Origin: an uncultured Verrucomicrobiae bacterium
GTDB taxonomy: Bacteria; Verrucomicrobiota; Verrucomicrobiia; Chthoniobacterales; Chthoniobacteraceae
Assembly (NCBI GenBank): GCA_963769025.1
Contig: CAVYKI010000009.1
Coordinates: forward strand, 128,001-192,000
Reading direction: 5' to 3'
Length of the DNA stretch: 64,000 nucleotides
Of this stretch, positions 1-64,000 are shown one piece after another; position 1 is the first letter of the stretch, and the number at the start of each line of letters is the position of its first letter. The notes beneath the pieces were generated by a model. It was not told the DNA's origin. It worked only from the letters and a program-made list of their open reading frames with translations, and did not search any database. The position numbers and the translations under genes were made by a program.

Positions 1-340
1 GGTCGCAGCCCGCGTCTTCGAGCGCGTGCCACGCGGTTTCCATGAAGACACGCTGCTGAGGATCGATCGCCTCCGCTTCCCGCGGCTGAATGCCGAAGAA
101 GGCGGCGTCGAACCATTCCGGGCGGTCAATGACGCCGCGGGCGGGCACAAAGCCGGGATCGGTGCGCAGTGCCGCGGGATCGTATCCAGCCGCCGCGAGT
201 TCCTCGTCGGTAAAACGCGTGATCCCGTCGTAGCCTGCGATGAGATTGCGCCAGAACGAGGGCACGTCTTGCGCGCCGGGAAACCGCCCGGCGAGACCGA
301 CGACGGCGATGCCTTCGGTTATGGATTCAGTGGCGGACAT
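1..340 (-). CDS. Type I polyketide synthase, N-terminal KS fragment (runs off window edge)
   Basis: Manual minus-strand translation from ATG at 340: [33 protein letters not shown]...[37 protein letters not shown], a canonical KS N-terminus. Not in the ORF track because it has no stop. Confidence 0.93.
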
Positions 341-391
341 TCTCTGGAGCCTGTCTAGCCGGGATTGTGCCAGCGGGCTGGGCGGCGTTTT

Positions 392-3300
392 TCATCGGGG
401 TTTCAATTCCGGGGATTTTCGCGGGGCGAGCGCTTGTCGCTGGCGTTCGGCGCGGAGCCTGGCCTTGTCGGCGACAGGCGATGTCGGGGCGTCAGTCGAA
501 AGGTGCTGTCCCAGCGTTCTGGGCGTCGGATTCTGAAAAAGGCTCAGCAGCGAAATTTCACGGCCAAGCCGGCGGCAGAGTTCGCGGTGGACTTGGATGA
601 GGAGCAGCGAATGGCCGCCCAATTCAAAAAAGCTGTCGTCGGGAGCGACTTGATCGAATCCGAGAACCTGCTGCCAGACAGCGACCACGCAGTCCTGCAA
701 CTGATCCGCGCGCAGGGGAGGTTGGGGCGTGCCGGAAAGTTCTGCCGGCACTGTGGGCAAGACATTCTGTTCTCCCATTTCACGGACCCTGGCGTCTGCT
801 GCCGGGCCGGACTCGCGGATTCCACTGTCGAGATCCGTCGGACTGACGACGAGTTGCGGCAGGTTCGAGGCGAGCGCCCGCCGAAAAGCTTCCAGCCCGT
901 CGTCGGTCGAAATCGCCTTCCTCAGCGCATCCTCTTTCCACTGCTGCATCCCCGGCGCCGTGATCATCTCGGCAAGGATGCCAACCTCGCGCCAGCCGGG
1001 CCAGTTGATCGTGAGCGTGTGCGGGCCGCCGCTCTCGCGGTTGGCGAAATGGCTGAACGCGTCGAGATACGCATTGGCGGCGCTGTAATCAATTTGTCCG
1101 GCCGGCCCGAGCACCGAGGCGGTCGATGAGAAAAGCACGAGGAAGTCCGAGCCCGCAGCCTTCGCGAGTTGATGCAGGATCTCGCATCCCTTGACCTTGG
1201 GCGCCATGACGAGATCCGCAACCTCTCGGGCCTTCCCGGCGATGAGTCCATCGTGGATGACGCCTGCGGCGTGGATGACGCCGTGGACGGCACCATGGCG
1301 ACGCGAGGTTTCCTCGAACACCCGCTGCATTTGCTCCCGATCCGAAACGTCAGCAACGAACACGTCCACTTCGGAGCCCATGCTTTCGAGTTCGAGCAGT
1401 TGCCGGAAGATTCTTGCAGACGCTTCAGGGGCATCCTTTGCATTCGCGAGGTCCACCCACTTCGACCGCTCTGGAAATGCCGATTTCTTCGTGAGCACGA
1501 GCCTGGCCTGGCATGTCTTCGCGAGATATTTGGCAATCTCCATTCCGATTCCCCCGGTCCCTCCGGTGATCACGTAAACCCCGCGCGGGCGCAGTCGCCC
1601 GGAACCCGGCTGATTCCCTGAAGCCGGACCCAGACTCCCGCCTGTCAGCGGCACCTTGTCGAATTTCCTTCTCCACCGGTGGGGCCCCCGGAAGGCGATG
1701 ACTTCTCCGCAGACCGGCTTGTCAAACTCGGACAGAATCCTGTGAAAGAGGTCATCCGGCAGGTCCCCCGTCACTTGTTCATCCGCCAAATCGACATTGA
1801 AGCAGGTGACATTTGGAAACTCTTTTGGGATCACGTTGCACGGCCCCAAGGCCGTGGCCTTCTGCGGATTCAGGTTTTCGCTCCCGGTGACTTCGTGAAT
1901 CTGACTGGAGATGATGCCCAACGTCACCGGGATGGAAATGCCCAGTCCGGCGATGGCCTGGGTGATGAACAGCAGGCTGAAGAATCCGAGATTTTGATCG
2001 TGCTCGTCGCGCGGCCCGGCGACGCATCCAAGATGAACGACGCGGATCGCCGCGGGGCGCTGGCCTTGGATCTCACGGAACACCTCAAGATAATCGTCCA
2101 GGCTGCCCGGATCGATCTCGAAGGAACCATCGGCCCGACGCTCAAAGCGCTGGCCCAAGCACGCGAGGCGGACTGTTGCACGCGTTGCTTCGAGGCATTT
2201 TTGCAGGCCGGCGGCAGGCTCCGGGCGAGGCGAGAGGATCAGCCACATTACACCCCGAGAATCCGCAGGCTGCTGGAAGTCCACGGGAAAAACCGTCCTT
2301 TCCCAAGAGGGGACGTGGAACCAATGGCTGATGTCCTGCGAGGCCGGCGCTGCCGCTTTCGGGGAAGGTTCGGATAGAGGTGAATTCGTCGCGGGGCCGA
2401 TCCAGAAATTTTGCCGTTCAAACGGGTACGTGGGCAGGGAAACTTTCCTGCGCTGGCGATCGGCGTGCAGCTTTTCCCAGCGAATCTCCGCGCCGGCCAG
2501 CCATAGTCTCCCAACCGCATTCAACAGCACCGCCGGGTCGGGCTGGCTCTCGTAGTGGTGCCGCAGCGATGCGATGGCCAGCAAGGATTGAGCGCCCTGC
2601 TTGTCGGGATGTTGGTTCGCCAGGACTCCCAGCGTCTTCCCGGGGCCTGCTTCCAAAAGGAGAGGCGCATCCATTTGCCAGAGGGTGCGAAGGGCGTCGT
2701 TGAATCGCGCGGTGTGATTCAGGTGCCGCGCCCAATAGGCGGGATCGGTAGCGTCGGCGTCGCGAATCCAGCTCCCGGTGACATTGGAAATGAAGGGAAA
2801 CTTCGGGCGGCTCAGGCGCACTTTCCGCACCTCTGCCTCAAACGCGCCGACGACCGGGTCCATGAGTCGCGAATGAAAGGCATGCGTGTTTTGCACCGGG
2901 CGGAAAATCACGTCCCGCGCGGCAAGCGTCCGCGAAAACTCCTCCACGGCGGCGGGCGGGCCCGCCACGACGCACAGGCCGGGGCCGTTGATGAGCGCGA
3001 TGGAAAGTTCGCCCGACAGCAGCGGCAGGAGTTCGGTTTCCGGCAGTGTCACCGCAAGCATCCTTGCAGTCGGCAGCGACGCGACGAGCTGGGTGCGTAT
3101 CACGGTGAGCCGCAGCGCATCCTCGATGGAAAACACGCCGGCGAGACACGCGGCGACATACTCGCCCATGCTGTGCCCGACGATGGCCTGCGGCTCGGCG
3201 GCGAGGTCGATCCAAAGTTTTGCGAGCGCATATTCGATGGTGAACAGCGCGGGCTGGAGATTCGTGATCTCATTCAGCCGCCTGGTGTCATCGTCATCCG

Positions 3301-5098
3301 CGGGCTGCGTGTTGCCCTCAAGCATCTTCCTCAGATCAATGCCCTGCGAAGCCGGTGTCCTGTCCCAATCACGGTGTTTCGGCCACAGGATGTCGCGGAT
3401 GTCGTGTCCGAGCAGCGGACGCAAAATATCCGCGCAGCGATCCACCTCCGAGCGGAACGCCGGGAATGCGGCGTAAAGTTCGCGCCCCATGCCGACGTAG
3501 TGATCGCCGACGCCCGGCAGCAGCAGCACGAGCGGGCGTTTCGCGCCGTCCGTCTCTGCAATGGCAAGCCGTGCGGGTTTGGCAGTGAGTGCCATGAGTG
3601 CTGCGGCGTGATCGCGGGCGACGATGAAGCGCCGGTGCCGCATCGCGCGGCGTCCCGTCTGCAACGTAAACGCGGCGTCGCCCAGGTTTGCCGATGGATT
3701 TGCCTCCAGGTGCGCGCGCAGATTTTCCGCCGACTGGGCGAGGGCGGCTGCAGTGTTTGCGGAGAGAACGAGCAGGCTTGGGCCATCCGTTTCATCATGC
3801 GGTGCGGCCTGCGGTGCTTCCTCGATGACGATGTGCGCGTTTGTGCCACCCATGCCGGTCGCCATGACGCCTGCCCGGCGCGGGCCGTCGGCTTTCCACT
3901 CGGCGAGCCGTGTGTTCACAAAGAATGGTGTCGCCGCGAAATCAATTTCCGGATTCGGCCGCGAATAGTTCAGGCTTGCGGGAATCTGCCGGTGCTGAAG
4001 CGCGAGGACGGTCTTGATCAATCCGGCCATGCCAGCCGCCGCATCGAGATGGCCGACATTCGTCTTCACGGAGCCGATCGCGCAAAAGCCCGAGCGCTGC
4101 GTCGAGGAGCGGAACGCCTTCGTAAGCGCCCGCACTTCGATGGGATCACCGACGGGCGTGCCGGAGCCGTGCGCTTCGATGTAGCCGATGCTCTCCGCAT
4201 CCACGTCGGCATTTGCCAGCGCCTCGATGATGGCTTCCGCCTGGCCGTTTACGGTCGGTGCCGTGTAGCCGGCCTTTTCCGCGCCATCGTTGTTGATGGC
4301 GGAGCCCTTGATGATTGCCCGGATGGTGTCGCCGTCGGCGATGGCATCGCGCAGGCGCTTGAGCACCACCACGCCGCCGCCGCTGCCGAAGACCGTGCCG
4401 TTTGCGTCGGCATCGAACGCACGCACATGCCCGTCGGGCGAGGTCACGCCGCCGGGGTCGGAAAAATATCCCGCACGGTGAGGGACGCGGACTGAGATCG
4501 CTCCCGCCAGGGCGATGTCGGTCTCTTCGCTGAGCAGGCTTTGCCGCGCGAGATGCACGGCGACGAGGGATGTGGAGCACGCGGTCTGCACGGTGATGCT
4601 CGGGCCCTTCAGATCGAGTTTGTAGGAGATGCGCGTGCTGAGGAAATCCTTGTCGTTGAAGATGAGCGTCGGGATGTAGTCCTCGGCAAAATTCCGGTTC
4701 AGCCCGGCGTGCATGAAGTACGTGTTCATCGCCGCACCGGCGAAGACACCGATGCGTCCCGGAAAACGCGAGGGGTCGCAGCCAGAGTCGCCGAGCGCTT
4801 CGTGCGCCACTTCCAGCAGGATGCGGTGCTGCGGATCCATCGTCCGCGCCTCGCCCGGTGTGAATCCGAAAAATGCCGCGTCAAATGCGCCGGGTTCGTC
4901 GAGCACCGGTGCGGCCTTCACGTAATTGGGCGCGGTGAGATGCGACTTCGGTGCGCCGGATTGCAGGATGTCGTCGTCGGAAAGCTGTGTGATGGATTCC
5001 ACCCCGGCGGCGAGGTTGCGCCAGAATTCCTCTGCGTTCCGCGCGCCGGGGAAACGGCAGGCGAGACCGATGATCGCGATGTCCAGTTCGTCGCTCAT
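392..5098 (-). CDS. Type I PKS module KS-AT-KR-ACP (1568 aa)
   Basis: KS triad VQTACSTS / EAHGSGT / NVGHLDAAAG; AT GHSMGEY and HAFHS; KR GGTGGIG, HAAGVIHDG, YSAANAYLD; carrier FFELGGHSLL. Confidence 0.97.
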   Translation of the reverse strand: MSDELDIAIIGLACRFPGARNAEEFWRNLAAGVESITQLSDDDILQSGAPKSHLTAPNYVKAAPVLDEPGAFDAAFFGFTPGEARTMDPQHRILLEVAHEALGDSGCDPSRFPGRIGVFAGAAMNTYFMHAGLNRNFAEDYIPTLIFNDKDFLSTRISYKLDLKGPSITVQTACSTSLVAVHLARQSLLSEETDIALAGAISVRVPHRAGYFSDPGGVTSPDGHVRAFDADANGTVFGSGGGVVVLKRLRDAIADGDTIRAIIKGSAINNDGAEKAGYTAPTVNGQAEAIIEALANADVDAESIGYIEAHGSGTPVGDPIEVRALTKAFRSSTQRSGFCAIGSVKTNVGHLDAAAGMAGLIKTVLALQHRQIPASLNYSRPNPEIDFAATPFFVNTRLAEWKADGPRRAGVMATGMGGTNAHIVIEEAPQAAPHDETDGPSLLVLSANTAAALAQSAENLRAHLEANPSANLGDAAFTLQTGRRAMRHRRFIVARDHAAALMALTAKPARLAIAETDGAKRPLVLLLPGVGDHYVGMGRELYAAFPAFRSEVDRCADILRPLLGHDIRDILWPKHRDWDRTPASQGIDLRKMLEGNTQPADDDDTRRLNEITNLQPALFTIEYALAKLWIDLAAEPQAIVGHSMGEYVAACLAGVFSIEDALRLTVIRTQLVASLPTARMLAVTLPETELLPLLSGELSIALINGPGLCVVAGPPAAVEEFSRTLAARDVIFRPVQNTHAFHSRLMDPVVGAFEAEVRKVRLSRPKFPFISNVTGSWIRDADATDPAYWARHLNHTARFNDALRTLWQMDAPLLLEAGPGKTLGVLANQHPDKQGAQSLLAIASLRHHYESQPDPAVLLNAVGRLWLAGAEIRWEKLHADRQRRKVSLPTYPFERQNFWIGPATNSPLSEPSPKAAAPASQDISHWFHVPSWERTVFPVDFQQPADSRGVMWLILSPRPEPAAGLQKCLEATRATVRLACLGQRFERRADGSFEIDPGSLDDYLEVFREIQGQRPAAIRVVHLGCVAGPRDEHDQNLGFFSLLFITQAIAGLGISIPVTLGIISSQIHEVTGSENLNPQKATALGPCNVIPKEFPNVTCFNVDLADEQVTGDLPDDLFHRILSEFDKPVCGEVIAFRGPHRWRRKFDKVPLTGGSLGPASGNQPGSGRLRPRGVYVITGGTGGIGMEIAKYLAKTCQARLVLTKKSAFPERSKWVDLANAKDAPEASARIFRQLLELESMGSEVDVFVADVSDREQMQRVFEETSRRHGAVHGVIHAAGVIHDGLIAGKAREVADLVMAPKVKGCEILHQLAKAAGSDFLVLFSSTASVLGPAGQIDYSAANAYLDAFSHFANRESGGPHTLTINWPGWREVGILAEMITAPGMQQWKEDALRKAISTDDGLEAFRRALASNLPQLVVSPTDLDSGIRESGPAADARVREMGEQNVLPTVPAELSGTPQPPLRADQLQDCVVAVWQQVLGFDQVAPDDSFFELGGHSLLLIQVHRELCRRLGREISLLSLFQNPTPRTLGQHLSTDAPTSPVADKARLRAERQRQALAPRKSPELKPR

Positions 5099-5132
5099 CG
5101 GCGGATCCCTCGTGTGAATGTTTCTCGCGCGA

Positions 5133-6758
5133 TCATTTCTTCACAAGCTCGGGTTCAGGCAGCGCGTTGCGATCCGCCTTGCCGGTGGCGGTCAGCGGGA
5201 TTTCGGCGATGCGCTCGAAATGACTCGGGACCATGTAGTCCGGCAGCAGGCTCTTGAGGTGATTCTTCAACACGGCAAAATCAATCGCCGTCCTCTCGAC
5301 CACATAGGCGACGATGAGGACGACGCTTTCCGAGTAGCGCTTCACCGTGACGACGCAATCAGCCACTCCGGGAAATTCACGGATCGTGTTTTCGACCTCG
5401 CCGAGTTCGATCCGGAGGCCGCGGATTTTTACCTGGTGATCCTCGCGGCCAAGGTACTCGACATTGCCATCCGCCAGCCAGCGGGCGACGTCGCCGGTGC
5501 GGTAGATTCTCTCACCTGGGCACACCGGATTGTCGGTGAATTTCCCGGCGGTCAGCGCGGGGTTGTTCAGATAGCCGCGCGCCAGCCCGACTCCCGCGAT
5601 GCAGAGTTCGCCGGGTTCGCCGATCGGCGCGGCGTGTCCGTCCTTGATGACATGCAGCCGCGTGTTGTGGATGGGTCGTCCGATGGGAATCCGGTCGAAG
5701 TCATTGTCGGCAGGGCAGTCGAAATAGGTCACGTCCACCGTGGCCTCGGTGGGTCCGTAGAGGTTCGTCAATTGCGTGCCGCACTTGCTTCCGAGGAGTT
5801 CGTTGAACTTCCGGACGTGCGCAGGCATGAGCGCCTCACCGCTGGCAAAAGCGCGGCGCAGCGAAGCGAGGCCGGTGAAGGTCGCGGCGTCGCGTCCGTC
5901 GAGGTATTCGAGGAAGACATTGAGCATCGAGGGCACGAAATGCACGACGCTCACGCGCTGGCGGCGGATCGTGTCGAGCAGGAGCATCGGAACTTTTTCC
6001 CCGCCCGGGCGGAGGAAGCAAAGCTTCGCGCCGGTCATGGCCCACCAGAAAAGTTCCCACACGGAGACGTCGAAATAGTACGGTGTCTTTTGCAGGAGGA
6101 CGTCGTCCGGGCCGATCGGGTAAGCCGACTGCATCCAGTGGAGGCGGTTCACCACTGAGCGGTGTTCGACCATCACGCCTTTCGGCCGGCCTGTGGAGCC
6201 CGAGGTGTAGATGACGTAGGCGAGGTCGGCGGGCTCGTTGACGACGGGCGGATTTTCCTCCGGCCCGGCGCAAGTGTCCGGGTTTTCGAGGTTGATGATT
6301 TTTCCGTCGAACGAGACGAGGCCCGCGGTTTTCTGCTGAGTGAGGAGGACACGGACTCCGGCATCCTGAAGAATGTAGCGGATGCGTTCGGGCGGATTGT
6401 CCGGCGCGATGGGGAGGTAGGCGCCGCCGGCTTTGAGGATGCCGAGCAGGCCGATCATCATGGAAAAGGAACGCTCGACGAGGAGGCCGACGATGCTGCC
6501 TGGGCCGACGCCAGACGCCCGCAGCAAATGTGCGACTTGATTCGCCTTCGCGTTGAGCTGCGCATACGTGAGCGAGGGCGTCCCGAAGGTGTTGTCGTGC
6601 TCGCAAATCACCGCGGTGGCGGACCCGCACCGGACGACTTGCGCCTCGATCAGCGCTTGCAGCGTGACCTGATCCGGGAATGGCGTATCGGTCTGATTGA
6701 ACCGCTCGATCCGGTCGTGATCAGTGGGTTCCGCTGCGATGTTCGTTGCGTGTGGCAT
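5133..6758 (-). CDS. Stand-alone NRPS adenylation domain, predicted L-serine specific (ZmaJ-like)
   Basis: Core motifs YTSGSTGRPKG, FDVSVWE, NLYGPTE, YRTGD, GKADR; no C or PCP domain. Specificity residues read by eye as DVWHFSLVDK, the classical Ser code. Confidence 0.9.
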   Translation of the reverse strand: MPHATNIAAEPTDHDRIERFNQTDTPFPDQVTLQALIEAQVVRCGSATAVICEHDNTFGTPSLTYAQLNAKANQVAHLLRASGVGPGSIVGLLVERSFSMMIGLLGILKAGGAYLPIAPDNPPERIRYILQDAGVRVLLTQQKTAGLVSFDGKIINLENPDTCAGPEENPPVVNEPADLAYVIYTSGSTGRPKGVMVEHRSVVNRLHWMQSAYPIGPDDVLLQKTPYYFDVSVWELFWWAMTGAKLCFLRPGGEKVPMLLLDTIRRQRVSVVHFVPSMLNVFLEYLDGRDAATFTGLASLRRAFASGEALMPAHVRKFNELLGSKCGTQLTNLYGPTEATVDVTYFDCPADNDFDRIPIGRPIHNTRLHVIKDGHAAPIGEPGELCIAGVGLARGYLNNPALTAGKFTDNPVCPGERIYRTGDVARWLADGNVEYLGREDHQVKIRGLRIELGEVENTIREFPGVADCVVTVKRYSESVVLIVAYVVERTAIDFAVLKNHLKSLLPDYMVPSHFERIAEIPLTATGKADRNALPEPELVKK

Positions 6759-6778
6759 GGGCGTGCGACGGCGACGGG

Positions 6779-7930
6779 TCAGCTTGACGATTTCGGTGCG
6801 GCCTCGATGAACGTCCGGCCGAGGAGTTCCTCGTGGATTTGCGTGGTGCCCTCGATGATTTCGAGAATCTTCGCGTCGCGATAGTAGCGGGAAACGGGCG
6901 CATTTTCATGGCAGCCCGCAGCGCCCCAGATCTGGACGGCGTCGGAGGCGGCCTGGACGGCTGCGCGCGAGGAGAAATACTTTGCCATGAGCGTCTCCGT
7001 GAACGCCTCGGGAAGACGCTCGTCGGTGGCGCGGCACGCGGCGAGGCAGAGCAGCCCGGCGGCGTGCAGATCGGTGCCCATGCGCGCGAGCATCGAGCGG
7101 ATCCTCCCGAAATCTCCGACTGTGCCGCCGCCGACCTTGCGTGCGGCGGCGCGGGCGGTTGATTCTTCAAAACATCCACGGAGCAATCCGAGCGCGGAAC
7201 AAGCGGTGCTGATGCGCCCGTATTGCAGGCCGACGGGGGCGATGTAGCTCAGGGCCACGCCGGGTTTGCCGAGTACGTTGGCGGCGGGAATTGCGACGTC
7301 GTCAAAATCCACACGTGCCAGACCGGCGGCACGATAGCCCAGCATGCCGGTGATGGGCTCAATTTTCAAACCAGCGGAATCCCGCGGAACGAGACACGCG
7401 AGAGGCAGCGAACCTGCGTAGCCAATCACGAGAAAAAGGCCCGCACTTTGGCCATACGAAATCCATGTCTTCTGTCCGCTGAGGCGGAAGGTGCCGTCGC
7501 CGGATTCCGCGAATCGCGTCTGAAGCGCCTGGAGATCGCTGCCACCACCGGGCTCGGTGAGCGCGAACGCCCCGACGATTTCACCGCGCGCGAGCGGTGG
7601 CAGCCAGCGAGACTTCTGCTCGTCGCTGCCCCACTTGAGCAGCGTCATGGAGACCATCGCCTGCACGGTGAGGAGATCGGTGAGCGCGGCGCTCGCGCGA
7701 CCGAAGGCTTCGTTCAGCAGCCCGAAGGTGGCCGTGTCCCAGCCTTGCCCGCCGTATTTCACCGGCAGTGTGCTGCCGAGGTAGCCTGCGTCCGCGATGA
7801 GTTGCACGGTCGCCTCGGGAATTTTCTCCGCACGATCCCATTCCGCGGCAAACGGGGCAATGTGCCGCGCGGCGAATTCGCGGAACTCGCGCTGGCGTGC
7901 CTGTTGGGCCTCGGTGAGAAAACTGCGCAT
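6779..7930 (-). CDS. Acyl-CoA/acyl-ACP dehydrogenase (FkbI/ZmaI/ClbF-like)
   Basis: [38 protein letters not shown] motifs; lies in the PKS extender-unit cassette. Confidence 0.9.
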
Positions 7931-7940
7931 CGCGTGGAGG

Positions 7941-8207
7941 TCAGACGGTGGCGGGATGGGCCTGCTTGCGGGCGACGAAATCCGCGGCTGCCTCGATGGA
8001 TTTGAAATTTGCGATCTCGAGATCGTCCGGCCCGACTTCGATGGCGAATGTCTTCTCGATGAAGGTCATCAACTGGACGGCGAACAGCGAGTTCACGATG
8101 CCGCTCTCGAAGAGGTTGTCGTCGTCCGCGAGGTCGGGGACGTGGATGGAGGCGAGGATGAATGCGCGGATTTTTTCGCGGATCGCTTTTTCGTCGGTGG
8201 TGTTCAT
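7941..8207 (-). CDS. Stand-alone acyl carrier protein (FkbJ/ZmaD/ZmaH-like)
   Basis: 88 aa acidic protein with LFESGIVNSLFAVQL (NSL phosphopantetheine motif typical of unusual-extender ACPs). Confidence 0.92.
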   Translation of the reverse strand: MNTTDEKAIREKIRAFILASIHVPDLADDDNLFESGIVNSLFAVQLMTFIEKTFAIEVGPDDLEIANFKSIEAAADFVARKQAHPATV

Positions 8208-8225
8208 GCGTTGTCTTTTGAAGTT

Positions 8226-9086
8226 CTATGTTTCCGGGTAGGTGTGAAATCCGCGGCCGGTCTTGCGTCCGAGGTGGCCCTGGGCGACGAGGTTTCGCAG
8301 CAGCGGGCACACGCGGAATTTCGGGTCTTTGAATTCATCGAAGAGCACGTCGAGCGAATTGGCCACGGTGTCGAGCCCGATGAGATCGGCGGTTTCGAGC
8401 GGCCCCATCTTGTGGCCGAAGCATTGCTTGAAAATCCTGTCGATGTTCTCCGCCGTGGACACGCCATCATGGAGGACGCATGCGGCCTCGTTCATGAAAA
8501 GGTGAGAGATCCGGTTTGAGACGAACCCCGGTGAGTCGTTCACGAGGATCGCCTGCTTGCCGAGTTGCGCGAAGAGCGCCTGAAGCTTCGCCACCGTGTC
8601 GTCGGAGGTCTGCGCGCCCCGGATGACCTCGACGGTCGGCATGAGATGCACCGGGTTCATCGCATGCAGCCCGATGACCTGCGCGGGCCTGCGCGTGAGC
8701 GCCGCGACGCGAGCGATCGGGATGCACGACGTGTTGACTCCGAAGCACGCGGCAGGCGGCATGAACGAATCGAGATGCTCGTAAATCGGGCGTTTGATTT
8801 CCCACTTCTCGGGGACGTTCTCGATGACGAACTCGCACGGCGCGAGGTCGCGAAGTTCGCAAGTGAATGTCATGCGCCGCCGTGCATCGTCACGCGACAC
8901 GCGTGGCAGCGTCTTTGCAAACATCGGTGCGAAGCGGATGTTTTTCAGGATCTCCGTCTCCGCCCTCCGCAATGCCGTGTCCGAGATGTCCACGATCACC
9001 ACGTTGAGGCCGTGCAGAATCAGATCGGTGACGACACCGGTCCCGATGGTCCCTGCGCCGACGACTCCGATGGTTGAAAATTTCAT
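8226..9086 (-). CDS. 3-hydroxyacyl-CoA/ACP dehydrogenase (FkbK/ZmaG/ClbD-like)
   Basis: MKFSTIGVVGAGTIG Rossmann motif, NTSCIPI, HAMNP, PGFVSNR, MGPLETADLIGLD, LGRKTGRGF. Start placed at ATG 9086, just after the upstream stop. Confidence 0.92.
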   Translation of the reverse strand: MKFSTIGVVGAGTIGTGVVTDLILHGLNVVIVDISDTALRRAETEILKNIRFAPMFAKTLPRVSRDDARRRMTFTCELRDLAPCEFVIENVPEKWEIKRPIYEHLDSFMPPAACFGVNTSCIPIARVAALTRRPAQVIGLHAMNPVHLMPTVEVIRGAQTSDDTVAKLQALFAQLGKQAILVNDSPGFVSNRISHLFMNEAACVLHDGVSTAENIDRIFKQCFGHKMGPLETADLIGLDTVANSLDVLFDEFKDPKFRVCPLLRNLVAQGHLGRKTGRGFHTYPET

Positions 9087-9087
9087 T

Positions 9088-12000
9088 TCAGGCGACCTTC
9101 CGTTTGATGAGTTTGTTCCGTCTTTGCCGGCCACGCGACTCTGCAACGCCTGCTGTGGACACTTCGTCCTTCGTGTCTCCCGAACCATCCAGTTTCGCGG
9201 CCAGCAGCCTGATGGTCGGGCACTCGAAGAGGCTGATGATGGAGACGTTCATTTTCAATTCCTTGCGGATCATCGCGACGACCACCACGGCCTTGAGCGA
9301 AGTGCCGCCGACGTCGAAAAAGTTTTCGCCGAATCCGATGCGCGCACGGCCGAGAGCCCTTTTCCAGATCACTGCGAGTGACTGTTCGAGTGTACTCGCA
9401 CCCTCCATGGTTTCCGGCCCGGACAGGGATGCCGTCGGCTGGTTCTCGATCCGGGAGGATTCGATCGCTGCCACAACGTCGTCGATCGCGTGGAATTCGT
9501 CGCCGAGCCTTTGCAGTGCGGCGGAGAGCTTCGCCCTTCCGAAGCCGCTCCGGCTTGCGCGTGCGTCGGCTTGCACGGTTCCGGACTTTTCGCCGTTCGC
9601 TTCGGCAGTTCGATCCGCTGGCTCGTAACGCAGCGCCGCTAGTGCCGTGACCGGCAGTTCGAGCGTGTATTCGGCACCAGAGGGTGCGGACCCGAGCTTC
9701 GCGATGAATTCGCGCGCCGGCTCATTCCGATCCGTCCGGCAGAATGGGATGGCGATGATTGATTTCCCATCGCGCAGTGCGCGGCCCGCCAGTTCGGCGA
9801 CCATGCGGTGCTCGACCCCTTTTCCGAGCGCGCGGCAGCTCAGGAGCAGCGTATCCACGATGTAGCGATCCGCCGCCGCCGTGTAGAGGATCGTGCCGAC
9901 GAGACCGTAGTCTCCGAAGCGATCACTCACGGACGTCACGAGGCACTTCGCGCCGGACTCGATCAATTCGCGGATTTCCCGTTCCGAGCGGCGGATGGCC
10001 GTGAGGTTGAACTGGTTTGTCCGCACCGTGAGTTGGGCGACGCGTGCGAGCTGGTCGTCTTTCGCTTCGGCCACTTGGATCCGCAATTGCAGCCCGTCGA
10101 GAAAATCGCGCAGCGTCGGTGCGGCGGCCCGGAGCCCTTCGCGCTCGGTGTTGGTCTGGTACCAGTGGCTTCGCTCGCGATCCTCGCGGGTTGCGGTCGC
10201 GCGGTCGAAGATCCACAGGCTTTCGAGGAACGCGGGGATGCGGTCGTTTTCCTGGGGCAGCTGCAGGGCGATCACTTCCGGACAACTGGCCCGGACCGCG
10301 GCGCATTCGACCGGGTTGTCGTCGAGGAACACAAAGCTGTCGAGACCCAGGCCCAATTGCGCGGCGAGGGAGCGCAGGTTGTCGGGTTTTGGCTCCCAGT
10401 TGATGCGCCATGCCGCGAGGTGTTCGCGGCGGAGCAACATGTCGTCCCGCTGATCGAAGACGGCCATCACGTCGGATTCCTGATTCTTGCTGCACAACGT
10501 GAGGAGCACGCCCGCCCGCATCTGCCCGATCATGAACTGCTGCAAGCGGCGGAAGGCTGGCGTCACGATGATGCCCGCGGGCCCGTCCTCGGCGCACAGT
10601 CCCTGCCAGAGCGTGTTGTCACAATCGAGCACGATGACTTTCACCGGCGGAGCGCCCATGCTGAAAACGGCGCGGGAAAGCGCGGTGCCGATCGCCGCGT
10701 AGCCCTCCTGCGTGAAAGGCATGTGACCAAGCTGGCGGCTGTGCGGGTCGTGCAGTTGGCGCACCGGATGGCGGGCGAGGATCTCCTGCGAACTGACAGC
10801 GTGAATCTGTGGATGGCGTGCGGCCCGCGCGAGCACCTCCTGCTCGGCCGCGGCGAGGGCGGCGTCCGCATCACGACGTGAATGCGGGGCCACGGCCAGG
10901 ACCAGCGGATTGGGCGCAGAGGCGGCGAAGCCATCGAGCGCGGTGCAAAACTCGCGGACCTTGCGTTGCAATCCCTTCTCCGGAGCCTCGGCGGAAACTG
11001 CGGACGGCGCGCGGCGCGTGGCGTACACATTGAAGAGCCCGGACTGTTCGAGGAGCCTTTCCTCCACCACGGCGCAGCGATAGCCGCGGCGGATCAACTG
11101 TTCCTCGATGGATTGCACGGCGGCACGCGAGCGGTCGTGGACTTCGATCACGAGCTGTTCGATCAGCGGCCAGTGCTCCTCTTCGATGCCGCGGAGGATC
11201 CCGGCTTCGCTTTTCTCGGCGTCTATTTTCAGCAGATGAATCCGCGCGATGCCATTTTCGCGGATGATGTCGGAGACGGAGGTGAGCCGGCATTCGATGG
11301 TCTCGGCAGCGAGGCGGTCGGCGGTGAGGTCCTCGACGTCCGTTTCAAGGACATCGCCGGGCTGTTCGTGCTGGAGGACGTTGCGCGCCACGGCCTGCAC
11401 GGCTGCGCGGTCCTCGCGTTCGTCCGGGTGAAAGCTGGAGAACACCGACGAGCGCTCGTAAAATGTGAAGCGTCCGCTGCCCTTCTTTTCGGCGACGCCA
11501 AAGTTGAAGGCGCGGACGCGCGAAGGATCGCCGTAAGCGGCGCAGTTTGCCTGGAGGAGATCGAACACGCGCGGCGACGGCTCGTAGGCGAAAATCGTCG
11601 GGTTCTTGCACCGGCTCAGGACGAAGAGTGAAAAGAGCCCGATGTTCGCGCCGATGTCCACGACGGTGTCGCCGTCTTCGAGGCGGATGCCGTGACGCAG
11701 ATACGATTCGTCCCCGAAGATTTCCTGAAATACGTAGTCCGTTTCGTAGCGGTTGAGGTGGACGATTTCGAGCCCGTTCAGGAGCACATGCCGCTGCCTC
11801 GAACCAAAGCAATCGGAAGCGCGCGCCGGATCGATCGGAGCCAGCGTGCTGCGGTCCCCGTGCAGCCAGTCATCGAGACCGAGGACGATCAGATTGACGG
11901 CGTCGCGATTTTGGCGGAAGGCGCTCGCGGGGTCGAGCAACTGCTGGAAGACCTGATTGTACGGAGCGAAAGCCACGCGCGCGTCGCGGCCGAAATGCCT

Positions 12001-12996
12001 GGCCCAAAACCGCAGCGATTCCTCCAGCGGCTCGGCCGTAAAGGTCGAGGCGACCGAGAGCCGGATTTCCTCCGGCGGCGCGGGTTCCGAGGATGCCGGG
12101 CGGTCCATGAATGCCAGCCTGATGCCGGAAAAATCCGCGAGGCATTTGCCGTCCGCGTCAACCATCCTGACGGAGCCGACCAGCCCAGCATCGCGGGCAT
12201 CGTTGCCGCCGGTCACGGTTGCAATTGCCGACACCGGTGCCAATGCCGGCAGTGCGCCGACGATCAGGCGTTCGATGGACTGGAGGATGAACGTGCGGCC
12301 GCGATCAAGGGTGAACGCGGACAGGAGTTGCGAGGCGGCGTCGAGCAACGGCGGGGTGAGCGAGCCCTCCGCATCCGCGAAACGACCTGCCAGATCCAAG
12401 CCTGAGCGTCGGATGTCTGAGAGGGTTTGGAAATGCGGGCCGTACTGATTCCCGTTGCCGCGGGATTGGCTGTAGAAGTCGCCGGAAGTCAGCGCCGGCG
12501 CGGCGTGATCGGAAAGCCCTTCTGTGCCGGATGCGACCGATGTGTTGTCATCGGCAGTCGTCGCAGGCCCGGCATCCACCTGCATCCTTGCGCACGCCTC
12601 CGCGTGAGCATTCAGGGCGGCGTCGCTGCCGGACTCGAACAATTCGTACGCCACACTCCCGTCGTCGCGCCTTTCGATCCTGACGGTGATCGGTGCATCC
12701 TCGTCGGCGAGGATCACCGGCTTTCTGAATTCAATATGACGCAGGCTCACGGCGTCCCGGTGGAAAAGATCCCGGTGGATCCGCCGGACCAGTGCGACGT
12801 GAAAGGCTCCCGGAAGCACGACCATGTCGTGGAAGCCATGGCCGGCGAGATAGGGGAGCGACTTCAGCCCGACGCCGTATTCCACCAGCCAGGATTCCGG
12901 CGCCGCCCCGGGGATCGCGGGCGCGATCGGAGCGACAGGCCTCGACGGCGAGTCCGGCAGCCAGGGTGAATGTTGGGCTTTGTCGTGCAATCTCAT
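9088..12996 (-). CDS. Multidomain PKS loading protein: DH - FkbH (with inserted FkbM O-methyltransferase) - ACP
   Basis: DH HGFHDMVVLP and LLDAASQ; FkbM VDIGANIGLFS, LLKIDAEKSE; FkbH HAD KVIVLDCDNTLW, FLDDNPVE, LLSCRALG; ACP FFDVGGTSLK. Start uncertain (12996 preferred; the ORF extends to 13179). Confidence 0.88.
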   Translation of the reverse strand: MRLHDKAQHSPWLPDSPSRPVAPIAPAIPGAAPESWLVEYGVGLKSLPYLAGHGFHDMVVLPGAFHVALVRRIHRDLFHRDAVSLRHIEFRKPVILADEDAPITVRIERRDDGSVAYELFESGSDAALNAHAEACARMQVDAGPATTADDNTSVASGTEGLSDHAAPALTSGDFYSQSRGNGNQYGPHFQTLSDIRRSGLDLAGRFADAEGSLTPPLLDAASQLLSAFTLDRGRTFILQSIERLIVGALPALAPVSAIATVTGGNDARDAGLVGSVRMVDADGKCLADFSGIRLAFMDRPASSEPAPPEEIRLSVASTFTAEPLEESLRFWARHFGRDARVAFAPYNQVFQQLLDPASAFRQNRDAVNLIVLGLDDWLHGDRSTLAPIDPARASDCFGSRQRHVLLNGLEIVHLNRYETDYVFQEIFGDESYLRHGIRLEDGDTVVDIGANIGLFSLFVLSRCKNPTIFAYEPSPRVFDLLQANCAAYGDPSRVRAFNFGVAEKKGSGRFTFYERSSVFSSFHPDEREDRAAVQAVARNVLQHEQPGDVLETDVEDLTADRLAAETIECRLTSVSDIIRENGIARIHLLKIDAEKSEAGILRGIEEEHWPLIEQLVIEVHDRSRAAVQSIEEQLIRRGYRCAVVEERLLEQSGLFNVYATRRAPSAVSAEAPEKGLQRKVREFCTALDGFAASAPNPLVLAVAPHSRRDADAALAAAEQEVLARAARHPQIHAVSSQEILARHPVRQLHDPHSRQLGHMPFTQEGYAAIGTALSRAVFSMGAPPVKVIVLDCDNTLWQGLCAEDGPAGIIVTPAFRRLQQFMIGQMRAGVLLTLCSKNQESDVMAVFDQRDDMLLRREHLAAWRINWEPKPDNLRSLAAQLGLGLDSFVFLDDNPVECAAVRASCPEVIALQLPQENDRIPAFLESLWIFDRATATREDRERSHWYQTNTEREGLRAAAPTLRDFLDGLQLRIQVAEAKDDQLARVAQLTVRTNQFNLTAIRRSEREIRELIESGAKCLVTSVSDRFGDYGLVGTILYTAAADRYIVDTLLLSCRALGKGVEHRMVAELAGRALRDGKSIIAIPFCRTDRNEPAREFIAKLGSAPSGAEYTLELPVTALAALRYEPADRTAEANGEKSGTVQADARASRSGFGRAKLSAALQRLGDEFHAIDDVVAAIESSRIENQPTASLSGPETMEGASTLEQSLAVIWKRALGRARIGFGENFFDVGGTSLKAVVVVAMIRKELKMNVSIISLFECPTIRLLAAKLDGSGDTKDEVSTAGVAESRGRQRRNKLIKRKVA

Positions 12997-13335
12997 GTTT
13001 CCCGAACCGGCGCGTAAAGCGCATGCGGAAGGCGTCCCGCCAGGCCGGGGATCGCGGTATTTGCTGCCCTCGATTCGTTCGGGTTCATTTCCCTGAGAGT
13101 AGCCGCCTGCGTGCCATCCGGTTGCACATTTTTCCCTCCGGGCGCCGCGCGTGCGGCATCCGGTCCTCCGAATCACCATTTGGGCTGGCTGGGTTCAGAT
13201 GCATCGAATTCGTTTGCCTCAGGCGGAATCGGGCGCGAATCCTGCACGGCACGGATGCACCAAGATGCAGCCTGAGAGCTAAAGTATGACTTCTGCGAAA
13301 CTAACTGGTGTCCGGGAAACAGCAATGCCGATGCC

Positions 13336-13872
13336 ATGCAGTTAAAGGGTTACACGGTCGGGGATTTTGACCGCGGTGCGCCGCGCTGGAAGGAGGCGCT
13401 GTGGGTGCTCGTGAAGTGCGTCTTTTTCCTGAATGGATTTCCGTGGCCGTCGGCGCTCCGGGTCATGTGGCTGTCGGCGTTCGGCGCGCGGATCGGCGCG
13501 GGCGTCGTCATCCGCGCGAATGTGAACGTGAGCTATCCGTGGCGCCTCACGCTCGGGGACGACGTGTGGCTCGGCGAGGAAACGGTGATCCTGAGCCTCG
13601 CGCCGGTGGTGATCGAATCGAGCGTGTGCATCTCGCAGCGGGCGTTCCTGTGCACGGGCTCGCATGATTTTCGCTCGGAGAACTTCACGCTGGTCACGAA
13701 GCCGATCACGGTGCGCAGCGGATCGTGGATTGCCGCTCAGGCGTTTATTTCGCCGGGCGTGGAGATCGGCGCGGGCAGCATGGTCTGTGCGGGCAGCGTG
13801 GTGGTGGAAAATGTCGCGCCGCGATCCATCGTGCGCGGGAATCCGGCGCAGGTGGTGAAGCAAATCGCGTGA
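13336..13872 (+). CDS. wcaF: WcaF-like polysaccharide O-acetyltransferase (hexapeptide repeat)
   Basis: FGARIGAGVVIR, PWRLTLGDDVWLGE, CISQRAFLCTGSHD, GNPA: left-handed beta-helix motifs of the WcaF family. Confidence 0.82.
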   Translation: MQLKGYTVGDFDRGAPRWKEALWVLVKCVFFLNGFPWPSALRVMWLSAFGARIGAGVVIRANVNVSYPWRLTLGDDVWLGEETVILSLAPVVIESSVCISQRAFLCTGSHDFRSENFTLVTKPITVRSGSWIAAQAFISPGVEIGAGSMVCAGSVVVENVAPRSIVRGNPAQVVKQIA

Positions 13873-14966
13873 TGCGGATTCTTTTCCTGAACCAGTACTT
13901 CCCGCCCGATCCGGCGCCGACGGGCATCCTGTTTCGCGAAGTGGCGGATGAGTTTTTGCGGCTCGGCCACGAGGTGGATTTTGTGGACGCCGGGCAGGAT
14001 TACCGCGCTGCGCAGGGCGGGGGAGGGCGGATGAAAAGGGAACTCAGCGCGCTGTGGCGGATGCTGCGCGAGGGCCGCGCGCGTCCGCGTGCCGATGTCG
14101 TCGTGTCGGGCAGTTCGCCGCCTTGCCTCGGCGTGGTGGCGGATCGCGTCGCGCGCAAGCACGGAGCGGCGCACATTCACTGGGCGATGGACATGTATCC
14201 CGAGCTGGCGGTGGAACTCGGCGAGATCGGACGCAATTCGCCGGTCGCAAAAGTCACGGGCTGGGCGATGCGCGGCGTCTATCGCCGCGCGAAGACGATC
14301 ATCGCGCTCGATGAAGACATGGCGCAGCGTTTTCGCGCGCTCGGCGTGGAGCCGGCCTGCATCCGCCCGTGGGTGACGCAGCCGGCATTCGCCGCAGCGG
14401 CGTGCGATCCGGAAACGCCGTGGACGTGGATCTATTCCGGCAACCTCGGGCGCGCGCACGAGTGGGAGACGCTGCTCGCGGCGCAGGCGTTTCTGGAGCA
14501 GCGCGGAGTGGATGCGCGGCTGCTCTTCCAGGGCGGCGGCCCCTCGTGGAAAGCTGCGCAGGCGAAGGCTGCTTCGCTCGGGCTCCGGCACTGCGAATGG
14601 AAGGGATACGCTGCGGCGGAGGAACTGCCGGCCTCGCTCCTGCGCAGTGAAGTCCTCGTGGCCACCCAGCTTCCCGCCGTCCGCGGACTGCTCTGGCCGA
14701 GCAAGCTCGCGCTCATGCTCACCATGCCGCGTCCGATTCTTTTCGTCGGCCCGCCGGATGGCGCGATCGCGGCGGAACTCCGCGGCTTCCCTCACGCGGG
14801 TATTTTCGCTCCGGGCGATGCCGATGGCGTCGCGCGTTGGGTGGCCGTGCAAAGGGAGCGCCGGACTGTCGTTCCGGCGGGCTCGGTGGCTGACGCGGCG
14901 CAGCAACGGAGCGAGGCGCTCGCGGCGTGGGGCGAGATTTTGGCGCGGACGGCCGGAGGGCGCTGA
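13872..14966 (+). CDS. Glycosyltransferase family 4 (WcaI-like)
   Basis: MRILFLNQYFPPD, DMYPE, YSGNLGRAH, PSKL; ATG overlaps the upstream TGA. Confidence 0.88.
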   Translation: MRILFLNQYFPPDPAPTGILFREVADEFLRLGHEVDFVDAGQDYRAAQGGGGRMKRELSALWRMLREGRARPRADVVVSGSSPPCLGVVADRVARKHGAAHIHWAMDMYPELAVELGEIGRNSPVAKVTGWAMRGVYRRAKTIIALDEDMAQRFRALGVEPACIRPWVTQPAFAAAACDPETPWTWIYSGNLGRAHEWETLLAAQAFLEQRGVDARLLFQGGGPSWKAAQAKAASLGLRHCEWKGYAAAEELPASLLRSEVLVATQLPAVRGLLWPSKLALMLTMPRPILFVGPPDGAIAAELRGFPHAGIFAPGDADGVARWVAVQRERRTVVPAGSVADAAQQRSEALAAWGEILARTAGGR

Positions 14967-15169
14967 GATTTTTTTGCTCGCCGTGCGCGCTTCCTGCGTA
15001 TCTTCCCGCTTCACAATCGCGAACAAGTGGCGGTAAGAGAGCCGTCCGTCGCAAAAGTCATGGCAAATCTGATGCGAATATCCAAATCGAACGCGGGGCA
15101 ACCCGCGCGGCATGAGCCATGTGCAGTCGCGAGCGGAACGGTGTGCAGCGTCCACGGGACTGAGCCCGC

Positions 15170-16540
15170 ATGACAAAGATCTTCTTCTTCCTCATCTTCG
15201 GATTCCTCGTATCGGTGATCCTCACGCCGTGGATGATCCGCCTTGCAAAAAGCGGTGTCGGCCTGGATGCGCCGGACGAGGGGCGCAAGCGGCAGGAAAC
15301 GCCGATCCCGCGCATCGGCGGAATTCCGCTGATGTTCAGCCTGCTCCTCGGCGTGATTATCATTCTCTGGATGCAGCCCGTGCGGGCGTTCGAGTGGTTC
15401 CCGATCCTGGTCGGCTCTTCGCTGATGTTCGGGCTCGGCCTCTGGGATGACATCAAGCCGCTGGGCGCCAAGAAAAAGCTCGTGGGCCAGATCGCCGTCG
15501 CAGGCGTCGTCTCGGCGCTCGGCCTGAACATCGAGAAATTTTCCCTGCCGAGCTACGGCACGATCGAACTCGGCGCCCTGAGCGTGCCGGTGACCATCCT
15601 TTGGCTGATCGCGATTCCCAACATCGTGAACCTCATCGATGGCTTCGACGGCCTGGCGGGCGGGCTGGGCTTGTTCATGTCGCTCACGCTCGGGCTCGTC
15701 GGCTACTATTCCGACCAGCTCGGCCTCGCGTGGTTTGCCTTCACGATGGCGGGCGCGCTGATGGGCTTCCTGATTTTCAACTTCCCGCCCGCCCGCATCT
15801 ACCTCGGCGACGGCGGCGCGTATCTGATCGGTTTCACGATCGCGGTGCTCTCCTTGTCGAGTTCGCACAAGGGATCGGTGGCGGCGGCGCTGCTGGTGAC
15901 GCTCGTCGGGCTCGGCCTGCCGATTTTGGACACCGCATTCGCGCTGGCGCGGCGGGCGTTGCGCGGGTTCCCGCTGTTTCACGCGGACGACGAGCACGTC
16001 CATCACCGGCTGGAGAAGATGGGCATTTCCAAGCGGCGAATCCTGCTCGGTCTCTACGGCATCTGCGTGATCCTGTCGATGATCGGGCTCACGATTTTCT
16101 GGAACCAGGGCGGAACGCTGCCGATCGCCATCGGCGTCGGGGTGTTCTTTCTCATGGTGGTCGGCGTCGTGCGGCACTTCCTGCGGGTGCGGAGCTGGCA
16201 GGACGCGCACCACCAGATGAAGCGCGTTCTCAGCAGGCGCCAGGCGGTGCAGTACACCCTGCTGCAGGGCAAGCTGCTCGTGCTCGAGGTGGAGCGGTGC
16301 GCGTCGGGCGAGGAATTCATCCGCATCCTCCATTCGACCATGCGGCGCGTGGGCTTCGTGGAGGAAGGTGAGACCGAGCGCCAGATCGTGATCCAGCTCC
16401 GCCAGAATGGCACGAAACCGCTGGTGTTCCATGCATCGCTCGATGAAGGCACGGCGGCCGAGTGGCAGCGCATCGCCGAATGTTTCCGGCCCGCCTATGC
16501 AAAGGCGCTCGCCAAGTGGGGCGACGAAATGAGGAAGTAG
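15170..16540 (+). CDS. MraY/WecA-family undecaprenyl-phosphate HexNAc-1-phosphate transferase
   Basis: PRIGGI, GLWDD, NLIDGFDGLA, FNFPPARIYLGDGGA, DDEHVHHRL; multiple TM helices. Confidence 0.9.
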   Translation: MTKIFFFLIFGFLVSVILTPWMIRLAKSGVGLDAPDEGRKRQETPIPRIGGIPLMFSLLLGVIIILWMQPVRAFEWFPILVGSSLMFGLGLWDDIKPLGAKKKLVGQIAVAGVVSALGLNIEKFSLPSYGTIELGALSVPVTILWLIAIPNIVNLIDGFDGLAGGLGLFMSLTLGLVGYYSDQLGLAWFAFTMAGALMGFLIFNFPPARIYLGDGGAYLIGFTIAVLSLSSSHKGSVAAALLVTLVGLGLPILDTAFALARRALRGFPLFHADDEHVHHRLEKMGISKRRILLGLYGICVILSMIGLTIFWNQGGTLPIAIGVGVFFLMVVGVVRHFLRVRSWQDAHHQMKRVLSRRQAVQYTLLQGKLLVLEVERCASGEEFIRILHSTMRRVGFVEEGETERQIVIQLRQNGTKPLVFHASLDEGTAAEWQRIAECFRPAYAKALAKWGDEMRK

Positions 16541-16544
16541 CCCG

Positions 16545-18920
16545 ATGCCGCCACGCCCCCCGAAAAGCCATCGGAAAGAGCCGCAGGCACCGGCACGGAC
16601 CGCGCGCATGAATGCGGCGCTGGCGGCCTTCGGGATCATGGTCGTGCTCGGCCCGCTGGCGTTTGGCGCTGTGGATCGCTTCGTGCAGCTCGCGCTCGTG
16701 CTCGTGATGGCCGTGGGGATGTTCCTTTATCCGCCGACGCTGCTCCCGCTCGGGAGACGCGGCAACATGCTGGCGATCGCGCTTATCGGCGTCCTCGTCC
16801 TGAAGGAATTCCTGCCCTGGCAATGGTTCGGCGGGTCGCGCTGGCGCGTCGAGGTGCAGGCCATCCCCGGGCTGGATGTCGCAGGCACGCATCATCCCGA
16901 GCCGGCGCGGGCTCTGGATGCGCTGCTCACCGGGCTGCTCGCGTTCGCGTGGCTGCAATGGGCCCGCAGCATGGCGGCGCGGCGCGAGATGCGCGTGGTG
17001 ATGGCGTGGATCCTTTTTGGCGCGGGCGTCGCGTTTGCGGGCGTCTGCCTTGTGATGTCGGGGAAGGGCGCGCAGGCCAGCGCGATCTACGGGCTGCGCT
17101 ACACGGCCGGCTGGTCATGGGGGCCCTTTCCAAATCGCAACCACACCGCTTCGCTGCTGGCGATGTCGGCGCTCATGGGACTCGGCTGCACGGTGTGGGC
17201 GGGTGCGCGCGGCAGGCGGACGCTGACGATCGTGGCGACCGTCGGGCTGCTCGCCATCCTCGTCGCGCTGCTCCTGAGCAAGTCCCGCGGCGGTCTCGTC
17301 GCTCTGGCGGTGGGCCTTGCGGTCTTCAGCGGAATGATGCTCTGGCGGCATCGGAGCAGGCGGACGCTCGCGATCGTGATCGGCGGCATGGCGCTCGTCG
17401 CGGTGGTGGTCATGCTGTTCGGCAGCCAGGTGATCGAGCGCTTCTCCGCAGGGGACGGAAATCTGGCCGCGAACCAACTGCGAAAGGACGTGTGGCGCAA
17501 CGCGATCCTCATGTGGCGGGACGCGCCGCTGCTCGGCCACGGCGCGGGCACCTTCAGCTGGCTGTTCCCATTCTATCAGCGTCTCACGCTCGATGATAAC
17601 GTGGTGCTCCACCCCGAGAGCAGCTGGCTGCAATGGCTGTGTGAACTCGGCCTCGTTCCCACGCTGATCCTCGCGGGTCTCGCGGCGAGGCTCGTGCTGT
17701 CCAGGCTGGGCGAAATCTTCGGGCGGCGCGGCACTTTCTACCTGTCCGCCGGGGCACTGGCCGGACTCGCCGTGGTCGTGGCGCATTCGGTGATCGATGT
17801 CCCTGCCCACCGCTGGGGCACTGCGGGATTTGCGCTGGCACTGCTTGCGCTCGCGTGTCCGATTTCGCGCGAGGTGCAGGTCATCGGCGTGGTCGCGCCG
17901 CGGACGGCGCTGGTGCCGCTGGCCGTCGGCGCGTACTGGGCGCTGCCGTTTTTGGGATTGGGAACGGGCTGGCAGCCGGTCCGCATCGAGCAACTGCTGG
18001 CGCGCGAGGCCGCGGGGACCCTGCCTCGCACGACGCTCGCGGAGTGGAAAAAGGAACTCGGCTATTTTCCGCTGCGACCGGAGCTGCATCAGCTCGCCGC
18101 ATTGCGCGAACTGGAGGCCGGCATCCCCGGCACCGCGGAATGGCAGCGGCACTTCGAGATCGTCCAGCGGTTGGTTCCCGGGAGCTGGAGCTATCCCATC
18201 GTCCAGGCGCGCGCGGTGAAGCGCATTTCGCCTGCGCTGTGCATGCACTACTGGCAGGTGGCCGTGGGGCGCGCCGGCTGGCGTTCGGCGGAGATCCTCG
18301 GGCGCGCGCTCAGTGACACCGCCAATCTCCCCGGCGCGGAATCGATCTGGGCCGGCTACATCGCCTCGAATCCCGCGCTCGCCCTGGCCTACGCGCGGAC
18401 GCTGCCCGAGGCGGACACCCGGCCCTTCTTCGACGTGTGGTGGAAGGCGCGCGGCACCGCCACGGACCTCACCACCGATGAACTCCGCGACTTTTACGTC
18501 CTCGCGCTGCGCTGGGCCACCGCCGAGCAGGTGCTCGAATGGATGAAGTCCCATGCATCCCGCCGCCGCGACGATTACCGCGCATGGGTCGCGCTGCTCC
18601 ACGGCACCGGCATGAGCGACCGCGCATGGCAGCTCTACCGCGGCAGGGTCGATGAGCCGGCGTATCCGCTGAGCGGGACCGTGCTTTCGCGCGAGGAAGT
18701 CGAGGCCCGCGTCCGCGTCGCGCCGGAGAATGTCAGCAATCTCGTCGAGCTGGCCCGCATCAGTGAGCAGGCCGGCGATCGCGCAGGCGCGCGGAAAATC
18801 ATCCTCGATGTCGCCACGCGAAAGGACGCCCCCGCGTGGATCCTGCGAAAGTCGGCCTACCTCCTCGCTGAGGAGGAAAAATTCCCCGAAGCCGTCGAGA
18901 TGATCCTCCGCGAGCGCTGA
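16545..18920 (+). CDS. O-antigen ligase/Wzy-family membrane protein with helical C-terminal extension
   Basis: GPFPNRNH, SKSRGG, PLLGHGAGTF, HPESSWLQWLCELG; about 12 TM segments followed by a soluble domain. Confidence 0.82.
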   Translation: MPPRPPKSHRKEPQAPARTARMNAALAAFGIMVVLGPLAFGAVDRFVQLALVLVMAVGMFLYPPTLLPLGRRGNMLAIALIGVLVLKEFLPWQWFGGSRWRVEVQAIPGLDVAGTHHPEPARALDALLTGLLAFAWLQWARSMAARREMRVVMAWILFGAGVAFAGVCLVMSGKGAQASAIYGLRYTAGWSWGPFPNRNHTASLLAMSALMGLGCTVWAGARGRRTLTIVATVGLLAILVALLLSKSRGGLVALAVGLAVFSGMMLWRHRSRRTLAIVIGGMALVAVVVMLFGSQVIERFSAGDGNLAANQLRKDVWRNAILMWRDAPLLGHGAGTFSWLFPFYQRLTLDDNVVLHPESSWLQWLCELGLVPTLILAGLAARLVLSRLGEIFGRRGTFYLSAGALAGLAVVVAHSVIDVPAHRWGTAGFALALLALACPISREVQVIGVVAPRTALVPLAVGAYWALPFLGLGTGWQPVRIEQLLAREAAGTLPRTTLAEWKKELGYFPLRPELHQLAALRELEAGIPGTAEWQRHFEIVQRLVPGSWSYPIVQARAVKRISPALCMHYWQVAVGRAGWRSAEILGRALSDTANLPGAESIWAGYIASNPALALAYARTLPEADTRPFFDVWWKARGTATDLTTDELRDFYVLALRWATAEQVLEWMKSHASRRRDDYRAWVALLHGTGMSDRAWQLYRGRVDEPAYPLSGTVLSREEVEARVRVAPENVSNLVELARISEQAGDRAGARKIILDVATRKDAPAWILRKSAYLLAEEEKFPEAVEMILRER

Positions 18921-19178
18921 GAAATTCCGCGCATGGCGCCCGCCGCTGCGCGACGCTGGAAAGCCCCCTCTGGCAAGGGGGCAATCCTGCCGCGCCGCGT
19001 AACGCGGGCCATCCTGCCCGCGCACCGGCGACCTGGACAGGATTGCCCGTGCACCCGAGACGCGGAGACGATCGCGCACACCGGGGACGCGGACAGGATT
19101 GTCCGCATTACGCAGCGAAGGCTCCGCTTGGGGCGTGTCATCCAGTTTGAACGTGTGGAGTAACGGCAATCGCAGCGT

Positions 19179-19401
19179 GTCCCGGAGGGACGAAGGAAAT
19201 TAGCCGGTGGTGGAGCGAGCGCAGCGAGTGAGAACCACCGGATCCCGTCCAATAATACGATGCGTCCCGGCAGGGACGCGGGAATTCCGGACACGAGTCC
19301 ATTCCCGCCGCCCCCTCCGGGGCGGATGACATGCATTGCGTGGATCCGGTGGTGTTCGCTTCGCTCGACCACCGGCTAATTTCCGCGACGCCTCCGGCGT
19401 C
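19179..19401. repeat. Nested palindromic REP-like element
   Basis: Perfect 17-bp inverted repeat GGAAATTAGCCGGTGGT (19195-19211) / ACCACCGGCTAATTTCC (19368-19384); inner ACCACCGGATCC/GGATCCGGTGGT pair; GTCCCGG(C)AGGGAC hairpins. Confidence 0.8.
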
Positions 19402-19685
19402 ACAAACATGCCCCAAGCATATAAAATCCCCTTGCCTATGCTTCACACCTTCCTGTAATACCGCGCCCGACGCCACAGCTTCCCGGCGTTGGAATGGATG
19501 CCGGGAGCGGGGCTCCCCAATCAACAACCAGCAGGCAACGGACATGCACGGATCGGAGGATATGCAGGTGCGCCACGGCGGAGGTTTCGCCGGAGGGGAA
19601 AGCGTCCCCGGGTGCGCCGGGGATGAAATGCGACGCGGCGGCCCCGATCCGGTGCCCTTCGGAGACAATGAAATCAGCCATGCCC

Positions 19686-19763
19686 GTCCGAAAATAGCCC
19701 GGCACCCGCATCGATGTCCGAAAATAGCCCGGCCGTCGGATCCATGTCCGAAAATAGGCCAGC
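19686..19763. repeat. Three direct repeats with 30-bp period
   Basis: GTCCGAAAATAG(C/G)CC at 19686, 19716 and 19746; the third copy runs into the next palindrome. Confidence 0.8.
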
Positions 19764-19892
19764 ACTTCAGTGCTGGGTCTTCCGGTCCCTGCGGGAATGA
19801 GTCCCGGAGGGACGAAAGAATCCTGCCATCCCTCCGGGACTTGTCCGGATTGTCCTCCTCGGTACCCAGCACTGAATTGCTGGGCAATTTTC
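19750..19892. repeat. REP-doublet-like palindrome, copy 1
   Basis: GAAAATAGGCCAGCACTTCAGTGCTGGG ... GTCCCGGAGGGAC ... CCCAGCACTGAATTGCTGGGCAATTTTC; homologous to 23108-23253. Confidence 0.85.
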
Positions 19893-19927
19893 AGGGTTCT
19901 GCGCCCTGTTGCACGACCTCCTACGGG

Positions 19928-20220
19928 TGCAAAGGTCTCCGCTCAAAGCCGGCCCCGCATCTTGCGCGTGCAACGACCCGCGCCCCAAAGCCGGGCCGGT
20001 TTCCTTTGCGTGCAAAGACCCCCGGCTCAAGCTTGAGCCGCCCCTCTTTGCACCTGCAAGGGGCACCGCGCCCGGGCCCGCAGGCATTTGCAGGTGCAAA
20101 GACCCCCGACTTAAGGTCAAACCGCCCCCCTTTGCATGCAAAGACCCCCGACTTAAAGTCAAACCGCCCCTCTTTGCATGCAAAGACCCATGACTTAAAG
20201 TCAAACCACCCCTCTTTGCA
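19928..20220. repeat. Tandem array of seven ~42-bp units with palindromic edges (TGCAAAG...CTTTGCA)
   Basis: Units start at 19928, 19969, 20011, 20055, 20095, 20137 and 20179; the last three are nearly identical (TGCAAAGACCCCCGACTTAAAGTCAAACCGCCCCTCTTTGCA). Confidence 0.9.
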
Positions 20221-20380
20221 CCGGGATACCCCCGGATTTTCGGCAAAAAATGCCATTTTTCGCCCCTTTCCAGCCCATCGCCCTCCGATCTGCCCGTTTT
20301 CAGCCTTTGGCGGGCACCTCCCGGCATTCCCTCCCGCTTCCCACGCATCCTCACATCCACCCCTGAACCACTGACCCGCC

Positions 20381-21163
20381 ATGCCATTCCGCCAGTTACC
20401 CAGCACGAACGCCACCTACCTGCAGGCCCTCGACGCCGCCCATGCCAAATGGACCGGCACCGCCGCCCCGGACCGCCTCATCAGCCAGGAGCAGTTCGAC
20501 AAATACCTCGACCTCACCCCGCCCGCCGGCGGCGCATTGGGCAGCATCCATTTCCGGTTCAAAAAGGAGACCGGCGAATCCACCGGCGCACTCGCCGCGC
20601 AGACGCCCCTCACCAGCGCGCTCGATACCACCCGCGGCCTGCTCCGCCTCACCATCTCGCATTTCATCCAGACGATGAATAATGCCATCACCCGCGGCGT
20701 CCTCCCGCGCGAGACCCGCACCACCTTCCAGCTCCCGCTGGAGAGCGACCGCGTGCCCGACCTCTTCACCGATGCCGACCTCCTGCTCTGGGCCCAGCAC
20801 ATCGCCGATGGCGAAACCGCCCGCACCGCCGCCGGCGGCACCCCCATCGCCTGGCCCGCCGCCGCCGAAGTCACCGCCCTGCGCGACCAGTTCCGCACCC
20901 AGTCCGCCGCGCAAAGCACCGCCAAGGACGCCACCGACCGCGAGCAGGGCGACGTCGAGCGCCTCCTGCCCGGCGTCGCCGCCGCCATCAAGGACCTCTG
21001 GGACACCATCGAATTCAACCTCCGCCACGAACCCACCACCTCCGGCCTCCGCCGCCGCGCCCGCGAATGGGGCCTGACCTACGCCACCCGCCCCGGCGAA
21101 ACCCCCGACGAAGGAACGCCCCCCACAAACCCCACCCCGCCCGCACCCGGGAATCCGGCGTGA
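20381..21163 (+). CDS. Hypothetical alpha-helical protein (260 aa) downstream of the repeat array
   Basis: Clean ORF with strong third-position C bias; MPFRQLPST...DLWDTIEF...RRRAREWGLTY; Pro-rich tail. Confidence 0.85.
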   Translation: MPFRQLPSTNATYLQALDAAHAKWTGTAAPDRLISQEQFDKYLDLTPPAGGALGSIHFRFKKETGESTGALAAQTPLTSALDTTRGLLRLTISHFIQTMNNAITRGVLPRETRTTFQLPLESDRVPDLFTDADLLLWAQHIADGETARTAAGGTPIAWPAAAEVTALRDQFRTQSAAQSTAKDATDREQGDVERLLPGVAAAIKDLWDTIEFNLRHEPTTSGLRRRAREWGLTYATRPGETPDEGTPPTNPTPPAPGNPA

Positions 21164-21202
21164 CTTTCGGCTAATTCTTGGCATGCCCACTACGCCCTCT
21201 CT

Positions 21203-21745
21203 ATGAAAACCGAAACACCCGCTGAAGAAGAACTGCGTTTGAAGCGTATCAACACCTGGATCGCTGCAATTGGTGCGATTGGAGTGGCCGCCACAATCTG
21301 GTTTGGATTTCGCCGGTTAGCTGTGGAAGCACAAGCGCAGACTAACGCAGTTCAGCAACAGTGGGCGACTCACTTTTACGACGAGAAACTTTCTCTCTAC
21401 GCGAGAGCGACCGAGACGGCAGCCAAGATCGCCGCTCTGAAATCGAAAGAGGCGAAAGACACCGACTTGCAAGGTGCTATTACCGAGTTCCGCATACTCT
21501 TCTGGGGTCCGATGTGTGTCACCGAAGGTCAAGACGTAGAGAAGGCGATGGTGTATTTTGCTGCTGCTCTCGATTCGGCAGCTTCCGGGAAGGACCTCCA
21601 GCAGCTTTCTCTTTTTCTCGCTCACGTTTGCCGCAATGAAGCTCATGAGTTATACGTTCGAGACGGACACGCTGCGTCACACTACGGAACAAACGACACG
21701 ATTCTGGAGCGTATGAAACAGCTCTCGGGTGCTTCTTCTCAATGA
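21203..21745 (+). CDS. Hypothetical protein with a single N-terminal TM helix
   Basis: 180 aa ORF with visibly lower GC than its flanks; hydrophobic WIAAIGAIGVAATIWFGF. Confidence 0.7.
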   Translation: MKTETPAEEELRLKRINTWIAAIGAIGVAATIWFGFRRLAVEAQAQTNAVQQQWATHFYDEKLSLYARATETAAKIAALKSKEAKDTDLQGAITEFRILFWGPMCVTEGQDVEKAMVYFAAALDSAASGKDLQQLSLFLAHVCRNEAHELYVRDGHAASHYGTNDTILERMKQLSGASSQ

Positions 21746-21773
21746 ACCGTGGGCCTACGCGCTATCCAAATTT

Positions 21774-21878
21774 ATGATACCACCAGACCCACCGCCCCCG
21801 CCGCCCCCGCCGCCCCCGCCGCCCCCGCCGACCAATAATCCGGGAACCAAGAGTCCGAACATTCCGCGAACGCGATGA
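21774..21878 (+). CDS. Putative poly-proline micro-ORF (34 aa, MIPPD-P14-TNNPGTKSPNIPRTR)
   Basis: Manual translation; its TGA overlaps the ATG of the next gene (ATGA at 21875-21878); encoded by (CCGCCCCCG)n. Confidence 0.45.
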   Translation: MIPPDPPPPPPPPPPPPPPTNNPGTKSPNIPRTR

Positions 21879-22091
21879 CAAGCAAGGACCTTTGGGAGCA
21901 GTATCAGCATTACACCAATGACCTCACGCAGAACGCGCGCACTCTTGGTTTCGCCGCGGGAGCGATATGCTGGCTCTTCAAGCCCGCTGACGAGGTATCG
22001 TTTCCTCCAGCTATTCTTTGCGCCCTCAGTCTCCTCGTCGTGTTCTTCGTGTGCGACATTCTCCATTATTTCATCGGCGCCCTCGCGCTTA
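21875..22091 (+). pseudogene. Small membrane protein interrupted by IS insertion
   Basis: MTSKDLWEQYQHYT...two TM segments; the reading frame runs into the IS end at 22092. Confidence 0.6.
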
Positions 22092-22881
22092 GAGCGTGTC
22101 ATGCACTTTGGTTGAAAGAAAGGTCTGTACTTTGTAAATACGTCCCGGCATTACGCTTGGGATGGCGCTTAAAACACGAGGAACCAAAACCAATTATGCG
22201 AGCGATGTCAGCGATGAGGAATGGGCGTTCTGCGCGCCGTATCTCACGCTGATGAGAGAAGACGCTGCGCAGCGCGAATACTCGATGCGGGCGATGTTCA
22301 ACGCTGTGCGTTACATGGTGCGGGCGGGATGTCCGTGGCGGATGATTCCCAACGATCTGCCTCCGTGGCCGGCGGTGCATCAGCAGGCGCAGCGATGGAT
22401 CAATGCGGGGTGTTTCGAAGCGATGGCGCACGACCTGCGCAAGATGCTGCGTTTGCTCGCGCAGAAAGCCATGCAACCGACGGCGGTGATCCTCGATGGA
22501 AGAACAATGCAATCGACGCCGGAAAGCGGAGCCCGGGCGGGCTACGACGGATACAAGCGGCGCAAAGGTTCCAAAGTGCACGCCGCAGTGGATACGCTGG
22601 GCAATTTGCTCGCGCTCAAAGTCACCGCGGCCAGTGAACAGGAGCGCGCCCAAGTGGCGGATCTGATCAAGGAAGTGCAGGAGGCAACGGGTGAAAATGT
22701 GGAAGTGGCGTACGTCGATCAGGGCTACACGGGCCAAACGCCAAAAGAGCAGGCGGCCAAACAAGGCGTCGATTTGATCGTGGTGAAGCTCGAAGAAGCC
22801 AAACGCGGATTCGTGCTTCTGCCCAGACGCTGGGTGGTCGAACGCTCGTTCAGCATTGGGGCGCGCTCGCATTCGCTTTGA
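22092..22881 (+). mobile_element. IS5-family insertion sequence, right end missing
   Basis: Putative left end GAGCGTGTCATGCAC preceded by TTA; transposase follows; no matching right inverted repeat seen. Confidence 0.78.
22162..22881 (+). CDS. IS5-family transposase, C-terminally truncated
   Basis: YASDVSDEEW, GCPWRMIPNDLPPW, ILDGRT, GYDGYKRRKGSKVHAAVDTLG, VDQGY, RRWVVERSF, then an abrupt switch to unrelated sequence. Confidence 0.9.
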   Translation: MALKTRGTKTNYASDVSDEEWAFCAPYLTLMREDAAQREYSMRAMFNAVRYMVRAGCPWRMIPNDLPPWPAVHQQAQRWINAGCFEAMAHDLRKMLRLLAQKAMQPTAVILDGRTMQSTPESGARAGYDGYKRRKGSKVHAAVDTLGNLLALKVTAASEQERAQVADLIKEVQEATGENVEVAYVDQGYTGQTPKEQAAKQGVDLIVVKLEEAKRGFVLLPRRWVVERSFSIGARSHSL

Positions 22882-23107
22882 CCTTATCGAGTGCAGCGAA
22901 CCGCACAAGTGATGAGGAGATTCCGAAACCTCAATAACCGCAACGCCTAACCCCTATGAAAGGGGTCAAGATGGAAGTTGGGTGAAGTGAGTAAATGGTT
23001 TGCTTGGGTTTGGCCGGGCGGCGCGTTGCCGGGGGCGGCCGGGTCTGGGTTGGGGGTTGCGTGAGCTTGGGAACGTCTGACTCGCTCGCTTCGCTCGTCT
23101 CGCCCTT

Positions 23108-23253
23108 GAAAATAGCCCAGCACTTCAGTGCTGGGACCGTTGCGAAATGGGAAACGAGTCCCGGAGGGACGGCAGAATGGTTCTTTCGTCCCTGCCGGGA
23201 CTCGCTGTCTGCACACTCTGAAAGACCCAGCACTGAAGTGCTGGGCTATTTTC
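23108..23253. repeat. REP-doublet-like palindrome, copy 2
   Basis: Perfect 28-bp inverted repeat GAAAATAGCCCAGCACTTCAGTGCTGGG (23108-23135) / 23226-23253 enclosing GTCCCGGAGGGAC and GTCCCTGCCGGGAC. Confidence 0.88.
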
Positions 23254-23528
23254 GGAAACTTCAGAGCCGCCTACGCAAACACCGCGCTGATCGGCTTCCC
23301 ATCCGCCGCATGCACGGGACGGGCGTTCGGGGGAAGAGGGAACGAGGAAGATGAGGGGACGTGTCGCAGCGCGATGAGCGCGGGTTTGTGAGGAGGGGCG
23401 CGTGAACCAGTTTGCGAGCGGGGCGATGCGACGGGATGTGCGTGTCGCGTCAGGCGGTTTTCCGCGGTGAAATTGTGGCTTGAGGCGGCACGCGCGCGGG
23501 CGGAGCTTTTGCCAACAACCCCACTGCC

Positions 23529-24152
23529 ATGAAAACCATCGCATCGCTTGTCCTCGCCACTTCCATGCTTGCCGCACCGGCTTTTGCCGCGGGCAAGAAA
23601 CCGTTCACCGTGCGCGGTGAATTCATTGATTCGTGCAGTTGCGCCATCGGGTGCAGTTGCCCGATGGGCTCCATCGAGGCCGGCTGCCAGGGCATCGGCG
23701 TCATCGTCGTGAAGTCGGGCAAGTTTGCCGGGAGCGACATGTCCGGCACGAAGATCGCCTACGCCGTCGCGCCCGGCAAATGGGTGCGCGGATACGTGGA
23801 CGCTCCCGATGGCGCGAAGGCGCAGGCGGCGTCGGCATTCGCGGCCGCGGCGCTCGCGGGCTTCGGCAAGGTGGAGTTTGTGAAACCCGCCAGCGTCGCC
23901 GTGTCGGGCTCGAACGGCGCGTACACCTACTCGGTGAATGGCGGCAAGATCATGAAAGCCTCGACGCGCATGGTCGCGGGTGCCGACGGACGTTCGCCAA
24001 TCATCCACTCGAACCTCCCCGACCCGCTCAATGACAGCCTGGCGCAGGCGAAGACCGTGAGCGGCAGCTACCGCGATGCCGGGCGCTCCTTCACGCTGCG
24101 CGGCAGCAACAGCTACTACAACACGCGGCTCAGCAAGAGCGGGAAGCTTTAG
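23529..24152 (+). CDS. Secreted DUF1326-like Cys-motif protein
   Basis: Signal peptide MKTIASLVLATSMLAAPAFA; GEFIDSCSCAIGCSC...CQG motif. Confidence 0.65.
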   Translation: MKTIASLVLATSMLAAPAFAAGKKPFTVRGEFIDSCSCAIGCSCPMGSIEAGCQGIGVIVVKSGKFAGSDMSGTKIAYAVAPGKWVRGYVDAPDGAKAQAASAFAAAALAGFGKVEFVKPASVAVSGSNGAYTYSVNGGKIMKASTRMVAGADGRSPIIHSNLPDPLNDSLAQAKTVSGSYRDAGRSFTLRGSNSYYNTRLSKSGKL

Positions 24153-24170
24153 CGCCGGCGGCGCGGCTGC

Positions 24171-24265
24171 GAGGCGAGCGGTTCCATTAAGCCGCAAGCA
24201 TCTTTGTTAAGACGCGAGCGGTTCCCTCAAGACGCGAGCGTCTTCCTTAAGACGCAATCGTCTTG
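24171..24265. repeat. Degenerate 20-bp tandem repeat (4-5 units)
   Basis: GAGGCGAGCGGTTCCATTAA / GCCGCAAGCATCTTTGTTAA / GACGCGAGCGGTTCCCTCAA / GACGCGAGCGTCTTCCTTAA / GACGCAATCGTCTTG, between convergent genes. Confidence 0.7.
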
Positions 24266-24496
24266 TGCGTGCCGTCGCAGAACGGCGCGTTGGCGGTGTG
24301 CTTGCACTGGCAGAGCCACGCGTCGCCGGATTTGTCGGCGGTGAATTTCTTCGGGGCGAAGGATGAGCCCTTGTGCGCAGCCGTTGCAGAAGGGCTGCGT
24401 GGCGGATTTTCCGCAGGTGCAGAACCAGTAGTCCTTTCCGGCCTCGAGGGTGACTTTGGCGGGGGACTTTGCGGCAATGACGGGTTGGTCGCTCAT
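24247..24496 (-). CDS. CDGSH iron-sulfur domain protein (two CDGSH motifs); +1 frameshift near 24378
   Basis: MSDQPVIAAKSP...WFCTCGKSATQPFCNG in one frame, HKGSSFAP...WLCQCKHTANAPFCDGTH in the next. Confidence 0.85.
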
Positions 24497-24576
24497 GGCG
24501 CGAGGTTCCGGCAACGCATCCGCAAGCGCAAGCGTCGAAGGGCCTGCGTTCCAAAATCCCTGCGCGGCGGCGCGCG

Positions 24577-25873
24577 TCAGATCTTCGGCTCGAAGCCGCT
24601 GCGGTAGGACTCGCGCTGCCAGAGCTTTTCGCCCGCGGGATTGTCGATGAGTTTGCCGGTCTTCGGGTCGCAGCGGACGACGGTGTTGGTGCGGTAGGCG
24701 ATGTTGCCGAGATGGCAGAGCATGGCGCTTTTCTGCCCTTCGGCGATGGGGCTGTTGAGCTTCGCCTTGCCGCGGATCGCGTCGAGGAAGTTGCCGATGT
24801 GCGCCGCGTCGCCGCCGCCCGGGCCCTTGCCCTTGCTCGATTTCCTTTCCGGCCGGGTCGTAGTTGGTCCACGCGTCGCGGTTGATGGCCATGGTGCCGT
24901 TGTCCCCGTGGAAGACGATTTCGCCGAGCGGCTTTTCCGCCGCGCGCGGGTGGCAGCTGCTCTGCACCCATTCGGCGCCGCCGAGCTTTCCAAAGTCGTA
25001 CACCGCGGTGCCCGTGTCGGGCGACTCCTGCTTGTCGTCGTGCCAGTAGCGGCCGCCATTGTAGGTCACGCGCTCCGGATAATCGGCCTGCAGTCCCCAG
25101 CGCAGGATGTCGAGGGTGTGGACGCCGTTGTTGCCGAGCTCGCCATTGCCCCAATGCCACAGCCAGTGCCAGTCGTAGTGCATGTAGGGGCGGATGTCGC
25201 GCACCTGGCCGCCGATGAGTTCGTCCGGCACCGGGCCCTGCCAGAGGTTCATGTCGATGTTTTCCGCGGCCTTCGACGCACCGAGCCCGATGGCGTTGCG
25301 CTTGTTGTAGTAAAATGCGCGGCTGAACCGCACCTTGCCGATCGCTCCGCCGTGCAGCGCGGCGATGGCGTCCTTCATCCACGTGCGGCGCTGGTTTCCC
25401 ATCTGCACGACGCGATCGTATTTTTTCTGCGCGGCGACGATCATCTCCGCCTCGTGCGGATTCTGGCTGCCGGGTTTTTCGACATACACGTGCTTGCCGG
25501 CCTGCATCGCGAGCAGCGCGGCGGGCGTGTGCCAGTAGTTCGGCGTCGCGATGAAGATGGCGTCCACCGACTTGTCCTCGAGAATCTTGCGGAAATCCGT
25601 CACGGCCTGGCATGGCGACGCCTGCTTTTCCGCCATCAGTTTCGCGCCGCGTTCGAGCCGCACCGAATCGGTCTCCGCGATGTAGGCGATTTCCACATCC
25701 GGCAGCGTGAGGAGCGCCTGCACGTGGCCGAGCCCGCGCCCGAGCGCGACGACTGCGACCTTGATTTTGCGCCCGGCGACGTCGGCGGCGCGGAGATTCG
25801 GGATGCTGGAAAGTGCGGCGCCTGCGGCGAGCACGGCGGTTTGCTTCAGGGCGGAACGGCGGGTGATGTCCAT
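24577..25873 (-). CDS. Tat-exported Gfo/Idh/MocA oxidoreductase; +1 frameshift near 24840
   Basis: TRRSALK twin-Arg signal, IATPNYWH, HVYVEKP, GELGNNGVHTLD; the C-terminus (HIGNFLDAIRG...CHLGNIAYR) is in another frame. Confidence 0.87.
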
Positions 25874-25978
25874 GGGTGTTTTGGGTTGGGTTTGGGGGAA
25901 CGCGCGCGTGCGGCGGTCAAGCCGTGCGGGAGGAAAATTCCGGGGCGGGGGATACCTTTGATCTGCCGTGGCAGTTTT

Positions 25979-26118
25979 TTGAAACGCAGAGACGCAGAGA
26001 GGAGGGGAATGGCGGGAACGATGGGAAGTGGGGGCGTGTGAGATGAAGCAGGCAACTGACCATTGCTTACGAACCGTCGCCTTTGCTTCCTCCGCGTCTC
26101 TGCGTCTCCGCGTTTAAA
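25979..26118. repeat. Intergenic inverted repeat (AACGCAGAGACGCAGAG ... CTCTGCGTCTCCGCGTT)
   Basis: Arms at about 25979-26000 and 26098-26118 with internal tandem sub-repeats; REP-like. Confidence 0.7.
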
Positions 26119-26127
26119 TCCTCCGCC

Positions 26128-26940
26128 CTACTTCGCGAAGAACGCGTTGTTCTGCTGCTCCTCGCCGACGCTCGTGAGCGGGCCGTGGCCGGGGCAGATG
26201 ACGGTGTCCGCGGGCAGCGTGAGGATCTGCTCGATGTTGCACTTCAGCGCGGCCGGGTAGCTGATGCCGCCGCCGCCCATGCTGCCGGCGAAGATCGAAT
26301 CGCCCACGATCGCGAGGGGCCGGGCGAGGCCGGTGACGACATACGTGATGCCGCCCGCGCAATGTCCCCACGTCAGCCGGCTCTCCACTTTCAGCCCGCC
26401 GAGCTGCCACACCTTGCCCGGCGCGAAACTGGTCGCACCTTCCACGGGTTCCTTCTCGCCGGTCCACGCGGGTGCGCCGGTCTTTTCGCGCAGGCGGTCG
26501 AGGTCGAAAATGTGATCGCCGTGCGTGTGCGTGATGAAAATGGTGCGCAGCGTGAGTTGCTTCTCCGCGATCATCTCGAGCATCCCGCTCGCGTCCGCGC
26601 CGGTGTCAAAGATCGCCGCGTCGCGTGTCGCAGGGTCCCACACGAGGTAGGCGTTCACCGTCATGTCCTCATAGGTCGTGTTGAATTGCGCCAGCCCGTC
26701 CAGCGTCACGTCCGCCGGCTTGTAACGGTTGGTTGCGAGCGCGCCGAGGCAGCGCGCGTTCAGCCCGAGCACCGGGGCGACCTTTTCCGCGACCGCGGCG
26801 CTGAACTCCCCGGCCCGCAGCGTCTCCAGCTCCGCGACGCTCACTCCCGCGCGCTCGGCGACGGTCCGGTCGTCGAGCTTCTGCCCGCGGATGGCTTTGC
26901 CGATGATGTCTGTGTAGGTGTCTTCGAGAGGGATGTTCAT
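26128..26940 (-). CDS. MBL-fold metallo-hydrolase with N-terminal XRE-like HTH
   Basis: THTHGDH, GHCAGG, GDSIFAGS, PGHGP; N-terminal VAERAGVSVAEL...VAPVLGL. Confidence 0.88.
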   Translation of the reverse strand: MNIPLEDTYTDIIGKAIRGQKLDDRTVAERAGVSVAELETLRAGEFSAAVAEKVAPVLGLNARCLGALATNRYKPADVTLDGLAQFNTTYEDMTVNAYLVWDPATRDAAIFDTGADASGMLEMIAEKQLTLRTIFITHTHGDHIFDLDRLREKTGAPAWTGEKEPVEGATSFAPGKVWQLGGLKVESRLTWGHCAGGITYVVTGLARPLAIVGDSIFAGSMGGGGISYPAALKCNIEQILTLPADTVICPGHGPLTSVGEEQQNNAFFAK

Positions 26941-27119
26941 GGCGCGAGTAAAGGGGAGACGCGGCGCACTTGTCCAGAAGGCGAACGTGCGGCCGCGCGA
27001 TGCGCGGAGGCGGATCGAGCCTGCGGGCGCGCCGCGCGCGGGAGTTGAGGTTAATCATAACGCTTGCCGTAAGAAGCTGAGGGGCTTACGGGAAGGGCGT
27101 GGCGTTTTTCGCCATTGCG

Positions 27120-30113
27120 ATGTCAGACGACCAACCCCCAAGCCTGTCGGATGGAGTCAGAGGAACGGACCCGACACCGGTGAATCGCATCACGGATTCC
27201 ATCGCCGCGGCGATGTTCGGAGCCCCGCGGCCGGGGAGTGCGGGCGGATGGGCGGCACCCGCGCCGGAGGAATTGCAGCGCAGTTTCCCTGACAAGGAAA
27301 TCCGCGGCATTCTCGGCCACGGCGGGATGGGCGCGGTTTACAAGGCCTTCCAGACGAGCCTCCAGCGATTCGTCGCCATCAAGATCCTTCCGCCCGGTGT
27401 CGATGACGGAGGGATGAATTTCGCCGAGCGCTTCAAGCAGGAGGCGAGGGCGATGGCGAAATTCAAGCACCCGGGAATCGTCGGCGTGTACGACGCGGGG
27501 GAGACGCCGGAGGGGATGCTTTATTTCGTCATGGAATACGTCGAGGGGACGGACATCGCGCAGTTTGTCGCCGAGCACGGCAAGCTGGCGCCCGCGCAGG
27601 CGCTCCGCATCACCAGCCGGGTCTGCGAAGCGCTCACGTATGCCCACGAGCACGGAGTCATCCACCGGGACATCAAGCCCTCCAACGTGATGATCGAGCC
27701 CGACGGCACGGTGAAGGTCGCCGACTTCGGTCTCGCGAAGCTTTCCAGCGCCGGCAGTGACGTGAACACGATGAGCAGCCTCTCGATCGGCACGTCGGAC
27801 TTCATGCCGCCGGAGGCGCTCCAAGGTTCGCGGCACGTGGATCAGCGCGGCGACATCTACGCGACCGGCGGCCTGCTGTACCAGATGCTCACGGGGAAGG
27901 CGCCTCATGGGCGCTTCGAGCCGGCCTCGGTGGTGGTGCCCGGGCTGGACAAGCGCCTCGACGCCATCATCGAAAAGGCCATGCATGCCGACCCTGCGAA
28001 GCGCTACGCGAGGCCCGGCGAATTTCTCGCGGACCTCGCGCGCATCGCCCCCACTTTGAAATCGCCTGCAACCGGGCGGGTGCCACGGCAGGCGGAGCCG
28101 CCCCGCCGGTCATGGAAAAAGGGAATCGCGTGGGCGCTGGCGGCCGTCGTGCTGCTCGGGATCGGCGCGGTCGCATTCGACGCCATGAAAAAAGGCCGCA
28201 CGGGGAGGAACGGCGATCAAAAGCCCGTTGGTACGAAGCCCAAGGAGACCGCGTCCGGCGCGGAGCCGAAGACCGTCGCCATCCGTCGCTCATGGAAACC
28301 GGCGCCGGCGAAGTTCAACGCGGTCATCGATCGCGACGCCGTCCACCTTCAGCGTTTCAATACGTGGAGCGGACCGGAATCTCCGAAAACCAACGTCGCA
28401 GTCCGCTCGCTCATCGTATGGCAGCCCAGCCCGCCCGGGCGCAACGAACTGATCAAGGTGACCGCGCGCTCGACGGACAACGAGCATTACTACGCCTGCC
28501 TCTACGGCTCCATGGTCGAGCTCGGCTATTACCGCGCGCAGAATAAGAACATGCTGCCCTTGCAGCGGTGGCCGGTCGATCCGCCTCCCGGGCCCGATGA
28601 AGCCATCTCCCTGCAGCTCGCGTGCGTCGGCGAGCGCCTCGCAGTCTGGGTCCGCGGACGTCTCGTGGGCACCTACGACGACGACACCGTGACGGGCAGC
28701 GGTAAAATCGGCGTCCAGGCGGTCGACGGCCACGTTCGCAATCTCGAATTCCTCGATCTCGACGGGCTCACCGAGGCGGCGGCGTTTCAGCGGCTGGGAC
28801 TGGATGCGAGCGGCACCTCCGCGGTCCCTTCGCGTGAATGGGTGAGCGCATTTCCCGATCTCGCGAAGCTGCCGGGGATCGCGGAGTTTCGGGATGGCTG
28901 GGCGAGGCTGGCGAAGGAAAACCAGATCAAGCAGCTCAGCGATGCAGACGGCACGATCCTCACCGTCCGCAATGGCGGAATCCGGGCCAGGCGCCTCGTG
29001 CCGGAAAACTGGCACGGCGGCACCCTGCTTCACATCCGCACCACAGAAGGCGGGCGCCGTCTGAACCTCTGCTACTTTGAGCCGAAGGAACCTGGGGAAA
29101 AGGCGTTCCTGCAGCTCCGCGAATTCCGGCCTGAAGCGCTCCCGGCGAATCCCACCGCGGAGGAGGCGTGGGCCATGCAGAAGCTTCTCGCCGAGGAGCG
29201 CATCCCGCCCGTGAGCGGTGAAACCGTCACGGAACTCGTCGCCGTCGGCGGCACGGTGCGCGGGCTTTTCGGAGCGCACAGGATCACTGCCGGCATGGAG
29301 GATGCCGGAAATGGGGGCCGCATGGCGCTCGACGAGGCGGGCACGCTGTCCTTCCGCGATGTCGAGGTGCTGAATCTCGACAGCCTGCCCGAGGCGCAGG
29401 CGCGGGTCGCCGCAGGCATGCAGGCCAGCACAGGCCAGGCCGCGAAAGCGCTGCCCGTCCTCACGGCAGCGAGCACGAACGACGCGGAGGTGACTCCCGC
29501 CGGCGCGCCGCGCTGGCGCGATGCGCTGGCCGAGTCTCCGATGAAGGAAATCATCGCGAAAGCCCCGCACACGGCGCGGGGCTACCTGCTTCCCGACAAC
29601 AACCACTGGACCGTTTCCCCGAAGGCCCAGCGCTCGGGAGCCGTGCGCGTCCGTGCAGCCGGTGTGAACGCCCAATACATCAGCCTCTATGCCCTGCTCG
29701 ACGACCGGCAATCGGAACGAATCCGATACCGGGATCTGAGCAAGCAATGGAAGCTGAGTCTGGGGGAACTCGGCGTGAACGAAGCGGACGTTGCCAGCAC
29801 GACGGGAGCGACTCCCTTGGATGGACAGCCCCACGAGCTTGTTTTCGCGCGCGTCGGCGGACGTCTCAGGGCGATGCTGGACGGCCAGGTGCTCTTTGAC
29901 GAAGCGGATCGCAGCCCGCTCGCGGGCCGCTTCGTGGTGGACGTTTACCGCCGGGCCAGCGTGTGGGTGGAAACGGTGGAGTATCTGGAACTCGATGGCG
30001 TCCCGGAAGCCGAAGCGCTGAAGCTGATCGGCATGGATGACAGCCGCAAGGGTCCGCCCGCCGCAACCACGGGGGGACAGAGGGATGTGATCTCCGGGAG
30101 GCGGGCGAAGTGA
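27120..30113 (+). CDS. Membrane Ser/Thr protein kinase with a large extracytoplasmic region
   Basis: LGHGGMGAVYKA, VAIKIL, HRDIKPSN, DFGLAK, GTSDFMPPE; TM IAWALAAVVLLGIGAVAF. Confidence 0.93.
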   Translation: MSDDQPPSLSDGVRGTDPTPVNRITDSIAAAMFGAPRPGSAGGWAAPAPEELQRSFPDKEIRGILGHGGMGAVYKAFQTSLQRFVAIKILPPGVDDGGMNFAERFKQEARAMAKFKHPGIVGVYDAGETPEGMLYFVMEYVEGTDIAQFVAEHGKLAPAQALRITSRVCEALTYAHEHGVIHRDIKPSNVMIEPDGTVKVADFGLAKLSSAGSDVNTMSSLSIGTSDFMPPEALQGSRHVDQRGDIYATGGLLYQMLTGKAPHGRFEPASVVVPGLDKRLDAIIEKAMHADPAKRYARPGEFLADLARIAPTLKSPATGRVPRQAEPPRRSWKKGIAWALAAVVLLGIGAVAFDAMKKGRTGRNGDQKPVGTKPKETASGAEPKTVAIRRSWKPAPAKFNAVIDRDAVHLQRFNTWSGPESPKTNVAVRSLIVWQPSPPGRNELIKVTARSTDNEHYYACLYGSMVELGYYRAQNKNMLPLQRWPVDPPPGPDEAISLQLACVGERLAVWVRGRLVGTYDDDTVTGSGKIGVQAVDGHVRNLEFLDLDGLTEAAAFQRLGLDASGTSAVPSREWVSAFPDLAKLPGIAEFRDGWARLAKENQIKQLSDADGTILTVRNGGIRARRLVPENWHGGTLLHIRTTEGGRRLNLCYFEPKEPGEKAFLQLREFRPEALPANPTAEEAWAMQKLLAEERIPPVSGETVTELVAVGGTVRGLFGAHRITAGMEDAGNGGRMALDEAGTLSFRDVEVLNLDSLPEAQARVAAGMQASTGQAAKALPVLTAASTNDAEVTPAGAPRWRDALAESPMKEIIAKAPHTARGYLLPDNNHWTVSPKAQRSGAVRVRAAGVNAQYISLYALLDDRQSERIRYRDLSKQWKLSLGELGVNEADVASTTGATPLDGQPHELVFARVGGRLRAMLDGQVLFDEADRSPLAGRFVVDVYRRASVWVETVEYLELDGVPEAEALKLIGMDDSRKGPPAATTGGQRDVISGRRAK

Positions 30114-30512
30114 TGTCATCCGCGCCGGCCGGCGGGCTCGGACCGCCAGCCCTGCGCCACAAAATGGAAGTCGTAACGGGAGCCGCATCTCCAGCCGGGC
30201 GCGCCCGGGGAGCCCTGCGTAGCACCATGGCCTCGCCGGTCTCAGCCGCGGGCACGGCTGAGGTGTAGCGATCAAGGATTTCGCGCTGAGCGATCCGCTG
30301 AAGCCCGGGCAGGACTACGAGGACTGCGCGCGTCGGTCCAGCCCGCCGCTAATCGGCCGCCCCGCCCCGGATTCCGCGCGTCCGTCGCAGTAAGTGTGGA
30401 TTGCCTTTGCTTGGACGGCCGTGTCGGGGACGGAAGCGCGGCATCGTAGCTGAAGCGAATCACTCGCGGCCCGCTTGACCTCGTTGCGCGTGAGCAGTTG
30501 GATGCCGCAAGC

Positions 30513-31247
30513 ATGCCCCCCAAAGCCGACGCCGCCTTTCCAACGACACGCTGGACGCTCATCGCGAGAGCCCGTTCCGCGGATGGGGCCGTCGCGCGCA
30601 AGGCTCTGAATGAGGTGTGTGCCCAGTACCACTACCCGCTCTACTGCTTCATCCGTCGCAGCGGTCTGGAGCATCACGACGCGGAGGACGCGCTGCATGA
30701 TTTTTTCGCGAAGCTGCTCCGGCTGGAAGTGTTCGAAGGCGTCGTTCAGGAAAAGGGTCGGCTGAGGGGGTTGCTCATCACCGCGCTCCGGCGATTCGTC
30801 GTGAACTGGCACCGCGACCGGCCTTACCGGCAGCGCGAGGTGAGTGCGGACGCACCGTTCCCGGCAGACGAGGCCGAGGCGCGCTACCTGCGGGAGGAAT
30901 TCATCGAGACGGAAACGCCGGAGCGGATCTTCGAGCGGAAGTGGGGCCATGAAATGCTCTCGCGCGTGGTGGCCCGACTCGCCGAGAGCTATGCAAAAAA
31001 GGGGCGCACGGCGAGCTTCGACGCGCTGCGTCCCGCGCTGGAAGCCGGCGGAACACTGCGCGGCGGCGACGCGCCCGGCATCGCCGCAAGGCTCGGCATC
31101 ACGGAGAATGCGCTCCGCGCGACGCTCTCGCGCCTGCTGGTGGAATACCGCGAGATCCTCGAGTCCGAGGTGTTCCAGACGGTGGAGTCGCGGGAGGATG
31201 TCGCGGATGAGATCGCGCATCTCCATTCGATTTTCCGAAGGAACTGA
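30513..31247 (+). CDS. ECF RNA polymerase sigma factor (kinase-associated PVC type)
   Basis: FPTTRWTLI N-terminus, YPLYCFIRR, DAEDALHDFF, GRLRGLL, region-4 HTH IAARLGITENALRATLSRL. Confidence 0.88.
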   Translation: MPPKADAAFPTTRWTLIARARSADGAVARKALNEVCAQYHYPLYCFIRRSGLEHHDAEDALHDFFAKLLRLEVFEGVVQEKGRLRGLLITALRRFVVNWHRDRPYRQREVSADAPFPADEAEARYLREEFIETETPERIFERKWGHEMLSRVVARLAESYAKKGRTASFDALRPALEAGGTLRGGDAPGIAARLGITENALRATLSRLLVEYREILESEVFQTVESREDVADEIAHLHSIFRRN

Positions 31248-31420
31248 GCCGGCGCGCGACGTCCGCACGTGAAAGGATGCCGCTTTTTCATCCGCCTGTA
31301 TCGGCGGCGTGCGGCGAAATGGTGTTGATCCATCGCGACGCCTCGGACATGGAAGATACCCCGCGATTTTCCCGAGAAGGGGGACGCGACCAAATCCCTG
31401 CAACTCTCCACACCATCCCG

Positions 31421-32860
31421 ATGAAACCGAAGACTCCCGCCATTCTGTCCCTGATGATCGCCCTGCCCGTCGTTGCGTCCGCCGCGGTGGATTTTGTGAA
31501 GGACGTGCAGCCGATTCTCGAATACCACTGCGTGCGCTGCCACAACCCGAAGGCGACCGCGGTGGAGACCGGAGACACCGGTGTGGAACTGGACACGAAG
31601 GCGAAGGCGATCCGTGGCAAGACGATCGTCCCCGGCGACGCATCGAAGAGCAAGGCCTACACGACGACCGTGCTGGCCGACGATGACGACAAGCTGATGC
31701 CGCCGCTGGAGGAAATCAAAAAAGGGTCGAGTGCACGGCTGACAACGGAGGAGGCGGAGACGCTGAAGACGTGGATCAACGAAGGTGCAAAGTGGCCCGA
31801 TGGGGTGATTCTGGTCGCCCGTAAGAAGGAGAAGACGGTGGACAGCGCTGCGGAGGCGCTCCTGGTCGCGGAGATCGGCAAGCGCATCGCCGAGACGACG
31901 AAGGAAAAGGCCGAGTCGGAGATGAAGCCCTACAGCACGGAGATCCTCGGGACGGATGTGAGCTTTGACATGGTGCCGATCCCGGGCGGGAAGTTCAAAA
32001 TGGGCAGCCCCGAGAATGAGAAGGGCCGGGCCGCGGACGAGGGGCCGGTGCATGACGTGGAGGTTGCGCCATTCTGGATGGGGAAGACGGAGGTGACGTG
32101 GAACGAGTTTCAGCTTTTCATGTATCCCGAGGAGGAGAAGAAGGCGCGCGTCGTGAAGAATCTGAGCGCCGACCTGAACAAGCTGACCGACGCCGTCTCG
32201 CACCCGACGCAGCCGTATGTGGAGATGAGCTTCGGCATGGGCACGGATGGCTTTCCCGCCATCTCGATGACGCAGCACGCTGCAAACAAATACTGCCAGT
32301 GGCTGAGCGCGAAGACCGGTCACTTTTACCGCCTGCCGACCGAGGCGGAGTGGGAATACGCGGCTCGTGCGGGCACGGCGACACCCTATTTCTGGGGCGA
32401 TGACGCGACGAAAATCGGCGAGTACTGCTGGTGGGGCAAGAACAGCGATTTCAAATACCAGAAGGTCGGCAAGAAGAAGGCGAACCCTTGGGGGCTCCAT
32501 GACATCCTGGGCAATGTCGCCGAGTGGACGCTCGATCAATACGATCCCGCGTTTTACAAATCCTCGCCCGCTGCGAATCCATGGAACAAGGCGACGAAGC
32601 CGTACCCGCACGTGGCCCGCGGCGGTTCATGGGACGACGAGGAGCCGGCCCAACTCCGCGCCGCCGTACGGAAGGCTTCCTCGGCGGAGTGGAAACGTCA
32701 GGACCCGCAACTCCCGAAGAGCATCTGGTATCACACGGACGCGCAGTTCCTCGGGTTCCGCGTTGTCCGCCCGCTGAAAGTCCCCGCAGCCGCCGAGATG
32801 CAGGCCTACTGGAACAGCGGAGTGGAGAAGGACGACGCGCGCCTGAACAGGGCGGAGTAG
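31421..32860 (+). CDS. Secreted cytochrome c domain + FGE/SUMF1-domain protein
   Basis: Signal peptide; VDFVKDVQPILEYHCVRCH heme motif; FKMGS, TEVT, RLPTEAEWEYAARAG, NPWGLHDILGNVAEW, GFRVV. Confidence 0.88.
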   Translation: MKPKTPAILSLMIALPVVASAAVDFVKDVQPILEYHCVRCHNPKATAVETGDTGVELDTKAKAIRGKTIVPGDASKSKAYTTTVLADDDDKLMPPLEEIKKGSSARLTTEEAETLKTWINEGAKWPDGVILVARKKEKTVDSAAEALLVAEIGKRIAETTKEKAESEMKPYSTEILGTDVSFDMVPIPGGKFKMGSPENEKGRAADEGPVHDVEVAPFWMGKTEVTWNEFQLFMYPEEEKKARVVKNLSADLNKLTDAVSHPTQPYVEMSFGMGTDGFPAISMTQHAANKYCQWLSAKTGHFYRLPTEAEWEYAARAGTATPYFWGDDATKIGEYCWWGKNSDFKYQKVGKKKANPWGLHDILGNVAEWTLDQYDPAFYKSSPAANPWNKATKPYPHVARGGSWDDEEPAQLRAAVRKASSAEWKRQDPQLPKSIWYHTDAQFLGFRVVRPLKVPAAAEMQAYWNSGVEKDDARLNRAE

Positions 32861-32911
32861 GGGGCTCCCGCGCCCCGGTGCTGTGGACGCTGAACGCCGC
32901 CGGGTGGGCGG

Positions 32912-33250
32912 CTACTGCCGCCGCGGGGTGAGGCGGAAGATGGTCTCGCCAGGCTTCATGTAGCCGGGGTCGACCCCATCCCGCGCAAAAAGGCTGAGGT
33001 ATTCGCTGTCGTTCCGGAGCAGCGTGACTTCGCGGCTCAGGCGGCTGTTGATCATCCGCGCCTCGTCCAAGTGCGCTTCCATCTCAGCGAGCATCTTATC
33101 CTGGCTGGCCTTCTCGCTGACGCCTGGCAGCACACGGTAGGTCAGCGGAACTACCGCAGCCGCAACGATCAGGGCGATGAGAACCTTGTTGAGCCGGGAG
33201 AGGAACCGTGCCGGCGATGCGTGTTGAAAGTGGGAGGGTGCGTCCTTCAC
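32912..33250 (-). CDS. ftsB: Septum formation initiator (FtsB/DivIC family)
   Basis: One TM helix plus coiled coil, YLSLFARD...YMKPGETIF; directly downstream of eno (conserved synteny). Confidence 0.75.
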   Translation of the reverse strand: MKDAPSHFQHASPARFLSRLNKVLIALIVAAAVVPLTYRVLPGVSEKASQDKMLAEMEAHLDEARMINSRLSREVTLLRNDSEYLSLFARDGVDPGYMKPGETIFRLTPRRQ

Positions 33251-34636
<1,386 letters not shown>

Positions 34637-34760
34637 TCATTATCGCGGAAAATCTGCGCGCAGCGTCGCCCGGGCCGAAACGCGACCGTCGCGAAAGTTC
34701 CGCTTGTCATCCAAACCAAGCCGGGCATGTTCGGCCCCTTTTTCCGGCGGAGATCTTTCC

Positions 34761-35688
34761 ATGCAACACCTTCTTTCCCTCGAAGCCGCCACCCGTGATG
34801 AAATCCTCGCGGTGCTCGAGCTTGCGGTGAAGATGAAGGCCACGCGCGGACGGCTCGAAGCGCATCCGCTGCGGCACCAGTGCTGGGCGCTCATGTTTTC
34901 GAAGTCGTCCACGCGCACGCGCGTCAGCTTCGAGGTCGGCATCCGTGAACTCGGCGGCGACGTGATTTTCCTCGCAGCGGACGACATCCAGCTCGGCCGC
35001 GGCGAGCCGATTCAGGACACGGCGCGCGTCATCGGCCGGATGTGCCACGGCGCGGTCATCCGGACTTTCGGGCAGGATGAAGTGGAGGATTTTGCGAAGT
35101 TCAGCGGCATTCCGACGATCAACGCGCTCACCGACGACGAGCACCCGTGCCAGATCCTCGCCGACCTGCAGACGATCTCGGAGAAGCGCGGCGGGTTTTC
35201 CGGCAAGGTGGTCACCTACGTCGGCGACGGTGCGTGCAACGTGCCGCGCTCGTGGCTCTGGGCCGCGTCGAAGCTCGGCTTCGAACTGCGCATCGCAGCG
35301 CCCGCGCCGTATCAGCCCGATCCCGCCATCGTCGCGGCTGCCTTTCCGTCTGGAAAAACCGGCGGCGGCAAAATCGTGCTCACCGACGATCTCCAAGCCG
35401 CGGCCCGCGGTGCGGACGTTCTCTACACGGACGTTTGGGTGAGCATGGGCAAGGAAAAGGAGGCGGAGTACCGCCTCGCGCAACTCGGTGCATACCAGAT
35501 CGACGAGGCGCTCGTGACAGCTCGCAAAGCCCGGCGCGCTCGTGATGCACTGCCTTCCTGCCTATCGCGGCAAGGAAATCACCGCGGACGTTTTTGAGGC
35601 GCACAGCGAGACGATCTTTACGCAGGCCGAGAACCGCCTCCACGCGCAAAAGGCGGTCCTTTCCCTGCTCGCCGCAGCGAGGGTCTAG
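34761..35688 (+). CDS. argF: Ornithine carbamoyltransferase; +1 frameshift near 35520
   Basis: [35 protein letters not shown] and [11 protein letters not shown] continue in a shifted frame to TAG 35688. Confidence 0.93.
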
Positions 35689-35792
35689 CGGCAGCGGGCG
35701 GCGGCAGCGGGTGGCAGGCGCGGCAAAACGCCGCTTGCCAGATACCGGTAAATTTCTATTCTCCGCCGCCCTTCAGCCCCCCGCTTACATTT

Positions 35793-37886
35793 ATGGTTCT
35801 GACACTGGCTTCCCTTATTGAAAACGGCATCCCGATTTCGCTCGGTTGCGCCGTCGTAGGGTTGGTCTTTGCGCTGTGGCTCATCAAGTCGCTCCTCTCA
35901 ATCTCCTCGGGCACGGAGAAGATGCGCTTCATCGCAAATGCCATCGAGCAAGGGGCGAAGGCGTATCTTCGCCGGCAACTCGCGTCGATCTCGGTCATCG
36001 GGGTGGTCATCGTGGCGTTGCTCCTTTGGAAAAAGGACGCACCCACCGCGATCGGCTTCGTCCTCGGTGCGGTCTGCTCGCTTGCGGCCGGTTTCATCGG
36101 GATGCGGATCGCAGTGAAAGCAAACGTCCGCACGGCTGAAGGGGCCCGCACGAGTGCGAAGAAGGCGTTGCAGGCGGCGTTCAGCGGCGGTGCCGTCACG
36201 GGCTTGCTCGTGGTCGCGCTCGCGCTGCTTTCGACGGGAACCTTTTACATGGTGATGGCGAAGTGCCAGCCGGACAAAGCCGTGAGCAGCCTCATCGGCC
36301 TCGCGCTCGGCGCGTCGCTCATCTCGGTCTTCGCGCGCCTCGGCGGCGGCATTTACACAAAGGCCGCGGACGTCGGCGCGGACCTGGTCGGCAAGGTGGA
36401 ACAGGACCTCGACGAAGATGATCCGCGCAATCCCGCGACCATTGCGGACAACGTGGGCGACAATGTCGGCGACTGCGCGGGCATGGCTGCGGATGTCTTT
36501 GAGACGTACGCGGTGTCGCTCATCGGCGCGGTGCTCGTCGGTGCTCTCACCGCGGCCACGGGCGCGAGTGCGGCGGCGGTTGTATATCCATTCCTGCTCG
36601 GCGGCGTCTCGATCATCACGAGCATCATCGGCGTCCTTTTTGTGAACAGCTACGGCGGCAAGGCCGACAAGGCGCTCATGGGCGGCGTGCTCATCAGCAG
36701 CGTGATTTCGGCGGCGGCCTTTTACCCGCTCACGACGTGGATTTTCCCGGCGGGCCTCGCGCTGAAGAACGGATCCGTGCATTCCGCGAACGAGCTCTTC
36801 TTCTCCGCCGTCATCGGCCTCGTGATGACGGGCATCACGGTCGCCATCACGAACTACTACACCTCCACCGCGTACGCCCCCGTGCGGAAAATCGCGAAGG
36901 CCAGCGAAACCGGCCACGCCACGAACATCATCGCCGGACTCGCCATCGGCCAGCGCGCGACCGCGCTGCCGGTCATTTTCATCGGTGCGGCGATCTGGTT
37001 CAGCTACCACTGCGCGGGGCTCTACGGCACGGCCATCGCTGTCATGGCCATGCTCTCGATGGCCGGCATCATCATCTCGCTCGATGCCTTCGGCCCCATC
37101 ACTGACAACGCCGGCGGTATCGCCGTGATGAGCGGGCTCCCGCCCGAGGTGCGCAAGACCACGGACGAACTCGACGCCGTCGGTAACACCATGAAGGCCG
37201 TCACCAAAGGCTACGCCATCGCGAGTGCGGGCCTCGCCGCGGTCGTCCTCTTTGGCAGCTACGTCGTGGACTTGAAGGATCACCTCCTCAAGACCATGGC
37301 CGCCGTCGACGTGGAGAAAATGCTCACCTTCTCGCTCAACGAGCCAAAGGTGATCATCGGCCTCTTCATCGGCGGCCTGCTGCCATATCTGTTCAGCGCG
37401 TTTTCCATGGACGCCGTCGGCAAGGCCGCCGGCGCCATCGTGAGCGAAGTGCGCCGCCAGATTGCCGAGAAACCCGGCATCCTCAAGGGCACCGACACGC
37501 CCGAATACGGAACCTGCGTGGACATCGTCACCAAGGCGGCGCTGAAGGAAATGATCATCCCGGCGCTCCTGCCGCTGCTCGCCGTCATCCTCGTCGCCGC
37601 CATTCCTGCGCTCGGCATGATCGCGCTCGGCGGTGTGCTCGTCGGCAGTATCGTCACCGGGCTTTTCATGGGCATCTCGATGACCAGCAGCGGCGGCGCG
37701 TGGGACAACGCGAAAAAATACATCGAGGAAGGCCACCACGGCGGGAAGCACAGCGAGGCGCACAAGGCCAGCATCACCGGCGACACCGTCGGAGATCCTT
37801 ACAAGGACACCAGCGGCCCGGCGATCAACCCGATGATCAAAGTGGTGAACATCGTCGCCATCCTGATCATCCCGATCTTTTTCTAG
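35793..37886 (+). CDS. hppA: Membrane-bound pyrophosphatase, predicted K+-independent H+-PPase
   Basis: [35 protein letters not shown] (Lys at the K+-determinant site), [10 protein letters not shown]. Confidence 0.95.
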
Positions 37887-39232
37887 GCCGGAGGCACGGA
37901 CGCCGACGGAGGATTCCGCAGGTTCTCGCGCAGCGTCGCGGGCGAGACTTCGTTTTCCCAGCGGCTGATTGCCATCGTGGCGACGCCGTTGCCGATGAAG
38001 TTCGTCACGGCGCGGCATTCGCTCATGAAGCGGTCGATGCCCACTAGCAGCGCGAGCGACGCGATGGGGATGGACGGAACCGCCGCAAGGGTCGCGGCGA
38101 GCGTCACGAAGCCCGCGCCGGTCACTCCGCTCGCGCCTTTCGATGTGATCATCGCGATCAGCAGCAGTCCGATCTGGTGCTTCAGATCGAGCGGCGTGTT
38201 CGTGGCCTGGGCGAGGAAGACCGCGGCCATCGCCATGTAGATGTTTGTCCCGTCGAGATTGAAGCTGTAGCCCGTCGGCACCACGAGCCCGACCGTGGAA
38301 TGAGAGCAGCCGAGCCGCTGCATTTTCTCGATGAGCCCCGGCAGCGCGGTCTCGGAGGAACTCGTCCCCAGCACCAGTAGGAGCTCGTCCTTGATGTACA
38401 CGAGGAAGCGGAAAATCGAGACACCGCACCACAGCGCGATCCCGCCGAGCACGACGACCACGAAGACACCCGCTGTAAGATAGAAGCCGAGCATCAGCGC
38501 GAGCAGTTTGTTCAGCGACTCCAGCCCGTAGCTGCCCACGGTGAACGCCATCGCGCCGAATGCCCCGATGGGTGCGGCCTTCACGACGATGCGCATCACG
38601 CCGAAAAAAAGCTGCGAGCCGTATTCCACGGCGTTCAGGATCGGCCGCGCCTTTCCTCCCAAAGCCGTGAGGGCAAACGCCGTGAGCAGCGAGATGAAGA
38701 GCACCTGCAGCAAGTCGCCCGAGACGAATGCACCCAGGAAAGTGTCCGGAATGATGTTCAGCAAAAAATCCTTCGTGCTCAGCGCATGCGCCTTCGTGGC
38801 GTATTCCTGCGCGAGCTTCAGATCGAGCGTCGCCGGGTCGATGTTAAACCCCGCGCCCGGCTTCAGCACATTCACCACGACGAGCCCGATGATGAGCGCG
38901 AGCGTCGAGACCACCTCGAAATACACCAGCGATTTCAGCCCGACGCGCCCGAGTTTTTTCAAGTCACCCATCGACGCGATGCCATGGACGACCGTGCAGA
39001 AAATGATCGGCCCGATCATCATCTTCACGAGCTTGATGAAGCCGTCCCCCAGCGGCTTCAGCACATTCTTCACATCCGGCCACACATAGTCCGCGCCGAA
39101 GATGCCGCTCCACACCACCCCGCGTCCTATCGCCGTCCAGTAATGCCCAATCAAGATTCCAAGTGCCACGGCGATGAGCACCTGGATGTAAAGGACGCGA
39201 TACCACGGTTTGCGGGGCAAAGGAGCGGACAT
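37883..39232 (-). CDS. dctA: C4-dicarboxylate/H+ symporter
   Basis: [55 protein letters not shown]; start approximate. Confidence 0.93.
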
Positions 39233-39335
39233 GGACATCATTTGTGCCCGCCTCTGTCTGCGCGGGCGAGAGGGAACATGCACATCCGTCTTGCCGCAAA
39301 CGCGGCGCTTGGGGATGACTGACGTGATTCCTCCC

Positions 39336-40403
39336 ATGTCCAAATTCCGAATCGCCGGCATCAACTTCGATCACTTCCACATGGGCGACCTGCTGCGAAT
39401 GGTGCACGAGCACCCGGATGCGGAACTCGCCGGCATCTGTGATGAGCAGGCCGCGCGGATGCGAGAGGCGGAGAAGAATTTCGGCATCCCGGCGGAACGG
39501 GTTTTTACCGACGTGGATGCCTGCATGGAAACGGCGCGGCCGGATTTGGTGATCCTCTGTCCGGCGGCGGCGCGGCATGGCGAGTACGTGGCGCGCGTCG
39601 CGAAATACGGCGCGCATGTGCTCGTGGAAAAGCCGTTCGCGGCATCGCTCGCCGAGGCGGATGCGATGGTCGCGGCGATGCCGAAGGGGAAGCTGCTCGC
39701 GATCAACTGGCCGCTCCGCTGGGCGGAGTGCGCGGTGACTGCGAAGCGGATCATTGACGAGGGGATGATCGGCGAAGTGCGCGGGTTTCACCACTACGGT
39801 GGCAACCGAGGCCCGCTCTGCCACGGTGCGGACAAAACGGAGAAGGAACCGACGGCGGCGGAAAAAGCAGCGAGCTGGTTTTACAAAAGGAGCGCGGGCG
39901 GCGGCTCGCTGCTCGACTACCTCGGCTACGGCACGACGCTCGGCACATGGTTCATGGGCGGACGCGTGCCGATCGAGGTGACAGCGGTGACGGATGAGCC
40001 GCCCGGCCTCGAGGTGGACGAGCACAGCGTGGTGATTATCCGGTACGATTCGGGCCTCTCGAAATGCGAGACGCGCTGGGGGACGTTCACCGATCCGTGG
40101 ACGCATCAGCCGCAGCCGAAGTGCGGCTTCGCCATCTGGGGCACAGGGGGGACGGTGAGCTGCTACGACTACGAGCCGACCGTGCGCGTGCAGACGCGGA
40201 CAACGCCGGAAGGCTTCGACGTGCCGTGCGACACGCTTCGCGCGCCGGAGCGGAATCCCATCGAATATTTCCTGCACTGCATCGCGACGGGCGCACCACT
40301 GAGCGGCCCGCTCTCGCCGGAGATTTCGCGCATCGGCCAGCAGATCGTGGATGGTGCCGTACGGAGCGCGAGGGAAAAGCGGACGGTGAAACTGCCCGCC
40401 TAG
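39336..40403 (+). CDS. Gfo/Idh/MocA-family oxidoreductase
   Basis: [25 protein letters not shown]; first gene of the sialic-acid cluster. Confidence 0.88.
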
Positions 40404-40406
40404 CGC

Positions 40407-41606
40407 ATGGCGATGCCCGCGCTCGTTTCTGCGGAAGGGCGTGCTGCGCTCGCCGCGCAGTACCGCGATGCCCTGCTCGGGGATGTGATTCCATTCTGGC
40501 TGCGGCACGGGATGGATGCGGAGCACGGCGGGATCATCACCTCGCTGGATCGCGACGGTACGGTGACGGACACGGACAAGTCGGTCTGGTTCCAGGGACG
40601 CGCGGCATGGATGTTGGCGACGCTCTGCAATACGGTCGGGCAGAGCGGCGAATGGCTCGACGCGGCGAGGAGTTGCATCGGTTTCAGCCGCCGCCACTGC
40701 TTTGCGCCGGACGGGAAAATGTATTTCAGCGTGACGCGCGAAGGCCGTCCTCTCCGGATGCGGCGCTACGTGTTCAGCGAGTCTTTTGCGGCAATCGGGA
40801 ATGCGGCCTATGCGAAGGCGAGCGGCGATGCGCGTGCGGCGGAGGATGCGGTGAAATGCTTCGCGGCCTACCTCCGGTTTTCATTCGAGCCGGGTGCGAT
40901 GCTGCCGAAGTTCGAGCCGACGCGGCCGATGAAGGGAATCGGCGCGCACATGATCGCCATCGCCACCGCGCAGGAATTGCGCGCGAATCTCGGCGATGTC
41001 GCTGTCTCGGGGCGGACTTGCACGGAGTGGATCGATGCGAGCATCGCGGCGATCGAGCGCGATTTTCTAAAGCCGGATCACGCGGCGCTGATGGAAACCG
41101 TCGGTCTGCACGGCGAGATGATCGAACACGCGGATGGGCGCACCCTGAACCCCGGCCACGCCATCGAGTGCGCGTGGTTCCTCATGCACGAGGGAGTGCT
41201 GCGCAAGGAACCGCGGCTCATCCGGCTTGGCACGACCATTCTCGACTGGATGTGGAAGCGTGGGTGGGATGGGGAGCACGGCGGGCTGCTTTACTTCACC
41301 GACCTTCGCGGGCTGCCGGTGCAGGAATACTGGCACGACATGAAATTCTGGTGGCCGCACAACGAGGCCATCATCGCGACGCTGCTCGCGTGGAAGCTCA
41401 CCGGCGAGGCGCGCTACGCGGAGATGCACCGGCTCGTCCACGACTGGAGTTTTACGCATTTTCCCGACGCGGAACATGGGGAGTGGTACGGCTGGCTGCA
41501 GCGCGACGGCAGTGTGTCCTCCCGCGCAAAGGGCAGCATGTGGAAGGGACCGTTCCATTTGCCGCGAAGTCTGTGGTATTGCTGGCGGCTGCTCGCTGCG
41601 GAATAG
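40407..41606 (+). CDS. N-acylglucosamine 2-epimerase (AGE family)
   Basis: DKSVWFQGR, NPGHAIE, KFWWPHNE, KGPFHLPR. Confidence 0.9.
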   Translation: MAMPALVSAEGRAALAAQYRDALLGDVIPFWLRHGMDAEHGGIITSLDRDGTVTDTDKSVWFQGRAAWMLATLCNTVGQSGEWLDAARSCIGFSRRHCFAPDGKMYFSVTREGRPLRMRRYVFSESFAAIGNAAYAKASGDARAAEDAVKCFAAYLRFSFEPGAMLPKFEPTRPMKGIGAHMIAIATAQELRANLGDVAVSGRTCTEWIDASIAAIERDFLKPDHAALMETVGLHGEMIEHADGRTLNPGHAIECAWFLMHEGVLRKEPRLIRLGTTILDWMWKRGWDGEHGGLLYFTDLRGLPVQEYWHDMKFWWPHNEAIIATLLAWKLTGEARYAEMHRLVHDWSFTHFPDAEHGEWYGWLQRDGSVSSRAKGSMWKGPFHLPRSLWYCWRLLAAE

Positions 41607-41613
41607 AAATGCC

Positions 41614-42708
41614 ATGCCCTTCCCGAACTGTCCGGTGACCATGGAAACCCTGTGCGGCCTTGCGCGGTTCGCGCTGTGGGCAGGGTGTCTTTTCGCAGGG
41701 GTTTCCTGCGCGACGCGCAGCGGTGCGGATGAGCCCATGCGCTGGGAAAAGCTTCCGGCGATCCCGGATGCGGAGGGTTTTGCAGGCGCGTTCGCCGGGG
41801 TGAGCAATGGCGTGCTGATCGTGGGCGGCGGGGCAAACATCACGGGGGACAAGTGGGCGGAGCCGCTTCGCAAGCATTGGTATGATTCTGTGTTCGTGCT
41901 GGAAAAGCCCGATGGCATGTGGCGCGGAGGATTCCGGCTCCCTCGTCCGCTCGGGTACGGGGTGTCGGTGACGACGGAGCGCGGCATTGTGTGCATCGGC
42001 GGCAGCGATTCGCAGCGGCACCACGCGGATGTCTTCCGGATCGAGTGGCGGGACGGACGCACCGTGATTACTGCGCTCCCCGCGCTGCCGAAGCCGTGCG
42101 CGAATGCGTGCGGCGCGCTTGTAGGCAATGCGATCTACGTCGCTGGCGGAATCGAAACGCCCGATGCGGCGACTGCGATGAAGACATTTTGGAAGCTCGA
42201 TCTCGCCGCAACCGAACCGCGATGGGAAACACTCGAACCGTGGCCCGGTCCGGAGCGGATGCTCTCAGCGGCCGGAGTCCTCGGGGAGTCGTTCTGCATT
42301 TTCAGCGGGGCAAAGCTGAAGCCCGGCCCGGATGGAAAACCGGTGCGCGAGTTTTTGTCGGACGCGTATCGCTTCACGCCGGGGAAAGGGTGGACGCGCC
42401 TCGCGGACATGCCGCGTGCCGCGGTCGCCGCGCCTTCGCCCGTGCTCACGACTGGCGCTAAGGTCCGCATTTTCACGGGTGATGACGGCACGCTCGTGGA
42501 TTTCACCCCGGTGCGCGAACACCCCGGCTTTCCCCGCGACGTGCTCGAATACGATGCGGCGAGCGACACGTGGAGCAGGGCGGGGGAGGTGCCATTTTCG
42601 CGGGCGACCGCGACCACGGTAATGTGGCACGGGCGGTATGTGATTCCCAATGGCGAGGTGCGACCGCGTGTGCGGACGCCCGAGGTGTGGGCGAACCGGG
42701 TTAAGTGA
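41614..42708 (+). CDS. Kelch-repeat N-acetylneuraminate mutarotase-like protein (NanM-like)
   Basis: Repeated IVGGGAN / CIGG / YVAGG Kelch motifs, C-terminal GEVRPRVRTP; nan context; start uncertain. Confidence 0.78.
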   Translation: MPFPNCPVTMETLCGLARFALWAGCLFAGVSCATRSGADEPMRWEKLPAIPDAEGFAGAFAGVSNGVLIVGGGANITGDKWAEPLRKHWYDSVFVLEKPDGMWRGGFRLPRPLGYGVSVTTERGIVCIGGSDSQRHHADVFRIEWRDGRTVITALPALPKPCANACGALVGNAIYVAGGIETPDAATAMKTFWKLDLAATEPRWETLEPWPGPERMLSAAGVLGESFCIFSGAKLKPGPDGKPVREFLSDAYRFTPGKGWTRLADMPRAAVAAPSPVLTTGAKVRIFTGDDGTLVDFTPVREHPGFPRDVLEYDAASDTWSRAGEVPFSRATATTVMWHGRYVIPNGEVRPRVRTPEVWANRVK

Positions 42709-42829
42709 TGCCTTCGCGTGCCTCGCGCGGGAGTCGGATTGCCGCCGTGGCGCGCCGCCCGGCTGCCCTGCCGGAGATAACGCCATTTCGCGATGGACGC
42801 GCCGAAGCGGCTCCAGCTTTCTTCCAAGC

Positions 42830-43753
42830 ATGAAACTCCAGGACCAGCAGCGTCTCCGCGGACTCGTCGCAGCGACGCACACGCCTTTTCATCCGGACGG
42901 TTCGCTGAACCTTGCCGTCGTCGAACGGCAGGCCGCGCACCTGCTCGCCAACCAGGTCACCACCGTGTTCATCGGGGGCACCACGGGCGAGAGCAGTTCG
43001 CTCCCGCTCGATGAACGCCTCTCGCTCGCACATCGCTGGACGGAAGTGGCGAAGGGCACGCCGTTGCGCATCGTCGTTCACGTCGGGGCAAATTCGATCG
43101 CCGATGCGCGCATCCTCGCAGCGGATGCGGAGAAACTCGGCGCGCCTGCGATCGCCGCGCTCGCGCCGAGCTATTTCAAGCCGCGCTCGCTCGATTCGCT
43201 CATCGCCTGCGCGGCGGAGATCGCCGCCGCCGCGCCTGCGACGCCGTTCTATTTTTACGACATCCCGTCAATGACGGCGGTGAGCTTCCCCATGTGCGAT
43301 TTTCTCGCGCAGGCACCCGTGCGCATTCCGACTTTGGTGGGGCTCAAGTTTACAAATCCCGACCTGATGTCCTTCCAGCTCTGTCTGCACGCGGACGGCG
43401 GTGCGTGGGACGTGCCCTTCGGCTGCGATGAGTTTCTCCTCGCCGCGCTTGCGCTCGGGGCGACCGGCGCGGTGGGCAGCACGTACAATTTCGCCGCGCC
43501 GATCTATCACCGCCTCATGCGCGCATTTGCCGCCGGTGACATGGCGACGGCACGCAAGGAGCAATTCCGCTCGGTGCAACTCGTGCAGCTCCTCGCGGGT
43601 GTCGGCTTCATGGGCGCGGCAAAAGCCGTGATGGGCATGATTGGCGTGAAAGTCGGCCCGGCGCGTCTGCCGAACGGGACGCCGACCACGGAGCAGGTGA
43701 AGAAGCTGCGCGCCGATCTGGAACAACTCGGCTTTTTCGACTGGGTGAAATGA
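42830..43753 (+). CDS. nanA: N-acetylneuraminate lyase (DHDPS family)
   Basis: GGTTGES, YFYDIP, GLKFT (Schiff-base Lys), GAVGSTYN; next to the sialidase and epimerase. Confidence 0.85.
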   Translation: MKLQDQQRLRGLVAATHTPFHPDGSLNLAVVERQAAHLLANQVTTVFIGGTTGESSSLPLDERLSLAHRWTEVAKGTPLRIVVHVGANSIADARILAADAEKLGAPAIAALAPSYFKPRSLDSLIACAAEIAAAAPATPFYFYDIPSMTAVSFPMCDFLAQAPVRIPTLVGLKFTNPDLMSFQLCLHADGGAWDVPFGCDEFLLAALALGATGAVGSTYNFAAPIYHRLMRAFAAGDMATARKEQFRSVQLVQLLAGVGFMGAAKAVMGMIGVKVGPARLPNGTPTTEQVKKLRADLEQLGFFDWVK

Positions 43754-46167
43754 GAGCGTTCCTGCGCTGCCTCACGGTCGTCGTCGCGCTGGTCTGTGCA
43801 GCGGATGCTGCCGGGCCGGATGCCGGGAAAGTGTACGCGTGGTATCGTGCCGAGGGGGTGAAGGCGGACGGTGCAAGTATTGCAGAATGGGGGAATGCGG
43901 CGTCTTCGGGCGCGCCCCGATCGCTCACACGCATGGCGGGCAAGCCGCAGGCGTTGCGTGTGAACACACCCCGAGGCGAGCGGACGGTCGTCCGTCTCGA
44001 TGGCAAATCCGCGCTGTGGCAGCCGGTGAGTTCGTGGGGAACGTTGCCGGGCGCGCGCACCGTCGTGGCATTCGTACGGCTTGCGCCGGATGCTGCGGGC
44101 TTTCTTTTCGATGGCAGCACAAAGTCGGGCAGCGCGCCTGCGCAGCTCGTCGCGGGGAAATGGGAGACGAGTGCGGTTGCGTCGCCGCCCGGAAGGGCCG
44201 GTGGGTGGCAGGTGCAGACGTTTGTCTTTGCAAAACCCGCGGGACCGCTCGGCGGATTCATCCTCGGCGCCAATGTCTCGACCAACGTCGGCCTCGCCTG
44301 CGACGTGGCTGAGGTGCTCGTGTATGATCGCGCTCTCGGCGAAAAGGAAATTGCGGAGGCCGGCGATTACCTCCGGGAAAAGTGGGGCTCTCCGACGGAA
44401 CTTCCACCGGACCGGCAACCGAAGGCCCTGAGCCTGCCCGACGATCCGCGCATTTTTCGCACGACCTTGCGCAAGCATGGGGACGATGGCGTCCACACCT
44501 ATCGCATCCCCGGCCTCGCCACGACGCCGAAGGGGACGCTCATCGCGGTCTTCGACATCCGGCACACGAGCGCGGGGGATCTGCCGGCGGACATCGATGT
44601 CGGCATGATGCGCTCCACCGACGACGGCGCGACATGGAGCGCGATGCAGCGAATCGCAGACTACGACGCGGGCGTGCCCGGTTCGATGGGGAACGGCGTC
44701 GGCGACCCGAGCGTGCTCGTGGATGCAAAGACGGGCACGATTTTCGTCGCTGCGCTCTGGTCGAAAGGCGCGCGAGGCTGGGCGGGCAGCGGACCGGGGC
44801 TCACGCCGGAGGAGACCGCGCAATTCGTCATCGTGAAAAGCACGGACGACGGAGTGACGTGGTCGAAGCCCGTGAACATCACCGAGCAGGTGAAGCAGCC
44901 CGCCTGGCGGATGTGCTTCCAGGGCCCTGGCAACGGCATCCAGACTCGCGACGGCACGCTCGTCTTTCCCGCGCAATACAAGGGCGCGGACAACGTGCCG
45001 CACTCCTGTTTCATCGCGAGCACGGACCACGGTGCGACATGGAAAATTTCCCCCGCTGCCGCGGAAAAACCGCCGACGAGCGAGGCGCAGATCGCGGAAC
45101 TCGCAGACGGATCGCTGCTGCTCTCGATGCGGAACGAAGCGCGCGGCGGCCAGCGCGTGTGGTCGAGGTGGGAGTGGAAAGGCGGCATCTGCGCGGGCAA
45201 ATGGAGTGAGCCGTGGCTCGCAGTCACGGACCCGACCTGCATGGCGAGCCTCATCCGGCATCCGCACGGTGAACTGATTCTCTCCAACCCCAACAATGCC
45301 GCACGCCGCGTCGCGCTCACCGTCCGTTCGAGTGCAGATGGCGGGAAATCCTGGAGCAACGGCAGGCTGCTCGATGCCGGCACGGCGATGTATTCGTGCA
45401 TGACGGTGCTGCGCGACGGACGCATCGGCATCCTCTACGAATCCGGCGACGCTGCGGACCTGGTGTTCGCGCGGTTTCCGATCGAGTGGGTGCTGGAAGG
45501 CGCGAGTTCGCCGGATGTCCCCGAGGCGCGCACGGAGACGACGGGCAAGTTTGGGTGGTGGCCTGCGCGGCACACGGAGAAGGTGGCGCTGTCGAAAATG
45601 GGCGGCGTGGAACTGGCCTTCCTCGGCGATTCCATCACGCACAACTGGGAGAAGGCGGGCGCAGCCACATGGGAGAAATTTTACGCGCAGCGCAAGGCTG
45701 CCAATTACGGATTTGGCGGTGACTCGACGCAGCATGTGCTGTGGCGGATCGAGCACGGCGAATTCGACGGCATCGCACCGAAGGCCATCGTGCTGATGAT
45801 CGGAACGAACAACGCGAGGCACGGAGATTTCACCCCGGTGCAAATCGCGGATGGCATCCGCGCAATCCTCGGCAGGCTCACGCAAAAATGCCCCGGATCG
45901 AAGGTGCTCCTGCTGGCGGTGTTCCCGCGTGGCGCGACCGCCGACGATGCGATGCGACGGAAATGCGGCGAGGTGAATGCACTCCTGCCCGCGCTTGCCG
46001 ACGGGAAGCGCGTGCATTTCCTCGACATCAATTCCTCATTCCTCCGATCCGACGGGACTCTCGCGAAGGACATCATGCCCGATCTGCTCCACCCGAACGC
46101 AAAAGGCTACGAGCTCTGGGCCGAGGCAATGGAACCGAAGCTCAGGCAACTGCTCGGCGGGAAATGA
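43750..46167 (+). CDS. Secreted GH33 sialidase fused to a C-terminal SGNH/GDSL esterase
   Basis: YRIPG motif; Asp boxes STDDGATW, STDDGVTW, STDHGATW, SADGGKSW; C-terminal FLGDSIT, GGD, GTNN, DLLHP. Confidence 0.92.
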   Translation: MRAFLRCLTVVVALVCAADAAGPDAGKVYAWYRAEGVKADGASIAEWGNAASSGAPRSLTRMAGKPQALRVNTPRGERTVVRLDGKSALWQPVSSWGTLPGARTVVAFVRLAPDAAGFLFDGSTKSGSAPAQLVAGKWETSAVASPPGRAGGWQVQTFVFAKPAGPLGGFILGANVSTNVGLACDVAEVLVYDRALGEKEIAEAGDYLREKWGSPTELPPDRQPKALSLPDDPRIFRTTLRKHGDDGVHTYRIPGLATTPKGTLIAVFDIRHTSAGDLPADIDVGMMRSTDDGATWSAMQRIADYDAGVPGSMGNGVGDPSVLVDAKTGTIFVAALWSKGARGWAGSGPGLTPEETAQFVIVKSTDDGVTWSKPVNITEQVKQPAWRMCFQGPGNGIQTRDGTLVFPAQYKGADNVPHSCFIASTDHGATWKISPAAAEKPPTSEAQIAELADGSLLLSMRNEARGGQRVWSRWEWKGGICAGKWSEPWLAVTDPTCMASLIRHPHGELILSNPNNAARRVALTVRSSADGGKSWSNGRLLDAGTAMYSCMTVLRDGRIGILYESGDAADLVFARFPIEWVLEGASSPDVPEARTETTGKFGWWPARHTEKVALSKMGGVELAFLGDSITHNWEKAGAATWEKFYAQRKAANYGFGGDSTQHVLWRIEHGEFDGIAPKAIVLMIGTNNARHGDFTPVQIADGIRAILGRLTQKCPGSKVLLLAVFPRGATADDAMRRKCGEVNALLPALADGKRVHFLDINSSFLRSDGTLAKDIMPDLLHPNAKGYELWAEAMEPKLRQLLGGK

Positions 46168-47057
46168 ACCCTCTGAAACGCATGCTTAGGATTTCTTTCG
46201 CGCTCTGCGCGTGGTCATCCGCAAGTCTCACCGCATTCGCCGCGGAACTGCCCGACGTCGCAACATTGCCCGAGGATGTGAAGGTGCCCGCCATTGCCGG
46301 GGCTGCTCCCGGTGCGGGGCTGCGCGTGCGCGGGACGACCACGGGGTGGGAGGGGACGGCTGTGCATCACACGATCTACCTGCCAGTGAATTGGAAGCCG
46401 GGCGGAAAATATCCGGTGCTCGTCGAGTACATGGGGAATGGCGGATACAAGAACGCATTTGGCGACGTGTGTGATGGGACGGTGGAGGGTGGCAGCCTGG
46501 GCTACGGCATCTCGGGCGGCGCGGACTACATCTGCATCGGCATGCCGTTTGTGAAAGTGGCCGGTGGCCGCAAGGAGAACGCCGCGAATTGGTGGGGCGA
46601 TGCCGATGAGACGGCGGCGTATTGCGTGACGACAGTGCGGGAGGTATGCCGCGATTTTGGCGGCGACGAAAAGGCGGTCGTGCTCTGCGGATTTTCGCGC
46701 GGGTCGATCGCATGCAACTACATCGGCCTCCGCAATGAAACCATCGCTCCGCTCTGGCGCGCATTCATCTGCCACAGTCACTATGATGGCGTGCGGACCA
46801 CATGGCCTTATGCGGACGCCGATCGCGTCTCCGCTCTGGCGCGGCTGCGAAGGCTGGACGGGCGTCCGCAATTCATCAGCCACGAGGGGTCGGTGGATGA
46901 GACGCGGCGACATCTCGATGCGACTGGCGTGCGCGGTGCGTTCGAATTTTCCGCACTGCCTTTTCGCAATCACACTGACCGTTGGGCGCTGCGAGACTGC
47001 GAGCATCGGCGGAAGGTCCGCGCGTGGTTGCACAGCCTCGGTCTCCCTGCTCAGTAG
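46164..47057 (+). CDS. Secreted alpha/beta-hydrolase-like protein
   Basis: Signal peptide, IYLPVNWKPGGKYPVLVEY, GFSRG nucleophile elbow; ATG overlaps the sialidase stop. Confidence 0.7.
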   Translation: MNPLKRMLRISFALCAWSSASLTAFAAELPDVATLPEDVKVPAIAGAAPGAGLRVRGTTTGWEGTAVHHTIYLPVNWKPGGKYPVLVEYMGNGGYKNAFGDVCDGTVEGGSLGYGISGGADYICIGMPFVKVAGGRKENAANWWGDADETAAYCVTTVREVCRDFGGDEKAVVLCGFSRGSIACNYIGLRNETIAPLWRAFICHSHYDGVRTTWPYADADRVSALARLRRLDGRPQFISHEGSVDETRRHLDATGVRGAFEFSALPFRNHTDRWALRDCEHRRKVRAWLHSLGLPAQ

Positions 47058-47439
47058 CGGGTGCTGCTGGAGCGTCGGACCTCGCGGCTGTGCCCGACTG
47101 CGGAGGAGTCCACACCTCTCGCCGCAGCCTCGCAAACCGCACGCGGCGCGATTGGGAATGCAATTGATGGTGAATCTTGTCCAAGCAACGGTGAGCGCGT
47201 TTCGGCGAGGGTGGGCACGGTGCGCCCACGATGGAACAAACAGTAAACTCCAAGCCTGACACCGGCTCTTGCGGCAGGTGCGAGCATTGCCGCTGCGGTG
47301 AAAAGCATGCGGAGGCGCGCTGGAAGGATGCAGCATCCCATGCTGCCCGCGCAACCGGTTCACCCGCCCCTTCCGGCGCGGCGATGCCTGCCTTGGATGA
47401 CGCTGAACACCGTCTCTCCCCGGCGACTGGAGCCGGGCC

Positions 47440-47610
47440 ATGAACGTTCTCGCACTGACCATTTTCGTGGGCCTGCTGCTCGTGGGTTCGTTTGTGATCC
47501 TATGGATCGCGGCGGCATGCGACCCGCGCAGTTTCAACGAGCGTGACGCGCTCATGCCTCTGGAGGCTGACGCTCCCGAGGCGCCTCGTTTGCCAAAAAA
47601 CAAACCATGA
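47440..47610 (+). CDS. ccoS: Small membrane protein, CcoS-like cbb3 assembly factor
   Basis: Manual translation MNVLALTIFVGLLLVGSFVILWIAAA...; the stop overlaps the ccoN start (ATGA). Confidence 0.65.
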   Translation: MNVLALTIFVGLLLVGSFVILWIAAACDPRSFNERDALMPLEADAPEAPRLPKNKP

Positions 47611-49943
47611 GTAACGCACCAGCCGGCGCTTTGCCGGCCACCAAAACCCGCATCGAATACGACGACACGCCCGTCCGCCAGTTCATGATTGCCTCCGTGT
47701 TTTGGGGCATCATCGGAATGCTTGCGGGTGTGCTCATCGCCGCGCAACTCGGGGTGTGGCAGGCGAATTTCAAAACGTCGTGGCTGACCTTTGGGCGTCT
47801 CCGCCCGCTGCATACGAACGCCGTCATATTCGCCTTTGTCGGCAACATGATGTTTGCCGGCATCTACTACTCCACCCAGCGCCTCGTGAAGGCGCGGACG
47901 GCGTCGAAGCTCCTTTCGCAGATCCATTTCTGGGGCTGGCAGCTCATCATCACCGCGGCTGCGATCACGCTCCCGCTCGGTCTGACGCGCGGGAAGGAGT
48001 ACGCGGAGTTGATCTGGCCAATCGACATCGCTGTCGCGGTCATCTGGGTCGTCTTCGCGGCCAACTTCTTCTGGACGCTCGCGCGCCGCAACGAGCCAAG
48101 CCTTTACGTCGCGATCTGGTTCTATATCGCGACCATCGTCACCGTGGCGATGCTCTATATCGTCAACCACCTCTCGATTCCGACGAGTTGGACGCACAGC
48201 TACCCGATTTTCGGCGGCGTGCAGGATGCGCTCGTGCAGTGGTGGTACGGGCACAACGCCGTGGCGTTCTTCCTCACCACTCCGATCCTCGGCATCATGT
48301 ATTACTTCCTGCCGAAGGCGGCGGAGCGGCCCGTGTATTCGTACCGGCTGAGCATCGTTCACTTTTGGTCGCTCGTGTTCATCTACATCTGGGCGGGCCC
48401 GCATCATCTGCTGAACACCTCGCTTCCCGTATGGCTTCAGTCGCTGGGAATGATCTTCTCCCTCATGCTCTGGGCACCGAGTTGGGGTGGCATGCTCAAC
48501 GGCCTGCTCACACTGCGCGGTGCGTGGCACAAGCTCCGCACGGATCACGTGCTGAAGTTTTTCGTCGCCGGCGTGACCTTTTACGGCATGGCGACCTTCG
48601 AGGGACCGCTCATGTCCATCCGCTCGGTGAATGCGCTCTCGCACTACACCGATTGGGGCATCGCGCACGTCCACGGCGGCGCGCTCGGCTGGAACGGATT
48701 CATGGCCGCCGGAATGTTCTACTGGCTCGCTCCGCGGCTCTGGAAAAGGCCGCTGCACTCACCCGCCGCCGCGAACATGCACTTCTGGCTCGGGACCGTG
48801 GGAATCCTCATCTACATGCTGTCGATGTATGTCTCCGGCATCACGCAGGGCCTCATGCTCAGCGCGACGAGGGAAGGCGGGACGGTGCTTACTTATCCGA
48901 ATTTCCTCGATGCAGTGACCTCGACGAAAGTGCTGATGCACGTCCGCGCACTCGGTGGCCTGATGTATCTCGTCGGGTTCGTGATGCTCGCCTGGAACCT
49001 CTGGAAAACAGCGCGCGGCGCGGAAGCGGTGAATGGCAGCACGGAGGTGTACATTCCGGAAAAGGAAAAAGGCATGGGCATCGTGGCTGGATTCCTGAAT
49101 GCGCCGGTCATCTATACCACGTTGCTGTTCGTTTTTGCGGCCGGCTGGGCGGCGTTGCCGGGCGCGGCCGGCGCGCTCTGCATCGTCGGTTTCATCGCGG
49201 CGATGGCGATGATGAGCATGAACTTGGAATTCTCGAAAAATGGCTGGTCCGGCTGGTATGAGCGCCTGCTGGCCAATGCCCTGCCGTTCACGATGCTCAC
49301 CGTGGTTGCGGTTTTCATCGGCGGGCTCGTGCAGATCATCCCGACCGTGATGGTGAACACCGGGAAGAGCATCGAGGGAGTGCGGCAGATTCCCTACACG
49401 CCGCTCGAACTCGCCGGGCGCGACATCTACATCCGCGAAGGCTGCTACACGTGCCACTCGCAGCAAATCCGCACGCTCGTCGGCGACGTCCTCCGCTACG
49501 GCGACTACTCGAAGATCGGCGAATCCATCTACGACCATCCTTACCAGTGGGGATCGAAACGCATCGGTCCCGACCTCGCCCGCCAAGGCGGCAAGTATCC
49601 GAATTCATGGCACTACTTCCACATGCGCGATCCCCGGCAGATCAGTCCCGGTTCGACCATGCCGGCGTATCCGTGGCTTTTCACTGACAGGACCGATACC
49701 GCGGCCCTGCCGAACAAGCTCGCCGTTCAGCGGAGGATAGGCATCCCGTATCCACCGATGACCGATGCGCAAATCCAGCAGGACTGTGAGCGGCAGGCGG
49801 CGGCAATGGTCGCGGATCTCAAGACCGCCGGCGCGGAAATCCCGCCCGACCGCGAGATCGTCGCGCTGATTTCCTATCTTCAAAAGCTCGGCAAGTCCGA
49901 AAAGGCCATCCCTGCCGAGACTCCGAAAACCGCAGTCAGGTAG
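47607..49943 (+). CDS. ccoN: cbb3-type cytochrome c oxidase fused subunits I/II (CcoN-CcoO)
   Basis: FGRLRPLHTN, QWWYGHNAV, WAGPHHL, HVH; C-terminal EGCYTCHSQ, WGSKRIGPDL. Confidence 0.96.
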   Translation: MSNAPAGALPATKTRIEYDDTPVRQFMIASVFWGIIGMLAGVLIAAQLGVWQANFKTSWLTFGRLRPLHTNAVIFAFVGNMMFAGIYYSTQRLVKARTASKLLSQIHFWGWQLIITAAAITLPLGLTRGKEYAELIWPIDIAVAVIWVVFAANFFWTLARRNEPSLYVAIWFYIATIVTVAMLYIVNHLSIPTSWTHSYPIFGGVQDALVQWWYGHNAVAFFLTTPILGIMYYFLPKAAERPVYSYRLSIVHFWSLVFIYIWAGPHHLLNTSLPVWLQSLGMIFSLMLWAPSWGGMLNGLLTLRGAWHKLRTDHVLKFFVAGVTFYGMATFEGPLMSIRSVNALSHYTDWGIAHVHGGALGWNGFMAAGMFYWLAPRLWKRPLHSPAAANMHFWLGTVGILIYMLSMYVSGITQGLMLSATREGGTVLTYPNFLDAVTSTKVLMHVRALGGLMYLVGFVMLAWNLWKTARGAEAVNGSTEVYIPEKEKGMGIVAGFLNAPVIYTTLLFVFAAGWAALPGAAGALCIVGFIAAMAMMSMNLEFSKNGWSGWYERLLANALPFTMLTVVAVFIGGLVQIIPTVMVNTGKSIEGVRQIPYTPLELAGRDIYIREGCYTCHSQQIRTLVGDVLRYGDYSKIGESIYDHPYQWGSKRIGPDLARQGGKYPNSWHYFHMRDPRQISPGSTMPAYPWLFTDRTDTAALPNKLAVQRRIGIPYPPMTDAQIQQDCERQAAAMVADLKTAGAEIPPDREIVALISYLQKLGKSEKAIPAETPKTAVR

Positions 49944-49949
49944 CACGCC

Positions 49950-50117
49950 ATGTTTCACCGCATCATCGTCGAGGAATGGCAGCGGGTGCTCAGCATCATG
50001 AGCATCGCGCTCTTCTTCGCAGTCTTCGTCATCCACTTCATCCGTGTCCGGCGCATCCCGCGCGAAACCATCGCACACATGGAAAAACTCCCGCTCGAAT
50101 ACGACGAACATGAATAG
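49950..50117 (+). CDS. ccoQ: CcoQ-like small subunit
   Basis: Manual translation MFHRIIVEEWQRVLSIMSIALFFAVFVIHF...MEKLPLE; one TM helix; lies between ccoNO and ccoP. Confidence 0.7.
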   Translation: MFHRIIVEEWQRVLSIMSIALFFAVFVIHFIRVRRIPRETIAHMEKLPLEYDEHE

Positions 50118-50727
50118 GCCCGCCGACCAGTCGCCCGACGCGCAGCACGATGGCGAACTGCGTGCGCACAGCTATGACGGCATCCAGGAGTACGACAAGC
50201 GCCTGCCTCGCTGGTGGCTGCTCACCCTGTACGGTGCGATCGCCTTCTCCGTGGTCTACTGGGCCTATTACCACGCGTACAGCTTTGGGACATCGCCTGC
50301 GCTCGCGCTCGAGAAGGAAATGGCGGAGAACGCCGCCAGAGCCGCTCAGAGGTCCGGCATCATCGATGACGAAATGCTGTGGAGACTGAGCCTCAACCCT
50401 CAGGCGTTGTCCGCGGGCAAGACCGTCTTCGACACCACCTGCGCCGCCTGCCACAAGCCCGACATGACGGGCCTCATCGGTCCGAATCTCGTGGACAGGG
50501 AATGGATTCACGGGGGCAAGCCCATGGATTCATTCAAGACGATCGACGAAGGTGTGCTCGCGAAGGGAATGCCCGCGTGGGGGCCGATGCTTGGCCGCCA
50601 GAAAATCAGCGAGGTCGTCGCGTATATCTTTTCGCATCACAAACCCGGCGAGGAGGTGATCATCGTTCCCGGTTGGACGCTGCCTGCCGGCATCGCGCCC
50701 ATTCCCACTCCGGCGCCAGCACGATGA
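50110..50727 (+). CDS. ccoP: cbb3 oxidase subunit III (single-heme CcoP)
   Basis: HSYDGIQEYDKRLPRWW, CAACH, GPNL, GMPAW. Confidence 0.92.
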   Translation: MNRPADQSPDAQHDGELRAHSYDGIQEYDKRLPRWWLLTLYGAIAFSVVYWAYYHAYSFGTSPALALEKEMAENAARAAQRSGIIDDEMLWRLSLNPQALSAGKTVFDTTCAACHKPDMTGLIGPNLVDREWIHGGKPMDSFKTIDEGVLAKGMPAWGPMLGRQKISEVVAYIFSHHKPGEEVIIVPGWTLPAGIAPIPTPAPAR

Positions 50728-52106
50728 CCACGACACCGCAACGCCCCTCGCTCGACTCCGTCGCGACGATCAACGAGGACGGCTCGCGGCGCTTCGTCCA
50801 CGCGGCCTTGGCGCACGGTCGTTTTGCGCGCTGGCGCACCGTCCTCGCCGTCGCGCTCACCGCCCTTTACGTGGCGATGCCGTGGATCCGGATCAATGGC
50901 AACCCGGCGCTCTTCCTGGATATCGCACATGGGCAGTTCCATTACTTCGGACTCACCTTCGTCAGTCAGGACATCTGGATCGCCTTCTTTGTGATGAGCG
51001 GCATCGGATTCTGCCTCTTCTTCCTCACCGCGCTGCTCGGCCGAGTGTGGTGCGGCTGGGCCTGCCCGCAGACGATCTTTCTCGATTTCGCGCGCTGCAT
51101 CGAGCGCTGGTGCGAGGGCGATGCCCCGGAAAGGCGAAGGCTCGATTGCTCGCCATGGACCCTGAGCAAGTCCGTTCGCCGCGGCGCCAAGCACGTCTTC
51201 TACGGGCTCTTCTCCCTGCTGCTTGCCCACGTGCTCCTCTCCTACTTCGTGTCGCTGCCCCGCCTTTACGCGATGATGAGGCACGCACCCGCTGAAAACC
51301 TCGGGTCATTTGCATTCGTCTTCCTCACCGCCGCCGCGCTGTGGTTCAACCTCGCGTGGTTTCGCGAGCAGTTCTGCATCGTGCTTTGCCCGTATGGACG
51401 CCTGCAGTCCGCACTCATCGACAGCGACTCGCTCGTGGTCGGCTACGACACGAAACGCGGGGAGCCACGGGGCCGGAAAGGCACGCAGGGCGCCGGAGAC
51501 TGCGTCGATTGCCTGCGCTGCGTGCAGGTGTGCCCGACCGGCATCGACATCCGGCAGGGCCAGCAACTCGAATGCATCGGCTGCACCGCGTGCATCGACG
51601 CGTGCGATGCCGTCATGTCGAAGCTCGTTCGCGAGCCCGGCCTCATCCGTTACGATTCGCGGCACGGCTTTGAGGGAAAACGCACACGCTGGCTGCGGCC
51701 CCGCACACTGCTCTACACCGCGCTCGCGGTCCTCGGTGCCATCGCGCTGACGTTTGAGACCGCGTCCCTCAAGTCTGCCACCGTGAGCCTCACGCGCGTC
51801 ACGGGCATTCCGTATGTGGTCGAGGGCGGTGTCGTGCGAAACCAGTTCCTCGTGCGCTTGCTGAACAAGCGCAATGCCGCCGTCACCTTCCGGGTGGAGG
51901 TCGCAGACGGCCCTCCGAGCCTTCGGACAATCGGCGTGGAGGGCGGCATCGTCGTCGCTCCGCTCGGTGAGGAAATCCGCACGGTGGCGCTCACGCTCCC
52001 GCGCGCCGATCTGAAGGCCGAGCTTCCGTTGCGCTTCGTCGTAAAGTCGGGCGACGGCACGGTCATCGAAAGGGCGGCTACCTTTCTCGGGCCAATCATC
52101 CCATGA
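50724..52106 (+). CDS. ccoG: Cytochrome c oxidase accessory ferredoxin protein
   Basis: GRVWCGWACPQT, CPYGRLQ, CVDCLRCVQVCPTGIDIR, CIGCTACIDAC. Confidence 0.95.
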   Translation: MTTTPQRPSLDSVATINEDGSRRFVHAALAHGRFARWRTVLAVALTALYVAMPWIRINGNPALFLDIAHGQFHYFGLTFVSQDIWIAFFVMSGIGFCLFFLTALLGRVWCGWACPQTIFLDFARCIERWCEGDAPERRRLDCSPWTLSKSVRRGAKHVFYGLFSLLLAHVLLSYFVSLPRLYAMMRHAPAENLGSFAFVFLTAAALWFNLAWFREQFCIVLCPYGRLQSALIDSDSLVVGYDTKRGEPRGRKGTQGAGDCVDCLRCVQVCPTGIDIRQGQQLECIGCTACIDACDAVMSKLVREPGLIRYDSRHGFEGKRTRWLRPRTLLYTALAVLGAIALTFETASLKSATVSLTRVTGIPYVVEGGVVRNQFLVRLLNKRNAAVTFRVEVADGPPSLRTIGVEGGIVVAPLGEEIRTVALTLPRADLKAELPLRFVVKSGDGTVIERAATFLGPIIP

Positions 52107-52228
52107 AAGACCGTCCTTGGATCTGGCTCATCATTGCCAATGTCGTCTTCATCGCCGGCATGATCACGATGGTCGTGATCGCCGTTCGCAACAAGGAGCC
52201 AGACGTGCCGATTGCACATGGACGCTAG
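52103..52228 (+). CDS. Small membrane peptide in CcoH/FixH position
   Basis: Manual translation MKDRPWIWLIIANVVFIAGMITMVVIAVRNKEPDVPIAHGR; ATGA-coupled to ccoG. Confidence 0.6.
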   Translation: MKDRPWIWLIIANVVFIAGMITMVVIAVRNKEPDVPIAHGR

Positions 52229-52826
52229 TGTGGCCACGCCCATCGCCGCCCTGGTCGCAGGACTCGCGACGGGCGTGCATTGCACCGTGATGTGCGGTCC
52301 GCTCGCATGCGCGATGCGTGTGCGACCCGCCGAGTATCACGCCTCGCGCCTTGTCTCCTACTCGCTGGCCGGTGCGCTGTGCGGCACGGCGGGGCAGACG
52401 GTTGCATCCTTTCTCCAAGGCACCACCGCCCGCATCGTCCCGTGGGCGTTTGTCATCGTGCTCATCGTGCTTGGATTCGGGCTGGAGAAGCGAATCCCGC
52501 AGCCGCGCTTCGTTGCGAAATTGCTCTTCCGCGCGCGCCTGAACCGTTCGCTGGGATGGCTCACGCCGCTGCTCCCGTGCGGTCCCCTGTGGCTCATGCT
52601 GGGTGCAGCCGCGGTCACCGGTTCGTGGATGAGTGGGGCGGTGCACATGGCGGCATTTGCGATCGGCACCGTCCCGCTTCCGGTCCTGCTGCAGATCCAG
52701 GCATTGCGGATGCAGCATGGCATTTCCCACCGGATGGCGCGTTGGATGCAGCAAGGGCTGGCATTGATCTCCGCCGGCCTGCTCATCTGGCGCGCCGCTC
52801 TCCCTCCCCATGCGAGCTGCCATTGA
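52218..52826 (+). CDS. DsbD_2/TauE-like membrane protein (cbb3 biogenesis)
   Basis: HCTVMCGP and LLPCG motifs, FAIGTVP. Confidence 0.85.
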   Translation: MDASVATPIAALVAGLATGVHCTVMCGPLACAMRVRPAEYHASRLVSYSLAGALCGTAGQTVASFLQGTTARIVPWAFVIVLIVLGFGLEKRIPQPRFVAKLLFRARLNRSLGWLTPLLPCGPLWLMLGAAAVTGSWMSGAVHMAAFAIGTVPLPVLLQIQALRMQHGISHRMARWMQQGLALISAGLLIWRAALPPHASCH

Positions 52827-55134
52827 ACAGCACGTCTGCATCCACTGCGGCACGCCGTTCCGCCAGACTGCGCACCGTCCGGATTTCTGCTGCGCGGGCT
52901 GCCAGTTTGTCCACGGCCTGATCGCAAAGAACGGCCTCGGGCAATTCTACGATCTGCAGGAGGGAGGCGTGCCGCCTGTGCAGTCGCTCGTGTTTCAAAA
53001 GCGCGACTATGCATGGCTCGACGATCTCGCCCGTGTCTCGGACGGCAGGCTCCAACTCGACGTGCAAGGCCTTTCGTGCATCGGCTGTGCGTGGCTGATC
53101 GAGAGGCTTTTCACACGCAAGCCGGGCGCGCTCGCCATCCATGTCGATCCCACCCTCGGGCAATTCACGCTCCGCTGGCAGCCGGAGGTGTTCAATGTGG
53201 CGGCCTTCGCCCGCGAACTGCAGACCTTCGGCTACCTCGTCGGTCCGCCGGGAGAACAGGCCGCGCCTGCGAGTCGCGCATTGAATCTGCGACTTGGCCT
53301 TTGCGGTGCGCTGGCGCTGAACACGATGCTCTTCACGCTGCCGAGGTACCTCGGGATGGAGAGCGACTTCGAGTTTGCGGAGCTTTTTCACCGCCTCACG
53401 CTCATCCTAGGCACGCTCAGTTTTCTGATTGGCGGCAGCTATTTTTTTGTCCGCTCGTGGCACAGCATCCGTCAGCGCGTGCTGCACATCGACCTCCCGA
53501 TTTCGATCGGCCTCGTCGCCGCGTATGCAGGCTCCGTGTTCGCATGGAGGCGCGGCGCCCATGGTTTCGTCTATTTCGATTTCGTCTCCGCATTCACCTT
53601 CCTCATGCTCGCCGGGCGCTGGCTGCAGCAAAAGGCCGTCGAGCGAAACCGGAACCAGCTCCTCGCCGCGCAATCCGAACCTCCGCCGGTGCGGCTCGCG
53701 ACCGGGGAGAAAGTCCCCGTGGCGCGCCTCACCGCGGGCGATGTCTTCGCCGTCGATCCCGGTCACATCGTGCCGGTGCTCGGCCGCCTTTGCTCGGACG
53801 GTGCGACCCTTGGAATGGAATGGATCAGCGGTGAAAGCGAGGTGGCAAGTGCGCGGCGCGGACGCCTCGTGCCCGCCGGCGCCGTGAACTGCGGCCAGTC
53901 CGTAATCGAACTCGAGGCCCGCGAGTCGTGGGGCGATTCCCTCCTCGCGAAGCTGCTCCTCATCGTGCCAGCCGGCACTGCGCGCGACGCTGCATTGGAG
54001 CGGTTTCTCCGTGGCTATATCGCCGTTGTGCTCGGTCTTGCGGTTGGGGGATTCTGCGCCTGGTGGATCTCCACGGGTGCGTTGCTGCCGGCGTTGCAGG
54101 TGCTCATCTCGGTGCTCGTCGTCTCATGTCCGTGCGCGTCCGGCGTCGCGCTTCCGTTGTGCCGGGATCTCGCGGCGTCGCGGATGCGCCGGCACGGCGT
54201 TTTCATCCGCGACGGCGAGCTGTGGGCAAAGCTGGATCGCGTCCGCAAAATCATCTTCGACAAGACGGGCACGCTCACGCTCGAAGCCATGTCGCTGCTG
54301 AATCCCGGGGCGCTGCGCCGCCTTCACGCCGACGAGCGAGCGGTGCTCCTCGCCATGGTGAATGACAGCCTGCATCCCGTGAGCGGATGCCTGCGCGAAC
54401 AACTCCTCGCCGACCGGGTCGAACCGGCGGCTGGCGGACCCGTGCGTGAGACCGTCGGTTTCGGGCTCGAAATGGAACGCGAAGCCGCAACCTGGCGCCT
54501 GGGTCGCGCCGAATGGGCGGCACCCGGGGTGCCGGTGGCGGACTGTGTCTTCGCCCGTGACGGCGAGCCTCTCGCGGCATTCCGCTTCGGTGAATCCGCC
54601 CGCGACGATGCCCGGGAAGAAGTTGCGGCCCTGCGCGAGCGTGGCTGCGAAGTTTTCATCCTGAGTGGCGACCGTCGTGCGAAAGTGGACGCGATGGCGG
54701 AACGACTTCAGCTCCCGCGCGAGCGCTGCCTGGGTGAACTTTCGCCCGATGAGAAGGCGACGCGCGTCCGCGAGATCGACGCGCACGACACGCTCTATCT
54801 TGGCGACGGGGCGAATGACTCCCTTGCATTTGATGCCGCGTGGGTCAGCGGAACGCCTGCGATCGATCGCGGTCTCCTCGAGCGGAAGGCCGGATTCTAT
54901 TTCCTCGGCCGCGGACTCAGCGGCGTGCGCGAGCTCCTGGCGACCGCCGCGCTTCGGCGGCGCACTGCGCGCGGCGTGGTGGCATTTGCCATCGCGTACA
55001 ATGTCGTGGCCGTGGTCCTTTGCCTTGCCGGGATCATGAGTCCATTGCTCGCCGCCATCCTCATGCCCGCCAGTTCACTGATCTCGCTGGCGATCGTTTT
55101 CACCGGCTTCGCACGCGCGGCTGGGAAAGCGTGA
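52810..55134 (+). CDS. ccoI: Heavy-metal (Cu) P1B-type ATPase CcoI/FixI
   Basis: CIHCG/FCCAGC N-terminus, CIGC, SCPC, DKTGTLT, HP, GDGAND. Confidence 0.92.
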   Translation: MRAAIEQHVCIHCGTPFRQTAHRPDFCCAGCQFVHGLIAKNGLGQFYDLQEGGVPPVQSLVFQKRDYAWLDDLARVSDGRLQLDVQGLSCIGCAWLIERLFTRKPGALAIHVDPTLGQFTLRWQPEVFNVAAFARELQTFGYLVGPPGEQAAPASRALNLRLGLCGALALNTMLFTLPRYLGMESDFEFAELFHRLTLILGTLSFLIGGSYFFVRSWHSIRQRVLHIDLPISIGLVAAYAGSVFAWRRGAHGFVYFDFVSAFTFLMLAGRWLQQKAVERNRNQLLAAQSEPPPVRLATGEKVPVARLTAGDVFAVDPGHIVPVLGRLCSDGATLGMEWISGESEVASARRGRLVPAGAVNCGQSVIELEARESWGDSLLAKLLLIVPAGTARDAALERFLRGYIAVVLGLAVGGFCAWWISTGALLPALQVLISVLVVSCPCASGVALPLCRDLAASRMRRHGVFIRDGELWAKLDRVRKIIFDKTGTLTLEAMSLLNPGALRRLHADERAVLLAMVNDSLHPVSGCLREQLLADRVEPAAGGPVRETVGFGLEMEREAATWRLGRAEWAAPGVPVADCVFARDGEPLAAFRFGESARDDAREEVAALRERGCEVFILSGDRRAKVDAMAERLQLPRERCLGELSPDEKATRVREIDAHDTLYLGDGANDSLAFDAAWVSGTPAIDRGLLERKAGFYFLGRGLSGVRELLATAALRRRTARGVVAFAIAYNVVAVVLCLAGIMSPLLAAILMPASSLISLAIVFTGFARAAGKA

Positions 55135-55293
55135 ATTCGGGTTTCGCGGCATTGATTGCGCAGTGGGAACTCGGTCAACTTCCCGGCCGCGTTTCCTCAT
55201 GAAGTCCTCCCGCATGCTCCAAACACTTTGGATGGATAGGAAGGCGCTTCCGTGAGGCTCCAGACCGTCGAGGGCGGCATGAGCGTCGCGTGT

Positions 55294-56391
55294 TTACATC
55301 AGCGCCTCTGCCGCCGCGAGGGCGCGGAGGTAGATGCCGTGGCGGCTGCCGCGGGAGAGTTCCTCGTCGAGGATGTCGGCGAGCGCGGTGGAGTCGGCGG
55401 GGACGAGGTGGCGCGCGAGGCGGCCGTCCTTCCACGCGAGGGTGAGGTTCAGGTATTCGGCGCCCGTGGGATGGTCCACCGTGATGCTCACATCGTCGTG
55501 GACGAGGACGACGCGGTGGATGGGGGCGCCGGACGATTCGCTGAGTTCGCAGGCGACTTTTCCGCCCTCGGGTGTCGTGAAGGTGACCCGATTCGCGACA
55601 CCGGTCGCTGCCTCGATGCGCGCTGGCGCGTGGCCCTTGCTCCAGCCGAGCAGGGCGGCAAACCAGCCGAGGAGAAGGAGGGCTGTCGTGCGGGAACCGG
55701 GCGCGTGGGTGATGGCGAGGCTGCGCAGGGCGCGGATGCGCGCGGCGCCGTCGGGCGTGTCGTACATTTGCGCGATGGCCTGGCGGAGGTTTGCGCTGCG
55801 GACCCAGTTCAGGTCGCCGAGCACGGTGCGGCTGGCGGCGAATGCGGAGCTGTTCGTGGCGAGCGCGGCGTGCATGGCGGCAAACTGGCTGCGCGGGTCC
55901 GTCCACGCGCCGCTGTCGAAGATGAGGCGGTCCACCCAGCGCCAGATTTCGGCGTCCACCTGCTCGGGGCATTCGCAGCGCCACCAGAGGGTGAGCGGGA
56001 GATCGTAGTCGAGCTGGGAGAAAAGGAGGTTCGGCAGGAGTTCGCGCACCTTTCCCTGCACGAAGATGGACACCTGCTCGCAGCACACATGCTTCGCGCC
56101 GGCCTTCGGAAGGTAGCAGTTCGCATTCACCCACGCCTTCACCGAGGTCTCGGCGGCGTGCGGGTCGATGCCGATGAGGAGCGCGTGGAAGGAGTGGTTC
56201 CGCACGAAACGCGAGAGCAGTTCACTGCTGTCGCGCATGGCGGCCTCGCCTTCGCAGATGATGGCGAAATTGATCAGCGATGCGCGCGTCCGTGTCTTGT
56301 CGGCCTGCCAGAGCTTCTTCAGCTCGCGGGAGATGGCGGAGATTTCGACAGGCGTGCCGAAGTTCGCGCTGGGTGCGGGCTCGGTCGGCAT
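55294..56391 (-). CDS. opcA: Glucose-6-phosphate dehydrogenase assembly protein OpcA
   Basis: ISRELKKLW, RASLIN, CCEQV, DLPLTLWW, DLNWVR; directly downstream of zwf. Confidence 0.85.
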   Translation of the reverse strand: MPTEPAPSANFGTPVEISAISRELKKLWQADKTRTRASLINFAIICEGEAAMRDSSELLSRFVRNHSFHALLIGIDPHAAETSVKAWVNANCYLPKAGAKHVCCEQVSIFVQGKVRELLPNLLFSQLDYDLPLTLWWRCECPEQVDAEIWRWVDRLIFDSGAWTDPRSQFAAMHAALATNSSAFAASRTVLGDLNWVRSANLRQAIAQMYDTPDGAARIRALRSLAITHAPGSRTTALLLLGWFAALLGWSKGHAPARIEAATGVANRVTFTTPEGGKVACELSESSGAPIHRVVLVHDDVSITVDHPTGAEYLNLTLAWKDGRLARHLVPADSTALADILDEELSRGSRHGIYLRALAAAEALM

Positions 56392-56393
56392 GG

Positions 56394-57938
56394 CTACATC
56401 CTCCGCCAGGCGTGGCCGTCGCGCGCGAGCAGTTCGTCGGCTTCCTTCGGGCCCCAGGTGCCGGCGGCGTATTCGCAGAGCGCGGACTTCGTGCCTTCCG
56501 CGTGCCACGCGTTCTCGATGGCGTCCACGAACTTCCACGCCTCCTGCACCTCGTCGCGCCGGGCGAAGAGCGTCGCGTCGCCGCTCATCGCGTCGAGGAT
56601 GAGACGTTCGTAGGCCTCGGGGCTCTGTTTTCCAAAGCTCGCGCCGTAGTGGAAATCCATCTTCACCGGCTCGATGCGGAGCACGCTGCCCGGGACTCTT
56701 GATTGGAGCCGCAGCGAGATGCCCTCGTCCGGCTGGATGCGGATGACGAGCTGGTTCGGCCCGAGCGGCGAGTCGGCGTCGGTGTTGAAAAGCACGCGCG
56801 GCGCTTCCTTGAACTGCACGGCGATCTCCGCGCCGCCCTTCGCGAGCCGCTTGCCGACGCGCATGTAGAAGGGCACGCCGTGCCAGCGCCAGTTGTCGAT
56901 GTGGAGCTTCAGCGCGACATACGTCTCGGTCATTGAGGTCGGGCTCACCCGTTCCTCCTCGCGGTAGGCGGGGACGGCCTTGCCGTTGATCGCGCCCGCG
57001 GCGTACTGCCCGCGAACGACGTCGCGCGCGACATCCTCCGGCGAAAGACGGCGGAGCGAACGGACGACCTTGGCCTTTTCATCGCGCACGGCGTCGGCGG
57101 TGAGGCTCGTCGGCGGCTCCATCGCGGTGAGGCACACGAGCTGGAGCAGATGGCTCTGCACCATGTCGCGCAGCGCGCCCGCCTTTTCATAATACGGCCC
57201 GCGCCCCTCGACGCCGAGCGTCTCCGCCGAGGTGATCTGCACGTGGTCGATGTAGCGGTTGTTCCACTGGTTCTCGAAGATCTGGTTCGCGAACCGCAGC
57301 ACCATGATGTTCTGCGCGGTCTCCTTGCCGAGATAGTGGTCGATGCGGAAGGTGTCGCGCTCGGCGAATGCGTGCGCGATCGATTCGTTCAGCTCCTCCG
57401 CGCTGGCGAGGTCGGTGCCAAACGGCTTCTCGACGATCACGCGCGTCCACGCTCCCGCGCGCGGCTTGTTCAGCCCGCTCGCGGCGAGCTGTCGCAGGAT
57501 GAGATCGTAGTCCGTCGGCGAGACGGAGAGGTAGAAAAGGCGGTTGCCGGCCGCACTGCCCGCGGAGTCGATGGCGTCGAGCTTTTCGCGCAGAGCGCGG
57601 TAGCCCTCGGCATTCGTGAAATCGCTGCACTGGTAGTGGATCCGCTTCGAGAAGCCCGACCACACGTCCTCGTTGATTCCCGAGCGCGAGCATTTCGCGG
57701 TCGTCTCCTTGAGCTCCGTGCGCCACGATTCGTCCGTCTTTTCGCGCCGCGCAAAGCCCACGATGTTCGTCGCCGCCGGGAGGTCGCCGTCGGCGGCGAG
57801 ATTGTAGAGCGCCGGGATCAGTTTGCGGAAAGTGAGATCCCCGGACGCGCCGAAGATCACCACGTTGCACGGCTGCGGCATGGGCCTGCTGGCAAGCCCC
57901 TCGCGGAGCGGATTGGATGGATTTTGTTCGTTGCTCAC
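56394..57938 (-). CDS. zwf: Glucose-6-phosphate 1-dehydrogenase
   Basis: IFGASGDL, VEKPFG, RIDHYLGKE, NWRWHGVPFY; GTG start inferred. Confidence 0.97.
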   Translation of the reverse strand: MSNEQNPSNPLREGLASRPMPQPCNVVIFGASGDLTFRKLIPALYNLAADGDLPAATNIVGFARREKTDESWRTELKETTAKCSRSGINEDVWSGFSKRIHYQCSDFTNAEGYRALREKLDAIDSAGSAAGNRLFYLSVSPTDYDLILRQLAASGLNKPRAGAWTRVIVEKPFGTDLASAEELNESIAHAFAERDTFRIDHYLGKETAQNIMVLRFANQIFENQWNNRYIDHVQITSAETLGVEGRGPYYEKAGALRDMVQSHLLQLVCLTAMEPPTSLTADAVRDEKAKVVRSLRRLSPEDVARDVVRGQYAAGAINGKAVPAYREEERVSPTSMTETYVALKLHIDNWRWHGVPFYMRVGKRLAKGGAEIAVQFKEAPRVLFNTDADSPLGPNQLVIRIQPDEGISLRLQSRVPGSVLRIEPVKMDFHYGASFGKQSPEAYERLILDAMSGDATLFARRDEVQEAWKFVDAIENAWHAEGTKSALCEYAAGTWGPKEADELLARDGHAWRRM

Positions 57939-58047
57939 TGGTGTCACCTTGCCTCCGACAATGTGGACGCGCGCGAAGCGGTTCAATCGGAAACATCTTT
58001 TCGTTTGCGCGTCGCGCGATGGCACGGCAGAAAGCGCGCAGGGAATT

Positions 58048-60823
58048 ATGCAGGGAACCACCAAGCCGGATTATCTGGCCATTGGCTTCGAGCAGATTGA
58101 CCGCGATCTGGGGCTCCTCATGGAGTCCTTCGCGGACGTGCTGCGCGGGCTGGGGCACACTGAACTAGCGGACCATCTGCCGTGGACCGGCCGGTCATTG
58201 CCGCAATGGGATCCGGAGCGTTTGCCGGAGCGCCTCGACCTCGCGTACTCGGTGGCATTCCAGCTCCTGAACATGGTCGAGGAAAATGCCGCCGGCACCA
58301 TGCGTGAGCTGCGCGAGGAGCACGAGGGGCTCACGGCGGAGCACGGTCTGTGGGGCAGCCAGCTCGCGCGGCTCAAGGAATGCGGCGTGTCCGCCGATGA
58401 CATCGCGGCCCTGCTCCCGCGCATCCGCGTGGAGCCGGTGCTCACGGCGCATCCCACCGAGGCAAAGCGCCTGTCGGTGCTCGATCATCACCGGATGCTT
58501 TTCGCGCTGCTCCAGCGCTCCGGGAGCGAGCCGCGGACTGCGACCGGCGTGCGCCGCATCGCGGACGAACTGCGCGCGGCGCTCGAGCGGCTGTGGCGGA
58601 CGGGCGAGATCCTTTTGGAAAAGCCGACGCTCACCGACGAACGCCGCAACGTGATGCACTACCTGCGCGACGTGTTCCCATCCGTGCTGCCGGTGCTCGA
58701 CGAACGGCTGCGCATCGCGTGGGAAAGCGCGGGATTCGACGTCGCGCCGCTGCGCAAGCCGGGCGCGATGCCGCGGCTGTGCTTCGGCACGTGGGTCGGC
58801 GGCGATCGCGACGGACATCCCGGCGTGACGGCGGAAGTGACGCGGGAAAATCTCGAACGGCTGCGGACGAATGCGCTGCTCGTGCATCACCGGAGCCTCG
58901 CCGCGCTCGCGCAAAAGCTCACGCTCACGACGTGGATGCAGCCGCCGCCCGAGGCGCTGACCGGGGGAATCGCACGCCTCGCGGAACTGCTCGGCGAGTC
59001 CGCGAAGCCGCTCCTCGCGAGCCACGCCGAGGAACCGTGGAGGCAGTTCGTGGAGCTGATGCTCGCGCGCATCCCGATCGGAATCGCTCAGGGCCAGGCG
59101 GCGCAGATCCGGCAGGGTGCGACGTTTTACCGTGAACGCAGCGAATTCGCGGCGGACCTCGCCATTCTCCACGACTCACTCGTGGAGGCGGGTGCCCGCC
59201 GGCTCGCGGAATCGGACATCGAGCCGATCCAGCGCGCACTGGAGGTTTTCGGCTTTCACCTCGCTCATCTCGACATCCGGCAAAACTCCGCATTCCACGC
59301 AAAGGCGCTCGGCCAACTCATGTCCGCCTCGGGCATCGACGGCAGCCAGTGGGAGGACTGGACCGAGACCGAGCGGCTGCGTTTCCTCGAGCGGGAACTG
59401 CGCTCGCCGCGTCCATTCCTGCATCCCGCCGCGAGCGCCGGGCCGGAGGCGGATGCCGTGCTCGGCTGCTATCGCGTCCTCGCGCAGCACCTCGCAAATT
59501 TCGGCCCGGACGGAATCGGCGCGCTCATCGTGAGCATGACGCGCCGCCTTTCCGATCTGCTCGTCGTGTACGTGCTCGCGCGCGAAGCGGGGCTGCTGCG
59601 GAGTCTCCCCGAGGGGATCGTCTGCCTGCTGCCGGTCGTGCCGCTCTTTGAAACGGCGGACGATCTCGAGGCCGGCCCGGACATGTTGCGGAAATTCATC
59701 GAGCAGCCCGTCACGCGGCGCAGCCTGGAATTCCACGCCGCGCGCGACGGGCGCCCCGGCGAGATGGTGCAGCAGGTGATGGTCGGCTACAGCGACAGCA
59801 ACAAGGACGCGGGCATCATCGCGAGCCAATGGGCGCTGCATTGCGCGCAGGCTCAACTCGCCGCGGTCGGTGCGCACACGGGCGTGGGCATCCGCTTTTT
59901 CCACGGCCGCGGCGGCACCGTGAGCCGCGGCGCGGGACCGACGCATCGCTTTCTCGACGCACTGCCGCAGGGCTCGCTCGGCGGCGACATCCGGCTCACC
60001 GAGCAGGGCGAGACCATCGCGCAGAAATTCGCGAACCTCTCGACCGCCGCCTACAACCTCGAACTGCTCATGGCCGGCGTGACCGCCACGACCTGCCGCA
60101 CGCAGCCGGCCCGCCGGCTCGCCGCATCCGCTCGCGCCGATCGTTGCGAAGCTCTCCACGGCGAGCCGCAAGGCCTACCGCGCGCTCGTCGAGCACGAGG
60201 GCTTCCTCCCGTTTTACCGCGAGGCGACGCCGATCGACGCGCTCGAGCAGAGCCGCATCGGCTCGCGCCCGTCGCGCCGGACCGGGCAGGCGAGCCTCGC
60301 GGATCTGCGCGCGATTCCGTGGGTGTTTTCGTGGAACCAGGCGCGCTTCTACCTGCCCGGCTGGTACGGCGCGGGCACCGCGCTCGCGTCGCTCGATGAG
60401 GATGAATTTGCACGCCTCGGCGCCGATGTGCGCGGCTGGCCCTTCCTCCATTACCTGCTCACGAATGTGGAATCCTCGCTCGCCAGCAGCGACCGCGAAC
60501 TGATGCTCGCCTACGCCTCGCTCGTCACGGATGAGGCAATCCGCGAGCAGGTTTCCGGCATCATCCTCGCGGAATGGGAACTCACGCGCGAGATGATCGA
60601 CCGGCTGCGCGGCCGCGCGATGGAAGTGCGCCGCCCGCGGATGTCGAAGACGCTCAACCTCCGCGCCGAGGCGCTGCGCATCCTGCACGGCCAGCAGATC
60701 GCCCTGCTGCGGCGCTGGCGCGGGTTGCTCGCCGCCGGGGATGAAACCGCCGCCGGCGCGATGCTTCCCGACCTGCTGCTGAGCATCAACGCCATCGCCA
60801 GCGGACTGCGCACCACGGGCTGA
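58048..60823 (+). CDS. ppc: Phosphoenolpyruvate carboxylase; +1 frameshift near 60110
   Basis: VLTAHPTE, WVGGDRDG, VMVGYSDSNKDAG, FHGRGGTVSRG; LRAIPWVFSW and SINAIASGLRTTG in a shifted frame. Confidence 0.94.
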
Positions 60824-60880
60824 GTTGCGCGCAATTCCCGCGTTGCGCCTGCGGGCGGCATCTGGCGAAGCTCGCAGGAC

Positions 60881-62512
60881 ATGCTCATCCAGCGACTCCA
60901 CCCCGACGACGACGCCATCGTGGCCCTGCGCGATTTGCGCGCGGGCGAAACCGTTTCACTCGACGGGACGCAGTGGACGCTGCGGACGGACATCGCGGCG
61001 AAGCACAAGTTTGCCGCGCGGGATTTTGCCGCGGGCGAACTGGTGAAAATGTACGGCACGGTCGTCGGGCAGGCGCGCGGCGCGATTGCGTGCGGCGAGC
61101 TGCTGTCGCAGGCAAATGTCGCGCACGCCGTGGCTCCGGCCGCGGTGCGCAGCTCCGGTTTTCAATGGACTCCGCCGGACGTGAAGCGCTGGGCCGGCCG
61201 GACGTTCGACGGCTACCGGCGCGCGGACGGGCGCTGCGGAACGGCGAACCACTGGCTCGTGGTGCCGCTGGTGTTTTGCGAAAACAGAAACCTCGAGGTG
61301 ATGCGCGAGGCGCTCACGAAGGGACTCGGCTACGACGTGACCACGCCGTACGCGGACTTCGTCGGCAGGCTTGCGGGCGCGATGCGCGGCGGTGCGTCGC
61401 TCGATGAAATTCACCTGCATGGCGGAGACGCGGCGACGCGCGTTTTCCCGCATGTGGATGGCGTGAAATTTTTGCAGCACAGCATGGGCTGCGGCGGCAC
61501 GCGGCAGGATGCGCGCGCGCTGTGCGGATTGCTTGCCGGATACATTTCGCATCCGAATGTCGCAGGCGCGACGGTCCTCAGCCTCGGCTGCCAGAACGCG
61601 GAGGTGAAGACGCTGATGGAGGAGCTCGCGAAGCGCAGCCCGGACAATGCGAAGCCGCTGCTGGTTTTCGAGCAGCAGAAGAGCACGTCCGAGCGCGACC
61701 TGATGGAGCGCGCGCTGCGCGAGACGTTTCGCGGGATCGCCGCCGCAAACGAACTGCGCCGCGAACCGCTGCCGCTCAGCGAACTCGTGCTCGGGCTGAA
61801 ATGCGGCGGTTCGGATGGCTTCTCGGGCATCTCGGCGAATCCCGCGCTGGGCCACTGCGCAGACCTGCTCGCCGCGCTCGGAGGCTCGTCGGTGCTCTGC
61901 GAATTTCCCGAGCTGTGCGGCGCGGAACAATGGCTGTGCGACCGCTGCGAGGATCCCGCGCTCGCGGAACGCTTCCTGGATCTCATGCGCCGCTATGCCG
62001 AGCGGGCGCACGCGGTCGGCTCGGGCTTCGACATGAATCCCTCGCCCGGCAACATCCGCGACGGGCTGATCACCGACGCGATGAAGAGCCTCGGCGCCGC
62101 GCGAAAGGGCGGGGGAGCGCCCGTCGTGGATGTGCTCGATTATCCGGAACCCGTCACGAGACGCAGCGGCCTCACCTTGCTCTGCACGCCCGGCAGCGAT
62201 GTCGAGGCGACGAGCGCGCTCACGGGAAGCGGTTGCAATGTGATCGTCTTCACGACCGGCCTCGGCACGCCGACGGGAAATCCCGTCTGCCCCGTGATCA
62301 AAATGGCGACGAACACCGAGCTCGCGACGCGCATGGCGGACATCATCGATTTCGACGCCGGCGGAATCGTCGGCGGCGCGAAGACAATCCCCGATGTCGG
62401 CGCGGAACTGCTCGACCACATCATCGAAGTCGCCAGCGGTCGCGCGATTCCCGCAGCCGTGCGGCTCGGGCAGGACGACTTCATCCCGTGGAAGCGCGGC
62501 GTTTCGCTCTGA
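60881..62512 (+). CDS. uxaA: Altronate dehydratase (UxaA family)
   Basis: SAF domain (HKFA), HSMGCGG, LGCQ, GLKCGGSDGFSG, NPSPGN, FTTGLGTP. Confidence 0.9.
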   Translation: MLIQRLHPDDDAIVALRDLRAGETVSLDGTQWTLRTDIAAKHKFAARDFAAGELVKMYGTVVGQARGAIACGELLSQANVAHAVAPAAVRSSGFQWTPPDVKRWAGRTFDGYRRADGRCGTANHWLVVPLVFCENRNLEVMREALTKGLGYDVTTPYADFVGRLAGAMRGGASLDEIHLHGGDAATRVFPHVDGVKFLQHSMGCGGTRQDARALCGLLAGYISHPNVAGATVLSLGCQNAEVKTLMEELAKRSPDNAKPLLVFEQQKSTSERDLMERALRETFRGIAAANELRREPLPLSELVLGLKCGGSDGFSGISANPALGHCADLLAALGGSSVLCEFPELCGAEQWLCDRCEDPALAERFLDLMRRYAERAHAVGSGFDMNPSPGNIRDGLITDAMKSLGAARKGGGAPVVDVLDYPEPVTRRSGLTLLCTPGSDVEATSALTGSGCNVIVFTTGLGTPTGNPVCPVIKMATNTELATRMADIIDFDAGGIVGGAKTIPDVGAELLDHIIEVASGRAIPAAVRLGQDDFIPWKRGVSL

Positions 62513-62520
62513 GGCAAGGC

Positions 62521-62583
62521 ATCCGCAGATTGGAGCAGATTTTCAGGCATCTCCCGCTGCGAAAATCTGCGCAATCTGCGGAT
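62521..62583. repeat. Hairpin after uxaA (REP-like or terminator)
   Basis: ATCCGCAGATTG..GCAGATTTTC / GAAAATCTGC.CAATCTGCGGAT inverted repeat; no U-tract. Confidence 0.65.
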
Positions 62584-62642
62584 TCGACTTCCGGCGAATC
62601 GCAGTTGGCACGGAGCGGGAAGTGAGTGCTATCTTGAGGCCA

Positions 62643-63833
62643 ATGATCCGAATCCTTGCTTCCTTCCTGTTTGCCGCAGCCTTGAGCGCGAATGCCGCCG
62701 TCGAGCTCGGGATCGATGTCCTCAAATCCCAGGGCTTCGCGTCGCTCGAGGGAAAGCGCGTGGGCCTGGTGACCAACCAGACGGGCGTCGATTCGTCCGG
62801 GACGAAGACGCGGATGATTTTCCACAAGGCGAAGAATGTCCAACTGGTCGCGCTTTACTCGCCCGAGCACGGCATCGATGGCACCGCGCTCGCGGGGAAA
62901 TACGTGGCCACCCGCAAGGACCCGGCGACCGGACTCACCGTCCATTCGCTGTACGGCCCGACGCGGAAGCCGACGGCGGAGATGCTGCGCGGCGTCGATG
63001 TGCTCGTGTATGACATGCAGGACATCGGCGTGCGCAGCTACACCTACGTCTCGACGATGGGGCGGTGCATGGAGGCATGCGGCGAGCAGAAGATCCCCTT
63101 CATGGTGCTCGACCGTCCGAACCCGCTCGGCGGGCTGCGGGTCGAGGGCCCTGGCATTGAAGACAGTTGGAAGAGCTTCGTGGGCCAGTTCCCTGTGCCG
63201 TACGTGCACGGGCTTACCGCCGGCGAACTCGCGAAAATGGCGAACGCCCGCGGCTGGATGGAGAGCCGCTGCCAGCTCACCGTCGTGCCGATGCAGGGAT
63301 GGAGCCGCGACATGACGTGGAGCCGCACCGGCCTCCGCTGGGTGCAGACTTCGCCGAACATCCCGCGTTCCGGTTCGGTGGCGTATTATGCCGCGACGAG
63401 CATTTTCGGCTCCCTCGAAGGGGCGGCGCTCGATGTGGGAATCGGCTCCGCCGAGCCATTTCAGATCGCGGGAAAGGCGCGGATGAATCCCGTTGCCTTC
63501 GTGCGCGAGCTTCGTGCGATCGGGCTGCAAAGCCTGAGCGTGGACCCGTATCTCCGGAAGGATTTTGGCGGCGCGCGCCTCAGCCTCACGGCGGACAGCG
63601 ACGTGAACCTTGCCGCGATCAACGTCCAGCTGCTTGCCGTCGCGCAGAAGCTTTCCAACGGGAGCATCTTCGCGCGCTACAAGGACAAGGACGACCTCTT
63701 TTGGAAGATCTACGGCAGCACGGGCATCCGCTCGCAGATCGAGAAAGGCGTGAGCCCGGCGACGATTGTCGCGAGCTGGCAAGCCGGCGTTGCGCGCTTC
63801 CGGGAGGCGCGCCAGTCGTACCTGCTTTACTGA
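62643..63833 (+). CDS. DUF1343 / NamZ-family exo-beta-N-acetylmuramidase
   Basis: Signal peptide; GLVTNQTG, PEHG, SLYG, DMQDIGVRSYTY, LDRPNPLGG, TSPNIP. Confidence 0.88.
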   Translation: MIRILASFLFAAALSANAAVELGIDVLKSQGFASLEGKRVGLVTNQTGVDSSGTKTRMIFHKAKNVQLVALYSPEHGIDGTALAGKYVATRKDPATGLTVHSLYGPTRKPTAEMLRGVDVLVYDMQDIGVRSYTYVSTMGRCMEACGEQKIPFMVLDRPNPLGGLRVEGPGIEDSWKSFVGQFPVPYVHGLTAGELAKMANARGWMESRCQLTVVPMQGWSRDMTWSRTGLRWVQTSPNIPRSGSVAYYAATSIFGSLEGAALDVGIGSAEPFQIAGKARMNPVAFVRELRAIGLQSLSVDPYLRKDFGGARLSLTADSDVNLAAINVQLLAVAQKLSNGSIFARYKDKDDLFWKIYGSTGIRSQIEKGVSPATIVASWQAGVARFREARQSYLLY

Positions 63834-63845
63834 CCGCGACACGCG

Positions 63846-64000
63846 ATGCGAACGGCCCTTTATGGCGGCAGCTTTGATCCGGTCCACCACGGGCATCTCA
63901 TCCTCGCGCGCGAGGCGATGGAGCAGCTTTCGCTCGACCGCGTCGTCTTCATCCCCGCGAGGCGCTCGCCCCACAAGCTCACGCGCACGCCGGCCTCGCC
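63846..64000 (+). CDS. nadD: Nicotinate-nucleotide adenylyltransferase (5' part)
   Basis: Manual translation MRTALYGGSFDPVHHGHLILAREA...FIPARRSPHK; runs off the window. Confidence 0.9.
   Translation, partial: MRTALYGGSFDPVHHGHLILAREAMEQLSLDRVVFIPARRSPHKLTRTPAS

Follow-up and report, generated by a model that had tools for sequence, protein, structure and literature searches.

Conserved 42-bp tandem arrays ahead of a family of uncharacterized helical protein genes

An array of 42-bp units and its gene

The window (the whole 64,000-nucleotide stretch of DNA analysed here, from an uncultured Verrucomicrobiae bacterium) contains a gene for an all-helical protein, preceded across a short gap by a tandem array of seven ~42-bp units at 19928–20220 (Table 1). 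Unit boundaries were set by cutting at the TGCA edges, and TRF returned the gene-proximal core with a period of 42, 3.0 copies, 94% matches and a score of 217. Three units, the last ones, are near-identical and differ at 2–3 of 42 positions, three are clearly related and one is placed by position alone. For random 42-mers of the window, identity averages 20.3, with the 95th and 99.9th percentiles at 24 and 29; by this measure units 1–3 and 5–7 exceed chance, and unit 4 qualifies through its edges and position only. A first-pass annotation of the sequence had described seven units beginning TGCAA and a polarity along the array, and with this reservation about unit 4 both descriptions hold: gene-proximal units match the reference at 39–42 of 42 positions and distal ones at 23–35.

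Table 1 Features of the array region, in window positions
Feature	Positions	Strand	Remarks
Sigma-70-like site	19228–19256		upstream of the array
Sigma-70-like site	19399–19427		upstream of the array
MITE	19744–19892		
Distal, diverged part of the array	19928–20094	+	units 1–4, each beginning TGCAA
Unit 1	19928–19968	+	41 bp; 28/42 identical to unit 6
Unit 2	19969–20010	+	42 bp; 27/42 identical to unit 6
Unit 3	20011–20054	+	44 bp; 35/42 identical to unit 6
Unit 4	20055–20094	+	40 bp; 23/42 identical to unit 6
Gene-proximal core	20095–20220	+	three 42-bp units, TGCAAAGA-CCCCC-GACTTAAAGTCAAACC-GCCCC-TCTTTGCA; TRF
Unit 5	20095–20136	+	42 bp; 40/42 identical to unit 6
Unit 6	20137–20178	+	42 bp; reference for unit identities (42/42)
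Unit 7	20179–20220	+	42 bp; 39/42 identical to unit 6
Gap between array and start codon	20221–20380	+	160 bp, 67.5% C+T (A25 C72 G27 T36); G-poor, C-rich
Inverted repeat at gap start	20221–20235		CCGGG..CCCGG
Inverted repeat at gap start	20242–20264		GGCAAAAAATG/CATTTTTCGCC
Gene for 260-aa all-helical protein	20381–21163	+	ORF; MPFRQLP...WDTIEF...RRRAREWGLTY, Pro/Thr-rich tail
IS5-family gene	22162–22881		

The units are contiguous, with no unique spacers between them, and each contains an inverted repeat (shuffle-test palindrome P = 0.00 for this array, W9). It had been proposed that each unit can fold as a hairpin. The palindromic edges are indeed present, but the palindromes are local boxes of ~16 bp at the edges and junctions, and in the second copy of the array, on contig C7, the junctions pair better than the two ends of one unit. 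Junctions of the core form perfect inverted arms of 15 nt, whereas the central box is a perfect 16-bp palindrome in unit 3 only. The central CT(T/C)AA(A/G)G motif, previously assigned to the units in general, occurs in loose form in six of the seven. In the 5.3-Mb genome, CTTTGCATGCAAAG is found twice, both times at junctions of the window array, and TGCAAAG-N24-32-CTTTGCA occurs five times, four of them in the window array and one in the C7 array. The repeat is confined to two sites (the window array and C7:32340-32556) and is not scattered genome-wide; REP/BIME extragenic palindromes, which have tens to hundreds of dispersed copies, were rejected on this count. A DNA-level search of 31 related genomes yielded no close orthologue of the window array, its matches being to the neighbouring MITE, and a metagenome scan likewise yielded no close orthologue and returned three distant loci.

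The pyrimidine-rich stretch and the 260-aa frame noted in the first-pass annotation are both as described (Table 1). A consensus promoter and terminator scan of 19000–21400 gave no site within the array or gap (19900–20400), and two sigma-70-like sites lie upstream of the array. Rfam covariance models had no match inside 19928–20380 at E ≤ 1; the sole Rfam matches were sub-threshold ones to Acido-Lenti-1, in the neighbouring MITE. The surroundings are plastic, with this MITE on one side and an IS5-family gene on the other.

Coupling of array and gene across phyla

The protein belongs to an uncharacterized family of 1,102 clusters that spans Verrucomicrobiota, Planctomycetota and Bacteroidota. 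The first-pass annotation had noted a resemblance to a Bacteroidota family beginning MPYRRLP; one family member, P0127, does begin MPYRRLP, and the 74 related loci collected include some from Bacteroidota. Coupling between array and gene was measured at the 49 loci where the match starts within the first 10 residues and at least 630 bp of upstream sequence is available, as the strongest self-similarity lag (12–100 bp) in the interval −630 to −30 relative to the gene. The top lag was 42 at 39 loci, 84 at four, 83 at two and 43 at one, that is, a 42-bp rhythm at 46 of the 49; the remaining three gave 51, 28 and 16. In control regions, lag 42 came out on top at 0 of 49 loci downstream and at 2 of 42 far upstream. 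TRF found an array of period 40–44 at 47 of 67 loci. Absence of arrays ahead of homologues had been named as the outcome that would speak against an association, and what was found is their recurrence. The link between array and gene is real and old, and the data support the view that the two form a conserved pair whose constant is 42 bp.

Units within an array are 70–96% identical and number from 2 to 14, whereas unit sequences are unrelated between loci; since the sequences differ wholly, selection acts on the spacing. Each 42-bp unit consists of two 21-bp halves of alternating content, which gives a 21-bp sub-period. At many loci the array ends 22–72 bp ahead of the start codon, so that arrays abut or overlap the promoter region. 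Close relatives can differ by a whole unit, as at two loci with identical flanks that have five units (L123) and four (L027). Within the genome of the window, a paralogue at C12:518775-519491 (33% identity, E = 1e-20) is accompanied by a 42-bp array of its own, with 8.6 copies of an unrelated unit. The 67 loci share no conserved neighbouring gene, and no recombinase or transposase, cas-like or regulator gene is kept nearby; the upstream ORFs at 61 loci fall into unrelated families, and the module sits amid unrelated housekeeping genes. A search for a hidden small reader ORF in the module gave none that is conserved except translations of the repeats themselves. The same genome also carries many further 21- and 42-bp arrays adjoining unrelated genes, one 21-bp array preceding an FN3 gene and then a collagen-like gene, and the protein may therefore be cargo rather than partner.

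Searches with the 260-aa protein gave little by which to name it. Nothing meaningful was returned by Pfam, NCBIfam, PADLOC or PHROGs, with no recognized nucleic-acid-binding domain; Foldseek against PDB and BFVD gave no match at E ≤ 0.001, and a PDB sequence search gave none. A VIA-align wide search peaked at Z = 8.8, with every match a generic long-helix protein that falls inside the background stated for helical models, and the ESM Atlas returned unnamed clusters only. With hhalign, a weak test here because single sequences were compared, no similarity was seen to three other array-linked proteins of the same genome. Family lengths reach 472 aa in an exhaustive search, and a search for fused forms of 472–2,000 aa found none. 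The proteins are acidic, with a median pI of 5.5 over the first 240 residues and a pI below 7 in 81% of 197 members, and C-terminal beta-sandwich domains were found in 10 of the 18 longer members scanned, CarboxypepD_reg domains of this kind being frequent at the C termini of relatives. The module is patchy in the genus (11 of 30 genomes), with up to seven matches in one genome. Our literature search found no published description of such arrays or of the protein family.

A phased DNA platform and its alternatives

We compared three orthologous arrays whose proteins are 73–79% identical. They align without gaps, have in common four units and a terminal half box in positional orthology, and contain invariant GTGCA..CAC blocks starting at columns 18, 60, 102, 144 and 186, so that the palindromic box repeats exactly every 42 bp. 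One species has CGTGCATGCACG in all four boxes and the other two species have TGTGCATGCACA, whereas the spacers keep their position-by-position orthology. A co-evolving, sequence-specific reader would predict just this: boxes that shift in concert while spacers do not. Across arrays, the best palindrome per unit has 6.11 pairs versus 4.76 in shuffles, with P ≤ 0.05 in 12 of 47 arrays; palindromes are not universal, however, P exceeding 0.5 in another 12 of the 47, including the array of the paralogue. A4+/T4+ tracts occur in 25 of 47 units versus 8.2 ± 2.4 in shuffles (maximum 15 in 500), and these tracts recur in phase.

In B-form DNA, 42 bp corresponds to 4 × 10.5 bp, that is, four helical turns. 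A spacing held at 42 ± 1 despite sequence turnover fits helical phasing. The reading that we favour, at about even confidence, is that the array is a helically phased platform of double-stranded DNA, four turns per unit, that controls the downstream gene. Each 42 bp (two 21-bp half-units) would offer one recognition box, and because 42 bp is four turns, all boxes would lie on the same face of the helix, directly upstream of or over the promoter region. A sequence-specific, probably dimeric protein would occupy the boxes cooperatively; bound protein and phased A/T tracts would together produce a bent nucleoprotein scaffold that sets downstream transcription, and gain or loss of whole units would alter the dose while keeping the phase. 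We infer protein binding, its regulation of transcription and the identity of the reader. An unlinked regulator is a tentative candidate for that reader; the encoded 260-aa protein itself is a more doubtful one. As a counterpoint to the latter, the protein has an acidic pI and no match to a DNA-binding family or fold, and the CarboxypepD_reg beta-sandwich C termini of its relatives are unusual for a DNA-binding regulator. A pure double-strand element, for its part, does not require the gene-co-oriented strand asymmetry of the arrays, which would also suit a transcribed leader.

Several other explanations of the repeats themselves were rejected. A coding repeat (42 bp being 14 codons) is at odds with the five of 47 arrays that lack an open frame and with the existence of 40-, 41- and 43-bp units, and an open frame in the other 42 arrays follows from chance expectation for a period divisible by 3. 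A sigma-54 promoter with enhancer-binding sites finds no acceptable −24/−12 match in the gaps of 38 loci, and the Bacteroidota housekeeping −7 box (TAnnTTTG) is missing from the coding strand of the gap at 18 of 21 Bacteroidota loci.

The first-pass annotation had offered two mechanisms, a phased binding platform or a processed, structured RNA array, and of these the platform fits better. In the RNA version, transcription would turn the array into the 5′ leader of the gene or into a separate transcript, and hairpins with C-rich linkers would function as RNA. They might, for instance, be bound by the encoded protein (in an RNP or in autoregulation of translation) or form a Rho/attenuation leader. 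Consistent with this, 29 of 37 arrays (mean skew −0.22) and 34 of 37 gaps (−0.36) have few G residues on the coding strand, an asymmetry that is co-oriented with the gene and spans the array to the start codon. Several arrays lie so close to the ATG (22–72 bp) that scant room is left for an intervening promoter, UUCG-type box centres occur on the coding strand in some arrays (L021; C6:467109), the palindromic edges of the window units show compensatory differences among copies, and the window array has the two sigma-70-like sites ahead of it. By contrast, tripled units folded as RNA show no consistent enrichment of structure across arrays: mean z-scores relative to shuffled units are modest and do not differ between strands (−1.46 and −1.26; Wilcoxon P = 0.33), and only 17 and 15 of the 47 arrays, respectively, reach z < −2. 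A strand call from G-U pairs was rejected, because the opposite strand, although the more stable in raw terms in 38 of 47 arrays, loses this advantage against composition-matched shuffles, which makes it a composition effect. Moreover, the array has no Rfam match and no terminator-like site at its ends, the encoded protein is acidic, and in one Verrucomicrobial clade a promoter-like TTGACG-N15-TAGCAGT block is conserved between array and gene. Single-stranded RNA also gives no cause for an exact spacing of 42 in three phyla or for the 21-bp companions elsewhere, whereas one spacing strictly kept across phyla suits the geometry of a double helix. For these reasons, chiefly the fold scores and the spacing, we prefer the platform and consider an RNA function unlikely.

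Whole-unit differences between close relatives and copy numbers of 2 to 14 could instead mean that the array is a variable-number tandem repeat without a dedicated binder, which tunes or switches expression through the distance or curvature between an upstream element and the promoter and tolerates only whole-turn periods. Enriched, in-phase A/T tracts and the lack of universal palindromes would agree with such a dial, as would the reported tendency, in Planctomycetota populations, of deletions outside coding sequence to fall at intergenic tandem repeats (PMC9426551). However, the four units and terminal half box shared by three species indicate stability there rather than hypervariability, the boxes show the strongest conservation and change together, as would be expected of sequence recognition, and tolerance alone leaves the presence of arrays at 46 of 49 homologues unexplained; we regard this explanation as distinctly unlikely. 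Very improbable is a maintenance role, in which a small mobile or once extrachromosomal module would use the array as its iteron- or centromere-like site and the protein as a Rep- or ParB-like partner. The tandem, phased form beside one gene recalls iterons and partition sites, and the module has no conserved neighbours, is patchy in its genus and crosses phyla, but searches of 72,556 plasmids and 50,697 phages and an IMG/VR scan yielded no relative, no Rep, ParA/ParM or ParB family matched, no recombinase or transposase is conserved alongside, and beta-sandwich C termini are ill-suited to Rep- or ParB-like proteins. Scarcely credible is a neutral or selfish minisatellite that does nothing for the gene: slippage does generate tandem repeats, and the region is plastic (Table 1), yet one period before one gene family at 46 of 49 loci across phyla, with controls lacking it, contradicts this reading.

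Taken together, conserved 42-bp arrays before this gene family point to an undescribed control cassette. In a family of more than 1,000 sequence clusters and at least three phyla, a non-coding array of one exact spacing is kept before the gene, and protein and array are both nameless. If the array is a phased binding platform, it would be an unusually long, strictly metered bacterial control element, with up to 14 four-turn sites, and a ready model of how proteins bind cooperatively to one face of DNA, how DNA is bent and how repeat number tunes dosage. With the 21-bp arrays of the same genome, it suggests that Bacteroidota, Verrucomicrobiota and Planctomycetota have a general regulatory design which current annotation ignores. 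A further, rather doubtful proposal is that array and gene form a self-contained, portable cassette of an undescribed kind, in which the helical protein or its assembly would recognize its own 42-bp-phased array, as one branch of a wider, unrecognized class of 21/42-bp phased-repeat cassettes governing orphan 'helical plus beta-sandwich' genes in these and neighbouring phyla. A private box sequence for each paralogue would then provide each cassette with its own control or anchoring system wherever it lands. Because the module is present in the cultured Haloferula sargassicola NBRC 104335 (L001), these ideas are directly testable.

Comparison with known repeat systems

The first-pass annotation had seen no fit to CRISPR or TIGR-Tas, and the results support this. 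For CRISPR–Cas, the contiguous units lack unique spacers, and Cas1 (PF01867) was not found in the genome of the window, whereas control genomes matched. TIGR-Tas is closer in layout: it, too, has a tandem array upstream of the gene for a single small coiled-coil-containing protein, with units that run from a palindromic edge through one variable stretch and a central element to another variable stretch. Its own features are unique dual spacers flanked by box C/D, 36-nt RNAs and a Nop-domain Tas protein. Here, by contrast, dual unique spacers were rejected, as units are 70–96% identical within arrays and the inter-box stretches, the would-be spacers, are positionally conserved between orthologous species, and the period is 42 rather than 36. 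Pfam Nop had no match in the 260-aa protein or in 22 family members, and PF01798 was not found in the genome (83% complete). Nop, TasR and snoRNP chains are absent among the fold matches of the protein, a comparison that a remote fold could escape.

Plasmid iterons (P1, F, R6K, pSC101 and pPS10) are 17–22 bp long with a period of ~22 bp, lie on plasmids or phages and are bound by Rep proteins with winged-helix domains. Like them, the arrays are direct tandem repeats by a single gene, phased by whole turns (period 42, 21-bp sub-period), so that bound proteins would share one face, and their sequence is specific to each replicon or locus while the spacing is kept. Unlike them, they have a period of 42 and a chromosomal location, without a plasmid or phage relative or a Rep family match. 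Partition centromeres come nearer in unit length: sopC of F has 12 units of 43 bp, and SopB binds the inverted repeat that each of them contains; there are also parC of R1 and of pSK41, the parC array doubling as operator. These arrays adjoin the gene of their binder, and an inverted repeat per unit is likewise found in the window array and, in part, family-wide (12 of 47 arrays at P ≤ 0.05). The arrays here nevertheless occur without ParA/ParM/ParB-type genes and in multiple copies on chromosomes; the fold searches, which gave nothing informative, showed no match of the protein to centromere-binding folds. The remaining parallel is with response-regulator sites, such as the OmpR and PhoB boxes of ~21–22 bp and the 9 + 12 bp of LytTR, for which known cases have two to four sites. 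Although the arrays here reach 14 units and have no linked regulator gene, they share with these sites the 21-bp sub-period, a place directly ahead of the promoter and, as predicted here, cooperative binding on one face of the DNA.

The array and its recurrence upstream of family genes

The source genome has a G+C content of 64%, and the window corresponds to C9:128001-192000. The array under study consists of seven head-to-tail units, every one opening with TGCAA. Unit borders were set at the TGCA edges, giving lengths of 41, 42, 44, 40, 42, 42 and 42 bp for units 1–7, and identity to unit 6 was scored over 42 positions, giving 28, 27, 35, 23, 40, 42 and 39 matches, respectively. Because random 42-mers from the window match at a mean of 20.3 positions (95th percentile, 24; 99.9th percentile, 29), six of the seven units are clearly related, whereas unit 4 is placed by its edges and position only. 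For the last three units, TRF reports a period of 42 with 3.0 copies, 94% matches and a score of 217. The ~42-bp tandem array described in the first-pass annotation is thus confirmed, with its count of seven secure for six units, and the polarity claimed for it holds: similarity is greatest among the units nearest the gene, which are the youngest. The pyrimidine-rich stretch reported between array and open reading frame (ORF) is also borne out (160 bp; C+T, 67.5%; G, 27/160).

Each unit runs from an edge, TGCAAAGA, through CCCCC to a centre, GACTTAAAGTCAAACC, and through GCCCC to the other edge, TCTTTGCA; in unit 3 the centre is a perfect 16-bp palindrome, GGCTCAAGCTTGAGCC. Two ~16-bp palindromic boxes thus alternate at 21-bp steps, with C-rich linkers between them.

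A word-indexed search returned 59 relatives of the encoded protein at E ≤ 0.001, every named one 'hypothetical', and an exhaustive search returned 1102 cluster representatives. The single paralogue in the source genome (33% identity, E 1e-20; BLAST and HMM search) lies 62 bp downstream of its own 42-bp array, which has 8.6 copies of an unrelated unit. Species-representative genomes yielded 74 loci in Verrucomicrobiota, Planctomycetota (Pirellulaceae, Schlesneria) and Bacteroidota; nine matching C-terminal fragments only (L063, L067–L074) were left out and the two loci of the source genome were added, giving 67. In 47 of these, TRF found an array of period 40–44 within 1200 bp upstream of the gene. 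For a threshold-free test, the lag of the top self-match was taken in a 126-bp window across −630 to −30 at the 49 loci with a complete N-terminus and sufficient upstream DNA. The top lag was 42 in 39 loci, 84 in four, 83 in two and 43 in one, the remaining three giving 51, 28 and 16. Arrays thus do recur upstream of homologues, with a 42-bp rhythm in 46/49 loci; 42 came top in 0/49 controls downstream of the gene and 2/42 far upstream. Two of three additional metagenome loci have the rhythm; the third, a 24%-identical relative, lacks it. The array is real and its association with the gene is robust, and between most loci the unit sequences are unrelated.

Genomic setting and the encoded protein

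The module (array, gap and gene) stands alone. Clustering every ORF ≥70 aa across the 67 loci recovered just the family itself (67 loci) and its internal antisense shadow ORFs; flanking gene families are shared by four loci at most, and no hidden conserved small ORF was found within the module. The longest ORF upstream, compared across 61 loci, belongs to unrelated families with housekeeping or catabolic roles (for example amylase, MatE, EngA, valyl-tRNA synthetase and aldehyde dehydrogenase). The gene is patchy in the genus, with a match in 11/30 genomes and a maximum of seven per genome, and no relatives were found in IMG/VR or in phage and plasmid collections.

Coordinates of the array, its surroundings and related features (window positions unless a contig is named)
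Feature	Location	Details
Short array, upstream of MITE	19015-19106	29 bp x 3.2
Short array, upstream of MITE	19686-19765	30 bp x 2.7, GTCCGAAAATAGCCCGGCAC...
MITE-like element, ~150 bp	19744-19892 and 23095-23270	terminal CCAGCACT..AGTGCTGG hairpins
Array under study	19928-20220	seven units
Family ORF	20381-21163	260 aa
Orphan ORF behind family gene	21203-21745	180 aa, N-terminal hydrophobic helix
Second orphan ORF behind family gene	21875-22252	125 aa
IS4/IS5-family transposase ORF	22162-22881	DUF4096 + DDE_Tnp_1; 1 kb downstream of module
Paralogue	C12:518775-519491	
Second homologous array (L091)	C7:32340-32556	five units
Array before FN3-domain ORF, then collagen-like ORF	C2:337633-337899	
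Array	C9:1126605-1127085	21 bp x 22.9, 96%
Array	C3:868806-869192	42 bp x 9.2
Further 21-/42-bp arrays	C9:210326-210705, C10:337034-337400, C13:22037-22428	
Further 21-/42-bp arrays	C9:552487-552906, C9:1246839-1247204	
Conserved TTGACG block	about 65-100 nt before ATG	L006, L008, L009, L013, L020, L023

The transposase ORF together with the MITEs marks 19000-23400 as a plastic region. MITE copies stand before both the window array and the array on C7; the element is abundant in the genus (many copies in 15/30 related genomes), and its hairpins match Rfam Acido-Lenti-1 below threshold (best, 31.8 bits; gathering score, 37). The 30-bp array is reminiscent of GACGGAAAATGCC, the core of the array before the paralogue. 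The 180-aa ORF has a weak Rz-like spanin PHROG match (E 9e-4). The last 55 residues of the 125-aa ORF are repeated at four other genome sites with 40–60% identity, which suggests another small repeated element.

The first-pass annotation had raised dispersal of the repeat independently of the gene. Within the 5.3 Mb genome, CTTTGCATGCAAAG occurs only twice, both times at array junctions in the window, and the edge-to-edge pattern five times, four in the window array and one at C7:32515. The repeat is thus confined to two places, one of which, the C7 array, has no family gene behind it (BLAST match C7:32386-32558, 75% identity over 173 bp). Its edge boxes are changed (TGCGGC..GCCGCA) yet palindromic, and a PEP-CTERM-type HpiC1-like ORF begins ~380 bp downstream. 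This orphan may have been left behind by a lost module, or it may offer a second target to the putative reader of the window array, a sequence-specific protein recognising the boxes.

Periods 21 (24 TRF rows of ≥2.5 copies) and 42 (14 rows) outnumber every other period above 12 in the genome. The arrays inspected are mostly intergenic and adjoin genes for an FN3-domain protein followed by a collagen-like protein, other orphan proteins and a prepilin peptidase. One unit (AACTGGATCGTTCAGTCGCGG-like) is common to three of the 21-bp arrays, and collagen-like ORFs beginning MPYDPSLP/MPYNPALP lie 1–2 kb from four arrays. The 42-bp array may be seen as a double-unit version of a broader design, and the case for this protein as its necessary partner is weaker for it.

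The 260-aa protein has no match in Pfam, NCBIfam, PHROGs or PADLOC. Its AlphaFold2 model (22 sequences) is confident and all-helical (pLDDT 91, pTM 0.75), with two helices of ~50 residues each and the invariant N-terminus (M1 P2 R4 P7) bridged to an invariant C-terminal motif (R224 R225 R228 W230 G231 Y234); fold searches with it returned generic long-helix proteins only, at background scores. The family is acidic (residues 1–240, median pI 5.5; pI below 7 in 81% of 197 members) despite its conserved arginine cluster. Ten of 18 longer members scanned end in one to three CarboxypepD_reg beta-sandwich domains, which follow a Pro-rich linker like the one ending the window's protein, and no signal peptide was seen among the family sequences inspected. 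The protein seems closer to a structural or scaffold protein than to a classical regulator. Its charge and its relatives' domain make-up disfavour it as the array reader, a role that we consider doubtful overall.

A possible DNA platform or RNA leader

Our preferred reading, to which we give an even chance of being right, is that the array may serve as a helically phased DNA control platform. The most telling case for the DNA-or-RNA question comes from the window's genus, where three arrays are orthologous (proteins 73–79% identical) and align gap-free across the array with invariant blocks spaced exactly 42 columns. All four boxes are CGTGCATGCACG in one species and TGTGCATGCACA in the other two, and the inter-box stretches diverge position by position. 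This change in concert would be best explained by a sequence-specific reader with a shifted preference; gene conversion fits poorly because the spacers would have been homogenised too, and independent hairpins fit poorly because they need not share the same stem. Palindromes are enriched (6.11 versus 4.76 pairs; p ≤ 0.05 in 12/47 arrays) but absent from a quarter of arrays. A4+/T4+ tracts are strongly enriched (25/47 units versus 8.2±2.4 in shuffles); repeated every four turns, such tracts would sum to a planar bend.

A transcribed or structured RNA leader is a rather unlikely reading. Strand bias co-oriented with the gene opposes a purely double-stranded element: G-C skew is −0.22 in arrays (29/37 negative), −0.36 in gaps (34/37) and −0.04 further upstream. 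Raw folding energy is better on the strand opposite the gene in 38/47 arrays, an advantage attributable to composition, and fold z-scores against shuffled units are modest, with no difference between strands (−1.46 and −1.26; z < −2 in 17/47 and 15/47). The arrays are not coding and have no Rfam match. Motif searches did not locate the promoters. In one Verrucomicrobial clade a conserved block, TTGACG-N15-TA(G/T)CA(G/A)T, lies past the array and ahead of the gene and is a candidate promoter. Immediately upstream of the start codon (~50 nt), family loci of all three phyla are strikingly rich in A and C and poor in G (G, 14.8% over gaps), a Shine-Dalgarno-like run is absent before the ATG in most family loci, and family genes start ATGCC.

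That the array is a copy-number dial without a binder is improbable, set beside the concerted box change. Copy numbers do range from 2 to 14, and two loci differ by a whole unit (L027, four; L123, five), consistent with PMC9426551, which reports that non-coding deletions in lake Planctomycetota are frequently in intergenic tandem repeats. A maintenance element, for which phased sites beside one gene might speak, is very unlikely at a chromosomal locus, and neutral DNA is scarcely credible given the recurrent rhythm.

Comparison with known systems

The locus does not fit CRISPR, in line with the first-pass annotation, having neither unique spacers nor cas genes. TIGR arrays, as described in PMC12045711 and a bioRxiv follow-up, have unique dual spacers and a 36-nt unit, and the locus departs from TIGR-Tas in lacking such spacers and in unit length. 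No Nop domain was found by Pfam in the protein, 22 family members or the genome itself (83% complete), and full-text literature searches turned up no account of either the arrays or the protein family. Nearest in form are iterons and partition centromeres, with phased tandem sites beside one gene; the sopC unit is 43 bp. Unlike these, the window locus is chromosomal and without Rep or Par families. Phased response-regulator sites have the 21-bp rhythm in common with the array, but come in twos to fours.
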